This document shows positions 1 through 64,000 of a stretch of DNA of 64,000 nt, one piece after another. The notes beneath the pieces were generated by a model that was not told where the DNA came from, did not search any database, and saw nothing but the letters and a program-made list of their open reading frames with translations. The stretch spans positions 1 through 64,000 of the IMG/VR virus record IMGVR_UViG_3300045988_108506. The stretch is one strand, 5' to 3'. The stretch comes from a virus. Position numbers and translations under genes: made by a program. Numbering within the stretch: position 1 is the first letter of the stretch; the number at the start of each line of letters is the position of its first letter.

Positions 1-528
1 ATGTTTATGTGATGAGGGATATGAAAGATGTTTATGTGATGGGAGAGAGGGGGTACCTATCACGAACCTCCCGCCCCCGAAACGCGTTTTCTCCCCCACA
101 CCCCCTTCGCTGGAAAACCGGAAACGCGTTTTCACCTCAAACATATAAACTCGCTGATTATCAACAGTTTATTTAAATTATTGATAATCAATGTATTATT
201 ATAACATATTGATTATAAGCCACTTAAATAAACATATATCCTACATATTAATGTACGCGTATAATACCGCTCTCGTTCGTTTTATAAATTGCTGATAATC
301 AGATAATAGAATCGAAATTAATACAAGTTAACAAAAAAAATATAGTATATATATTTGTAATAACAATAAAAGTAGTATATTTGCAATGTGTTAAAGCGAT
401 AACACATGCTGACATGATGAACCTATATAGTGTATCCGTTGGATAACGCTATATCTGTATCTGTTAATAGCTTGCGTTGTGGGCTATTGAATTGAATATC
501 ACTTGTTTAACAAATAAATACATAATGT
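1..528. repeat. Non-coding repeat-rich leader: direct repeats ATGTTTATGTGATG (1-14, 28-42) and GAAACGCGTTTTC (79-91, 121-133), poly-C tracts, and four copies of the 9-bp site TGATAATCA/TGATTATCA (155-163, 182-190, 210-218, 292-300)
   Basis: Read directly. No ORF covers the region. The two 9-mer variants are reverse complements of each other. Confidence 0.6.
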
Positions 529-529
529 T

Positions 530-1069
530 ATGATTACTAAAAAAAATGTAAACAAACTACAGAATGCTGTTATCAAAGAAAATGCTGCAAATTTGGTAGG
601 TGCCGTAAAGTTATACAACGCTTTATTTGCTAATGGAGCTGATCTCAAGTCTATTTGCAAGGCCTTGGAAATACCGGCAGAATACGCCGTAAAGGTTGCA
701 GCCCTCGCCAAGGATAAAAAACGCCTGGTAGCTGTGTGTAGCCAAATGTTACCGAAAGTTGACGATACATTTGTTAAATTTGCTTTATACTCTAAAGTGT
801 ATAAGGATACCAATGCAGACAAAGAGAAAGGCGTTGAGGCTAAAACGGCTGATTGGTGCGCTGAGAATGTGGTTTACGGTAGCGAATATAAATCATTTGG
901 TTTTACTACTGCCGAATCATTGGAGACCAAAAAAAGCACTAAATGGTTGATAAAAGAAAATGGCGAGTATAAAGCTACTTATGTGGCTGTTAAGATCAAA
1001 TCTTATTCTATTCGCACTGTGGCAAAGTGTGTAAGTGAATACCTCGCACATGAAAGCAACCAGCAGTAA
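530..1069 (+). CDS. hypothetical protein (179 aa)
   Basis: Six-frame ORF. First gene after the non-coding leader. No recognisable motif. Confidence 0.55.
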   Translation: MITKKNVNKLQNAVIKENAANLVGAVKLYNALFANGADLKSICKALEIPAEYAVKVAALAKDKKRLVAVCSQMLPKVDDTFVKFALYSKVYKDTNADKEKGVEAKTADWCAENVVYGSEYKSFGFTTAESLETKKSTKWLIKENGEYKATYVAVKIKSYSIRTVAKCVSEYLAHESNQQ

Positions 1070-1559
1070 CAAGGCACGGAGAGCGCCGTTAAGCTCTCCA
1101 AAGGTTTGACGCGTACCGTTAAACGCGCTTGTACGCCGTTGTCAGTGGGTGCACGTCCCGCGTATGCTTTAGACTGAAGCTGACAAAACAGAGAGTTATT
1201 TTACATATTGGAGATAGATATACCTTTGCCCTTGCCGTTGGCAATTAAAGGGCTGGTATTACTGCATGTACTACATTGGATAAATGTAGTTATGTTAGGT
1301 ATGTTAGTACAGTTTGAAAAACATACCGTTGTACGCGGTTTATCTCCAGACCGAAATGTGCCTTACTTGCCTGCACGTAAAATAGGACAAGGCTGTAGAT
1401 TAAATTACAGGGTATAAACATGTAGCCTAACATGTAGGAACATGTTGTATCAAAACGCAAGGACACAATCGCCTTTATTTGTGGCTAAGTTGTGTAGCAG
1501 ACGGAAAATATAATAACAACATAGTACGGGCCTGTACACAAGGACTACGTACTAATTAC

Positions 1560-1630
1560 GGGCTGTTGGTTGTAGCATAAAATCTCTATAGGATAGGAAT
1601 GCGCGTCCGGTTCGATTCCGGAGCAACCTC
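1560..1630 (+). tRNA. tRNA-like element E1 (perfect T-arm TCCGG-TTCGATT-CCGGA); canonical cloverleaf not resolved
   Basis: GGTTCGATTCC T-loop hallmark. A 5' GGGCTGT segment can pair with 3' GCAACCT at 6 of 7 positions. D and anticodon arms could not be built by eye. Confidence 0.3.
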
Positions 1631-1653
1631 TAAATTATAAACAATATAATAGC

Positions 1654-1824
1654 ATGGAAAAGAAAGCAATGATCAACGCTTTAATTGAAGCGTTCAATAA
1701 ATCTAAAAACAGTTGCGTAAAAATAACATTGCGTAACTATATCGAGACGGTGAAAGCACTAAGCGAAAGTGAGTACAAAGAGGCGGAAGGTTTCTATATT
1801 GAAGCACTTAACCGCTGGGGTTAA
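1654..1824 (+). CDS. small hypothetical protein (56 aa), below the ORF-track size cutoff
   Basis: ATG at 1654 and TAA at 1822-1824. It starts about 20 nt after element E1, the same arrangement as the genes following E2 and E3. Confidence 0.4.
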   Translation: MEKKAMINALIEAFNKSKNSCVKITLRNYIETVKALSESEYKEAEGFYIEALNRWG

Positions 1825-1846
1825 TCATAATTAAAGCATAAAGAAA

Positions 1847-2053
1847 ATGGAAAGGAAATTTAAATCTCACATGGTAGACGTTCGCGGTCTGTCCAGGAAA
1901 GAAGCTAAAGAAAAGCGGAAAAGAGCGTATCGTGAATTTATGTTGTATCGTGATCTCAAAGAAGCGTATCATGCCGATACAGGAAAGGACAAATGCAAGC
2001 GTAAAGTTCATACATCACGAACATACGTCAAGGAAAACATAAACAGCATTTAA
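1847..2053 (+). CDS. small basic protein (68 aa, K/R-rich)
   Basis: Six-frame ORF, followed by an intrinsic terminator. Confidence 0.5.
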   Translation: MERKFKSHMVDVRGLSRKEAKEKRKRAYREFMLYRDLKEAYHADTGKDKCKRKVHTSRTYVKENINSI

Positions 2054-2060
2054 ATAGGAG

Positions 2061-2097
2061 TAGGGTTGTTCCGAACGTCGGAGCAGCCCTATTTTCG
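2061..2097 (+). terminator. rho-independent terminator (8-bp stem TAGGGTTG/CAGCCCTA followed by TTTTCG)
   Basis: Hairpin plus T-tract 8 nt after the stop codon of ORF 1847..2053. Confidence 0.5.
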
Positions 2098-2157
2098 TAT
2101 CCTACTCTTTCTATTTACGGGTAGGTATTCTGAGAGTGAACGGCGGATGTGTGCCAT

Positions 2158-2250
2158 ATTGGTCTAAAACGAAACTAAAATAGGATAGTTTGGATATAAT
2201 GCCGGTATTTTGTCTATATCATGTCGTTAAAATTGGTCTAAAACGAAACT
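2158..2250. repeat. 19-bp direct repeat ATTGGTCTAAAACGAAACT (2158-2176 and 2232-2250)
   Basis: Exact repeat read in the sequence, inside a gene-free region. Confidence 0.7.
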
Positions 2251-2251
2251 T

Positions 2252-2297
2252 GAGGCGGTTTTCTGACCCAAAATAGGGTGTCGGATGCCGCCTTTTT
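2252..2297 (+). terminator. terminator-like hairpin GAGGCGG...CCGCCT followed by TTTTT
   Basis: 7-bp GC stem with a long, partly paired loop, followed by a T5 tract. Confidence 0.4.
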
Positions 2298-2583
2298 CAT
2301 CTCTATAGATTGAAAATCAGGCTTATTGTATTTTTCTTAAAAACGAGGTATGCTTGATTATCAATTAGTTATGTTTTATAATACCCGTATTTTCGGACAT
2401 ACTTATTGTAAATTTTTTATTTTATGTGGTGGTTTTTATTAGTATCTGACCTGTATTTTTTATCGGTTGGAGTAAGGTCTATGTTAGAGTACGGACCAGA
2501 TCAGTATAATATCGTGATGGTTTTTTGCTTTTTGTTTCTGGCTTTGATTATAGGTCTGAATATCTATCTTGATAGGAGGAGCA

Positions 2584-2718
2584 GGCGGTAGGGCGTGGGC
2601 TGAAGTCTCTCTATTCTCTCTATGGAATGATATTATCTCCAAATCCTCCATATTCCATGCCAGAGTATAAGCTTGTAGCGCTCTCCGTATGCCGGTAGTG
2701 AGGCGGTAGGGCGTGGGT
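2584..2718. repeat. 16-bp GC-rich direct repeat GGCGGTAGGGCGTGGG (2584-2599, 2703-2718)
   Basis: Exact direct repeat immediately upstream of the tandem array. Confidence 0.6.
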
Positions 2719-2770
2719 TCTATGCGGAAAGCCGGAGGATTAGCGGGAGTTGGAGAGGGGGAGAGGGAGG

Positions 2771-3075
2771 GCACTCTCTTCCAACAAAATAGGGCACTCT
2801 CTTCCAACAAAATTAAGACTTACTTCCAACAAAATTAAGACTTACTTCCAACAAAATTAAGACTTACAGCGTTTTAAATCTGTAGGTTTTCCAACAAAAT
2901 TAAGACTCTCTTCCAACAAAATAGGGCACTCTCTTCCAACAAAATTAAGACTTACTTCCAACAAAATTAAGACTTACTTCCAACAAAATTAAGACTTACA
3001 GCGTTTCAAAATTAAGACATGCGTTTTAAAACAGTATAGGTTTTCCAACAAAATAAAGTATGATAGCGTTTTAAA
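2771..3075. repeat. Tandem iteron-like array: 10 copies of a 22-23 bp unit with core TTCCAACAAAAT (starts 2779, 2802, 2824, 2846, 2889, 2911, 2934, 2956, 2978, 3043), arranged as two ~130-bp super-repeats punctuated by AGCGTTTTAAA elements
   Basis: Read directly. Units abut with no unique spacers. Spacing is about two helical turns. Confidence 0.85.
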
Positions 3076-3488
3076 CCATCATTCCATAGGCTGGTAGTAA
3101 GTGAAATGTTTAACAATTAAAATATAAACAACATGAACGTATATGACTTTGCGCCTGACTTAGATTTGAGTAAGGAGGTAGTTGGGGTGAAAGGGATAGA
3201 AGGCAGTGATGGTATAGTATATGCTAAGGTAGTTAGCTGTGTAGACGTTAAGGATTAGAGTAGTGATGGTGTATTTTTTATGATTGTTATAAGGATAAAT
3301 GTTTATTATCGGGTAGTGATAGTTGTATAGATGGAGATTGGATTAGTAGGTACGAACAGGCTGCCATAGAGGGGGAGTAGGCGGCGCCTTGGGCTAAGGC
3401 CTGCGGTTGTAGGTGGAGCGTAGGCCAGGGCAGAGCCGGAACAGTTTATTGTGGAACGTGAAAAGAACAGATAAAAAAAGGAGGAGAT

Positions 3489-3569
3489 ATGAAAAAGATA
3501 TTTAAGACATTCTCTATTATGCTTGTCATAGAAATAGTGTTGATAGCTATTTTAGATGCTATGGCGTAA
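3489..3569 (+). CDS. micro-ORF, 26-aa hydrophobic peptide (MKKIFKTFSIMLVIEIVLIAILDAMA)
   Basis: AAAGGAGGAG Shine-Dalgarno 4 nt upstream of the ATG, which is unusual in this genome. Single predicted TM helix. Confidence 0.35.
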   Translation: MKKIFKTFSIMLVIEIVLIAILDAMA

Positions 3570-3627
3570 GTGAGGAAGATTTTCTTCATTAATTTTCTTA
3601 TGCTTTAGACAGAATGCTCCCGTCTGC

Positions 3628-3694
3628 GAAGATCGGAGTATTTGCTTTATGGGATTCATGGTGCAGTAGGTCGGTTCGATTCCGGCGATCTCAC
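3628..3694 (+). tRNA. tRNA-like element E2 (T-arm GTCGG-TTCGATT-CCGGC, then GATCTCA-C)
   Basis: Same T-arm and trailer as E3. A 5' GAAGATC segment pairs with the 3' GATCTCA at 5 of 7 positions. Not a canonical tRNA by eye. Confidence 0.3.
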
Positions 3695-3723
3695 ACAACA
3701 TTAAAAACAAAGGAGGAAAGAAA

Positions 3724-4065
3724 ATGAAAGATGGTATTACATTACATCCAGAACACGGATTGAATCCGTCTATAGAAGTCTGCATGATATGTGGCGAAGA
3801 GATGGGCATTGCTTTATTAGGAAATAATATCAAAGGTCAGGCGCCGCATCATATATGCACGGGCGGAGTATGTGACGATTGCAAAAAGATAATAGATGAT
3901 GGTGGTTGTTTTATTATCGAGGTTGAAGATGGATCAGATCAAAAGAATCCGTATCGTACAGGAAGATATTGTGCGATAAAGAAAGAGGCGGCAAAGAAGA
4001 TATTTGGACAGGAGCATAATATTGTGTACATGGAAAAGTCTGCATACAGTCAAATAATACCATAA
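3724..4065 (+). CDS. Cys-rich putative zinc-binding protein (113 aa)
   Basis: Six-frame ORF. CMICGEE and CDDCKK cysteine pairs. SD-like AAAGGAGGAAAG upstream. Confidence 0.6.
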   Translation: MKDGITLHPEHGLNPSIEVCMICGEEMGIALLGNNIKGQAPHHICTGGVCDDCKKIIDDGGCFIIEVEDGSDQKNPYRTGRYCAIKKEAAKKIFGQEHNIVYMEKSAYSQIIP

Positions 4066-4079
4066 AAATAAAGAAGGAT

Positions 4080-4394
4080 ATGTTTACAAAAGAAGAGCGA
4101 TTATTCATATGGAAAAAGGTATATGAGATGATTGATAGGTTAGAGGATGGGGAATACATATGTGTTGCGTTAAGAAATGTAGTGTTTATGTATTTCAAAA
4201 CACATAAAAATATCTATGAGTTTCGTTCAGACGAAATGGTGAGAATATATTTCCCGGAATTGGAGGAGAAGATAAGTATGGCCACAGAACCAGAGGAAAC
4301 AAGAACGTTTTATGGGTGGTTTGGTTGTCTTAGTCCAGAAACGAAGGAGGTAAGGCTGAATATTGTGAAAGATATTATAAAAGAATTAGAATAG
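4080..4394 (+). CDS. hypothetical protein (104 aa)
   Basis: Six-frame ORF. Confidence 0.55.
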   Translation: MFTKEERLFIWKKVYEMIDRLEDGEYICVALRNVVFMYFKTHKNIYEFRSDEMVRIYFPELEEKISMATEPEETRTFYGWFGCLSPETKEVRLNIVKDIIKELE

Positions 4395-4487
4395 TATTTT
4401 TGTTAATCTATTTTATTCATCAAATTAAGTTTTGGGTTTTGGCATGTCGGTTCGTGAGGATAGGCATGCCTATTTCTGCATCATAGA

Positions 4488-4548
4488 GGGGATGACGCGG
4501 CGTGCCGGTGCGTATGTGCCGGTCCTGGTTCGATTCTGGGCATCTCAC
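4488..4548 (+). tRNA. tRNA-like element E3 (T-arm CCTGG-TTCGATT-CTGGG, then CATCTCA-C)
   Basis: T-loop hallmark. A 5' GGGGATG segment pairs with the 3' CATCTCA at 6 of 7 positions. Preceded by a GGCATG...CATGCC hairpin. Not a canonical tRNA by eye. Confidence 0.3.
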
Positions 4549-4569
4549 AAACAATAAAACAAAAAAGTT

Positions 4570-4803
4570 ATGAGAATATATAAGAATGATATTATAAAGG
4601 CGTCAGCAATAAGCACCGGAGCCGACAGAGGCGTGTTGCTGTGTTCAATAACAGATTCAGGCTTTACGTCTATAGCGGGCGTAATATCGGCTGTTAAGGA
4701 TAGGTTACCAAACGAAGATCACAAGAAGATGGTTTTTGAAATCTTGAATGATACGAAAAAAGAGTACGGAAGATATAATAATTGCGGAACAAAAGTATTG
4801 TAA
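4570..4803 (+). CDS. hypothetical protein (77 aa)
   Basis: Six-frame ORF starting about 20 nt after E3. Confidence 0.5.
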   Translation: MRIYKNDIIKASAISTGADRGVLLCSITDSGFTSIAGVISAVKDRLPNEDHKKMVFEILNDTKKEYGRYNNCGTKVL

Positions 4804-4922
4804 TAAAGAGTAGAAAACAATATGTTTATGTAATATTAGTTTTTTCATTTTTATTGAAAGGAGCGCCGGCCTGTGAAGGTATGCGCTCTTTGTATTTGTA
4901 TAATGCATAAAACAATAATAAT

Positions 4923-5177
4923 ATGACAGAGAATAGTATAGACGTAAATATCGTACCTGTAAAGAATGGTATGAAACGTGTTGTGGTATCATATTACCAT
5001 TATTCACGCAAGGAGAAAGATCGCATGAGTTCCCAAACGGATTACGTTTGGGAAACAAAGAATGAAGAAATGTTTAAATACTTTGAGGCCAGGAGGACAA
5101 AAGTATTTTATAGTCAGATTCGTGCCATGTGTAGATTCTATGGCAAGAAAAATGTACGTAAATACAAAAAGTTATGA
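4923..5177 (+). CDS. hypothetical protein (84 aa)
   Basis: Six-frame ORF. Confidence 0.5.
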   Translation: MTENSIDVNIVPVKNGMKRVVVSYYHYSRKEKDRMSSQTDYVWETKNEEMFKYFEARRTKVFYSQIRAMCRFYGKKNVRKYKKL

Positions 5178-5983
5178 TATTAAAAACGACAACCAACGAG
5201 TTTTGTTTCATTAACGTAAGTTTCTACGAAACAATAGCAGATCCTCGTCATTTCTTTGAACAGGATTATGAAGAGATGCCAGAATATGAGGAGGAATCGG
5301 ATTTTGATTTTGATTCTTATTACAATAAGTTTATTCCTTTTGTACAGGAATGGGCGAATGAGGTAAGTGAACGCCTTTACGGATATGGCGTGAATAGTAT
5401 AAAGGTAACATCGGTCGGATATCCGAAAGAATATAATTATGGTACTGATTGGATGAACGTAGAGGTAGAGTTTTGTGATGAATGGAGGCAAAAGATGTTA
5501 TCTAACATTAGTAAGATTGTCAATGATGATAAATGCAAGAAGTATGCGGAGACTAATTACCGGTCGGTATCAGGATACATCTTTTTAGGGCCTGAAGATT
5601 TAAAGGAATTTGAAAAGGAAATAATAGAAAGAAAGTCGGATTCCGGATATGATGTAACAATATTATTAAATATGTATCTAACTTTGGCTTTTGTAAAAGA
5701 ATTTGGATTTAAAGCCGGAGAAGCATGGAGTGAAATAACAGAATATGCTTACGGATGTTTATCGTATTCCGATTTTGCAACAACAGAGATGCTTATACCG
5801 GGAGGTTCGGAGCATTTATTCAAAGACATTTACACGGCAAAGGCCGACGAATTATATCATCATGTCCTGGATAAATTCGGATGGGCGTGGCGTGATCCGA
5901 AATATAAGTCAGAAACAGAATTATGCGCGATGCTAAAGTGGGCAAAAGAAAAAGGCTTGACCATTGAAGAGTTAAGTATTTAA
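5174..5983 (+). CDS. hypothetical acidic protein (269 aa)
   Basis: Six-frame ORF. ATGA start/stop overlap with the upstream gene. Confidence 0.65.
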   Translation: MILKTTTNEFCFINVSFYETIADPRHFFEQDYEEMPEYEEESDFDFDSYYNKFIPFVQEWANEVSERLYGYGVNSIKVTSVGYPKEYNYGTDWMNVEVEFCDEWRQKMLSNISKIVNDDKCKKYAETNYRSVSGYIFLGPEDLKEFEKEIIERKSDSGYDVTILLNMYLTLAFVKEFGFKAGEAWSEITEYAYGCLSYSDFATTEMLIPGGSEHLFKDIYTAKADELYHHVLDKFGWAWRDPKYKSETELCAMLKWAKEKGLTIEELSI

Positions 5984-6010
5984 TTGTTAAACATAAGGCA
6001 GTAGTGGTGC

Positions 6011-6295
6011 GTGAGTATAGGTGCTGCCGTTAAAATATTTTATAAGATGAAAAAAGAAGAGATTCAAACTATTTTATACACAATCAAAGAAGGAGACAGT
6101 ATTAAAATCAAAGTACAAGACAAAAGTGAAGAGATAAGACTGCGGGATCATGTAAGAAGAGTACAGAAATACGGATACAGGTTTTGTTTGTCTCATTTAC
6201 ATGATGGAATTTTCTATCTGGAGAAGTTGAAAGAAGGGGATAAGGATAAATACTATAGAGTAATAAACAGAGGAAATGGAAAGACCGGAGTATAA
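6011..6295 (+). CDS. hypothetical protein (94 aa)
   Basis: Six-frame ORF. Confidence 0.5.
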   Translation: MSIGAAVKIFYKMKKEEIQTILYTIKEGDSIKIKVQDKSEEIRLRDHVRRVQKYGYRFCLSHLHDGIFYLEKLKEGDKDKYYRVINRGNGKTGV

Positions 6296-6569
6296 TAAGC
6301 TACGCAAAATGGCTAAGACTACTCCAGGTCTGATAGTGGACGAGGTGCAAAACATGATGCGTGTATCGCTATACGATAATGGGGAACTTAAGAAGGTGGT
6401 AGTAGTAATGAAATGCGATTCTTTTTTACAGTCAAAAAGTAACATAGAAAAGATAATGTTATTATCATCTTCTATAGAAGATCGAAAAAACAAAGAAAAA
6501 AATAAAACAAAATCAGAAAATGAACAGAATAACAAAAATAAGAGAAGAAATAGGAGGAAAACAGGTTGA
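6276..6569 (+). CDS. hypothetical protein with a K/N/R-rich basic tail (97 aa)
   Basis: Six-frame ORF. Confidence 0.45.
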   Translation: MERPEYNKLRKMAKTTPGLIVDEVQNMMRVSLYDNGELKKVVVVMKCDSFLQSKSNIEKIMLLSSSIEDRKNKEKNKTKSENEQNNKNKRRNRRKTG

Positions 6570-6903
6570 TTTGACCTTTTACGGGCGCTTTTGCAGCCTT
6601 ATCGAAGGTGATAGGAAGATAATACTAAGGGCAATAAAAAACGGTCGTAAAAAAGGCGTAATCGGGGCCATTCAGCCTGGGAGACATGACAGAATTTGGA
6701 CCACATGGTCTATTGCTTTTGATGATCTGAGGGTAGGGGATACGGTAGAGTTCAGTACATCTGGAAAATACAATCCCGGATTTCATGCTACGGAAAAGTA
6801 TGTAGGGTGTGTAGAATGGATAAAAGGGTCGGAATGTGCGATAAAAACCGGTAAGGGAATAGCAGTAGTATTAATTAAACACATAGAAAGGGTGGTAAAA
6901 TAA
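6520..6903 (+). CDS. hypothetical protein (127 aa)
   Basis: Six-frame ORF. Confidence 0.55.
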   Translation: MNRITKIREEIGGKQVDLTFYGRFCSLIEGDRKIILRAIKNGRKKGVIGAIQPGRHDRIWTTWSIAFDDLRVGDTVEFSTSGKYNPGFHATEKYVGCVEWIKGSECAIKTGKGIAVVLIKHIERVVK

Positions 6904-7184
6904 TGGGGTTGAGAGAATTTGTAGAACTTTTTGACAAGAATGAAGTAAAGAATTTGTTTAATGCATTGTCTTCATGTATAGAATACGTAAGGATAGATTT
7001 GCATGTATTTAATATAGGTGCCTATGTTACGTGCCTGTACAGTAATGATCTTGAATCGCTTTCACAGACAGAAGGTTGTAATGTGAATATGATAATAGAG
7101 GTACCACACTTATTCGAAGCATTCATGGAATACGCTTCACCGGAAATGAAGTTGTATTACGAAAAACTAACAGAGACAGTATAA
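6903..7184 (+). CDS. hypothetical protein (93 aa)
   Basis: Six-frame ORF. Confidence 0.5.
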   Translation: MGLREFVELFDKNEVKNLFNALSSCIEYVRIDLHVFNIGAYVTCLYSNDLESLSQTEGCNVNMIIEVPHLFEAFMEYASPEMKLYYEKLTETV

Positions 7185-7185
7185 T

Positions 7186-7659
7186 ATGAAAGAGGAAGTA
7201 GAACGGATAAAGAAGTTGGTTGGCATAGATCATAATAGATGGGAGCAGCCTTGTACATGTGATAAATGCAAGAACATGTGTGAGGTTCCTTGTATTGGTA
7301 CGCCAAAAGACATAGAAGCTATCATAGATGCCGGATACGCTGACAGGCTAAAAGAAACAATGTGGATGGTAGGGTATCTTGCAGTGAAAGAAAAACCAAT
7401 AGCGATGATCCAGCCAACAGTGAAAGACGGGTGGTGCGCATTCCGCCAGCCGGACGGTCTCTGCGAGCTGCATGACCGAGGACTAAAGCCGACCGAAGGA
7501 GTTCTGGCTTCTTGTAAGGTGGTTGAAGAAGACGATATTCCGACATACGAGACATCCGTACTTAGAGCAGTAGCTCATGAGTGGGTTAAGGTGGAGAACT
7601 TTGGAAATGTAATGAAGGTCGTTTTTAAATTTTTGCATGAAAATGAACGTAGAAAATGA
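7186..7659 (+). CDS. Cys-rich hypothetical protein (157 aa)
   Basis: Six-frame ORF. CTCDKCKNMCEVPC cysteine cluster. Confidence 0.55.
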   Translation: MKEEVERIKKLVGIDHNRWEQPCTCDKCKNMCEVPCIGTPKDIEAIIDAGYADRLKETMWMVGYLAVKEKPIAMIQPTVKDGWCAFRQPDGLCELHDRGLKPTEGVLASCKVVEEDDIPTYETSVLRAVAHEWVKVENFGNVMKVVFKFLHENERRK

Positions 7660-8047
7660 ATTAGATAAAGTAGTTAAGATCCTAAAAGAAAAAGGATTTG
7701 TGGTATATAGAAAGGGAGGAAAGGAACCGGGTGTATTTTACGCCAAAGAAGGTGATAAACGAATAGGATTCGTTTATCCCAACAACGGATATATATACGA
7801 CAAGATAAAAATGTGGTCTTTTTCAAGGGTGTATAAACCGCATAAGAAAACCGGGTCTTCGTGCTTAATGTGTGTCAGCGACGAATTTACGATAGAGAAT
7901 GCGATTAAGAGCATAGAGGATAGACTGTGGGTAAATGATATAAAAGACGGTAACAGAAAACGACCAGAAGAATATAAAAACATAAGAGAATTTGTTGGTA
8001 GCTTCACTAAATTCTACAACTCTGTAGAATTAGTTGAAGTTAAGTAG
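7637..8047 (+). CDS. hypothetical protein (136 aa)
   Basis: Six-frame ORF. Confidence 0.55.
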   Translation: MKMNVENELDKVVKILKEKGFVVYRKGGKEPGVFYAKEGDKRIGFVYPNNGYIYDKIKMWSFSRVYKPHKKTGSSCLMCVSDEFTIENAIKSIEDRLWVNDIKDGNRKRPEEYKNIREFVGSFTKFYNSVELVEVK

Positions 8048-8120
8048 TTTTCCATGTAAGTTAGTTGCCGGCACTGGTCTGTGAAGATAGGTGTCGTTTT
8101 TTTAAGAAAGGAGGATAAAG

Positions 8121-8372
8121 ATGGAGAAAAGAGACAAGGAAATGCCTTACGAGGTAATCATACAGGAGAGAAACAAAGTGGATTTATACGGTAACGTAGT
8201 ATATTATATCTATTGGTTTGATAAATATGGGAACGATATTACAAACGAATGGAAATTCTGGAGCAAGGGTCCGAAAAAGAAATATGATAGAGTTAATCGT
8301 TATCTAACGGATGATTGGCTGAAGAAATACTGTAAGAATGACAATTTAAAGATAAGGAGAATAAAGGAATGA
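8121..8372 (+). CDS. hypothetical protein (83 aa)
   Basis: Six-frame ORF. GGAGGATAAAG ribosome-binding site upstream. Confidence 0.5.
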   Translation: MEKRDKEMPYEVIIQERNKVDLYGNVVYYIYWFDKYGNDITNEWKFWSKGPKKKYDRVNRYLTDDWLKKYCKNDNLKIRRIKE

Positions 8373-8884
8373 AAACGATAAAAGTAGACAAAGTGGTTTT
8401 ATATTACATGGATCGGGTAGACCCTGACGGGAACTTATACCGGTTCTATATGTATAAAGGAATGGCATCTGAAATAGAATACTTTTGCACGGAAGAGGCA
8501 GGTAATATGACCATACCAATCGGAGAAGGAAAGTATGTCAAGATCGTACCAAAAGAAATAGAGAGAATACCGGTAAGGGGATATAGGAAGCTTGCTGGAA
8601 TATGGAATTGTGAAACATGTAACGGAAAGGGATGGTATAGGCTTTTTAATTATTTCAAATACAAGCCGACCCTATGTTATTTTAAAAAAGCGGGACATGA
8701 TGAAAATGGGAACACAAGATACGAAATATCATTATTTAATGCCACTATGAATGTGACAAGGTATTTTAATCTGTGGAGAATGAAGCCAGGAAAGCATGCT
8801 ATGATAACAAACGAGTGTGGCGCCTTGGATATTATAAAAGAAAAATTTGACAACATAAATATAGTGGAATATGGATCTAAATAA
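8369..8884 (+). CDS. hypothetical protein (171 aa) with a CxxC pair
   Basis: Six-frame ORF. Confidence 0.55.
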   Translation: MKTIKVDKVVLYYMDRVDPDGNLYRFYMYKGMASEIEYFCTEEAGNMTIPIGEGKYVKIVPKEIERIPVRGYRKLAGIWNCETCNGKGWYRLFNYFKYKPTLCYFKKAGHDENGNTRYEISLFNATMNVTRYFNLWRMKPGKHAMITNECGALDIIKEKFDNINIVEYGSK

Positions 8885-9290
8885 ATTGTATAAAGAAATA
8901 GAAGAAGCAGAGGTCAGTCTGAATGCAAAAAGATTAAAGTACATCAAAGAAGCATTAGCAGAAAACAATGGAATTATAAAGCTAAAATTCAAAGAATTTA
9001 AAGAGTTTAAAGAAACTAATGATGCGTTTGACTTTGATGATCAGTTTCCGGTGATAATAGAAATTAATGGGATTCCTATGTTTTTAACGGAGGTGTATGT
9101 CAAAAAAAACGATTTTCGGGATGATTTTGCAAAACAGAAGCATGATGAGTTTTATGCTTACGTCAAACATCATTGTCCCGGCTTTGAGGATAAAATCGAG
9201 TGGGAATATTTCCAAGCATATAAAACTATGCCGTGGAATCTGTCTCAACAAGTAAAGTTTTGGAGTAATTATGGAATTGCCTTTAAATAG
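8871..9290 (+). CDS. hypothetical protein (139 aa)
   Basis: Six-frame ORF. Confidence 0.55.
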   Translation: MDLNKLYKEIEEAEVSLNAKRLKYIKEALAENNGIIKLKFKEFKEFKETNDAFDFDDQFPVIIEINGIPMFLTEVYVKKNDFRDDFAKQKHDEFYAYVKHHCPGFEDKIEWEYFQAYKTMPWNLSQQVKFWSNYGIAFK

Positions 9291-9297
9291 TTAGTAT

Positions 9298-9612
9298 ATG
9301 ACATTTAAAGAATTTATGCAAGAGAACGGCTATGACCTGATAACTACCTTTTGGGAAGATTTCAGCATAGCCGACAAGTATGGTATAGCAGGTGTCAAAG
9401 ATACCTACAAACGTGCGTTCAGCGAATGGAAAGACGATTATAAGTTCTTTACAGAATTGACGCTGGTATTGAATCATAAAATCTGGCAACATTATAAAAG
9501 CAATCGTGAACTGGCTGCATTGTATGACCGGTTGTGGCGGGAAGCTGACGAGTATGCCATGAACAACTTTAAGGGAGAAGAACTTGATTATTATTACAGA
9601 GTAACAGATTAG
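9298..9612 (+). CDS. hypothetical protein (104 aa)
   Basis: Six-frame ORF. Confidence 0.5.
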   Translation: MTFKEFMQENGYDLITTFWEDFSIADKYGIAGVKDTYKRAFSEWKDDYKFFTELTLVLNHKIWQHYKSNRELAALYDRLWREADEYAMNNFKGEELDYYYRVTD

Positions 9613-9615
9613 AAA

Positions 9616-10074
9616 GTGATTATGAAAAATACGATAGTAACAGGCAGCCTAATTGTATTCAGTGACGGATTTGTTTGGAAAAGATTGTCCAACGAAAAAG
9701 CCTACAAGATATGGGTGTCGGCAGAAAATGAAGATTTTGAGTTATACAAGGTGAGAGTAGATGATGAGTCCGAGTCATTGATAGAAAGTTTGGAAGATTT
9801 ACAGGATGCCTTTAAACAAGGTCATCATGTATGTATAGAAGTAGGTAAGCTACCATATAGCATAGGTTTGAATTACTTACGAAATCTACAAGAGATGTCG
9901 GTGACAGCCGTGGATGATCTAATGGGATTAAAAGAACGTAGCAGGGAAGAGGCATTTAACATCATTCAAGAGTGGACCAAAGAGTTTACAGAGAAATATG
10001 GGAATTATTATTTTGATGGCTCATACTATGATGAAATAGATGCATTTATCGAAGAAAAATTAAGAACTATTTAA
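9616..10074 (+). CDS. hypothetical protein (152 aa)
   Basis: Six-frame ORF. Confidence 0.55.
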   Translation: MIMKNTIVTGSLIVFSDGFVWKRLSNEKAYKIWVSAENEDFELYKVRVDDESESLIESLEDLQDAFKQGHHVCIEVGKLPYSIGLNYLRNLQEMSVTAVDDLMGLKERSREEAFNIIQEWTKEFTEKYGNYYFDGSYYDEIDAFIEEKLRTI

Positions 10075-10085
10075 AATATAAAGAC

Positions 10086-10895
10086 ATGGAAGACGATCTT
10101 ATTACAACAAAAGAAGTAGGCGATTATCGCATTAAAGTGTATTATTGCCGTGATTCAGAATGCCCTATAACTAATTGGGGTTTGTTTGGGTCATTCTTTT
10201 TTGAATACTCTGATATGCATCGATTGCATGATGAATGCAATTGGAAAACTTTCTTCTACGATAACAAGCATGATCTTAGAGATGTTATTGATGCTATTGT
10301 AATGAAGCATATAGAACAGAAAGACATTGTAAAATATTTAAAGAAAGGGGAAGCGAATGGGATCTCATTCACATACAACAGAGGTGGCAATGTATGGAAG
10401 TTGAAGCATAAGACAAGTCCATATATAGGTCAAGAGTTTTTTCCAAGTGATTTGACGGACTTTGATTGCAGAGGAGAATTAATAGAGGATCTGGATGATG
10501 AAGACCTGTTAGATATCATATCCAAATATGGAAAAGATGTGGTAGCTATAGAGTGGTCAACAAGGGGTTATAGTCAAGGTGATTATATAAAAGGGATAGT
10601 ATACGTTACAAAAGAAAAATATGATAATGAAGTCTGCAACAAAGAAGGAGACTGGAAAGAAGATTGTGCCAAGATTATAGATAATGAAGTAAAGTCCATA
10701 GGTATGTGGATGTGGGGAGATGTAAAAGGGTACGTTCTTGAAAAGAAGGTAGCATTTACCAAGAAATACAAAGACAAATCAAGAGAGGATGAAGATTGCG
10801 AAGAATGGGAAGAGGTTGATTCTTGCTGGGGATGTTACGAGGAGACAGATGAATTGATAAAGGAAGTCATGATAGAGAATGGCTTAGAAGAATAG
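10086..10895 (+). CDS. hypothetical acidic Cys-containing protein (269 aa)
   Basis: Six-frame ORF. Confidence 0.6.
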   Translation: MEDDLITTKEVGDYRIKVYYCRDSECPITNWGLFGSFFFEYSDMHRLHDECNWKTFFYDNKHDLRDVIDAIVMKHIEQKDIVKYLKKGEANGISFTYNRGGNVWKLKHKTSPYIGQEFFPSDLTDFDCRGELIEDLDDEDLLDIISKYGKDVVAIEWSTRGYSQGDYIKGIVYVTKEKYDNEVCNKEGDWKEDCAKIIDNEVKSIGMWMWGDVKGYVLEKKVAFTKKYKDKSREDEDCEEWEEVDSCWGCYEETDELIKEVMIENGLEE

Positions 10896-10963
10896 GTTGT
10901 GTATGCTGATGCCATGAGTGATTTTATCCAGAAATTATATAACTACATTTAATAACATATCTT

Positions 10964-11356
10964 ATGAAAACACAAGAAGAATATGCACTTGAAATTGACG
11001 AAATAGTTCGCCGGGATGTGGAGAGTCGCCAGAGCGACTGGTTTAAAATCGACAAGGAGATATTTATGCAGCCAGAGAATAAGAACAAGGCATTTATTTT
11101 GGGAACCCGGAAGACCGGATGTGATTTAATAATACTGGGTGGCACTAATTGTGATGAAGGTAGTATGGATTGGCTTTTTGGGAGTCTTGGCAATGAAAAT
11201 TTCTATGTATGTAAGCCGCTATCTTTCTATAAATCACAACAAGAAATCCAGAAAGTAAATCCGCTTTATGCTTTCAAGGTGGCCACTGCTTATTTTAGAG
11301 AACAAGGGAAGGTTCCGGTATTTGAAGATAGTAACTGTAGATTAATAAAACTATGA
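10964..11356 (+). CDS. hypothetical protein (130 aa)
   Basis: Six-frame ORF. Confidence 0.55.
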   Translation: MKTQEEYALEIDEIVRRDVESRQSDWFKIDKEIFMQPENKNKAFILGTRKTGCDLIILGGTNCDEGSMDWLFGSLGNENFYVCKPLSFYKSQQEIQKVNPLYAFKVATAYFREQGKVPVFEDSNCRLIKL

Positions 11357-11589
11357 GCATAAAAGTAATAAGATACAGGTTGCCCTCTTATTGGGCTTGC
11401 CCGTTAATCAATGATGATTACACTGGATTAACGAATGAAGAATGTGAGGAAATCCAACGCTTCTTGGAAGCAGCAGAAGGTTATCCGGTAGATGTAGATT
11501 TGGAAACACAAGGGTTTTACCGTTGTAATGACGCAGGAACACTTCCCGGAGAGTGTGCAGATTTTATTTTTCATAAGTGTAATGATTAA
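11353..11589 (+). CDS. hypothetical protein (78 aa)
   Basis: Six-frame ORF. ATGA overlap with the upstream gene. Confidence 0.5.
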   Translation: MSIKVIRYRLPSYWACPLINDDYTGLTNEECEEIQRFLEAAEGYPVDVDLETQGFYRCNDAGTLPGECADFIFHKCND

Positions 11590-11600
11590 ACTAAAATAAT

Positions 11601-12497
11601 ATGGAAACTACAAACAAACTGTTTTATTCAGGTACAAAATTCTTTACAGAAAATGAAGAAGATTATAGAATAACAGTTAGAATCTCTTTGGATGATGACT
11701 GCAAAAATAACATATGCGACTGGAGCATAACAGCCGACGTTGACTGGAAAAACAAGCATGGAAAATATGAGGATTACTTAGGAGGCTGCTGCCACGATGA
11801 AGTCGCAAAACATTTTCCGGAATTAGCGAAATTCATATCGTTGCATCTTTGTAACCATTATGGTGCTCCTATGCATCCGGTAGAAAATGGCATATATCAC
11901 GTGAGAAGAAGTGGTATGTCTGTGGCAATGGAGTATTTGCGTATATCAGAACAAGAATGCGTAGAATTATATAAAGCCTCTGAGGATAAGATGTATTTCA
12001 AGTATCTGCTTTTCGATTTAGGAATTGTAGATAGATGGAAACGTGAATCAGACGAGCTTCTTGTTGAACTTGAAGACCTGTGTGGTAAGAAATGGGTAAA
12101 TCCGTATACGCCGGAAAAGGAAAGGTTTACTTTGACATTAACGGACGAGGAACGTTTGCTTATTGAAGAGCGCATTAAAGCCGGGTATTATTCCGCAGAA
12201 AATATCGAAAAACGTAGGGAAGAGGTTCATAAGGCAAAGATGTTGAAAAAGCGTGCTGAAATTTGTGAGCGATACGATAAGAAAATCAGACAAGCAGAAG
12301 CAGAAAAGAAGATAATGCTCTGTGTGTTTGATTATGGATTGCCAATTAATAATGTTATATATTATCCTCACACGAACACTTTGTCTTTCAACTGGAACGG
12401 TTATGGAGAAAAAATCACACAGGAAGAGTTTGATGATTTTGTGAATAAGGTAGACCGCTCCAAGTTGCCGGAAGATATTAGGTTTGAACTTAAATAA
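11601..12497 (+). CDS. hypothetical protein (298 aa)
   Basis: Six-frame ORF. Confidence 0.6.
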   Translation: METTNKLFYSGTKFFTENEEDYRITVRISLDDDCKNNICDWSITADVDWKNKHGKYEDYLGGCCHDEVAKHFPELAKFISLHLCNHYGAPMHPVENGIYHVRRSGMSVAMEYLRISEQECVELYKASEDKMYFKYLLFDLGIVDRWKRESDELLVELEDLCGKKWVNPYTPEKERFTLTLTDEERLLIEERIKAGYYSAENIEKRREEVHKAKMLKKRAEICERYDKKIRQAEAEKKIMLCVFDYGLPINNVIYYPHTNTLSFNWNGYGEKITQEEFDDFVNKVDRSKLPEDIRFELK

Positions 12498-12507
12498 AAT
12501 ATAGGAT

Positions 12508-12798
12508 ATGGAAAGATTGAATTTTGAAACATTGTTTCGTGTTGTAAGATGGGATTACAACCGCTGCTTTAAGGATGAATCACTGGATAAGGATTTGTTC
12601 ATGGAAAAATACGGGAAAGTTATGGGGGAACATTATTACAACAAGTTTGTCCATGAGTTTAACGGGAATATCATGAAGATGATTGGTTACTTCAGAGGTT
12701 CCGAAAAAGAAGGGCAAATCTTCTGCGATATGATAACCGAACGTATTGAAAAATACGAAAAGAGAATGTCATATGATAAAGGTAAGTTAAACAATTAA
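12508..12798 (+). CDS. hypothetical protein (96 aa)
   Basis: Six-frame ORF. Confidence 0.5.
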   Translation: MERLNFETLFRVVRWDYNRCFKDESLDKDLFMEKYGKVMGEHYYNKFVHEFNGNIMKMIGYFRGSEKEGQIFCDMITERIEKYEKRMSYDKGKLNN

Positions 12799-12810
12799 AA
12801 AGATATTTAT

Positions 12811-13872
12811 ATGAACAATTCAATGGTCGCTCACTTGTGGGCTCATGAACAAGAAGAATCAGCATCAGGGAGCAATTTCTTCTTTGAAGGTACAAGTATT
12901 TATTCTTATGGGCATTACTTTGAAGTCGGGAGAATAGTAAAAAACAAACAAGGGAAGAAAGCATACCTGATAAATGAAGATTATTATTCTGCTACCACGG
13001 GCAGACATCAACGCTATGTTCGTAATGCGATACCAATTTGGGCAATGGTTTTCAGTGTAGGGGATAATATATCGGATACTGGTAATATGAGGTTTGTTGC
13101 CAGCAAACTGGAATCAATTAAGAAGTCTATTGAAAAATACAAAAGAGCTAAAACAGAATTATCTTATACAGATATTTGGGGCGCTTTTGGGAATATGATG
13201 GATTACATTCAGTTCTTTAACATGGGAACTGCTAAGAGTATCCTTGAAAAGAGTGCTAATGATTGGCTTGGAACCAATCATGAATTATCCAAGAGCGAAG
13301 ATAGTATCAAGCGTAAGCACGTACATGAATTAAAACGCATCTTTCAAATTTTATTGGATCATCAAGGATTAAAAGTGTTAGGGACCGTAAATGTGATTGT
13401 TGATGAAGTTTGCGGGGAAGGTACATGGATTAAGTATTTAGAAAGATCTGAAAGATGGAGAAAGGGTGAGGAAGAAAGAGAAAGAATAAAATTAGAGAGA
13501 TTAAGCAAGGAAGAAGAAGCCCGTCACAAGGATTTTGATGAAAAACTGGAAGAGTGGAAGTCAGGAGAAATCAATTTCTTGAATACACCTTTCTATATTC
13601 CTGGTGAAAAACCTAACGCCTGGATTCGTATAAAAGGAAATATTATTGAGACAAGTAAACAGATAAAGATTGGAATAACAGAAGCCAGAAAACTGTGGCG
13701 GGCTGTGTCGGCAATGCACCGGGGCGCCGAGTTTCGGCACGGTCTGGTGGAGGACATCACCGGTCACCAGTGGAGTCTAAATCGGTACGAAAACGATTTG
13801 CTAACCGCTGGATGTCATAGGATAGCATATAACGAAATGGAGAGAATAGCAAAACAACTGGGATGGGTTTAA
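12811..13872 (+). CDS. hypothetical protein (353 aa)
   Basis: Six-frame ORF. Confidence 0.6.
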   Translation: MNNSMVAHLWAHEQEESASGSNFFFEGTSIYSYGHYFEVGRIVKNKQGKKAYLINEDYYSATTGRHQRYVRNAIPIWAMVFSVGDNISDTGNMRFVASKLESIKKSIEKYKRAKTELSYTDIWGAFGNMMDYIQFFNMGTAKSILEKSANDWLGTNHELSKSEDSIKRKHVHELKRIFQILLDHQGLKVLGTVNVIVDEVCGEGTWIKYLERSERWRKGEEERERIKLERLSKEEEARHKDFDEKLEEWKSGEINFLNTPFYIPGEKPNAWIRIKGNIIETSKQIKIGITEARKLWRAVSAMHRGAEFRHGLVEDITGHQWSLNRYENDLLTAGCHRIAYNEMERIAKQLGWV

Positions 13873-13918
13873 GTAACCCATCTTGTTTTATTGATTACAT
13901 AATTAAAAATAAAAAGAT

Positions 13919-14098
13919 ATGGAAAATCCAATTATTGTTCCGTTTGATTTAAATACGGCGAGAAAAATTAAAAGCGGAGAAATAGAAGGTTCAGTATTAA
14001 TTGGTAATATTAAAATAGAATTTGTATATGAGTCAAAAGACTGTGCAGATCGTTATAATTTACTTTTGGTAACGGCAAAACATAAACAATATGAATAA
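13919..14098 (+). CDS. small hypothetical protein (59 aa), below the ORF-track cutoff
   Basis: ATG at 13919 and TAA at 14096-14098. Overlaps the start of the downstream gene by 8 nt in another frame. Confidence 0.35.
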   Translation: MENPIIVPFDLNTARKIKSGEIEGSVLIGNIKIEFVYESKDCADRYNLLLVTAKHKQYE

Positions 14099-14753
14099 TT
14101 TTGTAATAGATACTCCAGATAATTTCTGGCAAATAAGATGGCTTGACAAGTATATGGAAGGCCACAAAGGATTCATAGCTGGTGGATGTTTTAAAAATAT
14201 CCTTTCCGGAGAAAGAGTAAAAGACATTGATATTTTCTTTGAAAGTGAAAGCGATTTTCAGGAGGCTATTGATTCGTTCAATGATGAAAAACATCAGAAA
14301 GAAGGATGGAAATTTAAGTACAGAAATGAGAAGGCATGTGCGTTCCAGAAAGAGGGAGAAAAGGTATGGATAGAGTTCATAGAGTCAGAGTTTGGAAAGC
14401 CGAAAGAGATTCTTAGGAGCTTCGATTTTACTGTGACAAAAATGGCTTACTATAAGGAGCCCAAATACGAAGAAAAAGAAGATGATTATTTTCCATTCTC
14501 ATCTGCAAGTATAGTAGCATACGAGTACAAACTACTCTATCATGAGAAATTCTTCGAACATCTTCATATGAAGAGGCTGGTCATTGACGAAAATATTCCT
14601 TTTCCAGTAAGTACATGGGAGCGCTCATATCGGTATAAAGGATATGGTTACAATATGTGCCGGGAGACAAAGAAAAAACTTCTACAGGCTATTAAAGGTG
14701 TAAACGTAGAGGAGGGAGATGTATCTTTGTACACTACTGGAGGATGGGATTAA
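14091..14753 (+). CDS. putative pol-beta-type nucleotidyltransferase (tRNA CCA-adding/poly(A) polymerase head-domain-like)
   Basis: GFIAGGCFKNILSGERVKDIDIFF matches the GG-x(9-13)-DhDh signature of class II tRNA nucleotidyltransferase head domains (GGaVRDllLG..pkDiDi). A later acidic residue at FDFTV is a candidate third carboxylate. Confidence 0.5.
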   Translation: MNNFVIDTPDNFWQIRWLDKYMEGHKGFIAGGCFKNILSGERVKDIDIFFESESDFQEAIDSFNDEKHQKEGWKFKYRNEKACAFQKEGEKVWIEFIESEFGKPKEILRSFDFTVTKMAYYKEPKYEEKEDDYFPFSSASIVAYEYKLLYHEKFFEHLHMKRLVIDENIPFPVSTWERSYRYKGYGYNMCRETKKKLLQAIKGVNVEEGDVSLYTTGGWD

Positions 14754-15211
14754 CCTATAAAACAAAATTGCTTATGAAAACATTAGAACAACTTAAAGGA
14801 TTAGCATCAAAATGTTTAGACGGTAGAGATTTTAACAGACTGGCTAAATTTATCCCATATAACATGATAAAGGATTTCGGTATGGAGCCGAACGAAGAAT
14901 ACAATAACGAAGAAAGGTGGAACAGTACTGTAGTTGAATTTACCAGGGAGAATGTTTTGAAACAGCTTGAAGAAGATGTAAGATTCGGTTTTGAAAAGGC
15001 ATTAAATCAGAGAGGAATATCAGCCAGTTTAATGTTTGAATGTGTAATGATGTGGAACTACATCCTGGAAGAAGGTCTTGAAGACTGGGATGAGGATGAT
15101 TATAGATTTTACGGGCTACCTCTATTTAAAGCTACGGCTGTAAAATACGGATGGGATAATCCTATAGGGGAAGACAGCGGGAGAGAAAGAAAATATGATT
15201 CACAGTATTAA
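14744..15211 (+). CDS. hypothetical protein (155 aa)
   Basis: Six-frame ORF. Confidence 0.5.
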   Translation: MGLTYKTKLLMKTLEQLKGLASKCLDGRDFNRLAKFIPYNMIKDFGMEPNEEYNNEERWNSTVVEFTRENVLKQLEEDVRFGFEKALNQRGISASLMFECVMMWNYILEEGLEDWDEDDYRFYGLPLFKATAVKYGWDNPIGEDSGRERKYDSQY

Positions 15212-15222
15212 ATGGGCATATC

Positions 15223-15372
15223 ATGAGCACAAGTAAAGAATACAGGGATCATCAAGACTTTATGGAATTTCTTAGAAATGTGGCAGCCGATATATGGGTG
15301 GAATATACGGAGCCTGAACAAAGAAGTAAGTTGTTTAATTTAATGAATAAAAAAAATGAAAACAGTTTTTGA
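15223..15372 (+). CDS. small hypothetical protein (~49 aa), below the ORF-track cutoff
   Basis: ATG at 15223 and TGA at 15370-15372. Fills the gap between flanking genes. Confidence 0.3.
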   Translation: MSTSKEYRDHQDFMEFLRNVAADIWVEYTEPEQRSKLFNLMNKKNENSF

Positions 15373-16021
15373 TTTAAGCAGAGATGAGATTGTGGCATTG
15401 ACAGACGAAGAGATAAGTCTGTATATAGACAAGGAGCTTGCTGGTAAAGGTATTCCAATTGAAGCTAAAAACTGGAATATAAAGAACGAAAAAGAAGTCG
15501 TGTATCCAAGAACTGGAGTTCCAGTATTTATGTTAAAAGATATCGGCATCGGTTTTAGAACCGTAGAAGGTGCAACTGAGGTGGCTAATTTGCTTGTTAA
15601 ATATAATGCATTTAAAATAGAATCAAGGTTTCTGACAGGATCGTATGAACAGTTTTGGATCATAAAAGAAAGTGTTTGCCCGGCTATTAAAGGGGAAGCG
15701 GGGTATAGCAAAGAAGAGTTTGATAAGGTAAACAAGGAAAGCAAAGATCCAGAATTGGAAAGTATAAATTCCTTCAATGATACTGTGAAAAAAGCCAATG
15801 AAATTAAAGACAGGGTGTTGAAATACGTGTACAACATAAAACAAGAGCGTTCATATAACAATGACCTGGTTGGTATCTTTGAAAGGTATAAAGATATAGC
15901 AGACGGTGATATGGAGGTAGCTATGAATTTTATTAAGGAGGCCTATCCATTCAATGAAGAAACAGAATCGTTTATCAGGAAAAAGTTTGACATGCCTATG
16001 CCGGACGAATCAAAAGAGTAG
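15356..16021 (+). CDS. hypothetical protein (221 aa)
   Basis: Six-frame ORF. Confidence 0.55.
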   Translation: MKTVFDLSRDEIVALTDEEISLYIDKELAGKGIPIEAKNWNIKNEKEVVYPRTGVPVFMLKDIGIGFRTVEGATEVANLLVKYNAFKIESRFLTGSYEQFWIIKESVCPAIKGEAGYSKEEFDKVNKESKDPELESINSFNDTVKKANEIKDRVLKYVYNIKQERSYNNDLVGIFERYKDIADGDMEVAMNFIKEAYPFNEETESFIRKKFDMPMPDESKE

Positions 16022-16039
16022 TAATTAAGCTAAATTAAA

Positions 16040-16075
16040 TCATTTTGAATCTTTTTTATTATCAAAAGACATATT
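16040..16075 (+). promoter_or_regulatory. Bacteroides-type promoter: TTTG (16042-16045), 20 nt, TATTTTTG (16066-16073)
   Basis: Matches the Bacteroidetes sigma-AB consensus TTTG-N19-21-TAnnTTTG, in the intergenic space before ORF 16077. Confidence 0.35.
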
Positions 16076-16076
16076 T

Positions 16077-16352
16077 TTGTCCAAAAAAACAAACAGAATG
16101 GAAGAAAAAGAGATAAAAGAAGCTATGATTGAAGCCCTGACGCACTTAGAGGGGTGTAAGTATTTCGTAGCCACGATAGTAAATGAAGAGGAAAGAAGAT
16201 TTGATATGAGCCTAAGAATGTCACAGCATCAATTGGCGTTAATTATAAAAGGCATCTTATCTAATAATGAGATGATGATGATGGATGTTTTGCAGTGGTG
16301 TTCTGAAAGATTTAAAAATAGTATAGAGAAAGGAAAGAAATCAACTAATTAA
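16077..16352 (+). CDS. hypothetical protein (91 aa; true start may be the Met at 16098)
   Basis: Six-frame ORF. The promoter -7 element abuts the first ATG. Confidence 0.5.
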   Translation: MSKKTNRMEEKEIKEAMIEALTHLEGCKYFVATIVNEEERRFDMSLRMSQHQLALIIKGILSNNEMMMMDVLQWCSERFKNSIEKGKKSTN

Positions 16353-16363
16353 ATATTAATACA

Positions 16364-16834
16364 ATGAATCGCTGGTTTGAAATTACGGTAAAAGCCGAGA
16401 TTGATAATATCGAGAACGGCAAAAAAAAGAAAGTAACTGAAAAGTATTTGGTAGATGCCTTGTCTTATACAGAGGCAGAATCAAGATCTTTAGAGATTTT
16501 CAAGGATTTATTTCAAGTGTTCGACATTATTAAAATAAATCCTATTAAAGTGTCGGAAATCTTCTTCAACGGAGAAGCTGAGTACTGGTATAAGTGTAAG
16601 GTGAATTACATTACACTGAATGAAAAGAAAGGTAAAGAAAAGAAAACGCCATGCTATATGTATGTCCAGGCCGGCAATCCGAAAGACGCTGAGGCTGTGT
16701 TAACTAAAGGTATGCAGGGCACGTTAGGAGACTGGAATTGCGAAGCTATTGCTGAAACGAAGATCATTGACGTATTCAAATACGATCTTCAGAAGGGAGC
16801 TGAAAAATTAGGCGAGAAGAAGAGTGAAGAGTAA
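16364..16834 (+). CDS. hypothetical protein (156 aa)
   Basis: Six-frame ORF. Confidence 0.55.
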   Translation: MNRWFEITVKAEIDNIENGKKKKVTEKYLVDALSYTEAESRSLEIFKDLFQVFDIIKINPIKVSEIFFNGEAEYWYKCKVNYITLNEKKGKEKKTPCYMYVQAGNPKDAEAVLTKGMQGTLGDWNCEAIAETKIIDVFKYDLQKGAEKLGEKKSEE

Positions 16835-17063
16835 GGCTGATGTAGTTTCCAACATAGCGCTTGTTGTGGCGATAATATCATTGCTTTCAGCAGGCGCTTT
16901 CCTTCTGATAGTGATTAAGACAGACGAGGTATCTAAATTATTAATGAACGTACCTTATCTACTGGCTTCAGCGGGATTGTTCTTTTCAATAATATCATTA
17001 TTATTCGAATGGAAAGCAAGGAAAAGAAGCTATACGTCTGCGAACGATGCGGACGAAAAGTGA
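16824..17063 (+). CDS. small membrane protein (79 aa, two hydrophobic helices)
   Basis: Six-frame ORF. Hydrophobic segments IALVVAIISLLSAGAFLLIVI and LLASAGLFFSIISLLF. Confidence 0.5.
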   Translation: MKSKADVVSNIALVVAIISLLSAGAFLLIVIKTDEVSKLLMNVPYLLASAGLFFSIISLLFEWKARKRSYTSANDADEK

Positions 17064-17551
17064 TGATAAGAAGTCATGGCTTATGCCAGGCTTGTAGGAG
17101 CAAAGAGTTGACTCCGAAGAAAAAAAACAGAATTACATCCATTAAAAACAGCAACAAGAAGAAAAAGTTAAAAAACCCGGATTTATCCGGGTTTTTTCGT
17201 CTTATGCTGGAAGAGTTAAATAGTATTCGGATGTCTATGACTGGTAGGGCTATTCATTTTCCTACAGTGTGTAACGTATGTCACATACTTCCTAAAAGGA
17301 TATATAAGTCGGTTGCTACTTGCAGAGATAATATAGTTTTCCTACATGAATCGGAGCATACGATATTCGACATGTATCTTGACCGGATGGAATTTGATAA
17401 ACTTGAAACAGAATTTCCTTTTGTATGGAAATATGCAATAAATAAGGTACTGGATATGGAAAGTAGAGGAATGATTAAAGAAAGAGGTAGATTGATTATT
17501 GAAATAATTGACAGATATGAGAAAAAAATACAAGGTCACAATAGAAGCTGA
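17009..17551 (+). CDS. zinc-ribbon protein (180 aa; CERCG...CQAC)
   Basis: Six-frame ORF with an N-terminal CxxC-x12-CxxC. Confidence 0.5.
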   Translation: MESKEKKLYVCERCGRKVMIRSHGLCQACRSKELTPKKKNRITSIKNSNKKKKLKNPDLSGFFRLMLEELNSIRMSMTGRAIHFPTVCNVCHILPKRIYKSVATCRDNIVFLHESEHTIFDMYLDRMEFDKLETEFPFVWKYAINKVLDMESRGMIKERGRLIIEIIDRYEKKIQGHNRS

Positions 17552-17693
17552 CGGTGAAATCATTTTCATTGCCAACGTAAAAAGGAAAAAGAGTGAGAGA
17601 GAAATTGACTTTGAGGGAGCGGCTTCGGATATAGATGAAGCTGAAACTGTGTTGTATTATGTTAAAGAAGCATTAATTGAGACAATGTTATGA
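17508..17693 (+). CDS. hypothetical protein (61 aa)
   Basis: Six-frame ORF. Confidence 0.4.
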   Translation: MTDMRKKYKVTIEADGEIIFIANVKRKKSEREIDFEGAASDIDEAETVLYYVKEALIETML

Positions 17694-19009
17694 TAGAACA
17701 GAAAATAAAAATATTGACAGATTTAGGGTTTGTCCCTATGGTGGAAGGAGAAGGAAATACGTTATTTAGGATGAACGATGTTGTGATGTCGGTATCAGAT
17801 CCTAATCAGACACCAGAGCAATTGAAAAAGGAAGTTATGTCTTTAATAAAGAACAGAGACATAGCAGAAAGAGGCGGACAGGTTCCAGTAGTTGAAGAGC
17901 CGGCGCCTGAGCCAGAGCAGGCCCAGAAGGAGGAACCGGAAGCTCCGGAGGAGGGAGCCGCTTCTAACCCTGGAGAAGAGGATTCGAATCCGTTTACAGA
18001 AAATCAGGAAACGTTAGAGCCGTTTTATATCTGTGATGAGTTAAAGAAGATCGAGACTCCCAAATTCGTAAGATTGACATTAGACGGTAATCGTTTTTAT
18101 GTAAGAAAGATGGATGATGGGACAGCCAAGATATATGCTTCGGTAACAACCATGATCAGAGACGGATTCGTAGATGACAAGACGGCTCTTCAAGAATGGA
18201 GACAGGAGATGAGGATGATTGGTCGCAATCCGGAAGAAGTATCAGAATATGATGCAGATAAAGGAACGATCATGCACTACCTATACGGATTGTACTTGAC
18301 GGGTAGAGATATGGTCTTAAATCGAAGTTTTATAGTTAAGACAGTGCAAGAAGGCAAGCTTAAAATATCAAAAAAGAATCTTGACAAATTCTTTGGTAGC
18401 ATAGATGATCTTGACGATATGATTGTCAGAGTTATGAAGTTTGCTAAGTTTTGTTCGGAGTATAAGGTTAAGCCGATGATGATTGAAAGAATATTGTCAT
18501 TAGAAGATTATTTGGTAGCTACGCCGATAGATGCGATGGTTAAAATGACATTCAAATACAAAGAAGAAGGTTATTTTGGAGCCGTGTATCAAAGGGCTAC
18601 GGGGCAGTTCAAAAAAGGAGATCCGAAGAAGGAAGTAAGAGAAGTGGAGAAAGAAGAGATTGTTATCTTAGATTTTAAATCAGGTGACATACGAAATGAA
18701 CATGCTTTTCAATTGGAGGCTGAAAGGAGAATGGTTAAAAACTGGTACGGAATTGATGCACGTATTATGAATTTTTCTCCAAAAAGCACGAACAGTAAAG
18801 GTTATACGCTAAAAGAATGGTCTGATAAAAATGCTGCTATGGAGAAAGCGGACTGTGTGTTCCAACAAGGGATGTTGAATCATATCAGAAAAGATAAGAG
18901 GTTTAAAGTGAGAAAAGGAGTGCTGAATATCAATAAGCCGTACAATGAAGAGGATCATATTGTCGTATATGATATTGCTGAGGAAATGTCTAAAAGATTC
19001 GTAATATGA
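17690..19009 (+). CDS. hypothetical protein (439 aa), possibly a PD-(D/E)xK-type nuclease
   Basis: Acidic low-complexity PE-rich linker. EIVILDFKSGD resembles the (D/E)xK/KSG motif also seen in the Cas4-like gene. Weak. Confidence 0.55.
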   Translation: MIEQKIKILTDLGFVPMVEGEGNTLFRMNDVVMSVSDPNQTPEQLKKEVMSLIKNRDIAERGGQVPVVEEPAPEPEQAQKEEPEAPEEGAASNPGEEDSNPFTENQETLEPFYICDELKKIETPKFVRLTLDGNRFYVRKMDDGTAKIYASVTTMIRDGFVDDKTALQEWRQEMRMIGRNPEEVSEYDADKGTIMHYLYGLYLTGRDMVLNRSFIVKTVQEGKLKISKKNLDKFFGSIDDLDDMIVRVMKFAKFCSEYKVKPMMIERILSLEDYLVATPIDAMVKMTFKYKEEGYFGAVYQRATGQFKKGDPKKEVREVEKEEIVILDFKSGDIRNEHAFQLEAERRMVKNWYGIDARIMNFSPKSTNSKGYTLKEWSDKNAAMEKADCVFQQGMLNHIRKDKRFKVRKGVLNINKPYNEEDHIVVYDIAEEMSKRFVI

Positions 19010-19239
19010 GTGATATTGTTATTCCTAAAGGAGATTATGTGGAAATCGTAAAACCGATATGTATCAATCCTTTTGGTGATTATTTTATTAACATCAAAAG
19101 GGGTTCAAGATTAAGATTATCGAAAGATTTGAAAATAGGGGATAAGTATGCAATATGCATACTCACATCTTACGAGAAATATGGCAAGACTGTTAATGTG
19201 ACAATGCCTATACTGGTTAGAAACACAAGAAGAGTATGA
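19006..19239 (+). CDS. hypothetical protein (77 aa)
   Basis: Six-frame ORF. Confidence 0.45.
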   Translation: MSDIVIPKGDYVEIVKPICINPFGDYFINIKRGSRLRLSKDLKIGDKYAICILTSYEKYGKTVNVTMPILVRNTRRV

Positions 19240-19586
19240 AAAGAAAAATTAGAAGAACCGGGGAGATAATAGACGTAATCACCTTCAATGGTTCAACTAT
19301 AAGAAGAGACTATGACAAAATACAATTCTATGACAGCAACGGAAGTGTGATAAATGAGAGTTTAAATTATTATCTCGATACCCTTCCTGTGGATGATGAG
19401 AACAAAGATGTAGACTGGGAACAACGTAGATTCGATCTTGTTAAGGCTTATTCTATTGAGTTCATTAAAATGCAAGATAGAAAAGGAGAAATAGATTGCG
19501 GAGTATATATACCAGATGTGGTGTCATGGTCTATAACTATAGCGGATAGAATCATAGAAGCAATGAGAGGAGTTAAAAATGCTTGA
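19236..19586 (+). CDS. hypothetical protein (116 aa)
   Basis: Six-frame ORF. Confidence 0.5.
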   Translation: MKRKIRRTGEIIDVITFNGSTIRRDYDKIQFYDSNGSVINESLNYYLDTLPVDDENKDVDWEQRRFDLVKAYSIEFIKMQDRKGEIDCGVYIPDVVSWSITIADRIIEAMRGVKNA

Positions 19587-20592
19587 TTTCAGAAGATACG
19601 AAAACGTACCCCGGTTTCAACTTGACCGCAGGCCCGGAAGGAGCCGACTGAAGCTAACCTGCCCAGCTTGCGGGAAAAGCCGGTGTCTCACCCCTTATAT
19701 TGATGTGGCAACAGGCCAGGTTGTTGGCAACGAGTTCGGAAGATGCGATCATGAACGGACTTGCGGTTACGATAAACGACCTACTGGTAAGGATGTAGGT
19801 GACAAAGATCTTTGGATCTCGGGAAACAAGTGTATAAGAGCTTATCGTCCTCCTGTAAATCCTGACGTTGTAAATTACATACCTTTTAGCGAGTTTGAGA
19901 GGACTGTAGTTCCAGACGATAGAAACACCGTATTTAGATTTTTATCGTCTCTATGGGGAAAAGAAAGGGTATCTGACGTATTTAGAAGGTATCATGTTGG
20001 AACAATGGACTTATGGGGATGGAAAGGGTGTTGTATATTCTGGCAGATAGATAAGGACTTTGTATGCAGAACCGGCAAGATTATGGATTTTTATATAAAG
20101 ACCGACAGCCAGGGGAATGAGATTGATGTAAAAAGAGTGAAGGAAAAAGACGGTGACAATGAGCGACCTCATGTCATGTTTTATCACTCGTTGCATGCAA
20201 GAGACTTCTTGTTTAGACAATGCCTGTTTGGAGAACATCTTCTAAGCCAGTATCCAGATAAGGTAGTTAATCTGGTGGAATCAGAAAAGACGGCTATTAT
20301 ATGCGCTGTGAATAAACCAGATGAGTTATTTGTAGCTACCGGTGGGTTGCAGAATCTAAGGCCGGAAGTGATAGATGTTTTAAAAGATAGAAAGACTGTA
20401 GCTTTTCCGGACAAAGGACAAGCATTTGAGACATGGAGTAAAAAGATAGATGGGATGATGATGAAGTCAAGGATAAAAGTATCAGACTATCTTCAAAATG
20501 TTGAAAATGTAGGAGACGGAGATGATGTGGCAGATTTGATAATTAGTAACAAGGTAAAAGAAAAACAGTATGAGCCTGGACGTTTATATTAA
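19579..20592 (+). CDS. putative DNA primase (N-terminal zinc ribbon plus Toprim-like acidic core)
   Basis: CPACG...CDHERTC zinc-binding motif. VNLVESEKTAIICAV...VAFPDKG...DGDD resembles the Toprim E...DxD arrangement. Lies next to the DnaB-like helicase. Confidence 0.4.
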   Translation: MLDFRRYENVPRFQLDRRPGRSRLKLTCPACGKSRCLTPYIDVATGQVVGNEFGRCDHERTCGYDKRPTGKDVGDKDLWISGNKCIRAYRPPVNPDVVNYIPFSEFERTVVPDDRNTVFRFLSSLWGKERVSDVFRRYHVGTMDLWGWKGCCIFWQIDKDFVCRTGKIMDFYIKTDSQGNEIDVKRVKEKDGDNERPHVMFYHSLHARDFLFRQCLFGEHLLSQYPDKVVNLVESEKTAIICAVNKPDELFVATGGLQNLRPEVIDVLKDRKTVAFPDKGQAFETWSKKIDGMMMKSRIKVSDYLQNVENVGDGDDVADLIISNKVKEKQYEPGRLY

Positions 20593-20923
20593 AAGTAAGA
20601 AGAAAGAAGAGGATCGTGAATGGGTTGCAAACATCACCCACAACATGAACAAGATGGCACAAAGAATATTCGTATCAGAAAATAAAGAAACGCTGTACGA
20701 TTATGTTTGGAGACCAGAAGAATTGGGTAGGGAAATAGATACCGATGAGATGAAGAATGTACTTACAAAAGGTATATGTATTATGATCTCCAAAAGAAAA
20801 AGTCTTTTGAAATACGAGCCAGAAAATGGATGGGGGTCTTATGATTCATTTCTTAAGTTTCTTATCGAATACAAAGAGGCGTGTGAAGATCATCCTGGTT
20901 ATATAATTGAAGCAAGCAGATAA
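20570..20923 (+). CDS. hypothetical protein (117 aa)
   Basis: Six-frame ORF. Confidence 0.5.
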   Translation: MSLDVYIKSKKKEEDREWVANITHNMNKMAQRIFVSENKETLYDYVWRPEELGREIDTDEMKNVLTKGICIMISKRKSLLKYEPENGWGSYDSFLKFLIEYKEACEDHPGYIIEASR

Positions 20924-21182
20924 TATGGAAAATTACAAAAACACTTTAAATGAGGTAGTGGTGATCGAATCGTCACCAGAAACGTATTTTGTTTACGCTA
21001 TTCGTAATGCTATTCGTATCTCTAAATGTGCGTATCCGACAGCCAAGAAAGTAATTTTCAAAAGAGAGGATGTAGAGGTAGAGATTTCGGAAATGGAAAC
21101 TGAAAACAGTTTGTATGAAAAGTTTAAAGAAAAACAAAAGAATAGGGTATGGAACTTAATGAGCGCCAACAACGGGTTTTAA
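20907..21182 (+). CDS. hypothetical protein (91 aa)
   Basis: Six-frame ORF. Confidence 0.45.
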   Translation: MKQADNMENYKNTLNEVVVIESSPETYFVYAIRNAIRISKCAYPTAKKVIFKREDVEVEISEMETENSLYEKFKEKQKNRVWNLMSANNGF

Positions 21183-21715
21183 GAGGCGAAATTTGTCCTT
21201 ATTGCGGAAGAGAAACCGAGTTGATCAATGCCGATAAAGTATATAACAGAAAAGGCTTAGGGATGGTTATGATGTGCAAACCATGCAACGCTTATGTCGG
21301 TGTTCATGAATCAGGGCCGAATAAGGGAAAAGCTAAAGGCCGGCTTGCAGGGCCATCACTGAGATCTCTTAAGATAAGAGTCCATGCCGAACTTGACAGA
21401 CTATGGTCTACGCCGGAGGAACGGGAAAGGATGTATAAAGATTTATCTGAATTTCTCGCTATACCGGAAGAGTACACACATATAGGTATGTTTGGCGAGA
21501 AGACGATGGGAAAAGTCTTTCAGTTCTGTCATGTAAACAAAGAACGATCAGGTTCGAGAATAGAATGGCATAAGCCTGGAGATAAGTGCCCTAATAAAAA
21601 CAATCAAATAGTGTCAGGCAGTAGCGCATGCAGAGGATGTCCTGAGTATCTTCATGATGAGAAAGACGGGTATGTCTGGTGTGATCCTGATATGAGCTAC
21701 GGCAGGTTGAAATAG
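21149..21715 (+). CDS. zinc-finger domain protein (188 aa; CPYCG...CKPCNAYVG)
   Basis: Two CxxC pairs at the N-terminus plus CRGC near the C-terminus. Confidence 0.55.
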   Translation: MELNERQQRVLRGEICPYCGRETELINADKVYNRKGLGMVMMCKPCNAYVGVHESGPNKGKAKGRLAGPSLRSLKIRVHAELDRLWSTPEERERMYKDLSEFLAIPEEYTHIGMFGEKTMGKVFQFCHVNKERSGSRIEWHKPGDKCPNKNNQIVSGSSACRGCPEYLHDEKDGYVWCDPDMSYGRLK

Positions 21716-21723
21716 GGCGCGAA

Positions 21724-22047
21724 TTGCCTATCTTTGTGCTATTATCAATCAAAAAAAAATGTAAGAAGATGGGCAGATCAACAGAGTACTACAGGACTCA
21801 TCCCGAAGCCAGGAAGAAAAAGGCTAAAAAGGACAAGGAAATAAATGCCAGACCGGAACAGAAAGCAAAACGCCGGGAACTTGGTCGTAAAAACTACGAA
21901 ACGGACAAGAAAAAGGGCAAGGGCTGGAGGAAAGGCAAGGATTGTTCTCATACCAAGAACGGTCTTAGGTATAAATCAGTAAAAGCTAATAGGGGATCCA
22001 AATCGGATACAAAAGGTGACAAAAATGCAAGAGGATCTGAAAAATAA
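21724..22047 (+). CDS. highly basic lysine-rich protein (107 aa), possibly a histone-like DNA binder
   Basis: More than 35% K/R residues, e.g. KKKAKKDKE...KKKGKGWRKGKD. Confidence 0.5.
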   Translation: MPIFVLLSIKKKCKKMGRSTEYYRTHPEARKKKAKKDKEINARPEQKAKRRELGRKNYETDKKKGKGWRKGKDCSHTKNGLRYKSVKANRGSKSDTKGDKNARGSEK

Positions 22048-23149
22048 AATAGATATAAGAAGGATATTCAAGACCTCTAAACAGGTCATGGAAGAGGCGT
22101 ATGAGAATATCTTGAAATACAGGCGGGGAGAGCTTATCCCCGCTAAAACCGGATACGATTATATTGATGAGGCTTTGCTTGGAGGTATTTTCCCTCAGCA
22201 TGCTATTGCCATAGGAGCCCGGCCATCTGTAGGTAAATCGTATGTGGCCCAAAAGATATTGGAAAATGTGATGAATCCGATGATCAACCCACAAGCAGAA
22301 GATTATTTTCTTGTCAATTGCGAGTTCGAAATGAATCCTCAAGATCTTCTTCTTCGCAGAATGAGTCAGGATATGAAAAAACGGGCTCCTGAAATATTAA
22401 GAAGGCAAGATTCTAATACAGTAGAAGAGATGAGGATGTTTGAAATCCTTCAAGGTGAAATCAGAAATAATATAATATACATCGACGCTCCGTGTACGGT
22501 AAAAGAGTTTGAGGCGGCTGTATATCATATAGCTACTAAGCACAAAGACAAACGTCTTATAATATTTAAAGTCGATCATATTGCTTTGATAAAAAGAATG
22601 GGATTGGATCCTAAGTCGGCTATAGATGATTTGGTGGCGGTTATGAACGAAGCTAAATTAGTATATAAAAACATATTTTTCCTCATCATATCCCAATTCA
22701 ACAGAGAGATAGAAGGAAGGATAAAAAGCCCACAAGAGCAACCTCCGCGTCTTTCTGATTTTTACCAATCTGATACGCTGGGTCAGTTATGTACGTTAAT
22801 GATAGGTTTGCACAATCCTCGTAGGTACGGGCTGGATAAGTATATGATATTTGGGAAAGATTGGTATCAGACTCTTGATAGGTTTAAAACTGAAAACAAA
22901 ACATCATTCAGGACAGCCGGACTTGTGTTTCATCATATACTGAAGGTAAGGCAAGTTAGTATGGAAGAGCTTACTAATACAATCCACCCAGAGATACTGC
23001 CGGGATATGGATGGATGTACGGGGAGGGCGGGACGAAGTTCGTGAACCCCAACCAGCCGCCGACGCCGCCCAAGCTCTATACTGTGGAAGACGTTACGGA
23101 CAATCAGGAACAAGAACAAGAGACAAAAGAAGAACAGTCATTGTATTAA
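22016..23149 (+). CDS. dnaB: DnaB-family replicative helicase (RecA-like C-terminal domain only)
   Basis: TGYDYIDEALLGGIFPQHAIAIGARPSVGKS matches the DnaB TGfxdLD...GGL...iiaARPsMGKT (Walker A) block. The N-terminal primase-interaction domain is absent. Confidence 0.7.
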   Translation: MTKMQEDLKNKIDIRRIFKTSKQVMEEAYENILKYRRGELIPAKTGYDYIDEALLGGIFPQHAIAIGARPSVGKSYVAQKILENVMNPMINPQAEDYFLVNCEFEMNPQDLLLRRMSQDMKKRAPEILRRQDSNTVEEMRMFEILQGEIRNNIIYIDAPCTVKEFEAAVYHIATKHKDKRLIIFKVDHIALIKRMGLDPKSAIDDLVAVMNEAKLVYKNIFFLIISQFNREIEGRIKSPQEQPPRLSDFYQSDTLGQLCTLMIGLHNPRRYGLDKYMIFGKDWYQTLDRFKTENKTSFRTAGLVFHHILKVRQVSMEELTNTIHPEILPGYGWMYGEGGTKFVNPNQPPTPPKLYTVEDVTDNQEQEQETKEEQSLY

Positions 23150-23163
23150 AAAAAATAAGAACC

Positions 23164-23766
23164 ATGAGACTGACAGTAGAAGAAAACGAATACCTGATAA
23201 GTAAGTTCCTTTTGGTTCTTACTGAGTTTGCAGGAGATGAAAGAGAGATGTTTTTAATCAACTCCATACATGATAAGGCGGTGGCGGATATGAATTATCG
23301 TCTTCCGTCTTTAATAAGCAGAGAACGTAAAAGACGAGTCATTGAGCTCCTTAAAGAAGGAACCAGAATAATCAAGGACTTTTCCGGATATGCAGGTGAT
23401 ATGGGTATGATTAACGAATACGATCGTTTAAAGAAAGAAATAGGAACCGTCCAAGACCAGCTTGGTGACGTAGAAGGTCAACTTCGGGCAGCAGGAGAAG
23501 TTATTAAAAAAGAACTTGATATGATTGCTGACCGAATCAAAGAAGACCTCCTCGACCGAGAACTGGCTAAAAGTAATGCCGAGGCCGAAAGAAAAGCCAA
23601 AGTAGATCCGAGATACGAAGTAGCTTTAGGTGATTACAAGGAGATGCTGGAAGTGATTTTTACAACCAGAAACAAGTATTCTACGGTAGATTCTGTACAT
23701 GACGATCTTCGACAGTCGGTATCTACCGGTAGAAATTCGATTATTAAAGAAGGGTACAACAGTTAA
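23164..23766 (+). CDS. hypothetical coiled-coil protein (200 aa; start trimmed from the track ORF 23011)
   Basis: The track ORF overlaps the helicase gene by 138 nt. The in-frame Met at 23164 follows the helicase stop. Confidence 0.5.
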   Translation: MRLTVEENEYLISKFLLVLTEFAGDEREMFLINSIHDKAVADMNYRLPSLISRERKRRVIELLKEGTRIIKDFSGYAGDMGMINEYDRLKKEIGTVQDQLGDVEGQLRAAGEVIKKELDMIADRIKEDLLDRELAKSNAEAERKAKVDPRYEVALGDYKEMLEVIFTTRNKYSTVDSVHDDLRQSVSTGRNSIIKEGYNS

Positions 23767-23781
23767 AAACAAGGAGGGAAT

Positions 23782-23979
23782 ATGGAAAAGAAGGAATTTA
23801 AAGTAGGAGAAGTATTTACTGCCGGACTTGTAAGATTAAAATGTGTGGAAGGTGATACATGCGATAGGTGTATATTCGAAGATTACGATTCTTGTTCATG
23901 TACAGACATAATTATTGGTCCATGTGAACATGTTGATAGACAAGATAACAAGAATGTTATTTTTATTAAAGCTGATTAA
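23782..23979 (+). CDS. small Cys-rich protein (65 aa)
   Basis: Six-frame ORF. GGAGGGAATATG ribosome-binding site upstream. Confidence 0.45.
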   Translation: MEKKEFKVGEVFTAGLVRLKCVEGDTCDRCIFEDYDSCSCTDIIIGPCEHVDRQDNKNVIFIKAD

Positions 23980-23981
23980 GA

Positions 23982-24695
23982 ATGTACATCAATTTCAGAC
24001 AACTTGCAGCATCAGACATGACTCCTAATGATCTTGCCAATCTTCTTGCCATAAGACAGAAGGATACGGTTATGATCGAAGCCATGCCGGAAGAAGATGC
24101 TGGGAGGTATATAGAGCTTGGCCTGGTTGAGAAATTAAAATCAGGCGTGATGAGATTGACCAACAAAGGAACGTCTTTTGTGAATTATATAGAGACACCG
24201 GAGATGACAGACGAGGTTCTGGAAACGTTGAAGATTATGATAGGAATGTACGAATCATATTCAAAAGACATAGGTGTCAGCAGAAAAGAAGCGGAATCCA
24301 GATTGTGTTGGTTTATGGGTAACACTTCATTCAAGAAAGAGGTCATACTTCAGGTAACGGAATCTTATATAGCAGAGTCAGGAGATTATACAATGAGCTT
24401 ATGTAACTTCATATGGAAACCGCCTTCTCAGGCTTTTTCAGTTCATATGAACCTTAAAAATTCAAAGCTCTTTGACTTAATAGCTGAAAAATTTAAGATC
24501 GCTACCGAGCCTTATTTGGAGTCTAAGAAGAATAAGGAAATGGATTGGTTGTTTGCCGTATCTAAATTGCCTACGCCGCCAGCTAAAGGCAATCCGGATT
24601 ATTTGTTTACCGGAAGTTCTGAAACAGACAAAGAGCGATTGAAAAACATAAAAACGTATTTATTTAACAAAATTAGAAAGCAATGGAAAAAGTAA
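23982..24695 (+). CDS. hypothetical protein (237 aa)
   Basis: Six-frame ORF. Confidence 0.55.
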   Translation: MYINFRQLAASDMTPNDLANLLAIRQKDTVMIEAMPEEDAGRYIELGLVEKLKSGVMRLTNKGTSFVNYIETPEMTDEVLETLKIMIGMYESYSKDIGVSRKEAESRLCWFMGNTSFKKEVILQVTESYIAESGDYTMSLCNFIWKPPSQAFSVHMNLKNSKLFDLIAEKFKIATEPYLESKKNKEMDWLFAVSKLPTPPAKGNPDYLFTGSSETDKERLKNIKTYLFNKIRKQWKK

Positions 24696-24934
24696 GAATC
24701 AGAAAGATAATAGAGGATATAATTATTACTCAGTTTCTTAATTCGGAAATAGATATAGTTCATGAAGAAGATGTGACGTTTAAAGAACTTGGATTAGATT
24801 CTGTTGATCAAATTGAACTGGAAGTGATGGTGGAACAAAAATTCAATATTGTTATTATTGATTATGATATGGAGACCATCAAAGATATGACTGATCTTGT
24901 TTACAAAATAATAACAGAAGGGTATGGGAAGTGA
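24683..24934 (+). CDS. hypothetical protein (83 aa)
   Basis: Six-frame ORF. Confidence 0.45.
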   Translation: MEKVRIRKIIEDIIITQFLNSEIDIVHEEDVTFKELGLDSVDQIELEVMVEQKFNIVIIDYDMETIKDMTDLVYKIITEGYGK

Positions 24935-25412
24935 TATAATTTTATGCATGGCTTTAATAGCATCATTTGCTTTTGTTATACAGTTTTTGTTGTCGATATT
25001 AGGATCTGATCTGGATACGGATATTGACAATGCTTCTGATTTAAGCATGTCTTTATCAGACATCATATCATTTAAGGGTATAACACATTTTATTCTTGGA
25101 TATAGCTGGACTACCTACTTTTCGGGTTCTCATTTAGTAGGGGTTGTGATAGGGTCGTTTTTCTTTATCGTTTTGTTTTACGTATATAAGTTACTTCTTA
25201 AGTTAAAGCAAGAAATGGTGTACGAATGTCCGGAAGATTTAAATGGCAGAGAGGTGGAGATAGTATTTAGATCAGGGAAGAATCATTATATGGTAAATAT
25301 TTCGAAAAATGGAAGACAGGAGCAAATGAGAGTAAGATGTTTGTCTGGAAAAACTTACAAAAACGGTGACAAGGTGAATATAAAATACGAAGAAGGAGAA
25401 CTAAGTATCTAA
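24924..25412 (+). CDS. NfeD-like membrane protein (short YuaF type: N-terminal TM helices plus C-terminal OB-fold beta-barrel)
   Basis: Two or three TM helices, then GREVEIVFRSGKNHYMVNISKNGRQEQMRVRCLSGKTYKNGDKVNIKYEEGE. Encoded immediately upstream of the flotillin gene, as in bacterial nfeD-flotillin operons. Confidence 0.5.
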   Translation: MGSDIILCMALIASFAFVIQFLLSILGSDLDTDIDNASDLSMSLSDIISFKGITHFILGYSWTTYFSGSHLVGVVIGSFFFIVLFYVYKLLLKLKQEMVYECPEDLNGREVEIVFRSGKNHYMVNISKNGRQEQMRVRCLSGKTYKNGDKVNIKYEEGELSI

Positions 25413-25444
25413 TTTTTTTTATCAACAATTAAATTTTAAAAGTT

Positions 25445-27145
25445 ATGACAACAATCATGTACGTGTCAGCTATCTTAGCTGTAGTGATTATTTTGACAAT
25501 CATCGGAGTCTTATCAAGGTATCGTAGATGTAAGCCTAATCAGGTCTTGGTCGTTTATGGTAAGACAGGTGGGGAAAAGAAATCGGCGAAATTATATCAT
25601 GGTGGAGCGGCATTTGTCTTGCCTATTATTCAAAGCTATGATGTTTTGTCAATGGAGCCTATGCAAATAGATTGCAAGCTTACCGGTGCTTTGTCATCTC
25701 AGAATATTAGAGTAGATGTTCCTACGACTATTACAGTAGCTATCAGTACAAATCCAGAGATCATGCAAAATGCGGCAGAAAGACTTTTGGGAATGGATAC
25801 CGAATCTACTGAAAATCTTATTACGGACATCGTTTACGGTCAGATGCGTTTGATTATTGCTGAAATGACAATCGAAAAACTTAATTCTGACAGGGATGAG
25901 TTTTTGGATAAGGCAAGAAAGAACATTGATAACGAGCTTAACAAGTTAGGTCTTTACCTCCTGAACATCAACATCAGTGACATTAGAGACGAAGCCGGTT
26001 ATATTATGAACCTTGGTAAGGAGGCTGAAAGTAGGGCTCTAAACGAAGCACAGGCTAATATCGAAGAACAGGAGAAGCTGGGGGCTATTAAGATTGCTGT
26101 ACAGCAGAAGGAGAAAGAAACGGCTGTGGCTAATACCAAAAAAGAACAAGAGATTCAAATTGCTTGTACTGAAAAAGAAAAGGAAACAATAGTAGCTGAA
26201 ACGAAGAAAGAAAAAGAAATAGCTTTGGCTTTAACCGATAAAGAAAAACAGATTGGTGTAGCTCAAGCAGATAGAGATAGGGCTGCGGTTATCGCAAAAA
26301 CTTTAACCGACAAGGAATCGGCGATCGTAAGATCTAAGGCAGAACTTGAAGTAAATAAAGCCGAGGCTGAAAGGATGGAAGAAGTCGGAAAGAACAAGGC
26401 TGAAGCTGACAAGGAAGCAGCTATAGCAATACAAAACTCTGAAGCTCAGATTAAGAAGGCTGAGGCTGAGAAAAATGCGTCTATAGGATACAACAATGCC
26501 CAGAAGGAGGTTGCTGTGTCAGTATCAGAATTGCAGATTATCAAAGCTCAATCAGAAAAGAAGGCCGGAGAAGAAAAAGTTAAATCGGAAGCGGCTGTAA
26601 AAACAGCAAAAGAGCTTGCAGACAAAGAAGTGGAAGAAGCTAAGGCTAAGAAAGTTCAGGCTGCGCTTAAGGCTGAAAAGATTGTGCCGGCTGAAACCCA
26701 GAAGGAAGAGGCTATCTTGCAAGCTGATGCCGAGGCCGAGAAGATCAAACGCCGGGCTGAGGCTGAGGCATCAGCACATTTGGCAAAAGCTGAGGCAGAG
26801 GCAAAAGCTATTCAGATGAAGCTGGAGGCAGAAGCCGAAGGTAAGAAAAAGTCGTTAATGGCAGAAGCCGACGGATTTAAGGCTATGGTGGAAGCAGCAG
26901 AATCCAATCCTCAGATCGCCATCCAGTACAAGATGGTTAATCAGTGGAAAGAAATTGCCGGAGAACAGGTTAAGGCATTTGAGCACATTAACCTCGGAAA
27001 TATCACGGTATTTGACGGCGGTCAGAACAGTACCGGTAATTTCCTTAACAATGTTGTCAAGACCGTCGCTCCGGCATTGGGAGTCATTGATCAGCTTCCG
27101 ATTGCAGATACTTTAAAGAAATTAAAAGGAGATGACAAAAAATAA
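25445..27145 (+). CDS. flotillin-like SPFH/band-7 protein (YqiK/FloA type) with a long Ala/Glu-rich coiled-coil tail
   Basis: N-terminal TM helix. YRRCKPNQVLVVYGK...HGGAAFVLPIIQSYDVLSMEPMQID matches the SPFH N-terminus. The C-terminal 300 aa are EA/AEAE flotillin-type repeats. Confidence 0.7.
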   Translation: MTTIMYVSAILAVVIILTIIGVLSRYRRCKPNQVLVVYGKTGGEKKSAKLYHGGAAFVLPIIQSYDVLSMEPMQIDCKLTGALSSQNIRVDVPTTITVAISTNPEIMQNAAERLLGMDTESTENLITDIVYGQMRLIIAEMTIEKLNSDRDEFLDKARKNIDNELNKLGLYLLNINISDIRDEAGYIMNLGKEAESRALNEAQANIEEQEKLGAIKIAVQQKEKETAVANTKKEQEIQIACTEKEKETIVAETKKEKEIALALTDKEKQIGVAQADRDRAAVIAKTLTDKESAIVRSKAELEVNKAEAERMEEVGKNKAEADKEAAIAIQNSEAQIKKAEAEKNASIGYNNAQKEVAVSVSELQIIKAQSEKKAGEEKVKSEAAVKTAKELADKEVEEAKAKKVQAALKAEKIVPAETQKEEAILQADAEAEKIKRRAEAEASAHLAKAEAEAKAIQMKLEAEAEGKKKSLMAEADGFKAMVEAAESNPQIAIQYKMVNQWKEIAGEQVKAFEHINLGNITVFDGGQNSTGNFLNNVVKTVAPALGVIDQLPIADTLKKLKGDDKK

Positions 27146-27284
27146 ATACAATGGCCCAAGGTTACACTTGGGCCTAATTGAAGAAATAAAAGCAGCATTC
27201 ATAGATTTCCTGCCTGCGGGAACAGTGATTTTAAGTGCTTTACTAATTACGATATTTTTAACATGGATTTTGGACAAGATTTAG
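27132..27284 (+). CDS. candidate small single-TM peptide (~50 aa) overlapping the flotillin stop codon
   Basis: ATG at 27132 within AAAAGGAGATG. Hydrophobic LPAGTVILSALLITIFLTWIL segment. Speculative. Confidence 0.2.
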   Translation: MTKNKYNGPRLHLGLIEEIKAAFIDFLPAGTVILSALLITIFLTWILDKI

Positions 27285-27308
27285 AACCAGAAGAACTGAC
27301 CGGGCATT

Positions 27309-27668
27309 ATGATCAGTGTTATGGAATTGATTTTGAAACAGAAGAAGAGGAGGATGAAGAATATGACGGATGAGGAATTTGCATTAGATAATAAGAAAAA
27401 AGTTGTTGTAAGAAAAAGAATATCCTATTTAAGCAAAGGGGATAAAGTGTGGATCGTGTCTTCCGACGGCTACCTGCTACACACGGACGTCGTTCGGCGG
27501 GATCGGGGCCGATCTTATGTGGATATAGACGGGATACTGTATTGGAAGCGAGGATTAGATGGCAAGCATCGTAATCGTAATAACTACATGCAGTTTGCCA
27601 TGACGCCGGAGGACGGTAAGAAGTATGTCGTATATTACCCGGAAGGATTTAAAGACAATGACTTATGA
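27309..27668 (+). CDS. hypothetical protein (119 aa)
   Basis: Six-frame ORF. Confidence 0.5.
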   Translation: MISVMELILKQKKRRMKNMTDEEFALDNKKKVVVRKRISYLSKGDKVWIVSSDGYLLHTDVVRRDRGRSYVDIDGILYWKRGLDGKHRNRNNYMQFAMTPEDGKKYVVYYPEGFKDNDL

Positions 27669-28684
27669 TGGTCCCGGAAACGCATTTGCTATATAAGGAG
27701 TTTAATGGCGTGAAACGTCTTGCCATTTCCTATTCCCAGATAGATACGTTTCTTACCTGTCCAATGAAATGGTATAAGACTTACGTAGAGGGCAAAAGGT
27801 CTACGGAAAAACAAGAAGCTACGTCTTATGGTACGGTTATCCATAAGACACTGGAATACTTCTTTAAGAACGGAAGACAGCCTTCTGGAAAAGACCTGGG
27901 GGAAGCTATAAGTTACTATGCTTACCAAGAAGACATACCTTGGCAATCACCGGAAAATATGATGATAGCCATGAAGCAATCCGGGGAGCTTCTTGCTTGG
28001 ATTGTGGATCTGTTCAAAAAAGACGGCAATAGGTTTATGATAGCTGATAGTGATCTTAATCCCTGCGAGAAACTTATCAGACACAGCGCTATAGTTGGAG
28101 TCGAAGAAGATTTTGTGCTGCCGTACCGTCTTCCTAAGCCTGTTAACATAAATGGAGTAATTCATACTCATGTGTACATAGTAGGATCGGTAGACCTTCA
28201 TCTGGCTATAAAAAGCAAGAACGTAGTTCACCATTATGTCATAGATTGGAAATCAGGTAATAAGGTTTTTGATTCTAAGAAGTTGGAAACAAATTTACAG
28301 CATCCTATATATTCATTTTACATCTATAGAAGATATGGTGGGGTTCTACCAGATATGAACATCTATTTCTTTACCAGGACCAGGCAGTACCAAAAGGTTA
28401 AGGTAGATGAGGAACGTAAAACAAAATCTATAGAGATGCTAAATGACACTTTGTCTAAAATGTATGATTTTGAAGATAATAGTGTAAAATCATTTCAAGC
28501 GTACATCCAGGGAGCAGAAGGAGCCAGGTATAGCAAGCGGCGTGCCACCCTAAGCCAGCCTGTTTCGCAAAACAAGCTACCCTGCCCGTCAGCACTGTGT
28601 TATTATTGTGACTTTGGATTACATAACAAAAACGAATGCCCTTTCTCTTCGGATTGGGATCCGTCTAAAAAGATAAAACGATGA
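27665..28684 (+). CDS. Cas4/RecB-like PD-(D/E)xK exonuclease with a C-terminal Cys cluster
   Basis: SYSQIDTFLTCPMKWY N-terminal motif, VIDWKSG (motif III-like), and C-terminal CPSALCYYCDF...ECPF cysteines typical of the Cas4 Fe-S nuclease family. Confidence 0.65.
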   Translation: MMVPETHLLYKEFNGVKRLAISYSQIDTFLTCPMKWYKTYVEGKRSTEKQEATSYGTVIHKTLEYFFKNGRQPSGKDLGEAISYYAYQEDIPWQSPENMMIAMKQSGELLAWIVDLFKKDGNRFMIADSDLNPCEKLIRHSAIVGVEEDFVLPYRLPKPVNINGVIHTHVYIVGSVDLHLAIKSKNVVHHYVIDWKSGNKVFDSKKLETNLQHPIYSFYIYRRYGGVLPDMNIYFFTRTRQYQKVKVDEERKTKSIEMLNDTLSKMYDFEDNSVKSFQAYIQGAEGARYSKRRATLSQPVSQNKLPCPSALCYYCDFGLHNKNECPFSSDWDPSKKIKR

Positions 28685-28854
28685 AATACGAGGACGTTCA
28701 AAAGTTAAGAACAAAATACCGGCAAGATCCGGAAGTTATAAACGTAGAATACATGAGAGACGTTGCTGTAAGATGTGGGAATTTCAAGAAAGCATTTGAA
28801 CTTCAGGAGAAGCTGGAGGATATATGGTTTAACTACTTAAAGGGAGTCCAATGA
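28681..28854 (+). CDS. small hypothetical protein (57 aa), below the ORF-track cutoff
   Basis: ATGA overlap with the nuclease stop. Ends with an ATGA overlap with the next gene. Confidence 0.35.
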   Translation: MKYEDVQKLRTKYRQDPEVINVEYMRDVAVRCGNFKKAFELQEKLEDIWFNYLKGVQ

Positions 28855-29165
28855 AAGAAGATCTAATATGTGGAGTAGCGATCCTTTTGTATTTAGTTTT
28901 ATTATACTTGCTCACGACAGCTTTCATAAAAACAGGTAGAGCAGTAGATCGTTATAAGATGAAGAAGAAAACTGACAAAATCAAAGTAGGTCAAAGATAC
29001 GAACATAAGAACTACTTTGAGGATCCATTTGAAAGAGGCAAGCATGTGATTAAGATATTAGACATAAAAGAAGGGTACGTTCTATATGAGTACGAAGAAA
29101 AACCATATATACGTTCTTCTGTGAGTCTTGAAGATATTGTTAAAAAAATACATTTTAATTACTGA
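28851..29165 (+). CDS. hypothetical protein with an N-terminal TM helix (104 aa)
   Basis: Six-frame ORF. Confidence 0.5.
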   Translation: MKEDLICGVAILLYLVLLYLLTTAFIKTGRAVDRYKMKKKTDKIKVGQRYEHKNYFEDPFERGKHVIKILDIKEGYVLYEYEEKPYIRSSVSLEDIVKKIHFNY

Positions 29166-29184
29166 TGTTAAACACAAGTAAGTC

Positions 29185-29562
29185 ATGAAAAAAGAAGTCA
29201 CAATCAAGGAAGATATGGCTGTGTTTTATAAAAATACAGGAAAAGAACTATGGATTTATAACGGACTTTTCAGAAACAAGGTGTTGTCTATAAAAAAAGA
29301 TAAAGCCATTATCATGTGTGAAACTGATGCTGAATATGCTGTACTGATAGAAGATAATCAGTTTATTGCCGTAGCAAAAAACATGGATTATGATTACTGC
29401 TGCGCATTCACATTAGGTAATGCCGAGGCTTATGGGGATCGTATGGGCATATCGTGCAGTGTATGCTTGCTTGAAGATAACGAAGATAAAGCAAGGGAGA
29501 TGTTGAAAGAGGCGATAATAGAACTTTCAAAAAACAGTAAAATAGATTGCGATGGGCTTTGA
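29185..29562 (+). CDS. hypothetical protein (125 aa)
   Basis: Six-frame ORF. Confidence 0.5.
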   Translation: MKKEVTIKEDMAVFYKNTGKELWIYNGLFRNKVLSIKKDKAIIMCETDAEYAVLIEDNQFIAVAKNMDYDYCCAFTLGNAEAYGDRMGISCSVCLLEDNEDKAREMLKEAIIELSKNSKIDCDGL

Positions 29563-30973
29563 ACTTAGACCTTACCAAAAAGAGGCAGTAGATGCCGGGC
29601 TTAAGTTCCTTACAGGAAGATCTAAGAAGCCTGGCATAATCGTAGCCCCATGCGGATGTGGAAAGAGCCTTCTGATATCCAAGATAGCACATGAAATAAA
29701 TAGACCGACATTAGTATTACAGCCCTCAAAAGAGATTCTGGAGCAGAATTATGCGAAGGCCGTATCATTCGGTTCTGAACCTACTATATATTCTGCTTCA
29801 TGTGGTATAAAGGAGCTGTCGGCTATGACTTATGCAACATTAAAGAGCATAAAGAAAGATGTAGCGAGGTTGAAGGATATAGGGATAGATACCTTATTGA
29901 TAGACGAATGTCATTCAGGATATTCTCCTGAAGAAGGTTCTGAATTTATGGAGTTTATGAACGGGTTTCCAGAGGCGAAGGTGCTGGGCTTCACCGCCAC
30001 TCCCTGCCGCCTCCGAACCTACAGTTCCATGCTGGAAGGAAACTACAGCAAGCTCAATATGCTGACGAAAGACGAGCATAACTTCTTCAAGAAAATAGTT
30101 CATGTGACTCAAATACAAGAACTAACTTCTCAAGGGTTTTGGTGTCCACTTAAGTACGAACGATGGTCGTTTGATGAATCGGCTCTGATGTTAAACAGTA
30201 CCGGAGCCGAATACACCAACGAATCTATTAAAGAAAGTATTGTACGAAATGGCTTAAACAACTCTATCTACAAGCGCCTTCTTCAACTTATGAACGAACG
30301 TAAAGCCATTTTGGTTTGCATGGATTCTATTGAATCATGTAATAGAATATCAGAGTTCATGAATGCCAAGATGGGAGCCATAACCGGTGTCGTAACATCG
30401 CTAACAACCAAAAAGAAAAGAGAACAAATCATATCCGATTTCAAAGAAGGCAAGTTGAAGGTGGTTTTTAATTATTCAACGCTTGCTACCGGATTTGACT
30501 TTCCTGAACTTGACTGCGTGATGTTTGGGCGTCCAACATTCTCATATTCAGTATTTTACCAGATTGTAGGCCGTGCCGTTCGCATCCATCCTGACAAGAA
30601 AGAGGCACTGATAGTTGATTGCTGCGACAACATGAGACGCTTTGGTCGGATAGAAGACCTGACAATCGAGCAATTCCCTTCTAAGGGCTGGTGTATGTTT
30701 GCCGGCGATCAACTTCTGTCCAATATAAGGATGGGTGATATTATTACCAAAGACGAAATCCTTCGCCGGGCAGCCTCGCTTAAATCTGTGAATGGAGATG
30801 GTAGGAGAGAAGACGATCTTGACAGTATAATAATGTGGTTTGGAAAATATGAAGGAATTAGATTCAAGGACATACCGGTGTCGTATTTTAGGTTCTTGGC
30901 TGAGAATATGGCAGTAAAACCAGGAGATAGAAAAGAAAAGATTATCGAATATTATAATAGAATAAAAGCATGA
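29552..30973 (+). CDS. SF2 DExH-box helicase (ResIII/UvsW-like)
   Basis: RPYQ, APCGCGKS (Walker A), LLIDECH (motif II), GFTATP (motif III) and QIVGRAVRI (motif VI). Confidence 0.75.
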   Translation: MGFELRPYQKEAVDAGLKFLTGRSKKPGIIVAPCGCGKSLLISKIAHEINRPTLVLQPSKEILEQNYAKAVSFGSEPTIYSASCGIKELSAMTYATLKSIKKDVARLKDIGIDTLLIDECHSGYSPEEGSEFMEFMNGFPEAKVLGFTATPCRLRTYSSMLEGNYSKLNMLTKDEHNFFKKIVHVTQIQELTSQGFWCPLKYERWSFDESALMLNSTGAEYTNESIKESIVRNGLNNSIYKRLLQLMNERKAILVCMDSIESCNRISEFMNAKMGAITGVVTSLTTKKKREQIISDFKEGKLKVVFNYSTLATGFDFPELDCVMFGRPTFSYSVFYQIVGRAVRIHPDKKEALIVDCCDNMRRFGRIEDLTIEQFPSKGWCMFAGDQLLSNIRMGDIITKDEILRRAASLKSVNGDGRREDDLDSIIMWFGKYEGIRFKDIPVSYFRFLAENMAVKPGDRKEKIIEYYNRIKA

Positions 30974-31326
30974 ACGACAAGAGAAGAAAAAAAATATTGG
31001 GTGTTATTAAAAACGTAGATAAGTATAAAACAGATTTTGAATACATCAAATCAAAGTTATCGGAGTTGAAGTATAACATAAATTCAGCCAAAGATGATGT
31101 TGATATGATTTTAGACGAAGAGACTGAGGCGAGAGATAATATACCGGAATCGTTACAAGACTCAGAAAAATATTGGGAATCAGATCAGGCTGTAGCTGAT
31201 ATGGAAGAGGTGGTTGATGACATGGAAGGCATTATAAACGATTTAGATGATGTGATTTCAACCATAGATGGGAGCATTAAAACTATAAATGGTTCTATTA
31301 AAGTAAATTTGGAAGGAATAATATAA
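30970..31326 (+). CDS. hypothetical acidic protein (118 aa)
   Basis: Six-frame ORF. Confidence 0.5.
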   Translation: MNDKRRKKILGVIKNVDKYKTDFEYIKSKLSELKYNINSAKDDVDMILDEETEARDNIPESLQDSEKYWESDQAVADMEEVVDDMEGIINDLDDVISTIDGSIKTINGSIKVNLEGII

Positions 31327-31632
31327 ATGGAAACAAGTGAATTAAGGGAAATACTTAAATTGTATGGTCTTCAACATGATGTTGTTATCAACAAGAGTTC
31401 AAGAAGGTATTCTATTATCTTAGATAATAACATAATAGGAACCAATCACGACAAAGAGAGGGTGGTTGTGTTCCGTCCTATACCGGAAGGGAAAAACACA
31501 TTCTGCATGGAGCGAGATAGGTTCTACACGGAGTTTGAAGAAGCTTTTGATGACGATAAAGCCATAGAAGCCGTAAGACAATATTTTGAAAACAATAAAA
31601 CAGAAAGTCATGAACGAAAACGAAATATTTAG
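31327..31632 (+). CDS. hypothetical protein (101 aa)
   Basis: Six-frame ORF. Confidence 0.5.
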   Translation: METSELREILKLYGLQHDVVINKSSRRYSIILDNNIIGTNHDKERVVVFRPIPEGKNTFCMERDRFYTEFEEAFDDDKAIEAVRQYFENNKTESHERKRNI

Positions 31633-31957
31633 GTTGAAGGGCAGAATAGCCATATCTAACCTATCACGTGAGGATAAGAACATGATAAATAGCATCCTTG
31701 ATGGTGTCAACAAAAAGGATGAAGAGGAAAAAGGATATGTCTATACCGTGAGAGTAAAACTAAACAACGGAAAGGTTGTACATGCTACTTTATTTTTTAA
31801 AAGCAAGACAGGTTCCACATTTGAAGAATTAAAGAAGGAGCTTGATGATATGGGAGTTAAAGATGATGATTATAGCAATAACGGCATAATTATCATTAAC
31901 CGCATTGTTATGAGCGGAGAAGAATTTGATCGCTTTATAGGCGAAGAAGAAAAATAA
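31586..31957 (+). CDS. hypothetical protein (123 aa)
   Basis: Six-frame ORF. Confidence 0.5.
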   Translation: MKTIKQKVMNENEIFRLKGRIAISNLSREDKNMINSILDGVNKKDEEEKGYVYTVRVKLNNGKVVHATLFFKSKTGSTFEELKKELDDMGVKDDDYSNNGIIIINRIVMSGEEFDRFIGEEEK

Positions 31958-32001
31958 TGGACTATATCATTATACTAATTGATTAAAACAACGATAAAAC
32001 G

Positions 32002-32568
32002 ATGGAAAAAATGGACAATAATACTAAAAACATCCTTTATCCAAAAGGATCTATTTTTCAAACACTGAAAGATGATAAGATAGATAAAAACACTATAATA
32101 TACAAAGGATCTTTAGTGACTTCAGCAACAAACATAAAAGAAAATGACAAGTTTGCTGAAGTTTATTACAATGGAGACGCAATTATTATAGAAACAGACA
32201 TTATGGAACTTATTCGTGTAGGAGATCCAGAAAAAAGTACTTCAATAAAATCAGTGAAAAATGACATCATTGACGACAAACTACGATGGGATTTGCTTCC
32301 GATGGAAGAAATTGAGGACATTGTAAAAGTCTATCATGCCGGAGCCAAAAAATATGGGTCTAATAATTGGCAGAATCTTGACAACGGATTTGAGCGGTAT
32401 CGAGCTGCAATGTTTCGACACCTGATGGAATACATGAAAGGAGAAAGAGTGGATTCCGATACAGGATGTTTTCATCTTGCACAATGTGCATGGAACTGCA
32501 TAGCTATGCTGTGGTATGACAAGCATGGAAAAGGGTTGATACCATTAAATAAGGAGGAAAAGAAATGA
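32002..32568 (+). CDS. hypothetical protein; C-terminal half resembles the phage dATP/dGTP-diphosphohydrolase N-terminal (DUF5664-like) domain
   Basis: The WDLLPMEEIEDIVKVYHAGAKKYGSNNW...RHLMEY...GCFHLAQCAWNC pattern resembles that domain as recalled from memory. Unverified. Confidence 0.5.
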   Translation: MEKMDNNTKNILYPKGSIFQTLKDDKIDKNTIIYKGSLVTSATNIKENDKFAEVYYNGDAIIIETDIMELIRVGDPEKSTSIKSVKNDIIDDKLRWDLLPMEEIEDIVKVYHAGAKKYGSNNWQNLDNGFERYRAAMFRHLMEYMKGERVDSDTGCFHLAQCAWNCIAMLWYDKHGKGLIPLNKEEKK

Positions 32569-33041
32569 CAATAGAACAACTAAATTATTTATTAAGAAAA
32601 GAGCTTTATGCTATAAAAAAACATAAAGACAATATTGATAGAATCAAAAAAGAATATTTTGATTCCAATTATGGGTTAAAAGAAGGAGATAAGATCCGTA
32701 TTTTACACGAAACAGGAGATGAAATGATAGGCTTCTTGAAACCAGAATGGTATGAATTGTACGAAAGGGAATTAGAAGAATGTGATAGGTTTATATGGAT
32801 TACAGATGCGTGCATGAGAGACGGTGTAATAAGAAAAGTAAAAGCTAAAATAGAAGAGTATGGTGGTCTTTTGTTAGCCGACATTCCTGATAGGATCACT
32901 CCTTATGAAATAGGAAGGGATGCTTTTGAGAGCAAAGAAGAAGCTTTAAAACATGCAGAGAAACGGAGAACGTACCTGATCGAGTCTACTAAGAAACAAT
33001 TGAATGAACTTGAAAATCTAAAATTTAAATGCGATGATTAA
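32565..33041 (+). CDS. hypothetical protein (158 aa)
   Basis: Six-frame ORF. Confidence 0.5.
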   Translation: MTIEQLNYLLRKELYAIKKHKDNIDRIKKEYFDSNYGLKEGDKIRILHETGDEMIGFLKPEWYELYERELEECDRFIWITDACMRDGVIRKVKAKIEEYGGLLLADIPDRITPYEIGRDAFESKEEALKHAEKRRTYLIESTKKQLNELENLKFKCDD

Positions 33042-33747
33042 CTACGCGGCAAAAGCCAGAAAAGCTTATTTGATAAACAATTTCGATAAGATTCTTAACA
33101 GTCTCAACACGCTTCATTCAACGGTTGAAACCATGACGTTGTTCGTAAACGACCAGGCTTATAATTACATTCTTAAGCTAAAGGAAGTAATTAAAACCAG
33201 TCCTATGTATAAGCACAATATCAAGCGTCTTTTAAATGATATGGACAAAGAGATAAAGAGGTACAATGCTTCTATCTACTACATAAATAAAGAGCGTAGT
33301 GAGGTTATAGCTGATATAACACAAGCGATGGAAGATTGCCTCATGCCATACATAGACGACCTGGCCGGCGCTATAAGGGCAGCCGTGTGGTCGAAGGGTG
33401 TGTCCGAGGAGTGGACGGAAGCGGCGGTACTGTCCCTAATCGTATCCTCCTTGGCCACGACATCAGGCAGACTTATCTCAGGTGGATATCAGATCATGAA
33501 AGAAATGGGTGGGGGTCAAGGTGGTAATCCATTTACGTTTATGAGCATTGATAAGATAAGACACTTATCTACATCATTATCTGATGCTATTATCGGTGGG
33601 GAAATAGCTCTTGAGGAAAAAGAAGCCAATGACATAACTAAGGCAATGGATATTTTTATTGAGAAAATGTCTGATTCGGATATTGTTGATAAGGTGATCA
33701 GCATACTTGAAGAGGCTGAATCTAAAAATAAGGAGGAGCGATCGTGA
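33034..33747 (+). CDS. hypothetical protein (237 aa)
   Basis: Six-frame ORF. Confidence 0.55.
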   Translation: MINYAAKARKAYLINNFDKILNSLNTLHSTVETMTLFVNDQAYNYILKLKEVIKTSPMYKHNIKRLLNDMDKEIKRYNASIYYINKERSEVIADITQAMEDCLMPYIDDLAGAIRAAVWSKGVSEEWTEAAVLSLIVSSLATTSGRLISGGYQIMKEMGGGQGGNPFTFMSIDKIRHLSTSLSDAIIGGEIALEEKEANDITKAMDIFIEKMSDSDIVDKVISILEEAESKNKEERS

Positions 33748-33935
33748 ATTATTTGGATGGGTATGTAGAAGAAGTTCTTTCTGAGCCGTACTATGATGAT
33801 TATGGCTCTGGGGTTTTTAGGTGGTGGGTGAAAGTGTCTTACGTTTGTGAAGGCATAGGAGCTGTCACTACCTTAATGTTTGATACGAGAGAAGAAGCAG
33901 AGGCAGTAAAAATAGGTTATAAATTTTTATGTTGA
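33744..33935 (+). CDS. hypothetical protein (63 aa)
   Basis: Six-frame ORF. Confidence 0.4.
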   Translation: MNYLDGYVEEVLSEPYYDDYGSGVFRWWVKVSYVCEGIGAVTTLMFDTREEAEAVKIGYKFLC

Positions 33936-33942
33936 AAATAAT

Positions 33943-34320
33943 ATGAGGTATTTTGTTTTATTGATGGCACTTGTGTTATCATCATGTTCGCATGATGATA
34001 GTCAGGTTAATAACGGATGGGTTAGGATAGACGGTGAAAGCTGGGTGCTTAAGCCTATGGTGGAAAACGTACCGAGCGGATGGAACAGCCTTGGATGTGG
34101 TGGAAGAAAGATGTATATCAATATCGAAGGGAAAGGCATTGTTGTATCAAATAACTGCTGGTGCCAAGGTGATGTTTCGGACGCATTCAAGGATCTTATG
34201 CCTGATAATGCTACTTGGGCTACGAAGGAGGAATTTGACAAAGCTCCTGTAGTAGGATATATTGTAGAAGGTATTGGTTTAGTTTTCACAGATAGGGAAG
34301 GTCATGAAGTTAATGCTTAG
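33943..34320 (+). CDS. putative lipoprotein (125 aa; signal peptide with LSSC lipobox)
   Basis: MRYFVLLMALVLSSCSHDD matches a type II signal peptide and lipobox. Last gene of the + block. Confidence 0.55.
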   Translation: MRYFVLLMALVLSSCSHDDSQVNNGWVRIDGESWVLKPMVENVPSGWNSLGCGGRKMYINIEGKGIVVSNNCWCQGDVSDAFKDLMPDNATWATKEEFDKAPVVGYIVEGIGLVFTDREGHEVNA

Positions 34321-34675
34321 AAACTTGTTTCATATTCCTCTTAGAATAGTTGAAAGGAAATTAACTAATGGGGAAGTAGAATATTGATGCCAATATCAAA
34401 ACATTTTTGGGAAATGGAAAAACAGGATAAAATACGATATGTTTGGCATGTCGTGTTATGCTGTTTTTTATTCATTCGAAGATGCGTATGAATTTAATTA
34501 TGGTAAGAACAAAGAAGAAAATGTAAAGGTAGTGGATTCTTGTTACAAGAAAAGATGGTAACTACAATAATCCCCGGCCATACAATAGGTGTACGGTTGG
34601 GGATTATTGTAATATATGATTAATAACCGTCTTATCTTATACTAATACATTTTAGTACTATTTTTATATCTTTTA

Positions 34676-35212
34676 TTATAATTCTACATAGGTGTCAATA
34701 GGAACAAAGCTGCCAATTGTACTTATCTTATATATTGAATGAATAAGGTGAGTACTTGGACTTAATTTCAGTTGAGGTACTTGATTGGATCCTTCTGTAA
34801 TAAAGAAATAATAAAAAACGTCTCCAATCGTAAACCGTAACATAATATCACCTGTTACCGATCCTTCATTAAAGTAAGCCTGGATATATTGTCCAGAATT
34901 TGATATCGTACAATTTATAGGATTACCGCCCATCGTACATACCTTGCTATTATTAATTTCATCTAAAACATAGGAAGCCGCCATAGTTGCTCCATTAGAT
35001 CGGTATCTACAACCAAGAATAGGTACAGGATTTCGCCATGTGGTTGTAGGGGCCGAAATCGAACAAGCAAAAACAGGGATCTTGCCGCCAGCAACTGTAT
35101 TAATATTTTCAAATCTTCGTCTCATGATTTTTGTTTGCAAGATAGCAATAATTGACAACATAAAAGAAACCGGTTCCCTATCATCTCTGACTGAGAACCG
35201 GTAAGAAAACAA
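34676..35212 (-). CDS. hypothetical protein (178 aa), last gene of the - block
   Basis: Six-frame ORF. Confidence 0.5.
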   Translation of the reverse strand: MFSYRFSVRDDREPVSFMLSIIAILQTKIMRRRFENINTVAGGKIPVFACSISAPTTTWRNPVPILGCRYRSNGATMAASYVLDEINNSKVCTMGGNPINCTISNSGQYIQAYFNEGSVTGDIMLRFTIGDVFYYFFITEGSNQVPQLKLSPSTHLIHSIYKISTIGSFVPIDTYVEL

Positions 35213-35338
35213 TTTCAGAAAAAATTAAACCTACATAATCTTTCAAGTAAGAACAAAAAACGTACAATCTACTCTTTGACGATGCTAATATAACATATTG
35301 GAATCATACAAAAACAATGCAAGTCCGATATTCTTCGT

Positions 35339-38300
35339 CTACTTGTAGCTAACATCATCGTCCCCTTCCGAATCAGGAGTAGCGCCGATGAAGAACATCA
35401 TTGACTTGTTGTTCGTCTGCTGCCACCAATTATAGGCGCGCGCTACGTCTTCCGGCGTCTTGATATTATACCATTGTTTGATAAACGTCTGTTTGGCGAG
35501 TTGCCTAAATAACTTAGACTCTCCCTTGTATGTACCGGATGTTACTTTATCAAGTGAATAATTCCTAAGATCGGTAAGATCCTTCAGTTTTCGCCCCATA
35601 ACAAACGGATCGTTAATGATATCTACCACGTTAAGCTCCATAATAAACGGCATCTGTGAAGCTATTTCGTTTATGGTTCTGAATCCGACATAGGATCCAA
35701 ATTGAGTAAGCCAACTTTCTTCGTTTTCATCATCATCACGCCATCCGGCAAGAAGCATAGATACGGCCTGCATGATAAGGAACGTGCCGGCATAGACACT
35801 GAGACGTTTGAGATTGGTTTTTTCTACCTCATTCATATTGTCTTTATTTTCATTCCAGGCATCTATGATGTTTTTCATACCAGACTCGGAAGCCAGGCTA
35901 AATGTTTTGGCTATCATATTCTTTAACGTAATTGACAACCCTTCCTCTTCTTGCATTGTCTGGAAATTGAAGCCACGTCTTTTCCACAGACGTTGAGCCG
36001 CCAGCACCAACCATCCTCGGTGGGCGGTCATGAACCTGGCTATCCAGTTGCGCGATGCGGCAGTTCGGTTTTCTTCATTCAAAGATCCGTTGCATATCTG
36101 CGACAAGCTACGAACTTGATTTCTGGTTATAGCCATCTGGGTTTCTACTTCCTCAACAGTAACACCCGATCCTGGCTTTACAACCACCTTCCCATCCACG
36201 ACGTCTACCATACTCCATAAAGTACGATCTTTTAATGCGTTCCATTCTCTTTTTATGGTACTCTGTTCTTTACCACGTTCTTTTTCCATCTTGAAATCTT
36301 GGAACGTGTAGAACCGGCCTTTGTAATAACGAACATTGTCCATAGTAGCAATCATAACCTGCGGATCAAGAGGGTAGTTCAGGATTTCCATAAAAGCATA
36401 CATAGGCGAACGCATTAAGGTCCTGGCCGCTCTATTGTATCCGGCACCATACATACGATTTCGGATATTGAATATCCCCATTCTCTCACCTATGACATAT
36501 AATTTGCTTTTCCTATCTATGTCTCCGGTTTCTGCTATACAAGATGGAGCAAGGCGTGAAAATTCAGCCGATGCGTATTTAAGGGAGTCTTTGCTTATAT
36601 ACTGTCCTACGGCAGATTCCATGATGAGGTTGATATGACCTGTTAAGGCGCCGGTAGCTGCCACAAATGGAGACAGTGCCAAGTTCATGACCGACATAAA
36701 CCTTTCAACAGCCATCATAATTCTTGTAAGGTCTACCGTATATCCTCCGATGTTCACCGTAAGTTTTTTGGTGTTCATCCTAATGCCATAATAATGATCG
36801 TTGAAGAAGTCCCTGAACATCTGATATGCTTGGGTTGCTTCAGCCTTTTTACCACCTTCAAATTGTTTATTTAGTAACATCTGCTCCAGTCCTTGAGCGA
36901 GCTCTATAGACTTCTGCTTTTCGTTGTATAACGATGACTGCATCATAAGCATCGAATAAGAGTAGCCAAAATCGTGAGATACATCATCTTGGTTCTCCAA
37001 TTCATATATGTAGTATTTAGGTATAGACCTAAGCCTGTCTTCTGGATCATACACTTCTCCTTGCCTGGTCTTACCATATAGAGAATCGTCTACTCTGTCC
37101 AGGCACAGATCTGATACAAAATTACGAACCGTATTTTTGAAGTTAATACCCAATCCTTCTACACGTTCTATATCTTGTTTGGATATCTGTGGAATAGCAT
37201 ACAGGTTCGGGCTCTGCTCTTTGTATAGATCAAGGGATTGTCTTTTTATTTCCTTGAGTTTTTGAATCATATTCCACTGCTCTACGTTTTTAGTAGCAAC
37301 CTCATTACCGTCAGCATCATACTTGATACCAAAGTCATTGAAATACGATTCGTCACGATACAGGCTTTTCTTAGGCATTCGATGACCATACCCATGATCT
37401 TTTACATAATCAGGATTACGACCGCTATTTTCGGCTTCAGATTCAGCCACCCATGCCCTTGCAGGGTCGAAAGACAAGTACGATATGTCCATGCCATAAT
37501 CTTGGGTGGATGTACCGTTTTGTACGTCCTTAACCATTTGCGCCACATCTATCTCACCTCGACCGATTTTGTCGATCATAGCTGCATATCCGGTAGGCGC
37601 CATGCGTTTATAGTACGAAAAAACCTGGCTTCTGGCAAATTCATTAACAATAGCATTAGCTTCTTCTACGCCCTCTTCTCTTGTATTATTTAAAAATAAG
37701 CTGGCCATCTTAGCATTAACAGCATTCCTGAAATCTCTACCGTCTAATTCTTTGCTTATACCAAGCTTTTCTGACAGGTAGTTGGTTTCAGATACGGTAA
37801 ACAGATATCGGTTATCAGCAGCCTTAAACAGCTTATCCCTTAAAGCCTGAATCCTTTTTGCTTTCTTCGCCGTAGTATGACGTTGTACGAACTTCCATTC
37901 CACTTCCTTGGAGTCAGCAAGAGCATTTAAATAAGACTGATTTACTTCGTTTTCAGCCTTACTGCTTTTAGTAAGGTACTTATCAATATCTTCAAGACCC
38001 ACCATCTTAGCATAATCTATCAAAATAGCGTAATCGGCTTCAATAGCTTCAGATGCGGCCCTAAAAGCATCTCTTTCAGATGAGGTAAATGTCGCTTCGT
38101 TAATCTCTCCGATATCAGCCACATCGCGATTGTTTCCGATTATTTCCTTGATAATAGCCTTATTTTTTTCTATATCTTTCACAATAGAATCCACGTCAGT
38201 CGCATCTCTATCACTTGTCGTAGAACTAATGATATCATGCGCCATTTTAAGATACGAAGCCTTGTTATTTGATTCGGTACGTGCCGACTGTTCTGATTCT

Positions 38301-41300
38301 ACATCATTCCAAAACCGATCGTTGAATGACAGGTGACCTCCCAACATAAGTGTCTTCAGCGCAGCTTCTCCTCCAGACTCGCTCTGAATCGTTCTTAATT
38401 TTTGCAAAAACGATTCTGATACGGCATTAGTGGCATTATTTGATTCCTTTCTCCAAACTTCATTTATAGCTTGTATTTCTTTGGCCATCTTAAGTTGGTC
38501 GCCGGTTTTTTCCACTCTCCTGGTTCCTACATATATGTATTCTGAAGCTGCTTCCTTACGTTGTTTACGAAGCAGTCCTTCTTCTTCGTAATTGCTGCTT
38601 TTAAAATAGGCAACCTCATCAAAATTACCACCGCTATCAATAAAAGGCTGCCTCAATATCCGTTTTTGCCGGGATAGGGCATTAAGGTATTCTTTGGTTG
38701 TTTGAGAAACCGGATGCCCTAATTCTTCTTCAGCCTTTTTGTATATGGATTCCATTCTTGTGGCATAACTTTCGCTAAATTCCAGTTCCGAATTTTCAGC
38801 ATCCCACTTTTCCATCTGCTCTGTATAGATCTTTTCCTGCTCGATGGTAAAAATATCGGTATTAACTCTATCAGACGATGGTTTGAATTTAGCGTTTTCA
38901 GTAACCGTATTTCCATCCTTGTCAACTACTTCTCTTTTAAATACGTAATTACGGTTATTGTCAACCACATCACCAATTTCTTCTTCTGATATCTCTATGT
39001 TCATGGCAGTCGCAAACGCTCGCATCTGCGCCAGCTTCTTATTACGATCGTATTTAGCCATATCAAGAGCACTACGAAGGTAATTAGAAGTTTTGCCGTC
39101 TACTTTCTGAAGCAGTTTTTCAAATTCAGATTTGTTAAAACCATGCTTTTTCGCATATGCCAGGAAGTCGGATATGGCGGGCTGGGCATTCACCATCGCA
39201 TTGTAATTGTCTTTGGCAATCATAGCTCCAAGAGCGTTATTGAACGGACTGGAAGAATGCTCTAATATACCAAACCACCTACTTATCCAAGAAACATCGT
39301 GTTGAACCTTGTCGAAAAATTCTTTTACTCTCTTTACCTTATCTGCCGGCACATGAAGTTCGTTCATTAACTTATCAAGCAACGTGCTTTCATCAAGGTC
39401 TTGTACTGATTTAATATCAGACTGAATACCATTGATGTCGGCAATGACGGTATTGATCCTATTTGTATAATCCTGCTTTTCACGTTCATCAAATTCGGTA
39501 CTTCTGTTACGGATATATCCTCGAAGATCGTTCATGATCGGAAGAACCTGATTGTTGATAATATCTACGTTCTTTCGATCATTGGTATTGAAGTGAAGCT
39601 TACCGTCTTTGGTATCACCATGAAGGATGGTGTTCACCACATTACTTAAGTATCTGACCTGAGCTTCGGCTGTAGAGATCATGCTATTCATGGCAGCCGC
39701 CATCTCATTCTTGTCTATTTCGGTCTCTACCTTATTTATCTTATCTTCTATGGTCTTAAGCTGGGCAAGGGTCATAGACGTAGTTACAGCCCTATCAGAG
39801 CTTATCTGACGTAAGTCTCTTAACGTTTTTCTCAATGCCCGGATCTTAGACTCAAGAAACTTGTTCTTGTTCATAGAAGAAAGGGAGTATAATGTAAAAT
39901 CATTATCCTTTAACAGAGAGGTATCAAATCCTTTATCTATGTCGGTAATAGCAAGATCACGAATGTTTTTAATAACGTTATTCAAATCTTGTCTTTGGGT
40001 AGATAAAGCTGATTTAAGCCAGCTTACGATTCCAGAGAGAAGCTGCCGGACGCGCCCCAGGAAGGAGGTGGGCTCTACCGGCGCCTGTGCTGTGCCGGTC
40101 TGCATCTCCCTGGCGAGGATCTTTCCAAGAATTTCTCTCCTAACAGCATTATCAAGTTCAGAGCCTTCATATACCTTACCGTATGTATTATAATACTGAC
40201 CTGCATACTGATTCCATTCTTCAGTGCCTTCTACATCTTGCAAAACAGATTCAACAGCATTCTGATCTCTATACGCCTCTACGAGAAAGTGTGCTGTTTC
40301 TTCTACTAAGTCAGACAAAGTAGCATCTTCACCGACTGCTATTACGTTATTGGCAATATCCGCCAATGCCTTAGCAGAAGGTTCGTGTCCGTATTTAGTT
40401 TGGTACTTCTCTATATAATCGGTCATGCCAACGACACTAACGCCCATCGTTTTCAGTATCTCAACAATAGAATTTCGTTGGTCACGTTCCTCTTGGCTAT
40501 AATCTGATACGATCTTAGCTTTAGTATCAGCATAAAGATCGTTGTCTTCTAATATGAATGAAACTACAAGCGCATCAAAATGATCGTACTTAGCATCCAA
40601 TTCATTGTATCTTCCTGACTTAAGATCGTTCTTTATCTGCTCTTTGCTAACCCTTTCCGTTCCTCCGGTGGCGAGTCTCATAGTCACCTTACTATTATCC
40701 AACGAGCTTATGGTTATCATACCCTGGTCGTTCATGGAAACATCGGAACCAAAATGATTACGGAGCTCGGTGTAGGATAATGCCGAATTGAAAAGTCTAA
40801 TTTGTCCTGTATGTCCTTCTCCTGCAATATAATAGCTTCTTGTTTCCGGATCGAATATCTTGGATCCGGACAAAAGACCTTTCTTTATAAGGTAGTTAAT
40901 TATACCGCCTTTTGTTGATAAAGAAGTAGAAGCAGAAGCGGTCATGACCGGTATAAAAGACTTGGGATTATTAAGAACATACTTTCCAGCTTTGTAAGTA
41001 ATGTCTGCCACGCCATCCACGGCAGATTCTTGAACGGTGCCGGATAAGAATCCTATTCTAATATCATTCCCTCCAGAGCGAAGAGCTTCTCCGTAATCTT
41101 CAAATAATTGACTACGATCGTTCATGAAAAACAAACGAGGCTCTCCGGTCTGATACGTTACACCCACAGGATTAGAATCTGTCTGTGGTAACTCTTCTGG
41201 GCTAAATATCTTAAGACCGTCTTTTATAACCATATAATTAACACCCTTATCCTGTACCATAGATACGGGAGTAAAGTCCGAAGATATAGCATCTTGTAGA

Positions 41301-41761
41301 TACTGCCCGGCGTCTATCCCAGGTCCTTCCGGTACGGAAATGCTTGACGTAACCATAGCATCCACCAACATAATATTATCACCCAGATTTTGGCTGTAGA
41401 ATCCAAAGCCCGATTCTTGGATTTCATAAGGTGCATCTGATTTTGACACAAGAACAGGGTTACTCATCTTAGACGCCTTATCCAGCACCCTTTCTCTATA
41501 GGCTTCTGGGATAAGGTCGATGTTAGATTTTACCTTATTATAAGCCTGTTTATTAACAGGTACATTCCTTCTCCAGTCACCAAAAGCCTTTAAGAACTTA
41601 TTAGAAAATACGGTTTTAAAAACAGTAGTAGCCCGTTCCCTATTCTCCATAAGAGGAATAGATGCTATTTTATCAAACAACATAGACCTGTCCCCTGATC
41701 TGGTAGAGACAGAAACAACTTTCTTTTTATTATCTCTTTTAATAATACACGTTGATGTCAT
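35339..41761 (-). CDS. giant virion-associated protein (2140 aa), possibly an ejected/internal or tail protein; function unknown
   Basis: Uninterrupted 6.4-kb ORF. No DxDGD RNAP motif and no HExxH motif found. Confidence 0.8.
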   Translation of the reverse strand: MTSTCIIKRDNKKKVVSVSTRSGDRSMLFDKIASIPLMENRERATTVFKTVFSNKFLKAFGDWRRNVPVNKQAYNKVKSNIDLIPEAYRERVLDKASKMSNPVLVSKSDAPYEIQESGFGFYSQNLGDNIMLVDAMVTSSISVPEGPGIDAGQYLQDAISSDFTPVSMVQDKGVNYMVIKDGLKIFSPEELPQTDSNPVGVTYQTGEPRLFFMNDRSQLFEDYGEALRSGGNDIRIGFLSGTVQESAVDGVADITYKAGKYVLNNPKSFIPVMTASASTSLSTKGGIINYLIKKGLLSGSKIFDPETRSYYIAGEGHTGQIRLFNSALSYTELRNHFGSDVSMNDQGMITISSLDNSKVTMRLATGGTERVSKEQIKNDLKSGRYNELDAKYDHFDALVVSFILEDNDLYADTKAKIVSDYSQEERDQRNSIVEILKTMGVSVVGMTDYIEKYQTKYGHEPSAKALADIANNVIAVGEDATLSDLVEETAHFLVEAYRDQNAVESVLQDVEGTEEWNQYAGQYYNTYGKVYEGSELDNAVRREILGKILAREMQTGTAQAPVEPTSFLGRVRQLLSGIVSWLKSALSTQRQDLNNVIKNIRDLAITDIDKGFDTSLLKDNDFTLYSLSSMNKNKFLESKIRALRKTLRDLRQISSDRAVTTSMTLAQLKTIEDKINKVETEIDKNEMAAAMNSMISTAEAQVRYLSNVVNTILHGDTKDGKLHFNTNDRKNVDIINNQVLPIMNDLRGYIRNRSTEFDEREKQDYTNRINTVIADINGIQSDIKSVQDLDESTLLDKLMNELHVPADKVKRVKEFFDKVQHDVSWISRWFGILEHSSSPFNNALGAMIAKDNYNAMVNAQPAISDFLAYAKKHGFNKSEFEKLLQKVDGKTSNYLRSALDMAKYDRNKKLAQMRAFATAMNIEISEEEIGDVVDNNRNYVFKREVVDKDGNTVTENAKFKPSSDRVNTDIFTIEQEKIYTEQMEKWDAENSELEFSESYATRMESIYKKAEEELGHPVSQTTKEYLNALSRQKRILRQPFIDSGGNFDEVAYFKSSNYEEEGLLRKQRKEAASEYIYVGTRRVEKTGDQLKMAKEIQAINEVWRKESNNATNAVSESFLQKLRTIQSESGGEAALKTLMLGGHLSFNDRFWNDVESEQSARTESNNKASYLKMAHDIISSTTSDRDATDVDSIVKDIEKNKAIIKEIIGNNRDVADIGEINEATFTSSERDAFRAASEAIEADYAILIDYAKMVGLEDIDKYLTKSSKAENEVNQSYLNALADSKEVEWKFVQRHTTAKKAKRIQALRDKLFKAADNRYLFTVSETNYLSEKLGISKELDGRDFRNAVNAKMASLFLNNTREEGVEEANAIVNEFARSQVFSYYKRMAPTGYAAMIDKIGRGEIDVAQMVKDVQNGTSTQDYGMDISYLSFDPARAWVAESEAENSGRNPDYVKDHGYGHRMPKKSLYRDESYFNDFGIKYDADGNEVATKNVEQWNMIQKLKEIKRQSLDLYKEQSPNLYAIPQISKQDIERVEGLGINFKNTVRNFVSDLCLDRVDDSLYGKTRQGEVYDPEDRLRSIPKYYIYELENQDDVSHDFGYSYSMLMMQSSLYNEKQKSIELAQGLEQMLLNKQFEGGKKAEATQAYQMFRDFFNDHYYGIRMNTKKLTVNIGGYTVDLTRIMMAVERFMSVMNLALSPFVAATGALTGHINLIMESAVGQYISKDSLKYASAEFSRLAPSCIAETGDIDRKSKLYVIGERMGIFNIRNRMYGAGYNRAARTLMRSPMYAFMEILNYPLDPQVMIATMDNVRYYKGRFYTFQDFKMEKERGKEQSTIKREWNALKDRTLWSMVDVVDGKVVVKPGSGVTVEEVETQMAITRNQVRSLSQICNGSLNEENRTAASRNWIARFMTAHRGWLVLAAQRLWKRRGFNFQTMQEEEGLSITLKNMIAKTFSLASESGMKNIIDAWNENKDNMNEVEKTNLKRLSVYAGTFLIMQAVSMLLAGWRDDDENEESWLTQFGSYVGFRTINEIASQMPFIMELNVVDIINDPFVMGRKLKDLTDLRNYSLDKVTSGTYKGESKLFRQLAKQTFIKQWYNIKTPEDVARAYNWWQQTNNKSMMFFIGATPDSEGDDDVSYK

Positions 41762-41903
41762 AGTAAAACATTTTTGTTATGAGACAAAGGTAGTTAAAAA
41801 TCAAGCATATCATAGAAAATAAAGCCATCTAACTTCTCAGTCTGATGGCTTAAAAATAATATGAAAAAAAATTATAATCTGACGAAAAATCGTCAAGTTC
41901 AGC

Positions 41904-42227
41904 TTATATGTAATGCATGTACCCATCTCGGTGTATAAACCTTCCCGATTCAAAGCGCTCAATATCTTCAGGGCAAATAGGGCCCGAATCCTCTCTCCTG
42001 GCTTCAAACCAAAGCCCCGGCTTACGAAGTCGGCAAGTTATGATATAATTGAAGCAATTGTGCGTAAAATGGAAAACAGATCCTACAGGGAAATACCTAT
42101 CAGCTTGAAATACGATTCTTTTTCGTTTAGTATCAAACGTGATATCTCCTACTATCTTAGCCACGTAATAGCTTCTGCCATTTAACGTTTCATCTGTTTG
42201 TGGTATCCAATAATAACCTCTTGCCAT
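41904..42227 (-). CDS. hypothetical protein (107 aa; start trimmed to MARGYYW because the track N-terminus overlaps a terminator hairpin)
   Basis: Six-frame ORF. A TATATTTG -7-like element sits immediately upstream of this ATG. Confidence 0.5.
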   Translation of the reverse strand: MARGYYWIPQTDETLNGRSYYVAKIVGDITFDTKRKRIVFQADRYFPVGSVFHFTHNCFNYIITCRLRKPGLWFEARREDSGPICPEDIERFESGRFIHRDGYMHYI

Positions 42228-42233
42228 GCCACA

Positions 42234-42275
42234 AATATATAAAAAAAGTCGGACAAGACACATGTCCGACTTTAT
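42234..42275 (-). terminator. intrinsic terminator for leftward transcription (perfect 9-bp stem AAGTCGGAC/GTCCGACTT followed by T7 on the - strand)
   Basis: Plus strand reads AAAAAAA-GTCGGAC-aagacacat-GTCCGAC-TTTATATT. Sits right after the stop codon of the small ORF 42277..42447. Confidence 0.5.
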
Positions 42276-42276
42276 A

Positions 42277-42447
42277 TTACTTTGATTCATTTTCAAACCG
42301 CTTTATAAGAGAAGCAATATCATCACCACAAACAAACATCATTCGACGTTCTTCTTTTGGTTTATGAGACACTGGGATGGTTTTGTTTATCTTAATCTGA
42401 TTCGCCAGACCTCTGCCTAAACGAATATCAACTTTTTTACCTTTCAT
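42277..42447 (-). CDS. small basic protein (56 aa), below the ORF-track cutoff
   Basis: ATG from the reverse complement of 42445-42447, stop at 42277-42279. Followed by the terminator. Confidence 0.35.
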   Translation of the reverse strand: MKGKKVDIRLGRGLANQIKINKTIPVSHKPKEERRMMFVCGDDIASLIKRFENESK

Positions 42448-42754
42448 GAATTATTTGTTTAAACAGACCAATTCCATCTATTATAATATGACCGCTTTGC
42501 ATACGACCATTATTAGGATTATGTAGAAAATTGAAACCACTTTCTTTTTCCTGTCTTTCAAAAGAACTGATATCCTTTCCTCTACGGGCTCTTTCAAAAG
42601 CTTTCTTGAACAACTTGCCTCTAAAGGTCTTGACGAGGATCTTGGTAGCGTTATTGCCGGCTTTTACCATTGCTTTCCTTGCCTGGTCCTCCGAGACAAA
42701 ACTGCTTCGGAAAATATACGATGCTGCTGCTTGTATGTCCTGCTTGGTAATCAT
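42437..42754 (-). CDS. hypothetical protein (105 aa)
   Basis: Six-frame ORF. Confidence 0.5.
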   Translation of the reverse strand: MITKQDIQAAASYIFRSSFVSEDQARKAMVKAGNNATKILVKTFRGKLFKKAFERARRGKDISSFERQEKESGFNFLHNPNNGRMQSGHIIIDGIGLFKQIIHER

Positions 42755-43101
42755 ATGATAAACATTTCTTTCAGAATACTGATCTTTATTCCGTATATCA
42801 ATTTCATCTCATCTCTATCATATACGTCAAAAAAGGATTCACTGGGGTCCTTTGGATTTACGTTCAATTGAATTATGCAATTACCGGTATAAACCTTAAT
42901 TCCGTAATTATCAGAGTATATATCCTGCATAGTCTCAAATGTCTCAATTAAATTTTCAACAAGTACTCTGTTAAATGAAAAAGATTCTTTACCATCACCT
43001 TTAAATGTGATATGATCTAAATCCCTGTTGTCAAATTCATACTTTAATTGATTGCCGTCCATCATATCATAAGATATTGACTTTCTGATTATAAATCCCA
43101 T
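42751..43101 (-). CDS. hypothetical protein (116 aa)
   Basis: Six-frame ORF. Confidence 0.5.
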   Translation of the reverse strand: MGFIIRKSISYDMMDGNQLKYEFDNRDLDHITFKGDGKESFSFNRVLVENLIETFETMQDIYSDNYGIKVYTGNCIIQLNVNPKDPSESFFDVYDRDEMKLIYGIKISILKEMFII

Positions 43102-43119
43102 ATTGTTTTATTTTTTTAG

Positions 43120-43425
43120 TTAATATAGATCTTCTGAATACAATTGTTCTCTAATGGCATTCCTATCTACTACCATTTCCTGATTATTGTTTCTAACAAG
43201 TTCAGATGCCTCCTCTCTTGTTAAAAACCGATTCTTGCTTGTCAAAAATCCTTGAACACTGCGGTTTTTATGGGCTATACCGTATGCCGCAAGTTGAGAT
43301 AGTATAGAGGGGTGTCTCAATCCACAGAACACGGTGCCGGATGGTATATTGGTGGGCTGATAGGGACGCTTCTTGCCGTCCTGCACCCAGATGGCAGCGC
43401 ATATCACGATTTCTTTATTGCACAT
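43120..43425 (-). CDS. hypothetical protein (101 aa)
   Basis: Six-frame ORF. Confidence 0.5.
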   Translation of the reverse strand: MCNKEIVICAAIWVQDGKKRPYQPTNIPSGTVFCGLRHPSILSQLAAYGIAHKNRSVQGFLTSKNRFLTREEASELVRNNNQEMVVDRNAIREQLYSEDLY

Positions 43426-43427
43426 GA

Positions 43428-43658
43428 CTATAAATTTAATATTCCGTTTTTACCAATATGCTTCTTCTCTTCCTCAGTAGGCCATTCTTTCTTGAACTTA
43501 CCATGCCACGTTCCAGGAACTACCACCACTTCGTCTCCCTTACTATATTCAATAGCGGCACATTCAGAACAAAGAGGCTTGCCTTCATATCCCTTTAGCG
43601 ACTTATCGTAAATACGATTCTTACAAGGTCTTATAAGAGCCCAATAACAGGCAAACAA
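43428..43658 (-). CDS. small Cys-containing protein (76 aa)
   Basis: Six-frame ORF. Confidence 0.45.
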   Translation of the reverse strand: MFACYWALIRPCKNRIYDKSLKGYEGKPLCSECAAIEYSKGDEVVVVPGTWHGKFKKEWPTEEEKKHIGKNGILNL

Positions 43659-43664
43659 ACAAAC

Positions 43665-44528
43665 TCATCCCGCAATCTCCCAGTCATTAGACATAATATC
43701 ATGTTCGGTTGGATTCCAATTTGATGCTACTTTTTGACCTGTATCTATCATCAATATATTTACGTCAAACATACAGATATACTTTTTACCCCAATCGATT
43801 CTTTTTATCTTACGACCTAATTTAAGCCGTTCTAAAGCCTGTTCGAATGTCATGCCATGACGAGGCAGTTTGAGATACTTTTCAAGTCTGTCGGAGGCTT
43901 CATTTGGTGTATGGCCATCGTATTCGAAAGCGGTTTCTCTTTCAGGAACATCAAACAAATCCCAGTATTTGCTTTCATAGTGATTAGATACCTGACCGGT
44001 AGGTAGGATCGCCATCACAATAAACCAATCATCAGAACCGAAGCATTTTTCTCCGTCGCTGTGTCTCCTTGATTTGCAAACTTCAACCTGTCCGCTTCTG
44101 GCTAATAGATTAAAGAAGGCAGCGTTATACAACATGCGATACCGATACAATTCATTGAAAGTGTGGTATCCGTCAGAGACTTCTCCCACGTCTACAGGCT
44201 TCTTGTTTTGAATACTACCCAAAATATTCTCTATATAGAGCTGTATTTTATACATACCCATTTCGGTGTGGCCGTATTTGTTCAAGATATTATTGACATC
44301 GTATTGTATATTAAAATCTTTTTCAAATTCTACTTCAGGATGATTAGGATAGTAGTAATCTACTGATGCTTCTAACACAGACTTGATATGCTCTACTATC
44401 CTCGTGGCATCATCATGTTTTAAGAAATTCTTGAATCCCTCAACGAATTTAATATCTTCTTCGATTGTTGATTCGAACTCTTCTTTTGTCATTACTCTAA
44501 CCACATCTTTAAAATATTTTAATTCCAT
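43665..44528 (-). CDS. two-domain protein: unknown N-terminal domain plus C-terminal DUF2829 (Tad2-like, anti-Thoeris sponge family) domain
   Basis: The C-terminal 65 aa MTFEQALERLKLGRKIKRIDWG...WNPTEHDIMSNDWEI follow the DUF2829 pattern (FeeAlealK.Gkkv.RkgW ... W.p.q.DllaeDWei). Confidence 0.5.
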   Translation of the reverse strand: MELKYFKDVVRVMTKEEFESTIEEDIKFVEGFKNFLKHDDATRIVEHIKSVLEASVDYYYPNHPEVEFEKDFNIQYDVNNILNKYGHTEMGMYKIQLYIENILGSIQNKKPVDVGEVSDGYHTFNELYRYRMLYNAAFFNLLARSGQVEVCKSRRHSDGEKCFGSDDWFIVMAILPTGQVSNHYESKYWDLFDVPERETAFEYDGHTPNEASDRLEKYLKLPRHGMTFEQALERLKLGRKIKRIDWGKKYICMFDVNILMIDTGQKVASNWNPTEHDIMSNDWEIAG

Positions 44529-44551
44529 GATTTGTTTTAAATTAATTGTTA

Positions 44552-45187
44552 CTATACTTTCTTTATCCTACAATACAAACCCCACAAAAACTCAGCGGAG
44601 AAACTATCCCATACATTATTCTTCTGCCAAAGTTCTACTTTGTTAACAAACCAAGACCATGTGGGACCCTTATATGAAGAATCAGATGATGATCCCAATC
44701 CGATTTTCTCCATTTCATTCGCCACATCAGAATAAGGATCTAAATCGACTCCCCTAATCATGTTAATAACATCATCCTTGTCTAACGTAAATTGAAACCG
44801 CTCCTTGTTAGTAGGCGGATCTTGATTCAATTTACCAGTCGCAAGCCATTCTCCATCATGATACAATTCGGCAAGTTTCTTTACATTATTTTTAAGAAAA
44901 GAATACTCTTGTATGACTTCCATAAAATCAGCTTCGTTAGCTTTACCCTCTATGAAGATAACGGTTTTGCTTCCAGGTCTATGATCGTCTAAGCTTGCCG
45001 GGATTCCCAATATCGTCCATCCTTTAAACTCAGCTATCTTAAAACGCATGACATCAAACACCTTATAAAAATCATCACAATCTACAGATTCTATTACCTT
45101 AACATCCTCTTCCGTAAATTTACCTCGTATTGGAATAACATGATGACCAGGGCAGCCATCGGTTCCGAAATATGCGATTCTAACCAT
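44552..45187 (-). CDS. hypothetical protein (211 aa)
   Basis: Six-frame ORF. Confidence 0.55.
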   Translation of the reverse strand: MVRIAYFGTDGCPGHHVIPIRGKFTEEDVKVIESVDCDDFYKVFDVMRFKIAEFKGWTILGIPASLDDHRPGSKTVIFIEGKANEADFMEVIQEYSFLKNNVKKLAELYHDGEWLATGKLNQDPPTNKERFQFTLDKDDVINMIRGVDLDPYSDVANEMEKIGLGSSSDSSYKGPTWSWFVNKVELWQKNNVWDSFSAEFLWGLYCRIKKV

Positions 45188-45188
45188 A

Positions 45189-45419
45189 TTATATATAATA
45201 TTTTAGTTGTTCTGAAATCCTATATTTACTTATATCATCGCACAAGTTACACCCTCCCGCACATCCACAAACCGAACAATACGAATCTCTTTCTGCCTTC
45301 GATTTAGATTGGAAATCTCTTGCAGCTTTAATCCAGGTAGGAGAAATAATATTACCGGAAAATATAGGTACATTTAAGATTAATATTTTCATTATTTTGG
45401 CAAAATATTCATATAACAC
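45189..45419 (-). CDS. small Cys-rich protein (76 aa; CSVCGCAGGCNLC)
   Basis: Six-frame ORF. Confidence 0.45.
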   Translation of the reverse strand: MLYEYFAKIMKILILNVPIFSGNIISPTWIKAARDFQSKSKAERDSYCSVCGCAGGCNLCDDISKYRISEQLKYYI

Positions 45420-45607
45420 GGCACCTCTACTACGTCTCTTCTACGGATGCGCTCATCAAAATAGGAAACCATATAAGTATTTTTACCTTCGTGATCAGGT
45501 ATGGGATCGAAACATTCAAAAACGAATCTTGTTACACCTTCCAAATGACCAAGCATGAAAACAAATTCGCCACCGTATCTTTTATTAGCTAATTCTTCTA
45601 CGGTCAT
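45392..45607 (-). CDS. hypothetical protein (71 aa)
   Basis: Six-frame ORF. Confidence 0.45.
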   Translation of the reverse strand: MTVEELANKRYGGEFVFMLGHLEGVTRFVFECFDPIPDHEGKNTYMVSYFDERIRRRDVVEVPCYMNILPK

Positions 45608-45831
45608 AACCTGTCCCCTCCTAATCCTGAATTGATGCTAACATACTTAACACGGACATCATTTCCACGTCCAAGCTGTCCCCAGCCGGGCGATGGCGTT
45701 CCCTTGGCCGGAGCAGGGACAGCCCTAAGCCGAGACCAGTCCTGCTTTTGTCTCATGGCGTCAGCCTCTTTGTAATACCGGTTACACAGTTCTTGATCTT
45801 CGTAACCAACGTAATCTTCCTTATTTTCCAT
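45604..45831 (-). CDS. hypothetical protein (75 aa)
   Basis: Six-frame ORF. Confidence 0.45.
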   Translation of the reverse strand: MENKEDYVGYEDQELCNRYYKEADAMRQKQDWSRLRAVPAPAKGTPSPGWGQLGRGNDVRVKYVSINSGLGGDRL

Positions 45832-45957
45832 ATAGAATAGTTTTTCAACAAATGTACGACATTCATGAATTAATTAGATTTAAAATAAAACAATATGAAT
45901 TAAAATAAAAACCCGATACGTTAAAATCGCATCGGGCCTGGTATTGAAAAAATAGGT

Positions 45958-46140
45958 TCAGATCTTGGGTAAAGACTCGATCCAATTTTTAACATCTTTA
46001 TATTTAGGGTCTTTGTCTATTCTATCTCTCAGTTCATGCAATGCTGAGTCCATAACCGTATTCGGTACGCCAATCAACTCTCCTATTAAATACAATGGGG
46101 TTTTATTTGATTTAGATTCGTGTGCCATATTCATATCCAA
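45958..46140 (-). CDS. hypothetical protein (60 aa)
   Basis: Six-frame ORF. Confidence 0.35.
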   Translation of the reverse strand: MDMNMAHESKSNKTPLYLIGELIGVPNTVMDSALHELRDRIDKDPKYKDVKNWIESLPKI

Positions 46141-46300
46141 AAAAAGTTATGTGAAACAAACCGGCCACGGGTATTCTATTGCCCGCCGACCGGTATAACA
46201 TTTTTTTTATTCCTTTTTTTCCAAACGGGAAAAACGGGAATGCGGGAATCATATTTTTTACTATGGCTCCCGCACCACCGGAAGGACCTGGGCCTGGATC

Positions 46301-46594
46301 TCAGGTCAGATCCTTCCAGTTTATTTTTTCGCCGAGGTAATCTTGCACGGCAAGCCATCTTATAAAGGCTACTCCTTCGGGAGCATCCGGATCATCCAAA
46401 TACATTAACGTAGCTTTCACCAACTCGTTCTCACATTTGAAGACCTTCGGAAAACCATCCGAATAGTACATTGCAAAGACATATTGGACATCGCCCCATG
46501 TCGCTTTATCCGGCTTCTTCGCTCCGCACTTTTCAAAAATATCTTTTATTTCCGGCTGCTTCCAGATCCTCTTGGATCCATCGACGTTGACCAT
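46301..46594 (-). CDS. hypothetical protein (97 aa)
   Basis: Six-frame ORF. Confidence 0.5.
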   Translation of the reverse strand: MVNVDGSKRIWKQPEIKDIFEKCGAKKPDKATWGDVQYVFAMYYSDGFPKVFKCENELVKATLMYLDDPDAPEGVAFIRWLAVQDYLGEKINWKDLT

Positions 46595-46622
46595 CTTCTT
46601 TACCGCCTCATCAGCAAGAGCA

Positions 46623-47387
46623 TTAGAAAAATGGTAGCCGTAAGTATCTACATATTTCTGATAAGCTGGATCCTCTGCGTCTGCTCCTCAATAAGAACGA
46701 CCTCTCGCAATCTGATAAGTTGAACCATTCTCTGTATATCCCTTTGATATCAAATCTTGCATGAAGCTCGCTCTCTATATCTTTATTCACATAAGCTATT
46801 AATGTTAAGTTATCTTCTACAATAGACAACCCAGATAGCCTTCTTTTTACATCAGAGCTTTTACCTATTTTATAAAAACCATTATTATTATTTCTTATTA
46901 TATATGTAAAATATTTTATACATTTTTTATTATACCTATCGATAGATCTATGTATTATATCTAATACCCGATCGTCATTTTTAATATTACAACAATCAAA
47001 TATATCATAAATAAAATCTTTAAATAAAGATCTATCACACTTCATATAGATGATACACAGAATCGATTTGGGGAATAAATAATAGTCATGCCTAAATACA
47101 TGACTATTATTATCTATTATTTGTTCTCCATTATTATCATATCTATATGATATATAATCTATTCCATCCTTAAAATTAAAAGATGATATTACATCCTTAA
47201 TCCAATGTTTAAAATCATACTTACATTCTAACAATTTATGAACATGTTTTGCGTCAATCATTTTTCTGTCGTTTATTAACACAAAAGGAATACAAGTATT
47301 ATCCATAATAAAAAAATAGGCCCAAAAGAGAATGTCAGATCCCACTATGACAAACCCTAATGAGCCAAAAATATCTTTCAACATCAA
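46623..47387 (-). CDS. KilA-N/Bro-N-like N-terminal domain plus C-terminal T5orf172 (GIY-YIG-related) domain protein
   Basis: The C-terminal YIIRNNNNGFYKIGKSSDVKRRLSGL fits the T5orf172 signature (Y.l....g.yKIG.t.....Rl..l). Sits in a conspicuously AT-rich segment. Confidence 0.5.
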   Translation of the reverse strand: MMLKDIFGSLGFVIVGSDILFWAYFFIMDNTCIPFVLINDRKMIDAKHVHKLLECKYDFKHWIKDVISSFNFKDGIDYISYRYDNNGEQIIDNNSHVFRHDYYLFPKSILCIIYMKCDRSLFKDFIYDIFDCCNIKNDDRVLDIIHRSIDRYNKKCIKYFTYIIRNNNNGFYKIGKSSDVKRRLSGLSIVEDNLTLIAYVNKDIESELHARFDIKGIYREWFNLSDCERSFLLRSRRRGSSLSEICRYLRLPFF

Positions 47388-47556
47388 ACAACCAGAGGTG
47401 GGATCTCGTTGTTCATTGTTTCTGGAACAAAGATAGGAACAGGATTTTAAATAACAAATATTTTAATACTTTTTAAAACAAACCAGGGCCCGCATCACTG
47501 CGAACCCTGATCTACACTAATCTAAACTAATACCATGAAAAACTTAAATCTAAAAA

Positions 47557-47790
47557 CTAAAGAACACACAAATGTATGAAAATGTATGGTTTTCGCAAAG
47601 AATCTGTATCCTGTTCTTTTGTGTGATTCAAGACATGGGATATAGTTCTGATACTTAATCCGGTTTGATTTTGTATCAGATTATAAATATAGGATTTTGA
47701 AACTACAGTTCTTAATTGACCTAAATCATTCATAATGTTTTTATACATAAGATGAATGCTGTTATTACGTTTGATGGTACTGATTCTCAT
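47557..47790 (-). CDS. doubtful small ORF (77 aa) in the AT-rich gap
   Basis: Six-frame ORF only. Confidence 0.2.
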   Translation of the reverse strand: MRISTIKRNNSIHLMYKNIMNDLGQLRTVVSKSYIYNLIQNQTGLSIRTISHVLNHTKEQDTDSLRKPYIFIHLCVL

Positions 47791-48015
47791 TTCCTACCGT
47801 TATTAGTTACGTTCTGTTCTTACTTTTCCCTATTTTCTATAATCCCTTCCTGAAACTAATATTGCAAACTTAATAAAAATAATTCATAAACAATGAAAAT
47901 CTAACTTTTCTTGTATGTTATTGATATACGTGCATATATGAGAAAAGTGAGACTTTCACAAGCCTCACTTCCCAAATCGTAATTATGAAAAAACTATATT
48001 ATATATATACAAAAA

Positions 48016-50274
48016 TTATTTGCATTCCAATTTATTAAGATCATCCAATTCAGACTTGCTTACGGTCATGTCTTGCGTCAAGCCAGATCTGTTTTGGTAT
48101 GGAGCGTAATCGGTTTCTACCGTCTTAGCCTTCTGAGTAGAATCGTATTTCACCTCTGATTCGGTTCCTGTCAGATTTTGGTAGATAGAGCCGGAACTAC
48201 TCTCGCTTACTTTAGACCATATCTTATTACCTACTCTTATAAAATTATCATAAATACCTTCGGCTGTTATAACACCATCTTGCTCTACGATATTAGGGCC
48301 CGATTTTTCTTTTAACAAATACGGGTGCCTGGTGTAAAAATAGTGTTCAAAATCATTCCCGGCATACGAAGGGTCATACTTCTCCAAATAAAACAATTCT
48401 GATAAAGAAGGGTCGGTACTGGTCATGCTATAATCAAACAACATCAACCTGTCTTTTCCAGATAAAGATAATTCTATTGATTTCAAAATATCAGGATCAT
48501 CAGAAATAAGGCCCAAAGATGGACCAGGTTTGAAGTCAAGATACTTATAGGCATTATCATATAATTTTGTTTTATGGAGTTTGTTGTCAAGGTAAGATTG
48601 GTATAAATCGAATAAGGATAATGGGTTTTCGCTATCTTGTTTTTTGTTCATGTATCGACTATACTCCCGATCCACATCCACGTAAGGAACGTCAAGTACC
48701 GCCGGGTGTCCAAACGCCATCCTGGTCATTATCATGTCCTCCGTGTTCTGAGAATCCATGAACGATCTGACGTATTTTTTAATGGAAGCCATGAGCGTAT
48801 TATTATCTACGTTCCGTACTTTCTCTTTATCCAAAACGCCGTTCTTAAAACAAGATTCAGGATATATTTTAGTAGAAAAATGAGTTAGGTTGTGCTTGGC
48901 TAACACTGTTGATATTTGATACATCTCGTTAAGATCATCTTTGCTGATCCTTTGATATAGATTATCTCCTACCTTAAGCAATGAATGTTTCTCAAATGCC
49001 TCTACTGGGTCTATATCGGATTCAGAATAAACGATATTCAAATTATCCATATACTCCGGTAATAATCCAAAATAATAATCTGTGCTATCACCAAGAACAT
49101 CATCTATAGAAGATGCCAGCGTTGGAGCATAATTTACATCATTATGCCTGGCCACATAAATATCAAGATCCAGCATCAAATTATCTATCTTATTCAAAGA
49201 TTCTTCTGTGCCATCATAAGTTTCCGATGTCCCTATTATATCTATGCCAAACCACGTACAAGCCTCTTCTATATCCCATATCATGCTTCTTAAATCGGAT
49301 TCGGTGTCGGCATTAGCCCTATGTAAATAAGCCGATATACGAGCTCTTAGGAACTCTATTTTGCCAGGATTGTAATAAGACAGATCTTGTAGCTTAGACA
49401 AGGATCTTCTCTTGCCTTCTACCACATCATCCCCTTCTATGTTTATTACCGGAATCTTATTCGTAGATGAGAACTCATCAAACATAGATTCGGCAAATTC
49501 TTTATCAGAAACGAATTTCTCAACCAGTTCAGGGTATGAGTTTCTCAACGATTCAAAAGCAGATGAAAATTCAGAAAAGTTTTTTATGCCGGCTACTGTT
49601 TTGCCCATAGCCCAATAAAGCTCAGAAGGATTATATGGTACTTTTTTACCAAATTGGTTAAACACTCCCTCCTTGTAAACAATAGGACCATACTGATAGT
49701 CAACAGACATAAAATAATTATCCTTTTCCCTATCATGTTCGTTAATAGAAGAATCTATTAACTTTCTCATGGAAGTCGAAACCTCGTTTAAAACAGAAGG
49801 ATCGGATAAAATACGACTTATTTCTGTTTCATCATACAAACCGGATCTCCTTAATTTCTGCTCATTCAGTATCAAACTGCCATCTACATAAAAATCGAAG
49901 AGGATAGCATTAGACAATGAAGACGCATTGAAAAAATAATGAGTAGACAAAAGGAAATCCCTTACATCCTTAATGTCCTGAGCCGTTAAAGGATCAGCAA
50001 AATAAGTCTGACGCTTCATATACGACAGCACGTCTTCTAAAAGAGGTTCGCCATTGGGATCGGTATTAAACATCTCCCCTGGAGCCGGGTTGTTCCAATG
50101 ACCGTAATACGACAAAAAACCAGGAGTGTAAGCCTTAGCCCATACCTGAAGGGCCCGCTCGCTGTTTCCTAATACTTTTAAAGCACTTTCGTAAAGAACG
50201 GAAGGCTCCCCGTTAGGAGCCTTAACCCGTTTTATTTCATTTTCCTTTTTTTCTATCTGACATTTGACACCCAT
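48016..50274 (-). CDS. large virion/structural-candidate protein (752 aa); function unknown
   Basis: Long uninterrupted ORF in the late-gene block. A TAACTTTG -7-like element about 20 nt upstream of its ATG. Confidence 0.7.
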   Translation of the reverse strand: MGVKCQIEKKENEIKRVKAPNGEPSVLYESALKVLGNSERALQVWAKAYTPGFLSYYGHWNNPAPGEMFNTDPNGEPLLEDVLSYMKRQTYFADPLTAQDIKDVRDFLLSTHYFFNASSLSNAILFDFYVDGSLILNEQKLRRSGLYDETEISRILSDPSVLNEVSTSMRKLIDSSINEHDREKDNYFMSVDYQYGPIVYKEGVFNQFGKKVPYNPSELYWAMGKTVAGIKNFSEFSSAFESLRNSYPELVEKFVSDKEFAESMFDEFSSTNKIPVINIEGDDVVEGKRRSLSKLQDLSYYNPGKIEFLRARISAYLHRANADTESDLRSMIWDIEEACTWFGIDIIGTSETYDGTEESLNKIDNLMLDLDIYVARHNDVNYAPTLASSIDDVLGDSTDYYFGLLPEYMDNLNIVYSESDIDPVEAFEKHSLLKVGDNLYQRISKDDLNEMYQISTVLAKHNLTHFSTKIYPESCFKNGVLDKEKVRNVDNNTLMASIKKYVRSFMDSQNTEDMIMTRMAFGHPAVLDVPYVDVDREYSRYMNKKQDSENPLSLFDLYQSYLDNKLHKTKLYDNAYKYLDFKPGPSLGLISDDPDILKSIELSLSGKDRLMLFDYSMTSTDPSLSELFYLEKYDPSYAGNDFEHYFYTRHPYLLKEKSGPNIVEQDGVITAEGIYDNFIRVGNKIWSKVSESSSGSIYQNLTGTESEVKYDSTQKAKTVETDYAPYQNRSGLTQDMTVSKSELDDLNKLECK

Positions 50275-50300
50275 TGTAATTAACTTTTTTGCAAAGTTAA

Positions 50301-50840
50301 TTATAAAACCGACTTATACAATGACGGATCCCAAATTCCTTCTATATAAATCTCCGGAAAACTCAAACTGCCATCACGAAGAGTGGTGACTTCCAAGCTG
50401 GGAATGTTGAAAACAGTACTGGTATCACCAAACCCACCATTCAACTTGATAGCATTTCCGCTGTTATTAGCCTCATAATAAAAATAACAATAATTTTCAT
50501 TAATGCTTGGATCATATTCGTACCAATATGTTAGATCTTGTATATGATCTTCTTTGTTACCAATTTTGTTTTCACCTAATATAAAAATACCATTATTGCT
50601 ATGATTATAAACCATAGATTCATAACCACCATGATTCCAATCACTATTAAACATTATGTAACTAACATCAGAATCATGATCTTTTAATACAGGTCCTATA
50701 TGTATATGAATTTTATTAAACTGACATACATAAGGTCTTTTTCCTCCAAGCCTTTTTATATCTTCATTGGATAACTTATTATAACATCCTCCCACGAAAT
50801 TATCCGCAGCATTAAAAAATCTCCTTCTCATACTCAACAC
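50301..50840 (-). CDS. hypothetical protein (179 aa)
   Basis: Six-frame ORF. 7-nt overlap with the upstream giant gene. Confidence 0.6.
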   Translation of the reverse strand: MLSMRRRFFNAADNFVGGCYNKLSNEDIKRLGGKRPYVCQFNKIHIHIGPVLKDHDSDVSYIMFNSDWNHGGYESMVYNHSNNGIFILGENKIGNKEDHIQDLTYWYEYDPSINENYCYFYYEANNSGNAIKLNGGFGDTSTVFNIPSLEVTTLRDGSLSFPEIYIEGIWDPSLYKSVL

Positions 50841-53800
50841 TCCTTATTTAACTCATTTATCGAATCCGAATTATCAGAACCTTCTACGAGATTCTTATTC
50901 CTATCTATCTCTTCCTGACTCATGTTACTCATCATATTTTGTATTTTTCTACCAGATTGAGATAAAGAGCGGATGAATGCACTGGAACTTATCTTAACTC
51001 CAAGATCCGGTTTTGCCCTAAACGCTTCACCGGTACTGATATTATACAAATCATACACACCTGAGTTCATATAGAATTTATATATCCAGTTTCCACCAGC
51101 TTTTTTGTACCCTAATTTGGTTAACTCGACTACACTCATACCAAATTTAATGCCATTACGACCCATTATCTTCTCAGGTATCTGTTCTACCTTAGCCGGA
51201 ACAGATGTATATGCTTCATCACCGCCGTACAGAAAATAAGGGGTTGTTACCCTTGATATGTGAGTAAGCGGTTCTTCGGATATACGAGGTTCGTCTTTTT
51301 CTATTTCTCCTTTTGTAGATCCAGGTAATTCGACATTTCCTTCAACTTCGACATTTGTTCTGGATTGTCCTTTGCCTTCTCCATCTCCCTTTTTATCGCC
51401 ATCTTCCTCAGTGCGTACTGCACCGCCTTCTGCACTTCCTTCTTTTCCATCATTTAAAATATTATCTGATTCTGACTCTATAGACTCCACAACAGCATCA
51501 TACTCTGGTATGCCGCTAAGGAAATCTGCTACGTTATTCAAAAACTCTATTTTTTCCTCGTTTGTCATATCAAGGCTTTCCACGGGCCTCCATATGGCAG
51601 GCAAGTTGTTTGATTTTATTGCAGTAGAAACATCTTCTACAGTTTTATTATCCACCGTAGGCAAAACTTTAGAAACCAAACTATTGATATCAGATTCCAT
51701 TTTTTCTACTTCCTCTTTTGTGCCATATTCTTTTAGGGTATCCATGCCATTGACTCTAAGAGAATAATTTAAAGCCTTACTTGGAACAAAATTAATATAT
51801 TTCAAAAAGTTTTCCAACTCTGATATAATTTGTTCATCAGATCTTGGACCAACATAATCAACCACCACCTGATCTGTTTGAGAACGAAGCCAAGAAATGT
51901 ATTCTTCTAAAGTCTTACCACCTTTACTGGAAGGAGTGGATATTTTATCACCTACTGTTCCTTTAGGTTCTAATCCCATTTCCTCCTTAAGACTTTTAGG
52001 ATTACCTCTCTCACGAAGAAACCTCAAATCACCTCCTACAATCTTCCTTGCTATAAAATCAAAAATATTAGCATAAGGCGGCAATCCCTCTTTTTCTATA
52101 TGAGATTCTATTTCGTTTAACATAAGAGAGAAGTTTTTCCTGGAGGTACGCTTCTTGCCAGGTAAAGACTGCGCATCTTGTGCCGCAGGAGCCGGCTGAG
52201 CTAATGGCGCCGTCTGAGTCTCCCGGGCAGCCCCTTCCTCTGGCATTTCCTCTTCATAAACATCCACGTATTCTTTAGAAGTAACGGTCTTACCCTCATC
52301 AGAGAAAGGAAGATCATCCTCTATAAGTGATTTAGGTCTGGAAGATGATTTACCAAACTGAATCCTGATCTTAGGAGCGACAAACATCTCACCTTCGAAA
52401 TCTATTCCAGATTCTACTTCAGACGTCACAATGTCTTTCACATTCCTGCTTTCATCTTCTACCCATTTAACAACATCAGGAACCGTAGATAATTTTTCTA
52501 TAGCCTCACGAGCTTTTCTAAGCCCTGAAATAGGATTCAAATACGATACTTGATACGAAGCCGGATCAAGGCCTAACTTGGTTAGATACGCATTAAGATC
52601 TTGTATATCATCTTGACCCATCTGTAGCAATTCAGAATCACCGGATTCAAGCAGCATATCTATAAAAGACATCCATTTCCGCCCTTCCTCTGATTCCACA
52701 GAACGCAGGCTAACTGGGAAAAGATAATTAAGACCGTTTTTACCTTTGATGACAACTACCGGAACTCTTACATTTTTGTAATTATTCCCCTTGTCATTTA
52801 ATATAGAATAAGCAAATGGGAAGCCTGTGTATTTAGATCCGTTCTTAAGCACGACTTTGCCATTTAATACATATCCGACATCAGATACTTTTTCAGCACC
52901 TTTTTCGGTAATAGGGAGATTTTCTACCTGGCCATATCCTTGACCGTTCACCTTCATGTTAAACACCGGTCTTCCGGGAAGGGTCTGGGCAACAACATGC
53001 GTGCCGACGCCGATGGTAGCCGACCGGCCGGCGTCCTTCTTCCACTTGTTAAAAGCCGTTCTTCTTATCTTACTTATACCATCTATGCCTCCTGTGTCAG
53101 CTTTTACAACAGAAACGAATCTGTTTCCACTCATGACCTTGATAACCATATTGGACACCAGTTTATTCTCAGCAGATTCTATTCTTTTTTTATCGCCGGA
53201 CTGAACAGCATCATTGTATTCGGCAAAAAGAGACTGATTATAGGTATCATTTACATCTATTTCGAGATTAACCTTATCTCCTTTTTTCAAAGAAGATAAT
53301 GCTTCCTGATCTATTTTATCTACCTCATTATCTCCGAATCCGACACCCGTTCTGTACGGAACCAACTCATCTGAATCAAGACGCTTATAAACCAAAGAAT
53401 AGGAATTACCCACGTCCTGAATAGACACATCTGTGTAGCGATTAAGAACACGAGCCGATTCTTTGTCTATAGACCATCTCGCATGATAAGGAAGTTCTAT
53501 CACGGTAGCCGTTTCTCCACCTATGTTAAGGAAATACCTTTTAGTTCCATTAGCGTTCGTTTCAGAACTTATTTGAATAGGAACCAATGATTTTATTGAA
53601 GATATAAATTTATCGGCTCTAAGACCTGCAATTTCATACCTTTCATTGCCGTCATTGGAGATTCTTCTCACCATCAACGTCTCTGGATTCTGGGCGCTAT
53701 CTATATTGGCTCCTGGCGTATTATCGGATTCATCTAACTCATTTACAAGAGAATCTATATTAGCATCATCTTCCCCAAAATTACTCAACGTAGATTCAGA

Positions 53801-56800
53801 GATACGACCTTTGTCAATAATCCTGTTTTGTTCAACATAAGGAAGGAGATCCGTGATGTTTCCAACCTGGCCAAGATCTTCTATGGTAAATACCGAATCA
53901 GCAAGCTTATCTTCGTCAACTTTCTCCCCTTTGTCCCGTCTGTTCATTATATCCACATACGAAGAAATAGCATCATCAAGTTCCTGCCTTTGATCTGGTT
54001 CCAAATTTGATTTAGCCATATCAATAATGATCTTATTGTCCTCATACACAGATCGAGGTTCAGTAAGTCTCTTAACTTTATCCGATAAATCTTTTATCAT
54101 CTTAGCCGGACTATCACCAAGATATGATATATAATCATCAATATCCTGTTTATACTTTTCATATATCTCCTTCTCCCTTGGAGATAAAAGATCTTGATTA
54201 CCTGTATATATCTTATCTACGATACGTTCTCTAACCTCTATAGGTGCAGACAAAAGATCTTTCATTGCCAACTCATAATCAAAATCAGACAATATATCCT
54301 CTTTCGGCTTCTGAGTTATACCATCGTTTAGATGACCAAATACTTTCATGGTAAATGCTTCATCTAAATTTATTTCTCCATTATTCAGAAGTTCATCTAT
54401 TTTTTCATCCAAACTGACATTATTACCCTCTGTCTGATAAAAACGATCACTTTCTATAGATTCAGTATTAGAAGATACCATATCATTTAAGAACTTAGAA
54501 AATAAAGAAAAATCATGTCTCATGAATTTCTTATCCTGTATGGAGTTCATAAATGACCGTAAAACCTTATATTGGGTAATGGCTTGCTGATATTTCACAA
54601 CCATATTTCTTAAATCCTCTGCTTCTTTCTTTCCTTTATTATTCTCAATATAAGTACTTAAAGAAGCTACGGAGTCATAAGCCTTCAATATATCTTCAGC
54701 AGTTATCGTTTCAGATTTAAACAACTCAAGAGCTAATACTCCAGGATCAAAAGAATAAAATACTTCTTTATAACTACTAAGAAGTTCTTCTGACAACCTT
54801 CTATATTCCTTATTAAGATTATCGTATTTAATAGTTTTTTGTTTTATAGCCTCTGCTTCGGTATCATTGCCATCCTCTACTCTTCTCGGAGTTGTAGCCA
54901 ACCTCTCTATTTCAGCATTCAGATCATTGATCTCATTACGCAATTCCCTTAACTGATTAGCTGTATCAAAAGCTTGACTTGATAATGAATAAAACGTATT
55001 TATATCATCAAACAAATTATTGTCATTTACATAATCAGCAATATCATTTGATGCTTCCATTGCTATATCCTCTGCATCCAACCCCTTAAAAACAGCATTA
55101 GCAACATTAGATCGATAAAGATCAGATGAAGTCTCAGCAGTAATAGCCTCAGCAAAAGAAGAAGCTTTTTTATAATTGGCTAACTTCTTATCAAAATCTT
55201 TTATAATATCTTCCTTATATTTTTTGACAGTTTCTTCATCTACTTTCATTTCAGAAGCCAACTCACTTTCGTCAAGGCTTTTAACCATTGACCTGAAATT
55301 GTTAGCCGTATCCTCTAACATTCCCATTCTGTCAGATAATTCAAATTTAGAATAATAATCTGATTCAGGATCATTCATTTGAGCATTAAATTCGGCTAAA
55401 TTTCGCATAGAGTCTTTTACAGATTGAGAAGTAAAAGCATTATTACTATTAAATTTCTCAACATCAGTATTAATAGTACGTTCTTTATTTCTCCTTTCAT
55501 ATAAACCAAAAGCACCATTTCTGGCTCCAAATAAACCACCAATCAGGGATCCTATACCAATCTCTTTCAATCCTTCTTTGGTTGTAAATTGTTCAGCTAT
55601 GGCCTTAGAAAAAGAATCAACTATAGAAGACGTAGCATCAAGATACGTCTTATCATATCTTGATCTAATAAAATCTTCCCCCATGCGCTGAGCAACACCT
55701 TGCATGCCTTCCTCCCATACGCCTTCAGATATGGGCCTTTTAGACACATTCCAGACAGTAGCTAAGGATTTCTGGAATAAATTTGCTTTTAATGTCTGTA
55801 ACCTTCCAGCATCACCCGCTACCTTCTTAGTTCCTAATCCAAACAAATAACGATCTATAAAACTATTTGATCCTCCATATGTATCTGATACACCCTTTAA
55901 TCCAGGTATGTATTTAGAAGCAAAACCAGTGTCTACTCCAAGATATTTTCCCAGAAGGAGATAATTGGATAATCCAACTATACCCATATTGGCTAAAAAT
56001 ATGCTGTTTGCTGTATCGGAAATAGAACTCTTAAATTCAGCCATCTCGGACTGATTAGGATTCCGACCATACATATTTTTAAAATATTCTTTGTATTTAC
56101 TTTCAGAGTCTTTCATGAAGGACTGAGCTTCCACAGCAGACTCCCAGCCGGCTCCCACGAACGTATTTACTCCTACCTTGGCCATATTGCCGATAGCTCT
56201 GCCGTACATCGCTCCTGCTCTATACGCTCCAAAAGCGGATTTTACAGCACTTGCTGCAATCTTAGATGCTGCCATCTTGCCGGCCACTTTCATCCCTACT
56301 TTAGCGCCAACAGCTCCAAGACTTGACACGCCCATCCCACCTGTAAAGTAGACAGACAGAATAGCTCCTGCCATAAACGATAGACCATTTCCAATAACAT
56401 CATTAAAAATAAAATTTGCAGTTCCAAGACTCTGCAAAAATCCCATATCACGCTCTTCTCTTGTATAATAATGAGGAAGAGAGTGGTTTATTCTTTCATC
56501 TATATCATTTATGGTCCGTGTAAAATCATTGTCAAATGCAGAAGATAACGTACCAGTCTTTATAAGATTATACGCAGCCGGGATAATACCTATTACTCCT
56601 GATACACCATATAATGCTGTTTTTGTTACAAGCTTTCCTATGCCATTAACAGCCTTATTCCAAGTAGTTTGCCTTCTTCCGTAATAATCTTCATTATCCC
56701 TTCCTGGCATATAACTTTTAAACTTTGCAAGACCGATGTTTCCATCGGATAAAAAGTCATATGCTTCATCTAACTTAATAGTTCTTCCTTTACCAAATAC

Positions 56801-57241
56801 ACCAAAATCAGCAGCAGATGACTGTTGATTACCAGCTATAACCTCACCATAAGACGTTTGTTTACCAGAATAAGTATTCCTTGATTTATCTTGAATAGAT
56901 TTTATCATGGAATTTAACTTATTATAAGATTCCTCTTTCTTCTTTCTTGGGTCATCTCCACCATTCAGAGCCGATTTTAATCCAGAAAAAGATGTGTCTA
57001 CATCAAAAGAAGTATCTATTCCGCTAATATCAGATCCTTTTTCTGAATCATCATCAGGATTTATGGCTGATACTGGGGGAGTGTATGATCCTACTTTCAT
57101 CCTCTCCATCTCTCTTTTTGCTCCCTCAATAAGAGAAGATTCTTCTTCATATCGCGTAGGAACTCCGGCATTATACCCTCTTAATCCAGTAGATGGTAAG
57201 AACCCTGATTTCTCCACCAATGTCTGTTCCTTATTTTCCAT
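50834..57241 (-). CDS. giant virion-associated protein (2135 aa) with a Gly/Ala-rich hydrophobic region (residues ~200-380) and long coiled-coil/acidic stretches
   Basis: Uninterrupted 6.4-kb ORF. GMGVSSLGAVGAKVGMKVAGKMAASKIAASAVKSAFGAYRAGAMYG looks membrane-active or tape-measure-like. No RNAP DxDGD motif. Confidence 0.8.
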   Translation of the reverse strand: MENKEQTLVEKSGFLPSTGLRGYNAGVPTRYEEESSLIEGAKREMERMKVGSYTPPVSAINPDDDSEKGSDISGIDTSFDVDTSFSGLKSALNGGDDPRKKKEESYNKLNSMIKSIQDKSRNTYSGKQTSYGEVIAGNQQSSAADFGVFGKGRTIKLDEAYDFLSDGNIGLAKFKSYMPGRDNEDYYGRRQTTWNKAVNGIGKLVTKTALYGVSGVIGIIPAAYNLIKTGTLSSAFDNDFTRTINDIDERINHSLPHYYTREERDMGFLQSLGTANFIFNDVIGNGLSFMAGAILSVYFTGGMGVSSLGAVGAKVGMKVAGKMAASKIAASAVKSAFGAYRAGAMYGRAIGNMAKVGVNTFVGAGWESAVEAQSFMKDSESKYKEYFKNMYGRNPNQSEMAEFKSSISDTANSIFLANMGIVGLSNYLLLGKYLGVDTGFASKYIPGLKGVSDTYGGSNSFIDRYLFGLGTKKVAGDAGRLQTLKANLFQKSLATVWNVSKRPISEGVWEEGMQGVAQRMGEDFIRSRYDKTYLDATSSIVDSFSKAIAEQFTTKEGLKEIGIGSLIGGLFGARNGAFGLYERRNKERTINTDVEKFNSNNAFTSQSVKDSMRNLAEFNAQMNDPESDYYSKFELSDRMGMLEDTANNFRSMVKSLDESELASEMKVDEETVKKYKEDIIKDFDKKLANYKKASSFAEAITAETSSDLYRSNVANAVFKGLDAEDIAMEASNDIADYVNDNNLFDDINTFYSLSSQAFDTANQLRELRNEINDLNAEIERLATTPRRVEDGNDTEAEAIKQKTIKYDNLNKEYRRLSEELLSSYKEVFYSFDPGVLALELFKSETITAEDILKAYDSVASLSTYIENNKGKKEAEDLRNMVVKYQQAITQYKVLRSFMNSIQDKKFMRHDFSLFSKFLNDMVSSNTESIESDRFYQTEGNNVSLDEKIDELLNNGEINLDEAFTMKVFGHLNDGITQKPKEDILSDFDYELAMKDLLSAPIEVRERIVDKIYTGNQDLLSPREKEIYEKYKQDIDDYISYLGDSPAKMIKDLSDKVKRLTEPRSVYEDNKIIIDMAKSNLEPDQRQELDDAISSYVDIMNRRDKGEKVDEDKLADSVFTIEDLGQVGNITDLLPYVEQNRIIDKGRISESTLSNFGEDDANIDSLVNELDESDNTPGANIDSAQNPETLMVRRISNDGNERYEIAGLRADKFISSIKSLVPIQISSETNANGTKRYFLNIGGETATVIELPYHARWSIDKESARVLNRYTDVSIQDVGNSYSLVYKRLDSDELVPYRTGVGFGDNEVDKIDQEALSSLKKGDKVNLEIDVNDTYNQSLFAEYNDAVQSGDKKRIESAENKLVSNMVIKVMSGNRFVSVVKADTGGIDGISKIRRTAFNKWKKDAGRSATIGVGTHVVAQTLPGRPVFNMKVNGQGYGQVENLPITEKGAEKVSDVGYVLNGKVVLKNGSKYTGFPFAYSILNDKGNNYKNVRVPVVVIKGKNGLNYLFPVSLRSVESEEGRKWMSFIDMLLESGDSELLQMGQDDIQDLNAYLTKLGLDPASYQVSYLNPISGLRKAREAIEKLSTVPDVVKWVEDESRNVKDIVTSEVESGIDFEGEMFVAPKIRIQFGKSSSRPKSLIEDDLPFSDEGKTVTSKEYVDVYEEEMPEEGAARETQTAPLAQPAPAAQDAQSLPGKKRTSRKNFSLMLNEIESHIEKEGLPPYANIFDFIARKIVGGDLRFLRERGNPKSLKEEMGLEPKGTVGDKISTPSSKGGKTLEEYISWLRSQTDQVVVDYVGPRSDEQIISELENFLKYINFVPSKALNYSLRVNGMDTLKEYGTKEEVEKMESDINSLVSKVLPTVDNKTVEDVSTAIKSNNLPAIWRPVESLDMTNEEKIEFLNNVADFLSGIPEYDAVVESIESESDNILNDGKEGSAEGGAVRTEEDGDKKGDGEGKGQSRTNVEVEGNVELPGSTKGEIEKDEPRISEEPLTHISRVTTPYFLYGGDEAYTSVPAKVEQIPEKIMGRNGIKFGMSVVELTKLGYKKAGGNWIYKFYMNSGVYDLYNISTGEAFRAKPDLGVKISSSAFIRSLSQSGRKIQNMMSNMSQEEIDRNKNLVEGSDNSDSINELNKEC

Positions 57242-57244
57242 ATA

Positions 57245-60181
57245 TTATTCCCTATTTACACTATTCAACAACTTCATCAACTTGCCGTTTTTATTCAAAG
57301 ACGTAGGTAAATCACCCCTTTCTTTTGCCGCCACCATATCCTTAATCTCTTCTGTTATGGCTGCCACAACAAAATCAACTATTTTTTTCTGAGGCGCAAC
57401 AGCAAGTTCTTTAGACACATTATCCGCAAACCATACATTAGGAGTATCAAACGAATCTATTAACTCAGGTTTACCATTCTCCATAAGATAAAGCCTTGTC
57501 TCATATCCATAACCGTAACTTGTCTTAGGATCATAACCTTCAACCTTTACACCAAGCTTTCCACTGTTATCCAATATATCTTTAGCTGCATTAAGAAGCC
57601 AAACCTTTTGTTCTGGCATATCATCTAAATTATTACCAGATTCATTTATCATATCTGATAACACTTTCATCATTGAAGATACAGAAGCATAAGCGGGTGA
57701 TATATCTGAATTTTCAAGCATCTTCGGATACCACATATTGGTATCACTTCCAAATGTAGGTCTTATAATACCACTTTCATATCCACCTATATCGACGGAA
57801 GGAGTATTAATACCAGGATCTATGCCATTATTTATCAACTCTGTTTCAGATACCTCAACAATATCTATTTCCTCTCTTTCACCAGTATGATTAGCAACCA
57901 AACTGTAAGTCTTCTCTCCATTGTCGGCTATTCCCGATTCTGTCAAAGAAAATGATTCAATAGTTGCCGATGATGATTTAGATTTACCAACAGGATGCTC
58001 TGCCATTTTTTTAGTAAATAGATCCCTGAGAACACCCATCTCTCTATAACCAGCCTCCTTGGAGGTTAATTTGGTTGAATACGTTACTGTGTTAGGTGAA
58101 TACAGTTCGAGATATTCTTTACGTATCTCATTTATACCATCATCTTGAACCTTAGTTATTTGATTGGCTATATTAATATCGCTTACTACATCACCTCCAA
58201 CGCTCTCCATTCCGCTAATAGAATACAGTGTATTAAAAAACACCTTTTCTTCACCATCCGAGAAACTATTTTTTACATCATCGTATTTTTTTAAGAAATA
58301 CCTGCCACTTTTGCTATCCCTCTCAAATACTTTAGATAAATCAATGCCATCATTTTTCACCCTCTTTCTTATAGTAGCTATATCAGCAGGCGAGAATCCT
58401 TTTCCATAATATCTTACTCCAGATTCTACATCGCCGACTGTACCTCTATTTTTTCTTAAAATATCATTAAGGGATAACGCTGTAGCATAGGCTATATATT
58501 CTTCGGGTTTACCTCCTTCCTTCTGCGCGATCGCATTTGCTATTTCAGATACAATATTATCATAAATCTTATTCTCCTTCTTAATTCTATCATTCTCTAT
58601 ATCCATCTTGTCTACAGCGCTATTAAGCTGCATATAAGCATCTGTGGCAGCTTTTCTCTCTGCCACAGGTAGCTTGTCAAACATATCATTAGAGAGACCT
58701 CCATTGTCCTTTATATACTTAAGAAGTTTTTCTTCATCCATAAGATACTTGTATCCTGATGTTTCATCCGTCATATTTCTTGATATGGCAGCTTGAATAT
58801 TTTTCATGTTTTCAGCACCAAGGGCTGTAGATAGTCTACTTCCGGATGTTACAAGATCTGTATATGCCTTATTAAACTTCTTATGAGTTTCTTCTGATAT
58901 GCTAATATTTTTAGTTTCAATAGGATTAGCTGAAATAGTTCCACCAGAGTTTGTGCCAACGCCCACCTGCATGGCTCGGCTTCCAGCTCTGCCGCCTGCC
59001 GCTCCTGCACCAGAGGACATAAGTTTTGCTATTCTGGCTTCATCCTTATTCTTACCATATTCAAATTCTATCTTCCATTTTTCGAAATTCAAATTAGCTA
59101 ATCTTTCCCTCTGATTATATTCTTTGGTTTTCCAGTAAAGCTCGTCGGCTTTGATTATGAAAGACAAATTATCATAAGCATATGAAGCAGCAGCATTATT
59201 AATAAAATTATTTTCAATAACCTTCATCGCTACAAGATACGGATCGTAAGCCCTTTCATCCATTCTGCTAAATTCAGATTTCATGGAAGCTATTTCAGAT
59301 TTGGCTCTCTTTATTTCATTTTCAACCATTTCTTTCTTTGCAGGATCAGAACCCAAACCGGAAAGATCGGCAGTAAGAGCATCAACATACCTCTGCTTAT
59401 CACTTATCTGCTTATTCATAAAACCAAGAACAGAATCATACGAATATAAAGAGGGATTAGAGTCTACCATGTAAATAGCCTCCACCTGCATCTGCTGCCT
59501 TGCTTTATCTGATAACCCTGACAATGCAAAAGAAGCTATCTGTTCAGGAGTAAGCATATCCTTAGTTACTTCTTGTACTGCCCCGGTAGGATGACCATCC
59601 TTGTCAAGAATAGGAATCTGAACTTTAGCTCCTTTATGAAGCTTGCTTATAAAATCTATCCTATCTTTTAATTCCTTATTATAATCAGTATAAGGAGTAT
59701 ATTGAAGAGGAGCAAGACGGGAACCAGCCTTTCCATCATTCACCCATTCATTATACGGCTTTAAAGCCGCATAAGCATTCGCAGCAGAATAAAGTTCTGG
59801 ATTATTTATTTGTAAATCAGATAGCATTTTATGCATTCTCCTGCCTTCTTTTGTGCCGGCAATCGCGTTAATGACCGTATCATCCAACACCGAACTGATC
59901 TCTCCTTGTATGGCTCTCGTAACACCATCAGAAGAAAGATCCACGCCTTTGAATTTTTGATTGATGTTAGCAATCACACCTGACATCTTATCTTCCATAT
60001 AAGCGCGGGCTTCAGGCTTATCTATCTCTTGACCCATAAGATAATCTACCTGGGTATAGATCTTTTCACGAGCAGCATCAACCTTCTGCTGTTTGTACAT
60101 CATGACGTCCTTAACAAGATCTATGTTGTAAGGACTAACATACGGGGCATATTGCCTTAAAATACTATATTGTGAAGCCAT
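57245..60181 (-). CDS. large structural-candidate protein (978 aa); function unknown
   Basis: Uninterrupted ORF. Stop is 4 nt from the downstream giant gene start (operon). Confidence 0.8.
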   Translation of the reverse strand: MASQYSILRQYAPYVSPYNIDLVKDVMMYKQQKVDAAREKIYTQVDYLMGQEIDKPEARAYMEDKMSGVIANINQKFKGVDLSSDGVTRAIQGEISSVLDDTVINAIAGTKEGRRMHKMLSDLQINNPELYSAANAYAALKPYNEWVNDGKAGSRLAPLQYTPYTDYNKELKDRIDFISKLHKGAKVQIPILDKDGHPTGAVQEVTKDMLTPEQIASFALSGLSDKARQQMQVEAIYMVDSNPSLYSYDSVLGFMNKQISDKQRYVDALTADLSGLGSDPAKKEMVENEIKRAKSEIASMKSEFSRMDERAYDPYLVAMKVIENNFINNAAASYAYDNLSFIIKADELYWKTKEYNQRERLANLNFEKWKIEFEYGKNKDEARIAKLMSSGAGAAGGRAGSRAMQVGVGTNSGGTISANPIETKNISISEETHKKFNKAYTDLVTSGSRLSTALGAENMKNIQAAISRNMTDETSGYKYLMDEEKLLKYIKDNGGLSNDMFDKLPVAERKAATDAYMQLNSAVDKMDIENDRIKKENKIYDNIVSEIANAIAQKEGGKPEEYIAYATALSLNDILRKNRGTVGDVESGVRYYGKGFSPADIATIRKRVKNDGIDLSKVFERDSKSGRYFLKKYDDVKNSFSDGEEKVFFNTLYSISGMESVGGDVVSDINIANQITKVQDDGINEIRKEYLELYSPNTVTYSTKLTSKEAGYREMGVLRDLFTKKMAEHPVGKSKSSSATIESFSLTESGIADNGEKTYSLVANHTGEREEIDIVEVSETELINNGIDPGINTPSVDIGGYESGIIRPTFGSDTNMWYPKMLENSDISPAYASVSSMMKVLSDMINESGNNLDDMPEQKVWLLNAAKDILDNSGKLGVKVEGYDPKTSYGYGYETRLYLMENGKPELIDSFDTPNVWFADNVSKELAVAPQKKIVDFVVAAITEEIKDMVAAKERGDLPTSLNKNGKLMKLLNSVNRE

Positions 60182-63048
60182 CAGCTATTTCTCCTTCTCT
60201 TTTTATATTTATCTTCTTCATCATCCTCCAAGCTCTTCAAATAAGGTGTAGAATAATCACCCATATTCATCACATCCTGATTGCCTTGAACGTAAATAAT
60301 TTGACCACTTGGAAGCATTCTCATATTCGGGGCTATGGAAGCTATGGTATTCAACGATGTACGAACATTAAACTTATTCTGTATCTCGCTGTTTATACTA
60401 TCATAATAACGAGCAAGATTTTCATCCCTTATAGCCATAGCTTTCAACAACCCAGATTCATAACGTTGCCTTTCTGCTATGTTCTTATCATCTGTCTGAA
60501 CATAAGCCATTTCATTAAACCTATCAGCTTCGTTTATTTGCCTTGCGTTATTGAAATTTACTTCATTAACATACTTGGCTATATTGCTTCCAGCTATGGC
60601 GTTCATATTAGCCAGAATAGCAGCCCGCTGGGAGTCGGGCACGTCACCTGCTGCGTCTAACTGAGCCGATGTCGCACGGTTGAGCTCGTTGATATACTGA
60701 TCAGCAGATTGAAGAACCGGGTCTATTCTCGGAGCCTGATGTCTTTCCAGGCCTTCTATCTCCAAGCCAGTGTCAAGGGTTCTTAGCATTTCCGGGAAGA
60801 TAGGACCGAACGCCGCCGGTCTGCCCTGTCCTTTAGGTCCGTTGTCTTCAACCACCTCCTCTGTATCGGTGTCGGTTGCAGTCGCAGGCGTACTTGCTTT
60901 CGGTTTTACCTCTATCCTTCCAGGAGATCCAATCTTAGGCGGTGTAAGGTCTGGTGCTATGGGACCGGCCTCAATAGGCTTCATTTCTGGTTTAACAGAC
61001 TCAAGAACGAAGTCTATTTCCGGCATTAACCCACTATCTCTTAAAGCAACAAACTTATTATAATCGGAGCCCAGAATCTTCTTAGCGGCATCAGATTTAT
61101 CACCAAATAAGTCAACATAATTCTTTATCCCTTTTTCGTTTAACAATCTTTTTTGCTCTGCCGAAACAACGTCCAATCCATAATAAGAACGGGTGGCTGT
61201 TGTCTGACCAAACTTATCATCTACGGCAAATGAATTATAAGCCTGATTACCTCCGTAGCTTCCGGCATCCTGGCCCCAGAATCCGTACTCATCTCTGAAT
61301 TTCTTGGCTGCATCAGCATTCGTGATAGCACCTACATCAGCTAACGCCCACAATGCATTTAATTGCCTGTTGTATCCTTTCTGGAAACCTTCTGTATCAA
61401 AATCACCATCCGTATTGTACTTGTTAGCCCATCGGTTTATGTCGAGCAAATTAGATACCGCCTTATCATTTACCCTGCCGTATCCTAAATTGCTTCTATG
61501 TTGGAGATTCTGGTTGGCATTGACACTGGAATCAGGATTAAGAATCTGCTCACGACCACTAACATCAGATACAGTCATATTAAGAGTTCGTCCAAATAAC
61601 TGATTGATAAGCTTATTGTAGCCGATAGCATTCTTTCTAAGTTCCTCCAGCTCCTTCTGAGTAGGTCCACCTTCAGCCATTTTCCTGGTTTGCTTAACAT
61701 ACTCGTCATATATCCAGTTCTTAGCATCTGATTCTGCAATATTAAAAGCCTTAGCTTGTTTCTTTACCTGATTCAGATCAACAACCCCGCCATCCCTGAA
61801 AAAAGCATCCATCTTCTCGTTACGCTTAGATTCTTCCTGTTTGCCATAAACGATTTCAGCGAAAGAACGAAATTGTGCTTCAAGCTCGTCTATCTCTTTC
61901 TGGTTTTCATTGACGTACTTGGAAAGAATAGAAGCATTAAGATTAGATGTGTTTTTGTCTTTTACATCTTCATTTTTCTCTAATCTCTTATATACACGCT
62001 CCTGATCTTCGTACTTATCAGACAAACCAATCTTCTTCTTATATCGATCAAGGAGTGTAGCATACGTATCTTTTGACGTTGCCTTAATACCATAATTTTC
62101 TCTAACGTAAGAGGCAAACTCATCATCTATCTTACGATAATCGGAAACAATATAAGCCTCTGGCAAATCAACCGGAGTGCCACCATTTTCATGTCTGTTC
62201 CCTTTGGCTTCCATAGGCCCTACGGAGTCAGGAGTCAGCACGTACTCGCCTTTCTCTATCTCTACATTCGCAGCATCTTCCATAGACTTGGGAAGAGGAT
62301 AAATATATTCGCCGGTCATATCAGACGTATCCATCTTCTGACCGTTACCTAAATTCACGCCACCACCTTCACGTTCCCACTTGATGAATTGCTGACGACG
62401 CTCCTTGGCAAGTTTTTCCCTCGCTGCCTGCTCGTCTCTGCTGGCTGCATACGCAGCAGATGAAGCTCCCATGATATTACGGGTAAGACCTAATCCTAAA
62501 CTAACACCAGACAAGGCAGCTTGAGCCACATTAGCACCGACCTTATTACCGGCTCTTATCCGGCCAAGACTTGTACCGAACATTTGAGCTCTGCCGGTTA
62601 GATCGGGTGAATAATATGGGGTAGTCATAGGATCAAGAGGATTACCATCTTGGGAACGTTTTTCTTTAGAGGAATCAGCATCAACACCACCTACATTCAT
62701 TGCATTATCAACGACTGATTTCTCTACGTTTTTAACCATACCCCTATTATCAGCGAGATATCCTGCATATCCTGCATATCCTGCATCATTGTTTTCAAAA
62801 AACGGATCGGATGTAGGCATACTACTAAATGGATTTATCTCCCCCTCCTCTGTTTCTAAAATCACATCAGAAGGCATATATATATTCTGAATATCAGATT
62901 CACCCCATTTATTAACAGGCGTTCCATAATCAAGAATAGGCTGAGTAGAGGATACATTAATATCCTGTTTCTTATCCTGAACACTACCGCCAGGAGCGAA
63001 TATCGGACGATTTTTTATGATTCGTAATTTCATACTATCTTTTTTCAC
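60181..63048 (-). CDS. large structural-candidate protein (955 aa) containing an AGYAGYAGY repeat and a basic C-terminus
   Basis: Uninterrupted ORF. 9-bp tandem repeat at 62758-62784. Confidence 0.8.
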   Translation of the reverse strand: MKKDSMKLRIIKNRPIFAPGGSVQDKKQDINVSSTQPILDYGTPVNKWGESDIQNIYMPSDVILETEEGEINPFSSMPTSDPFFENNDAGYAGYAGYLADNRGMVKNVEKSVVDNAMNVGGVDADSSKEKRSQDGNPLDPMTTPYYSPDLTGRAQMFGTSLGRIRAGNKVGANVAQAALSGVSLGLGLTRNIMGASSAAYAASRDEQAAREKLAKERRQQFIKWEREGGGVNLGNGQKMDTSDMTGEYIYPLPKSMEDAANVEIEKGEYVLTPDSVGPMEAKGNRHENGGTPVDLPEAYIVSDYRKIDDEFASYVRENYGIKATSKDTYATLLDRYKKKIGLSDKYEDQERVYKRLEKNEDVKDKNTSNLNASILSKYVNENQKEIDELEAQFRSFAEIVYGKQEESKRNEKMDAFFRDGGVVDLNQVKKQAKAFNIAESDAKNWIYDEYVKQTRKMAEGGPTQKELEELRKNAIGYNKLINQLFGRTLNMTVSDVSGREQILNPDSSVNANQNLQHRSNLGYGRVNDKAVSNLLDINRWANKYNTDGDFDTEGFQKGYNRQLNALWALADVGAITNADAAKKFRDEYGFWGQDAGSYGGNQAYNSFAVDDKFGQTTATRSYYGLDVVSAEQKRLLNEKGIKNYVDLFGDKSDAAKKILGSDYNKFVALRDSGLMPEIDFVLESVKPEMKPIEAGPIAPDLTPPKIGSPGRIEVKPKASTPATATDTDTEEVVEDNGPKGQGRPAAFGPIFPEMLRTLDTGLEIEGLERHQAPRIDPVLQSADQYINELNRATSAQLDAAGDVPDSQRAAILANMNAIAGSNIAKYVNEVNFNNARQINEADRFNEMAYVQTDDKNIAERQRYESGLLKAMAIRDENLARYYDSINSEIQNKFNVRTSLNTIASIAPNMRMLPSGQIIYVQGNQDVMNMGDYSTPYLKSLEDDEEDKYKKRRRNS

Positions 63049-63101
63049 AAAGATAAGAGAAACGAACGAGAAAATCCAACGTTATGGGATACGTTTAAAA
63101 A

Positions 63102-63965
63102 TCAATCATGTACGGCAGACAAACCGCCCGAATCAGGGTCGTACTTAAGACCGCATGCCCGGCGATAGTTCTTAAGCGCTCTCTTGTACAAAAACAGCAC
63201 TGTCTTGGAAACTATTTTCTTCATAGATTTGGTTAAAACCTCTTCTGTTGAAACAGACATCAGACAGCTATTCAAAAACGACCTGACATTGGAACCGAAC
63301 AAGATCTTCACCATTTTTCTAAACGTTCTAAAAAGATATGATGCAGAAAGAGACTTTAACCCATTGCGAACCAGTCTCTTATTCAAATACGAAACAGCCT
63401 TTTCAGATAGACAGAGCCTATTCTTTCCTTCGCTATCTACCTCTGATGAAAACCACGAATATAAAGTGGTAGGATGTTTCTTAAGGTGATTGATGAAGGA
63501 AGTCATTATCCCTTCTTTTAAAGCCCTTTTGTGGGCTACGCATGCAGCAATCTTCTCTTCTCTTTTTAAAGAGCTGTCAAGGCATCTAAACACCGTCCTA
63601 TCGTCTCCGATGAAATACTGAGGACGTTCTTCCTTGAACTTAGCCCGATAAGCGGCATATCCTTCCTTACGAAGCATATCTATCTGAGACCGGATATAGA
63701 ACCTTACACACTTTTCTTCAGCCTCTTGCACGCTTTTAAGATAAGGAACTGACTTTCTCCCATATCGAAGATAATCATAAACCATAGCCTCAATAAAGTC
63801 ATTGTACGGAAAGAATCTTCCAAATCCAAAGTTCCAAACTATGAAACATCGCACTCTATCTTTCCAGTAATCAGATATGAGAAAATTACTACAATATCTC
63901 AACTTCCTGTTTTTCTGATAGAAATGATGAGTATGTTTGTCATAAAATAGATTAAAATATCTCAA
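63102..63965 (-). CDS. His/Cys-containing basic protein (287 aa), first gene of the leftward late block; start lies about 35 nt from the window edge
   Basis: Six-frame ORF. Contains HTHHF and YxxK-like motifs of uncertain meaning. Confidence 0.55.
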   Translation of the reverse strand: MRYFNLFYDKHTHHFYQKNRKLRYCSNFLISDYWKDRVRCFIVWNFGFGRFFPYNDFIEAMVYDYLRYGRKSVPYLKSVQEAEEKCVRFYIRSQIDMLRKEGYAAYRAKFKEERPQYFIGDDRTVFRCLDSSLKREEKIAACVAHKRALKEGIMTSFINHLKKHPTTLYSWFSSEVDSEGKNRLCLSEKAVSYLNKRLVRNGLKSLSASYLFRTFRKMVKILFGSNVRSFLNSCLMSVSTEEVLTKSMKKIVSKTVLFLYKRALKNYRRACGLKYDPDSGGLSAVHD

Positions 63966-64000
63966 ATTGCCTAAACACTGACCGGCTGGACGGCGTACTA

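Follow-up and report, generated by a model that had tools for sequence, protein, structure and literature searches.

The 64,000-nt stretch of viral DNA analysed here, referred to as the window, contains three elements, E1, E2 and E3, that each carry a tRNA-like T-arm without a foldable cloverleaf, which raises the question of what they are. An earlier note on this DNA had offered three explanations: tRNAs of unusual structure, armless mini-tRNA-like structures, or tRNA mimics at mRNA 5′ ends that serve in processing or stability. The elements sit in the early, host-takeover region of a gut phage, amid small genes without known function.

Three T-arms within 3 kb

The motif GGTTCGATTCY, which the earlier note had reported together with a 5-bp T-stem in all three elements, is present in exact copies at positions 1609, 3673 and 4527, all on the + strand and within 3 kb of the 64,000-nt window. 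Shuffled sequences predict 0.06 copies, and none of 100 shuffles reached three. Each time a 5-bp stem closes the 7-nt loop TTCGATT. Nevertheless, no standard cloverleaf tRNA was returned: ARAGORN found 0 tRNA and 0 tmRNA genes in the window, although the program detects the genuine Met-Gln-Arg-Cys tRNA cluster in relatives, and an Rfam search gave no match at gathering score; no tRNA-like hit appeared at E ≤ 10 either. E1, E2 and E3 matched no Rfam family at E ≤ 10, with tRNA-type and tRNA-like families absent among the weak hits, and neither an Rfam family nor a phage paper was found for elements of this type. In agreement with the earlier note, inspection of the sequence gave no encoded CCA and no anticodon stem, and a 7-nt anticodon loop could not be drawn in any of them.

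Architecture and conservation of the elements

Structure, strand and position of the elements can be read from the DNA (Table 1). E1, E2 and E3 are each predicted to consist of an acceptor-like stem of 6–7 bp stacked on the 5-bp T-arm, without an anticodon loop, and the term armless mini-tRNA-like structure thus fits them well as a description. In place of the D and anticodon arms there is a connector, which is 13 nt long in E2 and contains a hairpin with a 4–5 nt loop in E1 and E3. What is retained is an acceptor/T stack of 11–12 bp, the canonical T-loop UUCGAUU and a single-stranded 3′ trailer, although the stacks of E1 and E3 comprise 11 bp with an outermost mismatch compared to the canonical 12 bp. 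The decoding part is lost or dispensable, as seen from the small loops of the middle hairpins, from 14-nt deletions in E3 and from E2, which has no hairpin at all.

Table 1. Predicted features of E1, E2 and E3 and their surroundings (window coordinates).
Feature	Position	Strand	Description
Conserved hairpin upstream of E1	1522..1554	+	7-bp stem 1522-1528 with 1548-1554, 19-nt loop, no U-tail
E1 tRNA-like element	1567..1629	+	acceptor-like stem 1568-1573 with 1623-1628, 6 bp; U1567.U1629 mismatch
E1 middle hairpin	1575-1602	+	4 bp, internal loop, 4 bp, 5-nt loop (CUAUA)
E1 T-arm	1606-1622	+	UCCGG-UUCGAUU-CCGGA
E1 leader	1630..1653	+	A/U-rich, up to ATG of 56-aa ORF (1654-1824); sequence, ORF list
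Terminator-like H hairpin 5′ of E2 T-arm	3613..3642	+	8 bp, 1x1 loop, 4 bp, GCGA tetraloop, U-rich tail
E2 tRNA-like minihelix, 44 nt	3650..3693	+	acceptor-like stem 3650-3656 (UGGGAUU) with 3687-3693 (GAUCUCA), 7 bp
E2 connector	3657-3669	+	CAUGGUGCAGUAG, 13 nt, no hairpin
E2 T-arm	3670-3686	+	GUCGG-UUCGAUU-CCGGC
E2 leader	3694..3723	+	A-rich with GGAGG, up to ATG of 113-aa ORF (3724-4065); sequence, ORF list
Terminator-like H hairpin upstream of E3	4441..4470	+	8 bp, 1x1 loop, 4 bp, GUGA tetraloop, then UAUUUCUG
E3 tRNA-like element	4488..4547	+	acceptor-like stem 4489-4494 with 4541-4546, 6 bp; G4488.A4547 mismatch
E3 connector	4495-4503	+	ACGCGGCGU
E3 middle hairpin	4504-4523	+	8 bp, GUAU loop
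E3 T-arm	4524-4540	+	CCUGG-UUCGAUU-CUGGG
E3 leader	4548..4569	+	A-rich (CAAACAAUAAAACAAAAAAGUU), up to ATG of 77-aa ORF (4570-4803); sequence, ORF list

The 7-nt segments which the earlier note had paired at 5–6 of 7 positions prove nothing by themselves, since in 42% of chance trials a partner that pairs at no fewer than 6 of 7 positions is found within 50 nt. For E1 and E3 the proposed pairing is kept in the variants. The 5′ segment proposed for E2 (3628-3634) was rejected, as it lies inside the covarying hairpin 3613-3642 and its own pairing shows no covariation. A better 5′ partner, judged from pairing, is 3650-3656, which pairs at 7 of 7 positions (chance 5% of trials), is compatible with that hairpin and would make E2 a 44-nt minihelix. 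The hairpin itself has compensatory changes at three pairs (19 cells; 0/500 shuffles), and its type occurs in nine copies in the window, eight of them with a T-rich tail behind.

All three elements were found again in over 100 related viral contigs, where the substitutions leave the stems paired. In the E1 alignment of 27 variants 99.9% of the cells are paired and six pairs show double changes, which none of 500 shuffles reached. These pairs belong to the T-stem, to the apical end of the middle hairpin and to the hairpin upstream of E1; for the latter, alignment A1 gave 100% paired cells and double compensatory changes in two of seven pairs (G-C to U-A, U-A to C-G). The acceptor pairing of E1 is invariant across the 27 variants, with U.G to U-A changes, and a double change was never seen there. 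The 44 variants of E2 have 99.7% of cells paired; its pairing survives all three 3′-strand substitutions of variant L060, and pairing is likewise preserved in the T-stem, where U.G has turned into C-G and C-G into U.G, among other changes. For E3, the 45 variants have 98.8% of cells paired and 25 additional pair types, and the acceptor stem has one double change from G-C to A-U (L016) besides changes from G.U to A-U and G-C. L039 and L071 have lost 14 nt of the middle hairpin and retain the remainder of E3. The H hairpin upstream of E3 (98.9% of cells paired, double changes at two pairs) is absent from L013 through deletion. Many pairs are G.U, interconverting with G-C and A-U; as these form on the + strand only, the fold belongs to the sense-strand RNA.

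Moreover, among 261 T-loops collected without loop constraint 250 read TTCGATT, ten differ only at positions 57, 59 or 60 and one is off-rule, so that the variation conforms to the tRNA rule TTCRANY. The copies of E1 are unbiased, whereas those of E2 and E3 were fetched by a pattern that includes the T-loop, and the loop conservation of the latter two is therefore partly ascertainment. The relatives are close (mean column identity 84–96% in the alignments of the elements), and therefore the covariation rests on few independent events. The folds are no more stable than shuffled sequence (z −1.0 to +0.5); the proposed fold is the MFE fold in E1 and lies 1.6–2.7 kcal/mol above it in E2 and 1.7 kcal/mol in E3. 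A more distant phage, in which the homolog of the 113-aa gene is 57% identical, lacks any comparable element within 12 kb. The 3′ strands of E2 and E3 are similar, and so are their trailers, which differ by an indel and do not form the near-identical 24-mer that had been claimed. The trailer of E1, ACC-U-CUAAA, is similar to that of tRNA-Cys (GCC-U-CUAAAAA).

Candidate processing signals in front of small genes

As to function, the genomic context is informative. The elements lie on the gene strand at a fixed short distance from an ATG: those at 1654, 3724 and 4570 follow 22–30 nt downstream, as the earlier note had observed. E2 and E3 stand directly 3′ of terminator-like hairpins and are therefore transcribed only with leaky or suppressed termination or from an unrecognised promoter. 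An H hairpin also precedes tRNA-Met-Gln-Arg-Cys in L011 and in the relative csAssE-Sib, and an ORF begins about 17 nt behind these tRNAs; the L011 hairpin (about 5901–5931) is of the same type as 4441..4470. Genuine tRNAs thus occupy the same slot as E1, E2 and E3, consisting of hairpin, tRNA, short gap and ORF. They likewise lack an encoded CCA, and the genuine tRNAs Cys and Arg of the lineage also have the T-loop TTCGATT. The predicted enzymes of the lineage point to an investment in the biochemistry of tRNA ends: the annotation of csAssE-Sib includes a polynucleotide kinase/3′-phosphatase and a poly(A)/CCA-type nucleotidyltransferase, and the homolog in the window (14091-14753) matches a PHROG nucleotidyltransferase family (2e-08).

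A second line of context is a 42-nt minihelix family defined in the present analysis (alignment A4, covariance model R1), which is intercistronic in Mu-like prophages of Flavobacteriales and combines a stack of 5+7 bp with a T-loop and the trailer ACAAA. Compensatory changes occur at 9 of its 12 pairs (0/500 shuffles). In 48 of 54 copies an ORF of at least 40 aa begins 10–36 nt downstream (57 nt once), compared to 23% at random positions, and an upstream ORF ends 0–18 nt before 48 of the 54 (35 nt once); the gaps are so short that there is no space for a promoter plus terminator between the cistrons.

Strand, ATG distance, tRNA-cluster layout and minihelix family together make a role at mRNA 5′ ends the best-supported of the functions considered, and we give about an even chance to the reading that E1–E3 are tRNA-derived RNase P/RNase Z signals punctuating early phage mRNAs. 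They appear to have retained only what tRNA end-processing enzymes read. We infer the following course for the cleavages, for what they do to translation and for what becomes of the excised RNA. The elements would be transcribed on the + strand together with the early genes, and upon read-through past the upstream terminator-like hairpin host RNase P would cleave the 5′ side of the element, while RNase Z or a similar 3′ tRNA-processing activity would cleave just 3′ of the acceptor stem. The upstream RNA would then terminate near its own protective hairpin, and the downstream small gene would be freed with a short, unstructured, A-rich leader. Leaders of this kind are well translated by the Shine-Dalgarno-poor Bacteroidota. 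The excised RNA of 44–63 nt would be a by-product, which may gain CCA.

It is rather unlikely that the excised elements are themselves the product, as small and stable tRNA mimics with a CCA tail that act in trans. Such mimics could possibly be decoys or competitors for host defence nucleases that target tRNAs, for enzymes that modify tRNAs or for nucleotidyltransferase toxins, or they could serve the phage's own RNA-repair and CCA-type enzymes as substrates; the location in the host-takeover region, the strict T-loop identity and the end-modifying enzymes of the lineage, which hint at tRNA conflict, would fit. However, an anticodon-nuclease decoy would need an anticodon loop, a trans RNA would not need to be coupled so tightly and in one orientation to a downstream ATG or, in the minihelix family, to the upstream stop codon, and three differing sequences with a dispensable middle hairpin disfavour a specific target.

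The short, fixed ATG distance (22–30 nt for E1–E3, 10–36 nt in the minihelix family) would equally suit uncut cis elements, that is, a 5′-UTR or intercistronic structure stabilising the mRNA or recruiting ribosomes or translation factors by tRNA mimicry. Bacteroidota largely do without Shine-Dalgarno-led initiation, such elements have been found so far in Bacteroidota phages only, and A-rich trailers follow them. We nevertheless regard this as rather improbable, because the conserved stack length, T-loop and single-stranded 3′ trailer are features that end-processing enzymes read, conserved rRNA complementarity is not seen in the elements and E2 has a GGAGG of its own before the ATG. To our knowledge, uncut tRNA mimicry in cis has no bacterial precedent.

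The pair-preserving nature of about 99% of the cells, with compensatory changes, makes it quite unlikely that E1–E3 are functionless, decaying pseudogenes from duplications of the phage tRNA cluster. The identical T-loop and similar layout of the genuine tRNAs, the tRNA-Cys-like trailer of E1 and an overall element divergence of 2–7%, no lower than that of neighbouring genes, agree with such an origin. However, the T-loop variation keeps to the tRNA rule, deletions hit the middle hairpin and spare the acceptor/T core, and analogous minimal elements in other phages have multiplied and covary strongly.

Selection at the DNA level, either as a recombination hotspot shuffling gene cassettes, for which the promoter-stem-loop cassettes of T4-type phages are an analogue, or as a protein-binding or cruciform site, is very unlikely. 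Gene content among relatives does break where the elements end on their 3′ side: some relatives lack the 56-aa gene directly after ...AACCUCUA (E1), a 134-aa gene is inserted in many directly after ...CACACAACAUUAAAA (E2) and a different gene follows ...ACAAUAAAAC (E3), and E2 and E3 are similar in 3′ strand and trailer. However, breakpoints beside conserved non-coding islands are expected in any case, recombination leaves the exact tRNA T-loop identity unexplained, and G.U pairs become C.A mismatches on the opposite strand, so that no symmetric cruciform results. The option of tRNAs of unusual structure, raised in the earlier note, is not supported, and that E1–E3 are functional decoding tRNAs lacking the D-arm, as in some mitochondrial tRNAs, is extremely improbable, since the T-arm, the acceptor-like stem and a missing CCA normal for this lineage are set against the negative ARAGORN and Rfam tRNA searches for all three, loops of 4–5 nt (CUAUA, GUAU, none in E2) that differ among relatives, and a middle hairpin largely deleted in some E3 variants.

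Comparison with known tRNA-like elements

The reading of E1–E3 as processing signals has a counterpart in the t-elements of plant mitochondria (wheat, Arabidopsis, Brassica Ogura CMS), which were found through the same T-arm motif (GGTTCRANYCC) outside canonical tRNAs (Forner et al., 2007; PMC1920247). Cuts by RNase P and RNase Z there create mRNA 5′ and 3′ ends, and the excised element gains non-encoded C and A (PMC1920247). Like E1–E3, t-elements have a non-canonical tRNA-like fold with an acceptor-like stem and lie directly up- or downstream of protein-coding genes. However, they belong to a different genetic system, a plant organelle instead of a Bacteroidota phage, and are therefore an analogue and not a homolog; E1–E3 are smaller (44–63 nt), have no D-arm and, for E2 and E3, are accompanied by terminator-like hairpins. 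Folds of tRNA or tRNA-like type within longer transcripts are also cut by RNase P and RNase Z, which frees the RNA on either side, in the tRNA punctuation of polycistronic mitochondrial transcripts, MALAT1 mascRNA and the tRNA-miRNA units of murine gammaherpesvirus 68. These systems are eukaryotic or organellar with full cloverleaf-like folds, whereas E1–E3 belong to a bacterial host and comprise the acceptor/T minihelix only.

The tRNA-like domain of tmRNA resembles E1–E3 in having an acceptor stem and T-arm but no anticodon arm, with the remnant of a D-loop serving as connector. The ends of tmRNA are joined across about 300 nt, which comprise pseudoknots and the reading frame of the tag, and tmRNA is detected by ARAGORN; in E3 the stem G.U is not conserved at the alanine-identity position. 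The module of the bacterial Y RNA YrlA and viral 3′ TLS (TYMV, TMV type) share the T-arm/elbow mimicry toward host tRNA enzymes, but unlike E1–E3 the former is closed by a Ro-binding stem and the latter are located at genome 3′ ends with pseudoknotted acceptors.

E1–E3 can also be compared with the minihelix family. Within the window its covariance model detects E1 and E2 by their T-arm only (13.9 bits, E about 1) and leaves E3 unmatched at E ≤ 10, so that nothing beyond the tRNA-derived T-arm speaks for common descent. The family also differs in the stack, split 5+7 instead of 7+5, in the connector motif AAYGGUU and, unlike E2 and E3, in abutting the upstream stop codon with no terminator hairpin between. 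Common to both are the acceptor-like/T stack (12 bp; 11 bp in E1 and E3), the UUCGAUU loop, a 5′-side connector with YGG, an A-rich ACAAA-type trailer with the ATG shortly behind, and Bacteroidota hosts, and E2 with its 7+5 bp and 13-nt connector matches the family in size and plan. The minihelix family represents an independent precedent in other Bacteroidota phages.

Fold and conservation of E1, E2, and E3

The exact motif GGTTCGATTCY is present three times in the window (1609, 3673, and 4527), always on the + strand, compared to 0.06 occurrences expected from dinucleotide shuffles. In each of the tRNA-like elements E1, E2, and E3 a stem of 5 bp with a loop of 7 nt is built around it, in agreement with GGTTCRANYCC. 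Small ORFs of 56, 113, and 77 aa follow on the same strand with their ATG 22-30 nt past the elements. As the earlier note had stated, CCA is not encoded by any of the elements and no cloverleaf can be folded; a D-arm and a 7-nt anticodon loop (U33, anticodon, R37) are absent from all three. ARAGORN finds neither a tRNA nor a tmRNA in the 64 kb and detects tRNAs for Met, Gln, Arg, and Cys in relatives, and Rfam 15 gives nothing at gathering scores and nothing tRNA-like at E<=10 in 1300-4800. A tmRNA was also rejected, with no hit in ARAGORN, no Rfam match, and paired strands of E1-E3 that are just 37-55 nt apart. The note had furthermore taken the pairing of 7-nt segments as evidence; such partners do exist, but on their own they are weak, as pairing of at least 6 of 7 positions within 50 nt arises in 42% of random trials. 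The fold proposed for E1 is the MFE fold; folding energies are unremarkable, with Z-scores near zero, and therefore uninformative.

Distinct variants gathered from relatives number at least 27 for E1, 44 for E2, and 45 for E3, all counts from this collection being lower bounds; relatives of E2 and E3 were retrieved with a pattern that contains the T-loop, the copies of E1 being unbiased. In the BLAST collection, in which the loop was unconstrained, TTCGATT is found in 250 of 261 copies, ten vary solely at positions that are free in the tRNA consensus (R57, N59, Y60), and one violates it. For E1, 99.9% of the cells in alignment A1 are paired and double changes occur in six pairs, which none of 500 shuffles reaches; the acceptor stem is invariant save for changes from U.G to U-A. 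For E3, 98.8% of the cells in alignment A2 are paired with 25 extra pair types, a relative (L016) has a double change from G-C to A-U in the acceptor stem, and two others (L039, L071) have lost 14 nt of the middle hairpin with all else kept. As all these relatives are close, covariation in the alignments rests on few events. The fold has many G.U pairs, which would turn into C.A on the opposite strand, and it therefore belongs to the + strand transcript.

For E2, the 5' strand of the earlier note (3628-3634) has to be given up, as it sits within a covarying hairpin at 3613-3642 (three compensatory pairs, 19 cells in alignment A3) and the proposed pairing shows no covariation. Instead, the 3' strand GAUCUCA pairs at 7/7 positions with UGGGAUU at 3650-3656, and all three 3'-strand substitutions of one relative (L060) keep this pairing. 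On this predicted fold E2 is a 44-nt minihelix with 7 bp in the acceptor, 13 nt in the connector, and a T-arm of 5 bp. The acceptor strands, UGGGAUU/GAUCUCA, are clearly related to those of E3, GGGGAUG/CAUCUCA; next to the T-stem, E2 has a U.G pair and E3 a G-C pair. The acceptor at 3650-3656 replaces a second hairpin at 3643-3665, in which double changes are lacking and several variants are unpaired. Likewise discarded was a pairing of CUCAC with a distal 5' GUGAGG, at 3570 for E2 and in the hairpin loop at 4453 for E3, because L016 (3' strand CAUUCAAC) and L087 (5' GUAAAAA) disrupt it. What looked like a further element in some relatives, located between E1 and E2 (GGTTCAAATCG), lacks a T-stem and is a false positive.

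Coordinates of the elements and of associated features. Plain coordinates refer to the window, and L numbers are loci from related or other viral contigs; A1 and A2 are the alignments of E1 and E3.
Feature	Position or loci	Strand	Remarks
Hairpin 5' of E1	1522-1554	+	A1
E1 acceptor-like stem	1568-1573 with 1623-1628	+	A1
E1 middle hairpin	1575-1602	+	5-nt loop; A1
E1 T-arm	1606-1622	+	A1
E3 acceptor	4489-4494 with 4541-4546	+	A2
E3 middle hairpin	4504-4523	+	8 bp, GUAU loop, after 9-nt connector; A2
E3 T-arm	4524-4540	+	A2
Terminator-like hairpins	about 3612-3643, 4441-4470, 4858-4891, 8069-8096	+	
Terminator-like hairpins	35169-35202, 41822-41851, 47478-47515, 47942-47973, 53274-53299	-	
220-aa nucleotidyltransferase homologue	14091-14753	+	polymerase-beta-type nucleotidyltransferase motif GGCFKNILSGERVKDIDIF
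E4	L037:10925-11048 (also L146, L149, L165, L167, L168, others)		~34 nt before DUF4494 gene
Minihelix examples	L152:5595-5648, 6111-6164, 6905-6958	-	
Minihelix loci	L132, L134, L137, L142, L147, L152, L166, L174, L178, L186, L192, L197, L208, L213, L215, L217, others		
Longer T-arm elements	L133, L136, L138, others		GCAGGGU...CUCCCUGC-ACAAAUUUU
Longer T-arm elements	L139, L145, L160, others		GAGCUG...CAGCUC-ACAAAG
Longer T-arm elements	L173, L193, L206, L221, L225		GAUUGCGA...UCGCAAUC-ACAAAUAAUAAAAC
Longer T-arm element	L229:300-392		

Genomic setting in the phage and its relatives

Beginning at position 2135, the window shares 93.5% identity with the end of the human gut phage csAssE-Sib (OR575929.1, 151 kb). 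Relative to the window, the csAssE-Sib record is circularly permuted, with window position 1 at about record position 2100, read downward; therefore E1 lies near the record start (about record position 530) and E2 and E3 near its end. Small unknown genes and replication genes occupy the + strand of the first 30 kb of the window, and the large structural genes are on the - strand. Annotated Bacteroidetes-associated carbohydrate-binding proteins suggest Bacteroidota as the host phylum. The pattern from the T-loop through the 3' strand of E2/E3 matched at least 119 IMG/VR stretches on contigs of about 7-250 kb, mostly 80-250 kb. At the loci listed for these (at least 119), ARAGORN calls no E-type element, its only find being a genuine tRNA-Met-Gln-Arg-Cys cluster 6-9 kb upstream of the elements. 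Among 185,579 species genomes the same pattern finds no tRNA gene, and an origin as host-tRNA fragment or attP site was thus rejected; its four matches there are three unrelated places that are not ARAGORN tRNAs and one contig that is almost identical to this phage and filed under a Veillonella MAG. An ancient link between element and gene was rejected as well, since L127, a more distant relative that encodes a 57%-identical homologue of the 113-aa protein, has neither a T-arm nor a tRNA within 12 kb. Pfam and PHROGs are uninformative about the function of the downstream genes, i.e., the 56-, 68-, 113-, 104-, 77-, 84-, and 269-aa ORFs.

The hairpin in the E2 region and the one before E3 (4441-4470) are of one type, with 6-12 bp, a 1x1 (once 2x2) internal loop, 4 bp, and a GNRA, mostly GUGA, tetraloop. 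This type occurs nine times in the window, eight times with a T-rich tail that is absent after 53274-53299, and in several copies a T-rich TTTTTCAT-like motif precedes the hairpin by no more than about 40 nt. It looks like the usual intrinsic-terminator-like hairpin of the phage. The same type stands 6 nt before the genuine tRNA-Met of the relatives' cluster, an ORF starts 17 nt past its tRNA-Cys, and the genuine tRNAs likewise lack an encoded CCA. Genuine tRNAs and E elements therefore fill the same slot, i.e., hairpin, tRNA or tRNA-like element, short A-rich leader, and ORF. Since both E2 and E3 sit behind terminator-like hairpins, their transcription needs either readthrough or an unrecognised promoter. 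Sigma-70 promoters between hairpin and ATG do not score above shuffles, and TAnnTTTG, the -7 box of Bacteroides, shows no enrichment (80 occurrences, 67 expected) and lies in none of the elements; one box lies at 4395, upstream of the E3 hairpin.

Among relatives, breakpoints in gene content coincide with the elements. Directly after the E2 trailer, a 134-aa gene is inserted in L001, L003, L006, and others (compared to window 3694-3724), the 56-aa gene after E1 is missing in L045 and L106 (window 1630-1850), and alternative genes follow E3. In L013 a deletion relative to window 4128-4474 has taken out the hairpin together with the 104-aa gene and reaches as far as the spacer, about 13 nt 5' of E3. 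Several non-coding stretches lie nearby. The window opens with a direct repeat in 1-130 (ATGTTTATGTGATG..., twice within 50 nt), followed by a C-rich block at 61-90 that is nearly invariant in relatives (0.5% divergence). The approximately 500 nt 5' of E1 (1070-1560) contain no convincing ORF and are patchily very conserved (<3.5% divergence at 1141-1200 and 1501-1530); they could be another non-coding RNA or regulatory region, and no Rfam match is found in them. At 2778-2999 (array to about 3058), in a 1-kb stretch without convincing ORFs, ten tandem 22-nt units CTTCCAACAAAATTAAGACTTA are nested in higher-order repeats of 110-154 nt. Variation among relatives is highest in this region (divergence of 30-45%, with lower coverage); its units may be iterons or form an array resembling an origin, or they may bind a protein.

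Also encoded in the phage lineage are a polynucleotide kinase/3'-phosphatase, a phosphodiesterase resembling NrnA, and a nucleotidyltransferase of 220 aa with an annotation as poly(A)/CCA type. The genes for the kinase/phosphatase and the NrnA/DHH-type phosphodiesterase are seen in OR575929.1 at 2615-4409 and in L131:1-1585, just 5' of the window start, and they would form an RNA-repair-like pair adjoining the tRNA cluster and the tRNA-like elements. The homologue of the 14091-14753 protein in csAssE-Sib is annotated as poly(A) polymerase/CCA-adding enzyme; for the protein itself support comes from PHROG families alone, among them a nucleotidyltransferase (2e-08), with no Pfam or PDB sequence match. 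It is far shorter than known CCA-adding enzymes.

Further T-arm elements in viral contigs

A fourth element, E4, is found in relatives before a DUF4494 gene and consists of a GUGA-loop hairpin, GGGACG...CGUCCC around an AGCGG-UUCGAUU-CCGCU T-arm, and then ACAAAUAGG; the DUF4494 gene of the window (16364-16834) has no element in front. A scan with a pattern based on E4 (GCGGTTCGATTCCGC, 8 nt, ACAAA) gave at least 120 stretches, and among the matches listed 31 are inside and 94 outside ARAGORN tRNAs. From these comes a family of 42-nt minihelices with the plan 5 nt, AAYGGUU plus 4-6 nt, 7 nt, UUCGAUU, 7 nt, 5 nt, and then ACAAA, present in up to four copies per fetched locus and without a family in Rfam. 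Compensatory changes affect 9 of its 12 pairs (42 cells), reached by 0/500 shuffles. Among the 54 copies listed, 48 are followed by an ORF of at least 40 aa within 10-36 nt (once 57 nt), compared to 23% of random positions, and 48 are preceded by an ORF that ends 0-18 nt (once 35 nt) upstream. Because of these short distances on both sides, the minihelix is an intercistronic RNA element without room for a promoter and a terminator. One locus, L152, was looked at in detail and proved to be a Mu-like prophage; its MuB-like ATPase has its closest named homologues in Flavobacteriales, among them Chryseobacterium, Elizabethkingia, Riemerella, and Ornithobacterium.

The family is characterised by a bulged helix of 12 bp that is capped by UUCGAUU and has a connector of 11-13 nt on the 5' side. 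In its predicted fold E2 fits this plan (7+5 bp, 13-nt connector with AUGGU); in E1 and E3 the helix has 11 bp and the connector contains a hairpin. The family model R1 matches the T-arm alone of E1 and E2 (13.9 bits, E ~1), below its score for genuine tRNA T-arms, and gives no match to E3 at E<=10 in the window. Since R1 recognises at most the T-arm of E1 and E2 and not E3, we treat the minihelices as a functional parallel and not as the same family. E3-like modules consisting of the hairpin type, the tRNA-like element, and the trailer ACAAAUAAUAAAAC are also present in unrelated contigs of 30-50 kb. Moreover, several other groups of viral contigs carry longer T-arm elements that are not called by ARAGORN and have clear acceptor stems and ACAAA-type trailers, some of them with the GNRA hairpin type of E3 in front. 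The window itself contains at 5028-5063, inside the ORF 4923-5177, a hairpin UUCCCAAAC-GGAUUAC-GUUUGGGAA followed by ACAAAGAAUG, which fits the outer stem and trailer of R1 without a T-arm (19.6 bits, E 0.03). An alternative ATG ORF begins at 5062, and nowhere in the first 6 kb is conservation higher than in the surrounding 5041-5160 (0.1-2% divergence).

Possible function and comparison with known systems

The elements have retained an acceptor/T stack of 11-12 bp and the T-loop, together with a connector that contains G and a 3' trailer that is single-stranded; the D-arm and the anticodon arm are lost or dispensable. Stack, T-loop, connector G, and single-stranded trailer are measured by RNase P, RNase Z, and the CCA-adding enzyme, and the D-arm and anticodon arm are needed for decoding. 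Because the features read by these enzymes are kept and the decoding arms lost, and because the t-elements of plant mitochondria provide a precedent, we propose from anatomy and context that E1-E3 punctuate early transcripts, to which we give about an even chance. Readthrough RNA would then be cut on both sides of the element, the upstream RNA would be trimmed back to its own hairpin, and the downstream gene would gain a short A-rich leader.

Two alternatives appear to us possible though doubtful, to the same degree: the elements may be decoy RNAs that act in trans, or they may act in cis on translation or stability and stay uncleaved. That they are functionless tRNA pseudogenes is unlikely. 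Slightly less probable still is that the elements, beyond being cut sites, dock as cis-acting tRNA mimics on the ribosome or a translation factor, which would load the start codon 10-36 nt downstream, i.e., IRES-like initiation at internal cistrons of the Shine-Dalgarno-poor Bacteroidota phages; the fixed short spacing to the ATG, the A-rich trailers, and the restriction of all examples so far to Bacteroidota phages are compatible with it. Recombination sites at the DNA level are ranked a little lower again. Finally, decoding tRNAs of aberrant structure are highly improbable, the tRNA-consensus T-loop notwithstanding.

If the elements do punctuate transcripts, Bacteroidota phages would borrow the tRNA-trimming enzymes of their hosts by stripped-down tRNA mimics to cut their own mRNAs, which would also explain how early gene cassettes split by terminator-like hairpins are expressed. 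Annotators would gain a rule for recurrent hits that are tRNA-like but no tRNA, and bacterial RNase P, RNase Z, and CCA-adding enzymes would have minimal natural substrates in the elements of 42-63 nt. The findings point to at least two families that Rfam lacks and that could be modelled and searched across viromes.

The use of tRNA-like processing signals is a strategy of mitochondria and of a few eukaryotic and herpesviral RNAs. The principle is already known, and what is new here is the setting in Bacteroidota phages, the reduction to a minihelix, and the coupling to terminator-like hairpins. In the literature searched, no description of such elements in phages was found; tRNA-like candidates appear only in general terms in a 2023 catalogue of viral structured RNAs. 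The closest precedent of E1-E3 are the plant mitochondrial t-elements, which were found via GGTTCRANYCC, give rise to mRNA ends through cleavage by RNase P and RNase Z, and are tagged in their excised form with non-encoded C and A (PMC1920247). The position of E1-E3, on the strand of the ORFs and 22-30 nt ahead of their ATG, would suit such mRNA ends. Common to both are the T-arm motif outside of a canonical tRNA and a non-canonical tRNA-like fold with an acceptor-like stem.

Follow-up and report, generated by a model that had tools for sequence, protein, structure and literature searches.

What is the function of a dense tandem array that lies a few hundred base pairs inside the end of a gut phage genome? 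The human gut contains abundant, uncultured epsilon crAss-like phages, and no cis-acting site, whether an origin, a packaging signal or an early control region, has been defined in them. The array examined here lies in a stretch of 64,000 nucleotides (positions 1 to 64,000 of IMG/VR record IMGVR_UViG_3300045988_108506), referred to throughout as the window. A first-pass annotation of the window, made from its letters only, had described the array as iteron-like and offered a replication origin, a partition site or a master-regulator operator as candidates. In this study, we report the characterisation of the array in the window and in its relatives, and tentatively favour the reading that it is a multivalent binding site for protein on DNA, close to the genome end, and that it may control early rightward expression.

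The window was assigned to an epsilon crAss-like phage, as its bases 2135-8000 are 93.5% identical to crAssE-Sib (OR575929). The latter is an epsilon crAss-like phage of 151,256 bp from the human gut (PMC11054128). Genes of the window are encoded on the + strand from before the window start to about 35 kb, and are followed by structural genes on the minus strand. In the complete crAssE-Sib genome the array divides the co-oriented gene block in two, and it is therefore not situated at a strand switch. The upstream part of the block is devoted to nucleotide metabolism and replication accessory functions (helicase, thymidylate synthase, RuvC, clamp, SSB, dUTPase, tRNAs and polynucleotide kinase), and the downstream part, of about 40 kb, opens with many small unknown genes and continues with a replication factor, a primase and a DnaB-like helicase.

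The start of the crAssE-Sib record was set by its authors using PhageTerm (P = 1.5e-22) on virus-particle DNA (PMC11054128). This terminus comes from one published PhageTerm run, and neither the packaging class nor a second terminus is given in the passages that describe it (PMC11054128). The end and the start of the record align to window positions 2135-2194 and 2055-2134, respectively, which places the mapped end between 2134 and 2135. The array begins 636 bp to the right of that end, from which the block of small genes is transcribed inward. The array is the strongest tandem repeat both in the window and in the complete crAssE-Sib genome, and it adjoins the only genome end that has been mapped. 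It is not mentioned in those passages of the crAssE-Sib paper that deal with repeats, the origin, or non-coding and intergenic sequence (PMC11054128), and literature searches found nothing on such repeats, or on iterons, in crAss-like phages. The array is an undescribed member of a familiar class of cis-acting elements, the tandem repeats located close to the origins or ends of phage genomes. The features of the region are as follows.

2134..2135, no strand: junction between the end and the start of the crAssE-Sib GenBank record
2158-2176 and 2232-2250, + strand: ATTGGTCTAAAACGAAACT in two identical copies, +23 and +97 relative to the mapped end
2424..2591, + strand: small gene for a hydrophobic 55-aa product, with a coding signature, annotated in crAssE-Sib as WOZ57411.1
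2592..2778, no strand: conserved non-coding leader of the array, about 92-95% identical among relatives
2779..2888, + strand: array block 1, units 1-4 (23, 22, 22 and 43 bp)
2889..3042, + strand: array block 2, units 5-9 (22, 23, 22, 22 and 65 bp)
3043..3092, + strand: unit 10 (about 50 bp), the last and degenerate unit, nearest the gene
3133..3380, + strand: decayed 86-aa gene, the first of the downstream small-gene block

The ten copies reported by the first-pass annotation were recovered as ten exact TTCCAACAAAAT cores, all on the + strand and all inside 2779-3054 (starts at 2779, 2802, 2824, 2846, 2889, 2911, 2934, 2956, 2978 and 3043). These are the only such cores in the 64-kb window; at up to one mismatch, 0.96 would be expected, and the maximum in 100 shuffles was 3. 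TRF reported a 22-bp period with 10.0 copies and a 132-bp period with 1.9 copies (91% match), with scores of 240-435 for the array versus 73 for the next-best tandem repeat in the window. The finer details of the annotation were also confirmed. The duplicated super-repeat corresponds to a 106-nt segment (2773-2878) which recurs 132 bp further on (2905-3010) with 99% identity. Of the two unit tails described, ATAGGGCACTCTC is carried by units 1 and 6 and TAAGACTTAC by units 2-4 and 7-9, unit 5 being a hybrid, and the punctuating AGCGTTTTAAA-like elements are found at 2868, 3000, 3020 and 3065.

The copy number in the window has to be read together with the behaviour of assemblies at this locus. 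An older HMP assembly of the same strain, whose flanks are 100% identical to the window (L189, SRS024132_Baylor_scaffold_2126), contains runs of N at its positions 2202-2222 and 2262-2283. These replace window 2793-2874 and 2914-3006 and coincide exactly with the stretches of 22-bp units. Other short-read assemblies are likewise gapped or broken at the array. At the level of assembled sequence, the layout in two blocks is independently confirmed; the number of 22-bp units is without independent confirmation, because L189 and the other assemblies are gapped there. Contigs often begin in the array, and those of L033/L085 and L044/L100 also end there with overlapping sequence, while other complete contigs are linearised at scattered positions. 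A physical terminus as the cause of this pile-up was rejected on account of the overlapping ends of the same contig and the scattered linearisation elsewhere. The clustering of contig ends therefore reflects repeat-induced breakage of circular assemblies and gives no evidence of physical ends; it is at the array that short-read assemblies of these phages fragment or are left with gaps.

Relatives were gathered using an exact 18-mer of the unit (65 viral contigs), the upstream flank (45 contigs) and the downstream small gene (180 loci, of which 80 were kept), and an exact-protein look-up supplied ten further assemblies. Scoring was performed on 81 distinct N-free versions of the interval, representing 117 loci. 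Comparison of these sequences indicates that the ancestral, clade-wide unit is 50-51 bp long and bipartite, usually in 2-4 copies. It consists of box 1, TTCCAACAAAATT, and box 2, GYTTTAAAACAGCAT..TGTAG, and the consensus of 46 distinct 51-bp units was TTCCAACAAAATT[A/C]A[G/A]nAnnnCAGnG[T/C]TTTAAAACAGCATnnTGTAGnnTn. Among these 46 units, positions 7-9, 13, 15, 22-23, 28-37, 39 and 43-46 are invariant or nearly so and positions 14, 16-21, 25, 27, 41-42 and 48-49 vary freely, so that two invariant blocks are separated by freely variable positions. Conservation of the unit in related genomes had been proposed as a check on the annotation, and the array was found at the same spot in all 81 distinct intervals, each with at least one box 1 (range 1-11, mode 3) and at least one box 2 (range 1-9, mode 2). 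Spacings between successive boxes 1 fell into two classes, 50-52 bp (128 cases) and 19-24 bp (97 cases), or about five and two helical turns. The closest relative, crAssE-Sib, has just three 51-bp units, which are the only sites of the composite box 2 in its 151-kb genome, and the array of L031 is reduced to a single unit. The orientation of the array is fixed among relatives, and its last unit is always located some 60-110 bp ahead of the ATG with which the first downstream gene starts.

Short units are found in many lineages and combine box 1 with a CTCTC/CTCCC junction that was copied from the border upstream. Runs of 21-23-bp units with box 1 only are present also in L107, L144, L033 and L195, and in L199 the box-1-only units have diverged from one another (CAACAAAAT, CAATAAAAT and CAATAAAGT). 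Since such runs arose repeatedly, and have diverged within one lineage, they are tolerated or favoured and not only transient. At least two successive short spacings were counted in 22 of the 81 arrays. The window is the extreme case, with ten copies of box 1 and one intact box 2, TTTAAAACAG at 3026-3035 in block 2; unit 4 retains a shortened box-2 half, AGCGTTTTAAATCTGTAGGTT. Unit 10 is found in every member of the sub-lineage (L066, L034, L013, L058, L011 and the window), and the nested duplications of the window (23 bp, 22 bp x 3, then 132 bp) were matched in no relative examined. On this comparison, the 22-bp runs and the 132-bp super-repeat are to be regarded as derived expansions and not as the ancestral form.

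Outside the clade, the early region of phi14:2, a distant cultured relative, contained no comparable array, and none was found in the two-thirds of the phi17:2 genome that were scanned, phi17:2 being another distant cultured relative. A search of 185,579 bacterial species genomes returned only one mis-binned phage fragment and one chance match, and a prophage or plasmid copy in bacteria was rejected on that result. The motif is confined to this phage clade.

Such variability raises the question of whether the array has any function. It could be a harmless, slippage-prone minisatellite, in which the conservation of the boxes would reflect common descent and gene conversion, a reading that we consider improbable. 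The copy number and arrangement are indeed extremely variable: copy number differs among intervals whose flanks are more than 90% identical, as in a minisatellite or VNTR, and the array is of practical use as a variable-number marker at strain level. It is also the least conserved part of the region (70-80% identity versus 92-99% around it), the arrangement in the window is without a match among relatives and partly N in another assembly, and phi17:2 lacks an array over the portion scanned. Against a functionless repeat, the array has never been lost in the 81 intervals, and its non-coding flanks are conserved to the same degree as genes. Moreover, differing unit types coexist within one array, with the same boxes and different spacers, a pattern which homogenisation alone would not produce and which therefore argues for constraint.

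The array had been placed in a 1.4-kb gene-free region, far from any ORF, and this description did not survive inspection of the flanks. Two genes lie inside that region, a real one at 2424-2591 and a decayed one at 3133-3380; the former ends 180 bp upstream of the array, and the latter starts 58 bp past its reported end. Across 58 distinct variants, the 2424-2591 frame is free of internal stops, and its variable columns are distributed 14/9/31 by codon position. The 86-aa ORF, whose product is acidic, has hundreds of homologue clusters and is uninterrupted in about 180 relatives. In the window it is a pseudogene, with one TAC>TAG change, deletions of 1 nt and of 12 nt, and Cys>Ser changes at two codons. 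A GC-rich stretch (3351-3450, about 61% GC) spans the end of this ORF, and its 3351-3400 portion, with 99.5% identity among about 160 relatives, is more conserved than the ORF itself.

Only 2592-3132 is truly non-coding. In the leader, the variable columns are flat by codon position (15/13/16), and a 17-mer, AGGCGGTAGGGCGTGGG, occurs twice (2583-2599 and 2701-2717, 118 bp apart). In some relatives the second copy is swapped for CCGAGAGCGCAGG, whose complement, GCGCTCTC, lies about 30 nt further upstream. The leader also contains a CT-rich tract (2606-2622) and, adjoining the array, a conserved homopurine G-rich tract with four runs of three or more G (2745-2771). The latter is quadruplex- or triplex-prone, and pairs in the predicted fold with the CT-rich tract 130 bp upstream. 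As 51 and 21 are multiples of three, a repeat-containing protein was also considered. This was rejected because the ORF from the conserved ATG at 2722 yields products of anywhere between 1 and 132 aa, the + strand product often ending after 13-23 aa. On the minus strand, ORF 2484-2810 is interrupted in 13 of the 16 relatives compared.

Searches at the RNA level gave negative results. ARAGORN returned no tRNA or tmRNA match, with only junk on relaxed settings, and no Rfam family reached its gathering score across the window, matches in 1-5000 being at chance level (E >= 0.2). Compared with shuffles, the folds of the array and leader gave z-scores of +1.5, -0.9, -0.6 and 0.06, none of them significant. 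A candidate stem within the unit (18-24/42-48), considered as an RNA or DNA hairpin, holds in one unit type only and was rejected. As a separate observation, tRNA-T-arm-like 14-mers, CGGTTCGATTCCGG, each following TATGCTTTAGACWGAA, are present at 1163-1178 with 1608-1621 (about 445 nt) and at 3599-3614 with 3672-3685 (about 73 nt); these elements gave no tRNA, tmRNA or Rfam call even at relaxed thresholds.

An RNA-level role would have the array transcribed within an abundant early non-coding RNA, whose repeated box 1 motifs, CA-rich and unstructured, would serve an RNA-binding factor as sponge or decoy; we hold this to be quite unlikely. A variable number of motifs is typical of sponge RNAs, which would suit this role. 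As such a role would have it, almost no structure is predicted for the 305-nt array RNA (-28 kcal/mol), although the corresponding z of +1.5 is not significant. In phi14:2, gene-free regions heading the early genes give rise to a very abundant early ncRNA of unexplained function (bioRxiv 10.1101/2020.03.07.982082), and this phage has a gene-free stretch of 1.7 kb in the corresponding place. The two phages thus resemble each other in the long stretch of low coding density that heads the early genes. They differ in that phi14:2 has nothing comparable to the array, its only repeat there being of 15 bp x 2.5 and without sequence similarity. In addition, no promoter or terminator brackets the array, and the conservation of box 2 and the helical-turn spacing are easier to explain for DNA. 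A more specific version by analogy, in which the 1-11 box 1 motifs of an early ncRNA titrate a host RNA-binding factor or the Bacteroidota machinery for Shine-Dalgarno-independent initiation, is more improbable still; if it were true, changes in copy number through slippage would tune the dose from strain to strain.

Iteron arrays are known from phage and plasmid origins, including lambda ori, P1 oriR/incA, R6K and RK2. Like those arrays, the repeats are direct, share one orientation, are non-coding and restricted to a single site, and are phased at whole turns in the window (22-23 bp x 7, plus longer units). The classic iteron architecture claimed by the first-pass annotation is nevertheless not supported, as the 22-bp form is derived, and the ancestral unit of 50-51 bp, with its two boxes, differs from one of 17-22 bp. 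An origin of this type, at which a phage initiator would bind the boxes, melt an AT-rich stretch and load the phage DnaB-like helicase together with the host replisome, seems doubtful to us. In its favour, unique phased direct repeats lie in non-coding DNA with AT-rich stretches near by (25-28% GC at 2301-2450, about 320 bp upstream, and 27% GC at 3051-3150, just downstream). The G-rich, R-loop- or quadruplex-prone tract adjoins the array, and epsilon crAss-like phages are without a DNA polymerase and have a minimal replication set. The candidate origin nevertheless has neither an initiator gene nor a cluster of DnaA boxes nearby. No initiator gene adjoins or overlaps the array; the flanking 55-aa and 86-aa ORFs gave no Rep-like Pfam or PHROG match, and the genes for replication lie either about 15 kb downstream of it or upstream by more than 8 kb. 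DnaA boxes are absent from the region, the nearest one-mismatch sites being at 1480 and 6074. The range of copy number, from 1 to 11 among near-identical genomes, is a further point of difference from iteron origins.

Nucleotide skew, which had been proposed as a check for an origin, gave no turn at the array. The cumulative GC skew of crAssE-Sib turns only at the strand switches, at 18 kb (minimum) and 111 kb (maximum), the cumulative AT skew does not turn at the array either, and the skew within the window is positive from 1 to about 35 kb. In a regression with gene strand as covariate, the replication-like term was 0.016-0.025, versus 0.20 for strand. The best strand-corrected position of an origin was a broad plateau, flat over 0-18 kb of the crAssE-Sib record and not pointing to the array; on the other side, an origin at the junction fitted nearly as well as the best (RSS 2.585 vs 2.573, baseline 2.653). 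In view of the plateau and of turns that coincide with strand switches, skew neither places an origin at the array nor excludes one.

Centromere repeats offer another parallel. Those of F sopC (12 x 43 bp), R1 parC and pBtoxis tubC are variable in copy number and largely dispensable. The array resembles them as a series of tandem direct repeats of tens of bp. A partition site of this kind, as in F sopC or R1 parC, would serve a plasmid-like carrier state, and we rate it as highly improbable. That one unit can suffice, as in L031, would agree with it. The prototypic crAssphage has been suggested to live as a phage-plasmid, and the crAssE-Sib authors speculate on plasmid-like persistence (PMC11054128). 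The comparison fails at the partition genes that the first-pass suggestion would call for: no partition NTPase or adaptor gene was found near the array, and no ParA, ParM, TubZ, ParB/ParR-like or centromere-binding protein is present in the flanking genes or among the annotated ATPases. The search of bacterial genomes described above also counts against a carrier state.

The proximity of the mapped end brings packaging into consideration. Known terminase recognition sites include the lambda cosB R sites, SPP1 pacL/pacR and the P1 pac hexamers, and short repeats flank the terminal repeats of T7. The array could likewise comprise sites for the terminase small subunit or for end processing, marking where the cutting of concatemers starts, which we consider unlikely. 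Like those sites, it is a set of short repeats near the packaging cut and unique in the genome. It lies 636 bp from the PhageTerm start, which in crAssE-Sib is flanked by the two strongest tandem repeats of the genome (150461-150614 and 2066-2176), and both short terminal repeats and pac headful packaging are known among cultured crAss-like phages. Unlike those sites, it is separated from the mapped cut by 0.64 kb and from the terminase genes by about 20 kb, and its repeats are candidate sites only. The putative small and large terminase genes are located at crAssE-Sib 20105-23219, some 20-23 kb off, so the adjacency to the small terminase gene that is usual for pac and cos sites is lacking. 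The ATTGGTCTAAAACGAAACT copies at 2158 and 2232, which are followed by a terminator-like hairpin at 2275-2294, are much nearer to the cut, and the clustering of contig ends in the array comes from assembly breakage.

Another tandem array, whose unit measures 27-31 bp (TTTATGTGATGAGAGAGA..), is present at window 1-140, where it is cut by the window start, and at crAssE-Sib 2066-2176. A 19-mer with the palindrome AAACGCGTTT comes after it in two copies (76-94 and 118-136). L189 starts at window position 27, within this repeat. In several relatives, long contigs terminate close to the repeat, so this array breaks assemblies too.

A cis-acting protein-binding site on DNA fits the observations best, because the array is unique, its repeats are spaced by whole turns, its boxes are conserved, coding and fold signals are lacking, its orientation is fixed and its 3' end is anchored. 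The annotation had also suggested a multimeric binding site, and the presence of the boxes in every relative examined would suit one. From these features we infer protein binding and a regulatory role. In the mechanism that we propose, the array of the window is a local, over-expanded form of a clade-wide non-coding minisatellite. Each unit of 50-51 bp, about five helical turns, would dock a cooperative, sequence-specific protein of phage or host on double-stranded DNA by means of its two boxes. Lying 0.6-0.9 kb inside the packaged end and upstream of the first small early-type gene, the array could then exert operator- or enhancer-like control. The number of sites would shift rapidly through replication slippage or unequal recombination at the short CTC/TTCC homologies of the junctions. 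The same processes may repeatedly yield box-1-only runs at two-turn spacing, of which the window would be the extreme.

Early rightward control was ranked first among the possible roles because the position inside the mapped end and the small acidic first product recall, by analogy, a T7-type left end. The latter comprises a terminal repeat, the SRL short repeat array, promoters A1-A3 about 0.5-0.75 kb in, and the acidic gene 0.3. Similarly, the array lies 0.64-0.94 kb inside the mapped end, before a small acidic first gene and a block that reads inward. It differs from the T7 end in showing no recognisable promoter consensus, and in a spacing, 22 or 51 bp, that is too tight for independent promoters. 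The ranking is weak, since no promoter consensus was found, the motif is not reused and no binding protein was identified. Between 1228 and 3161, no Bacteroidetes TAnnTTTG box was found on the + strand, and there was no sigma-70-like site in the array. The opposite strand carries eight TAnnTTTG matches, which are absent from the TTCAA unit variants and have no -33 partner (TTTG) at the usual spacing. An array of host-type promoters was rejected for want of a + strand consensus. A common motif is likewise lacking in the early promoters of the crAss-like phage phi14:2 (bioRxiv 10.1101/2020.03.07.982082).

That the motif is not reused upstream of other genes is unusual for the operator of a regulator, and counts against an operator. 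No candidate for the binding protein emerged from the flanking ORFs, which gave no informative Pfam or PHROG match. The 86-aa neighbour is an unlikely binding factor, being strongly acidic, with cysteines that are not all conserved, and a pseudogene here. In favour of regulation, a second region upstream of an operon in the same genome has a comparable order of elements, opening with a tandem repeat, after which come palindromes and -7 boxes of the host type. With its unique motif, its conserved boxes and the only mapped end next to it, the array is where experiments on replication, packaging or early expression should obviously begin.

In the window, the half-sites TGATTATCAA and TTGATAATCA form several inverted repeats at 155-302, and occur again at 2354-2371. 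They adjoin two Bacteroidetes-type -7 boxes on the + strand (TATATTTG at 350 and 376), upstream of a 179-aa ORF at 530-1069. The region 155-302, with its TATATTTG boxes, looks like an operator-promoter region.
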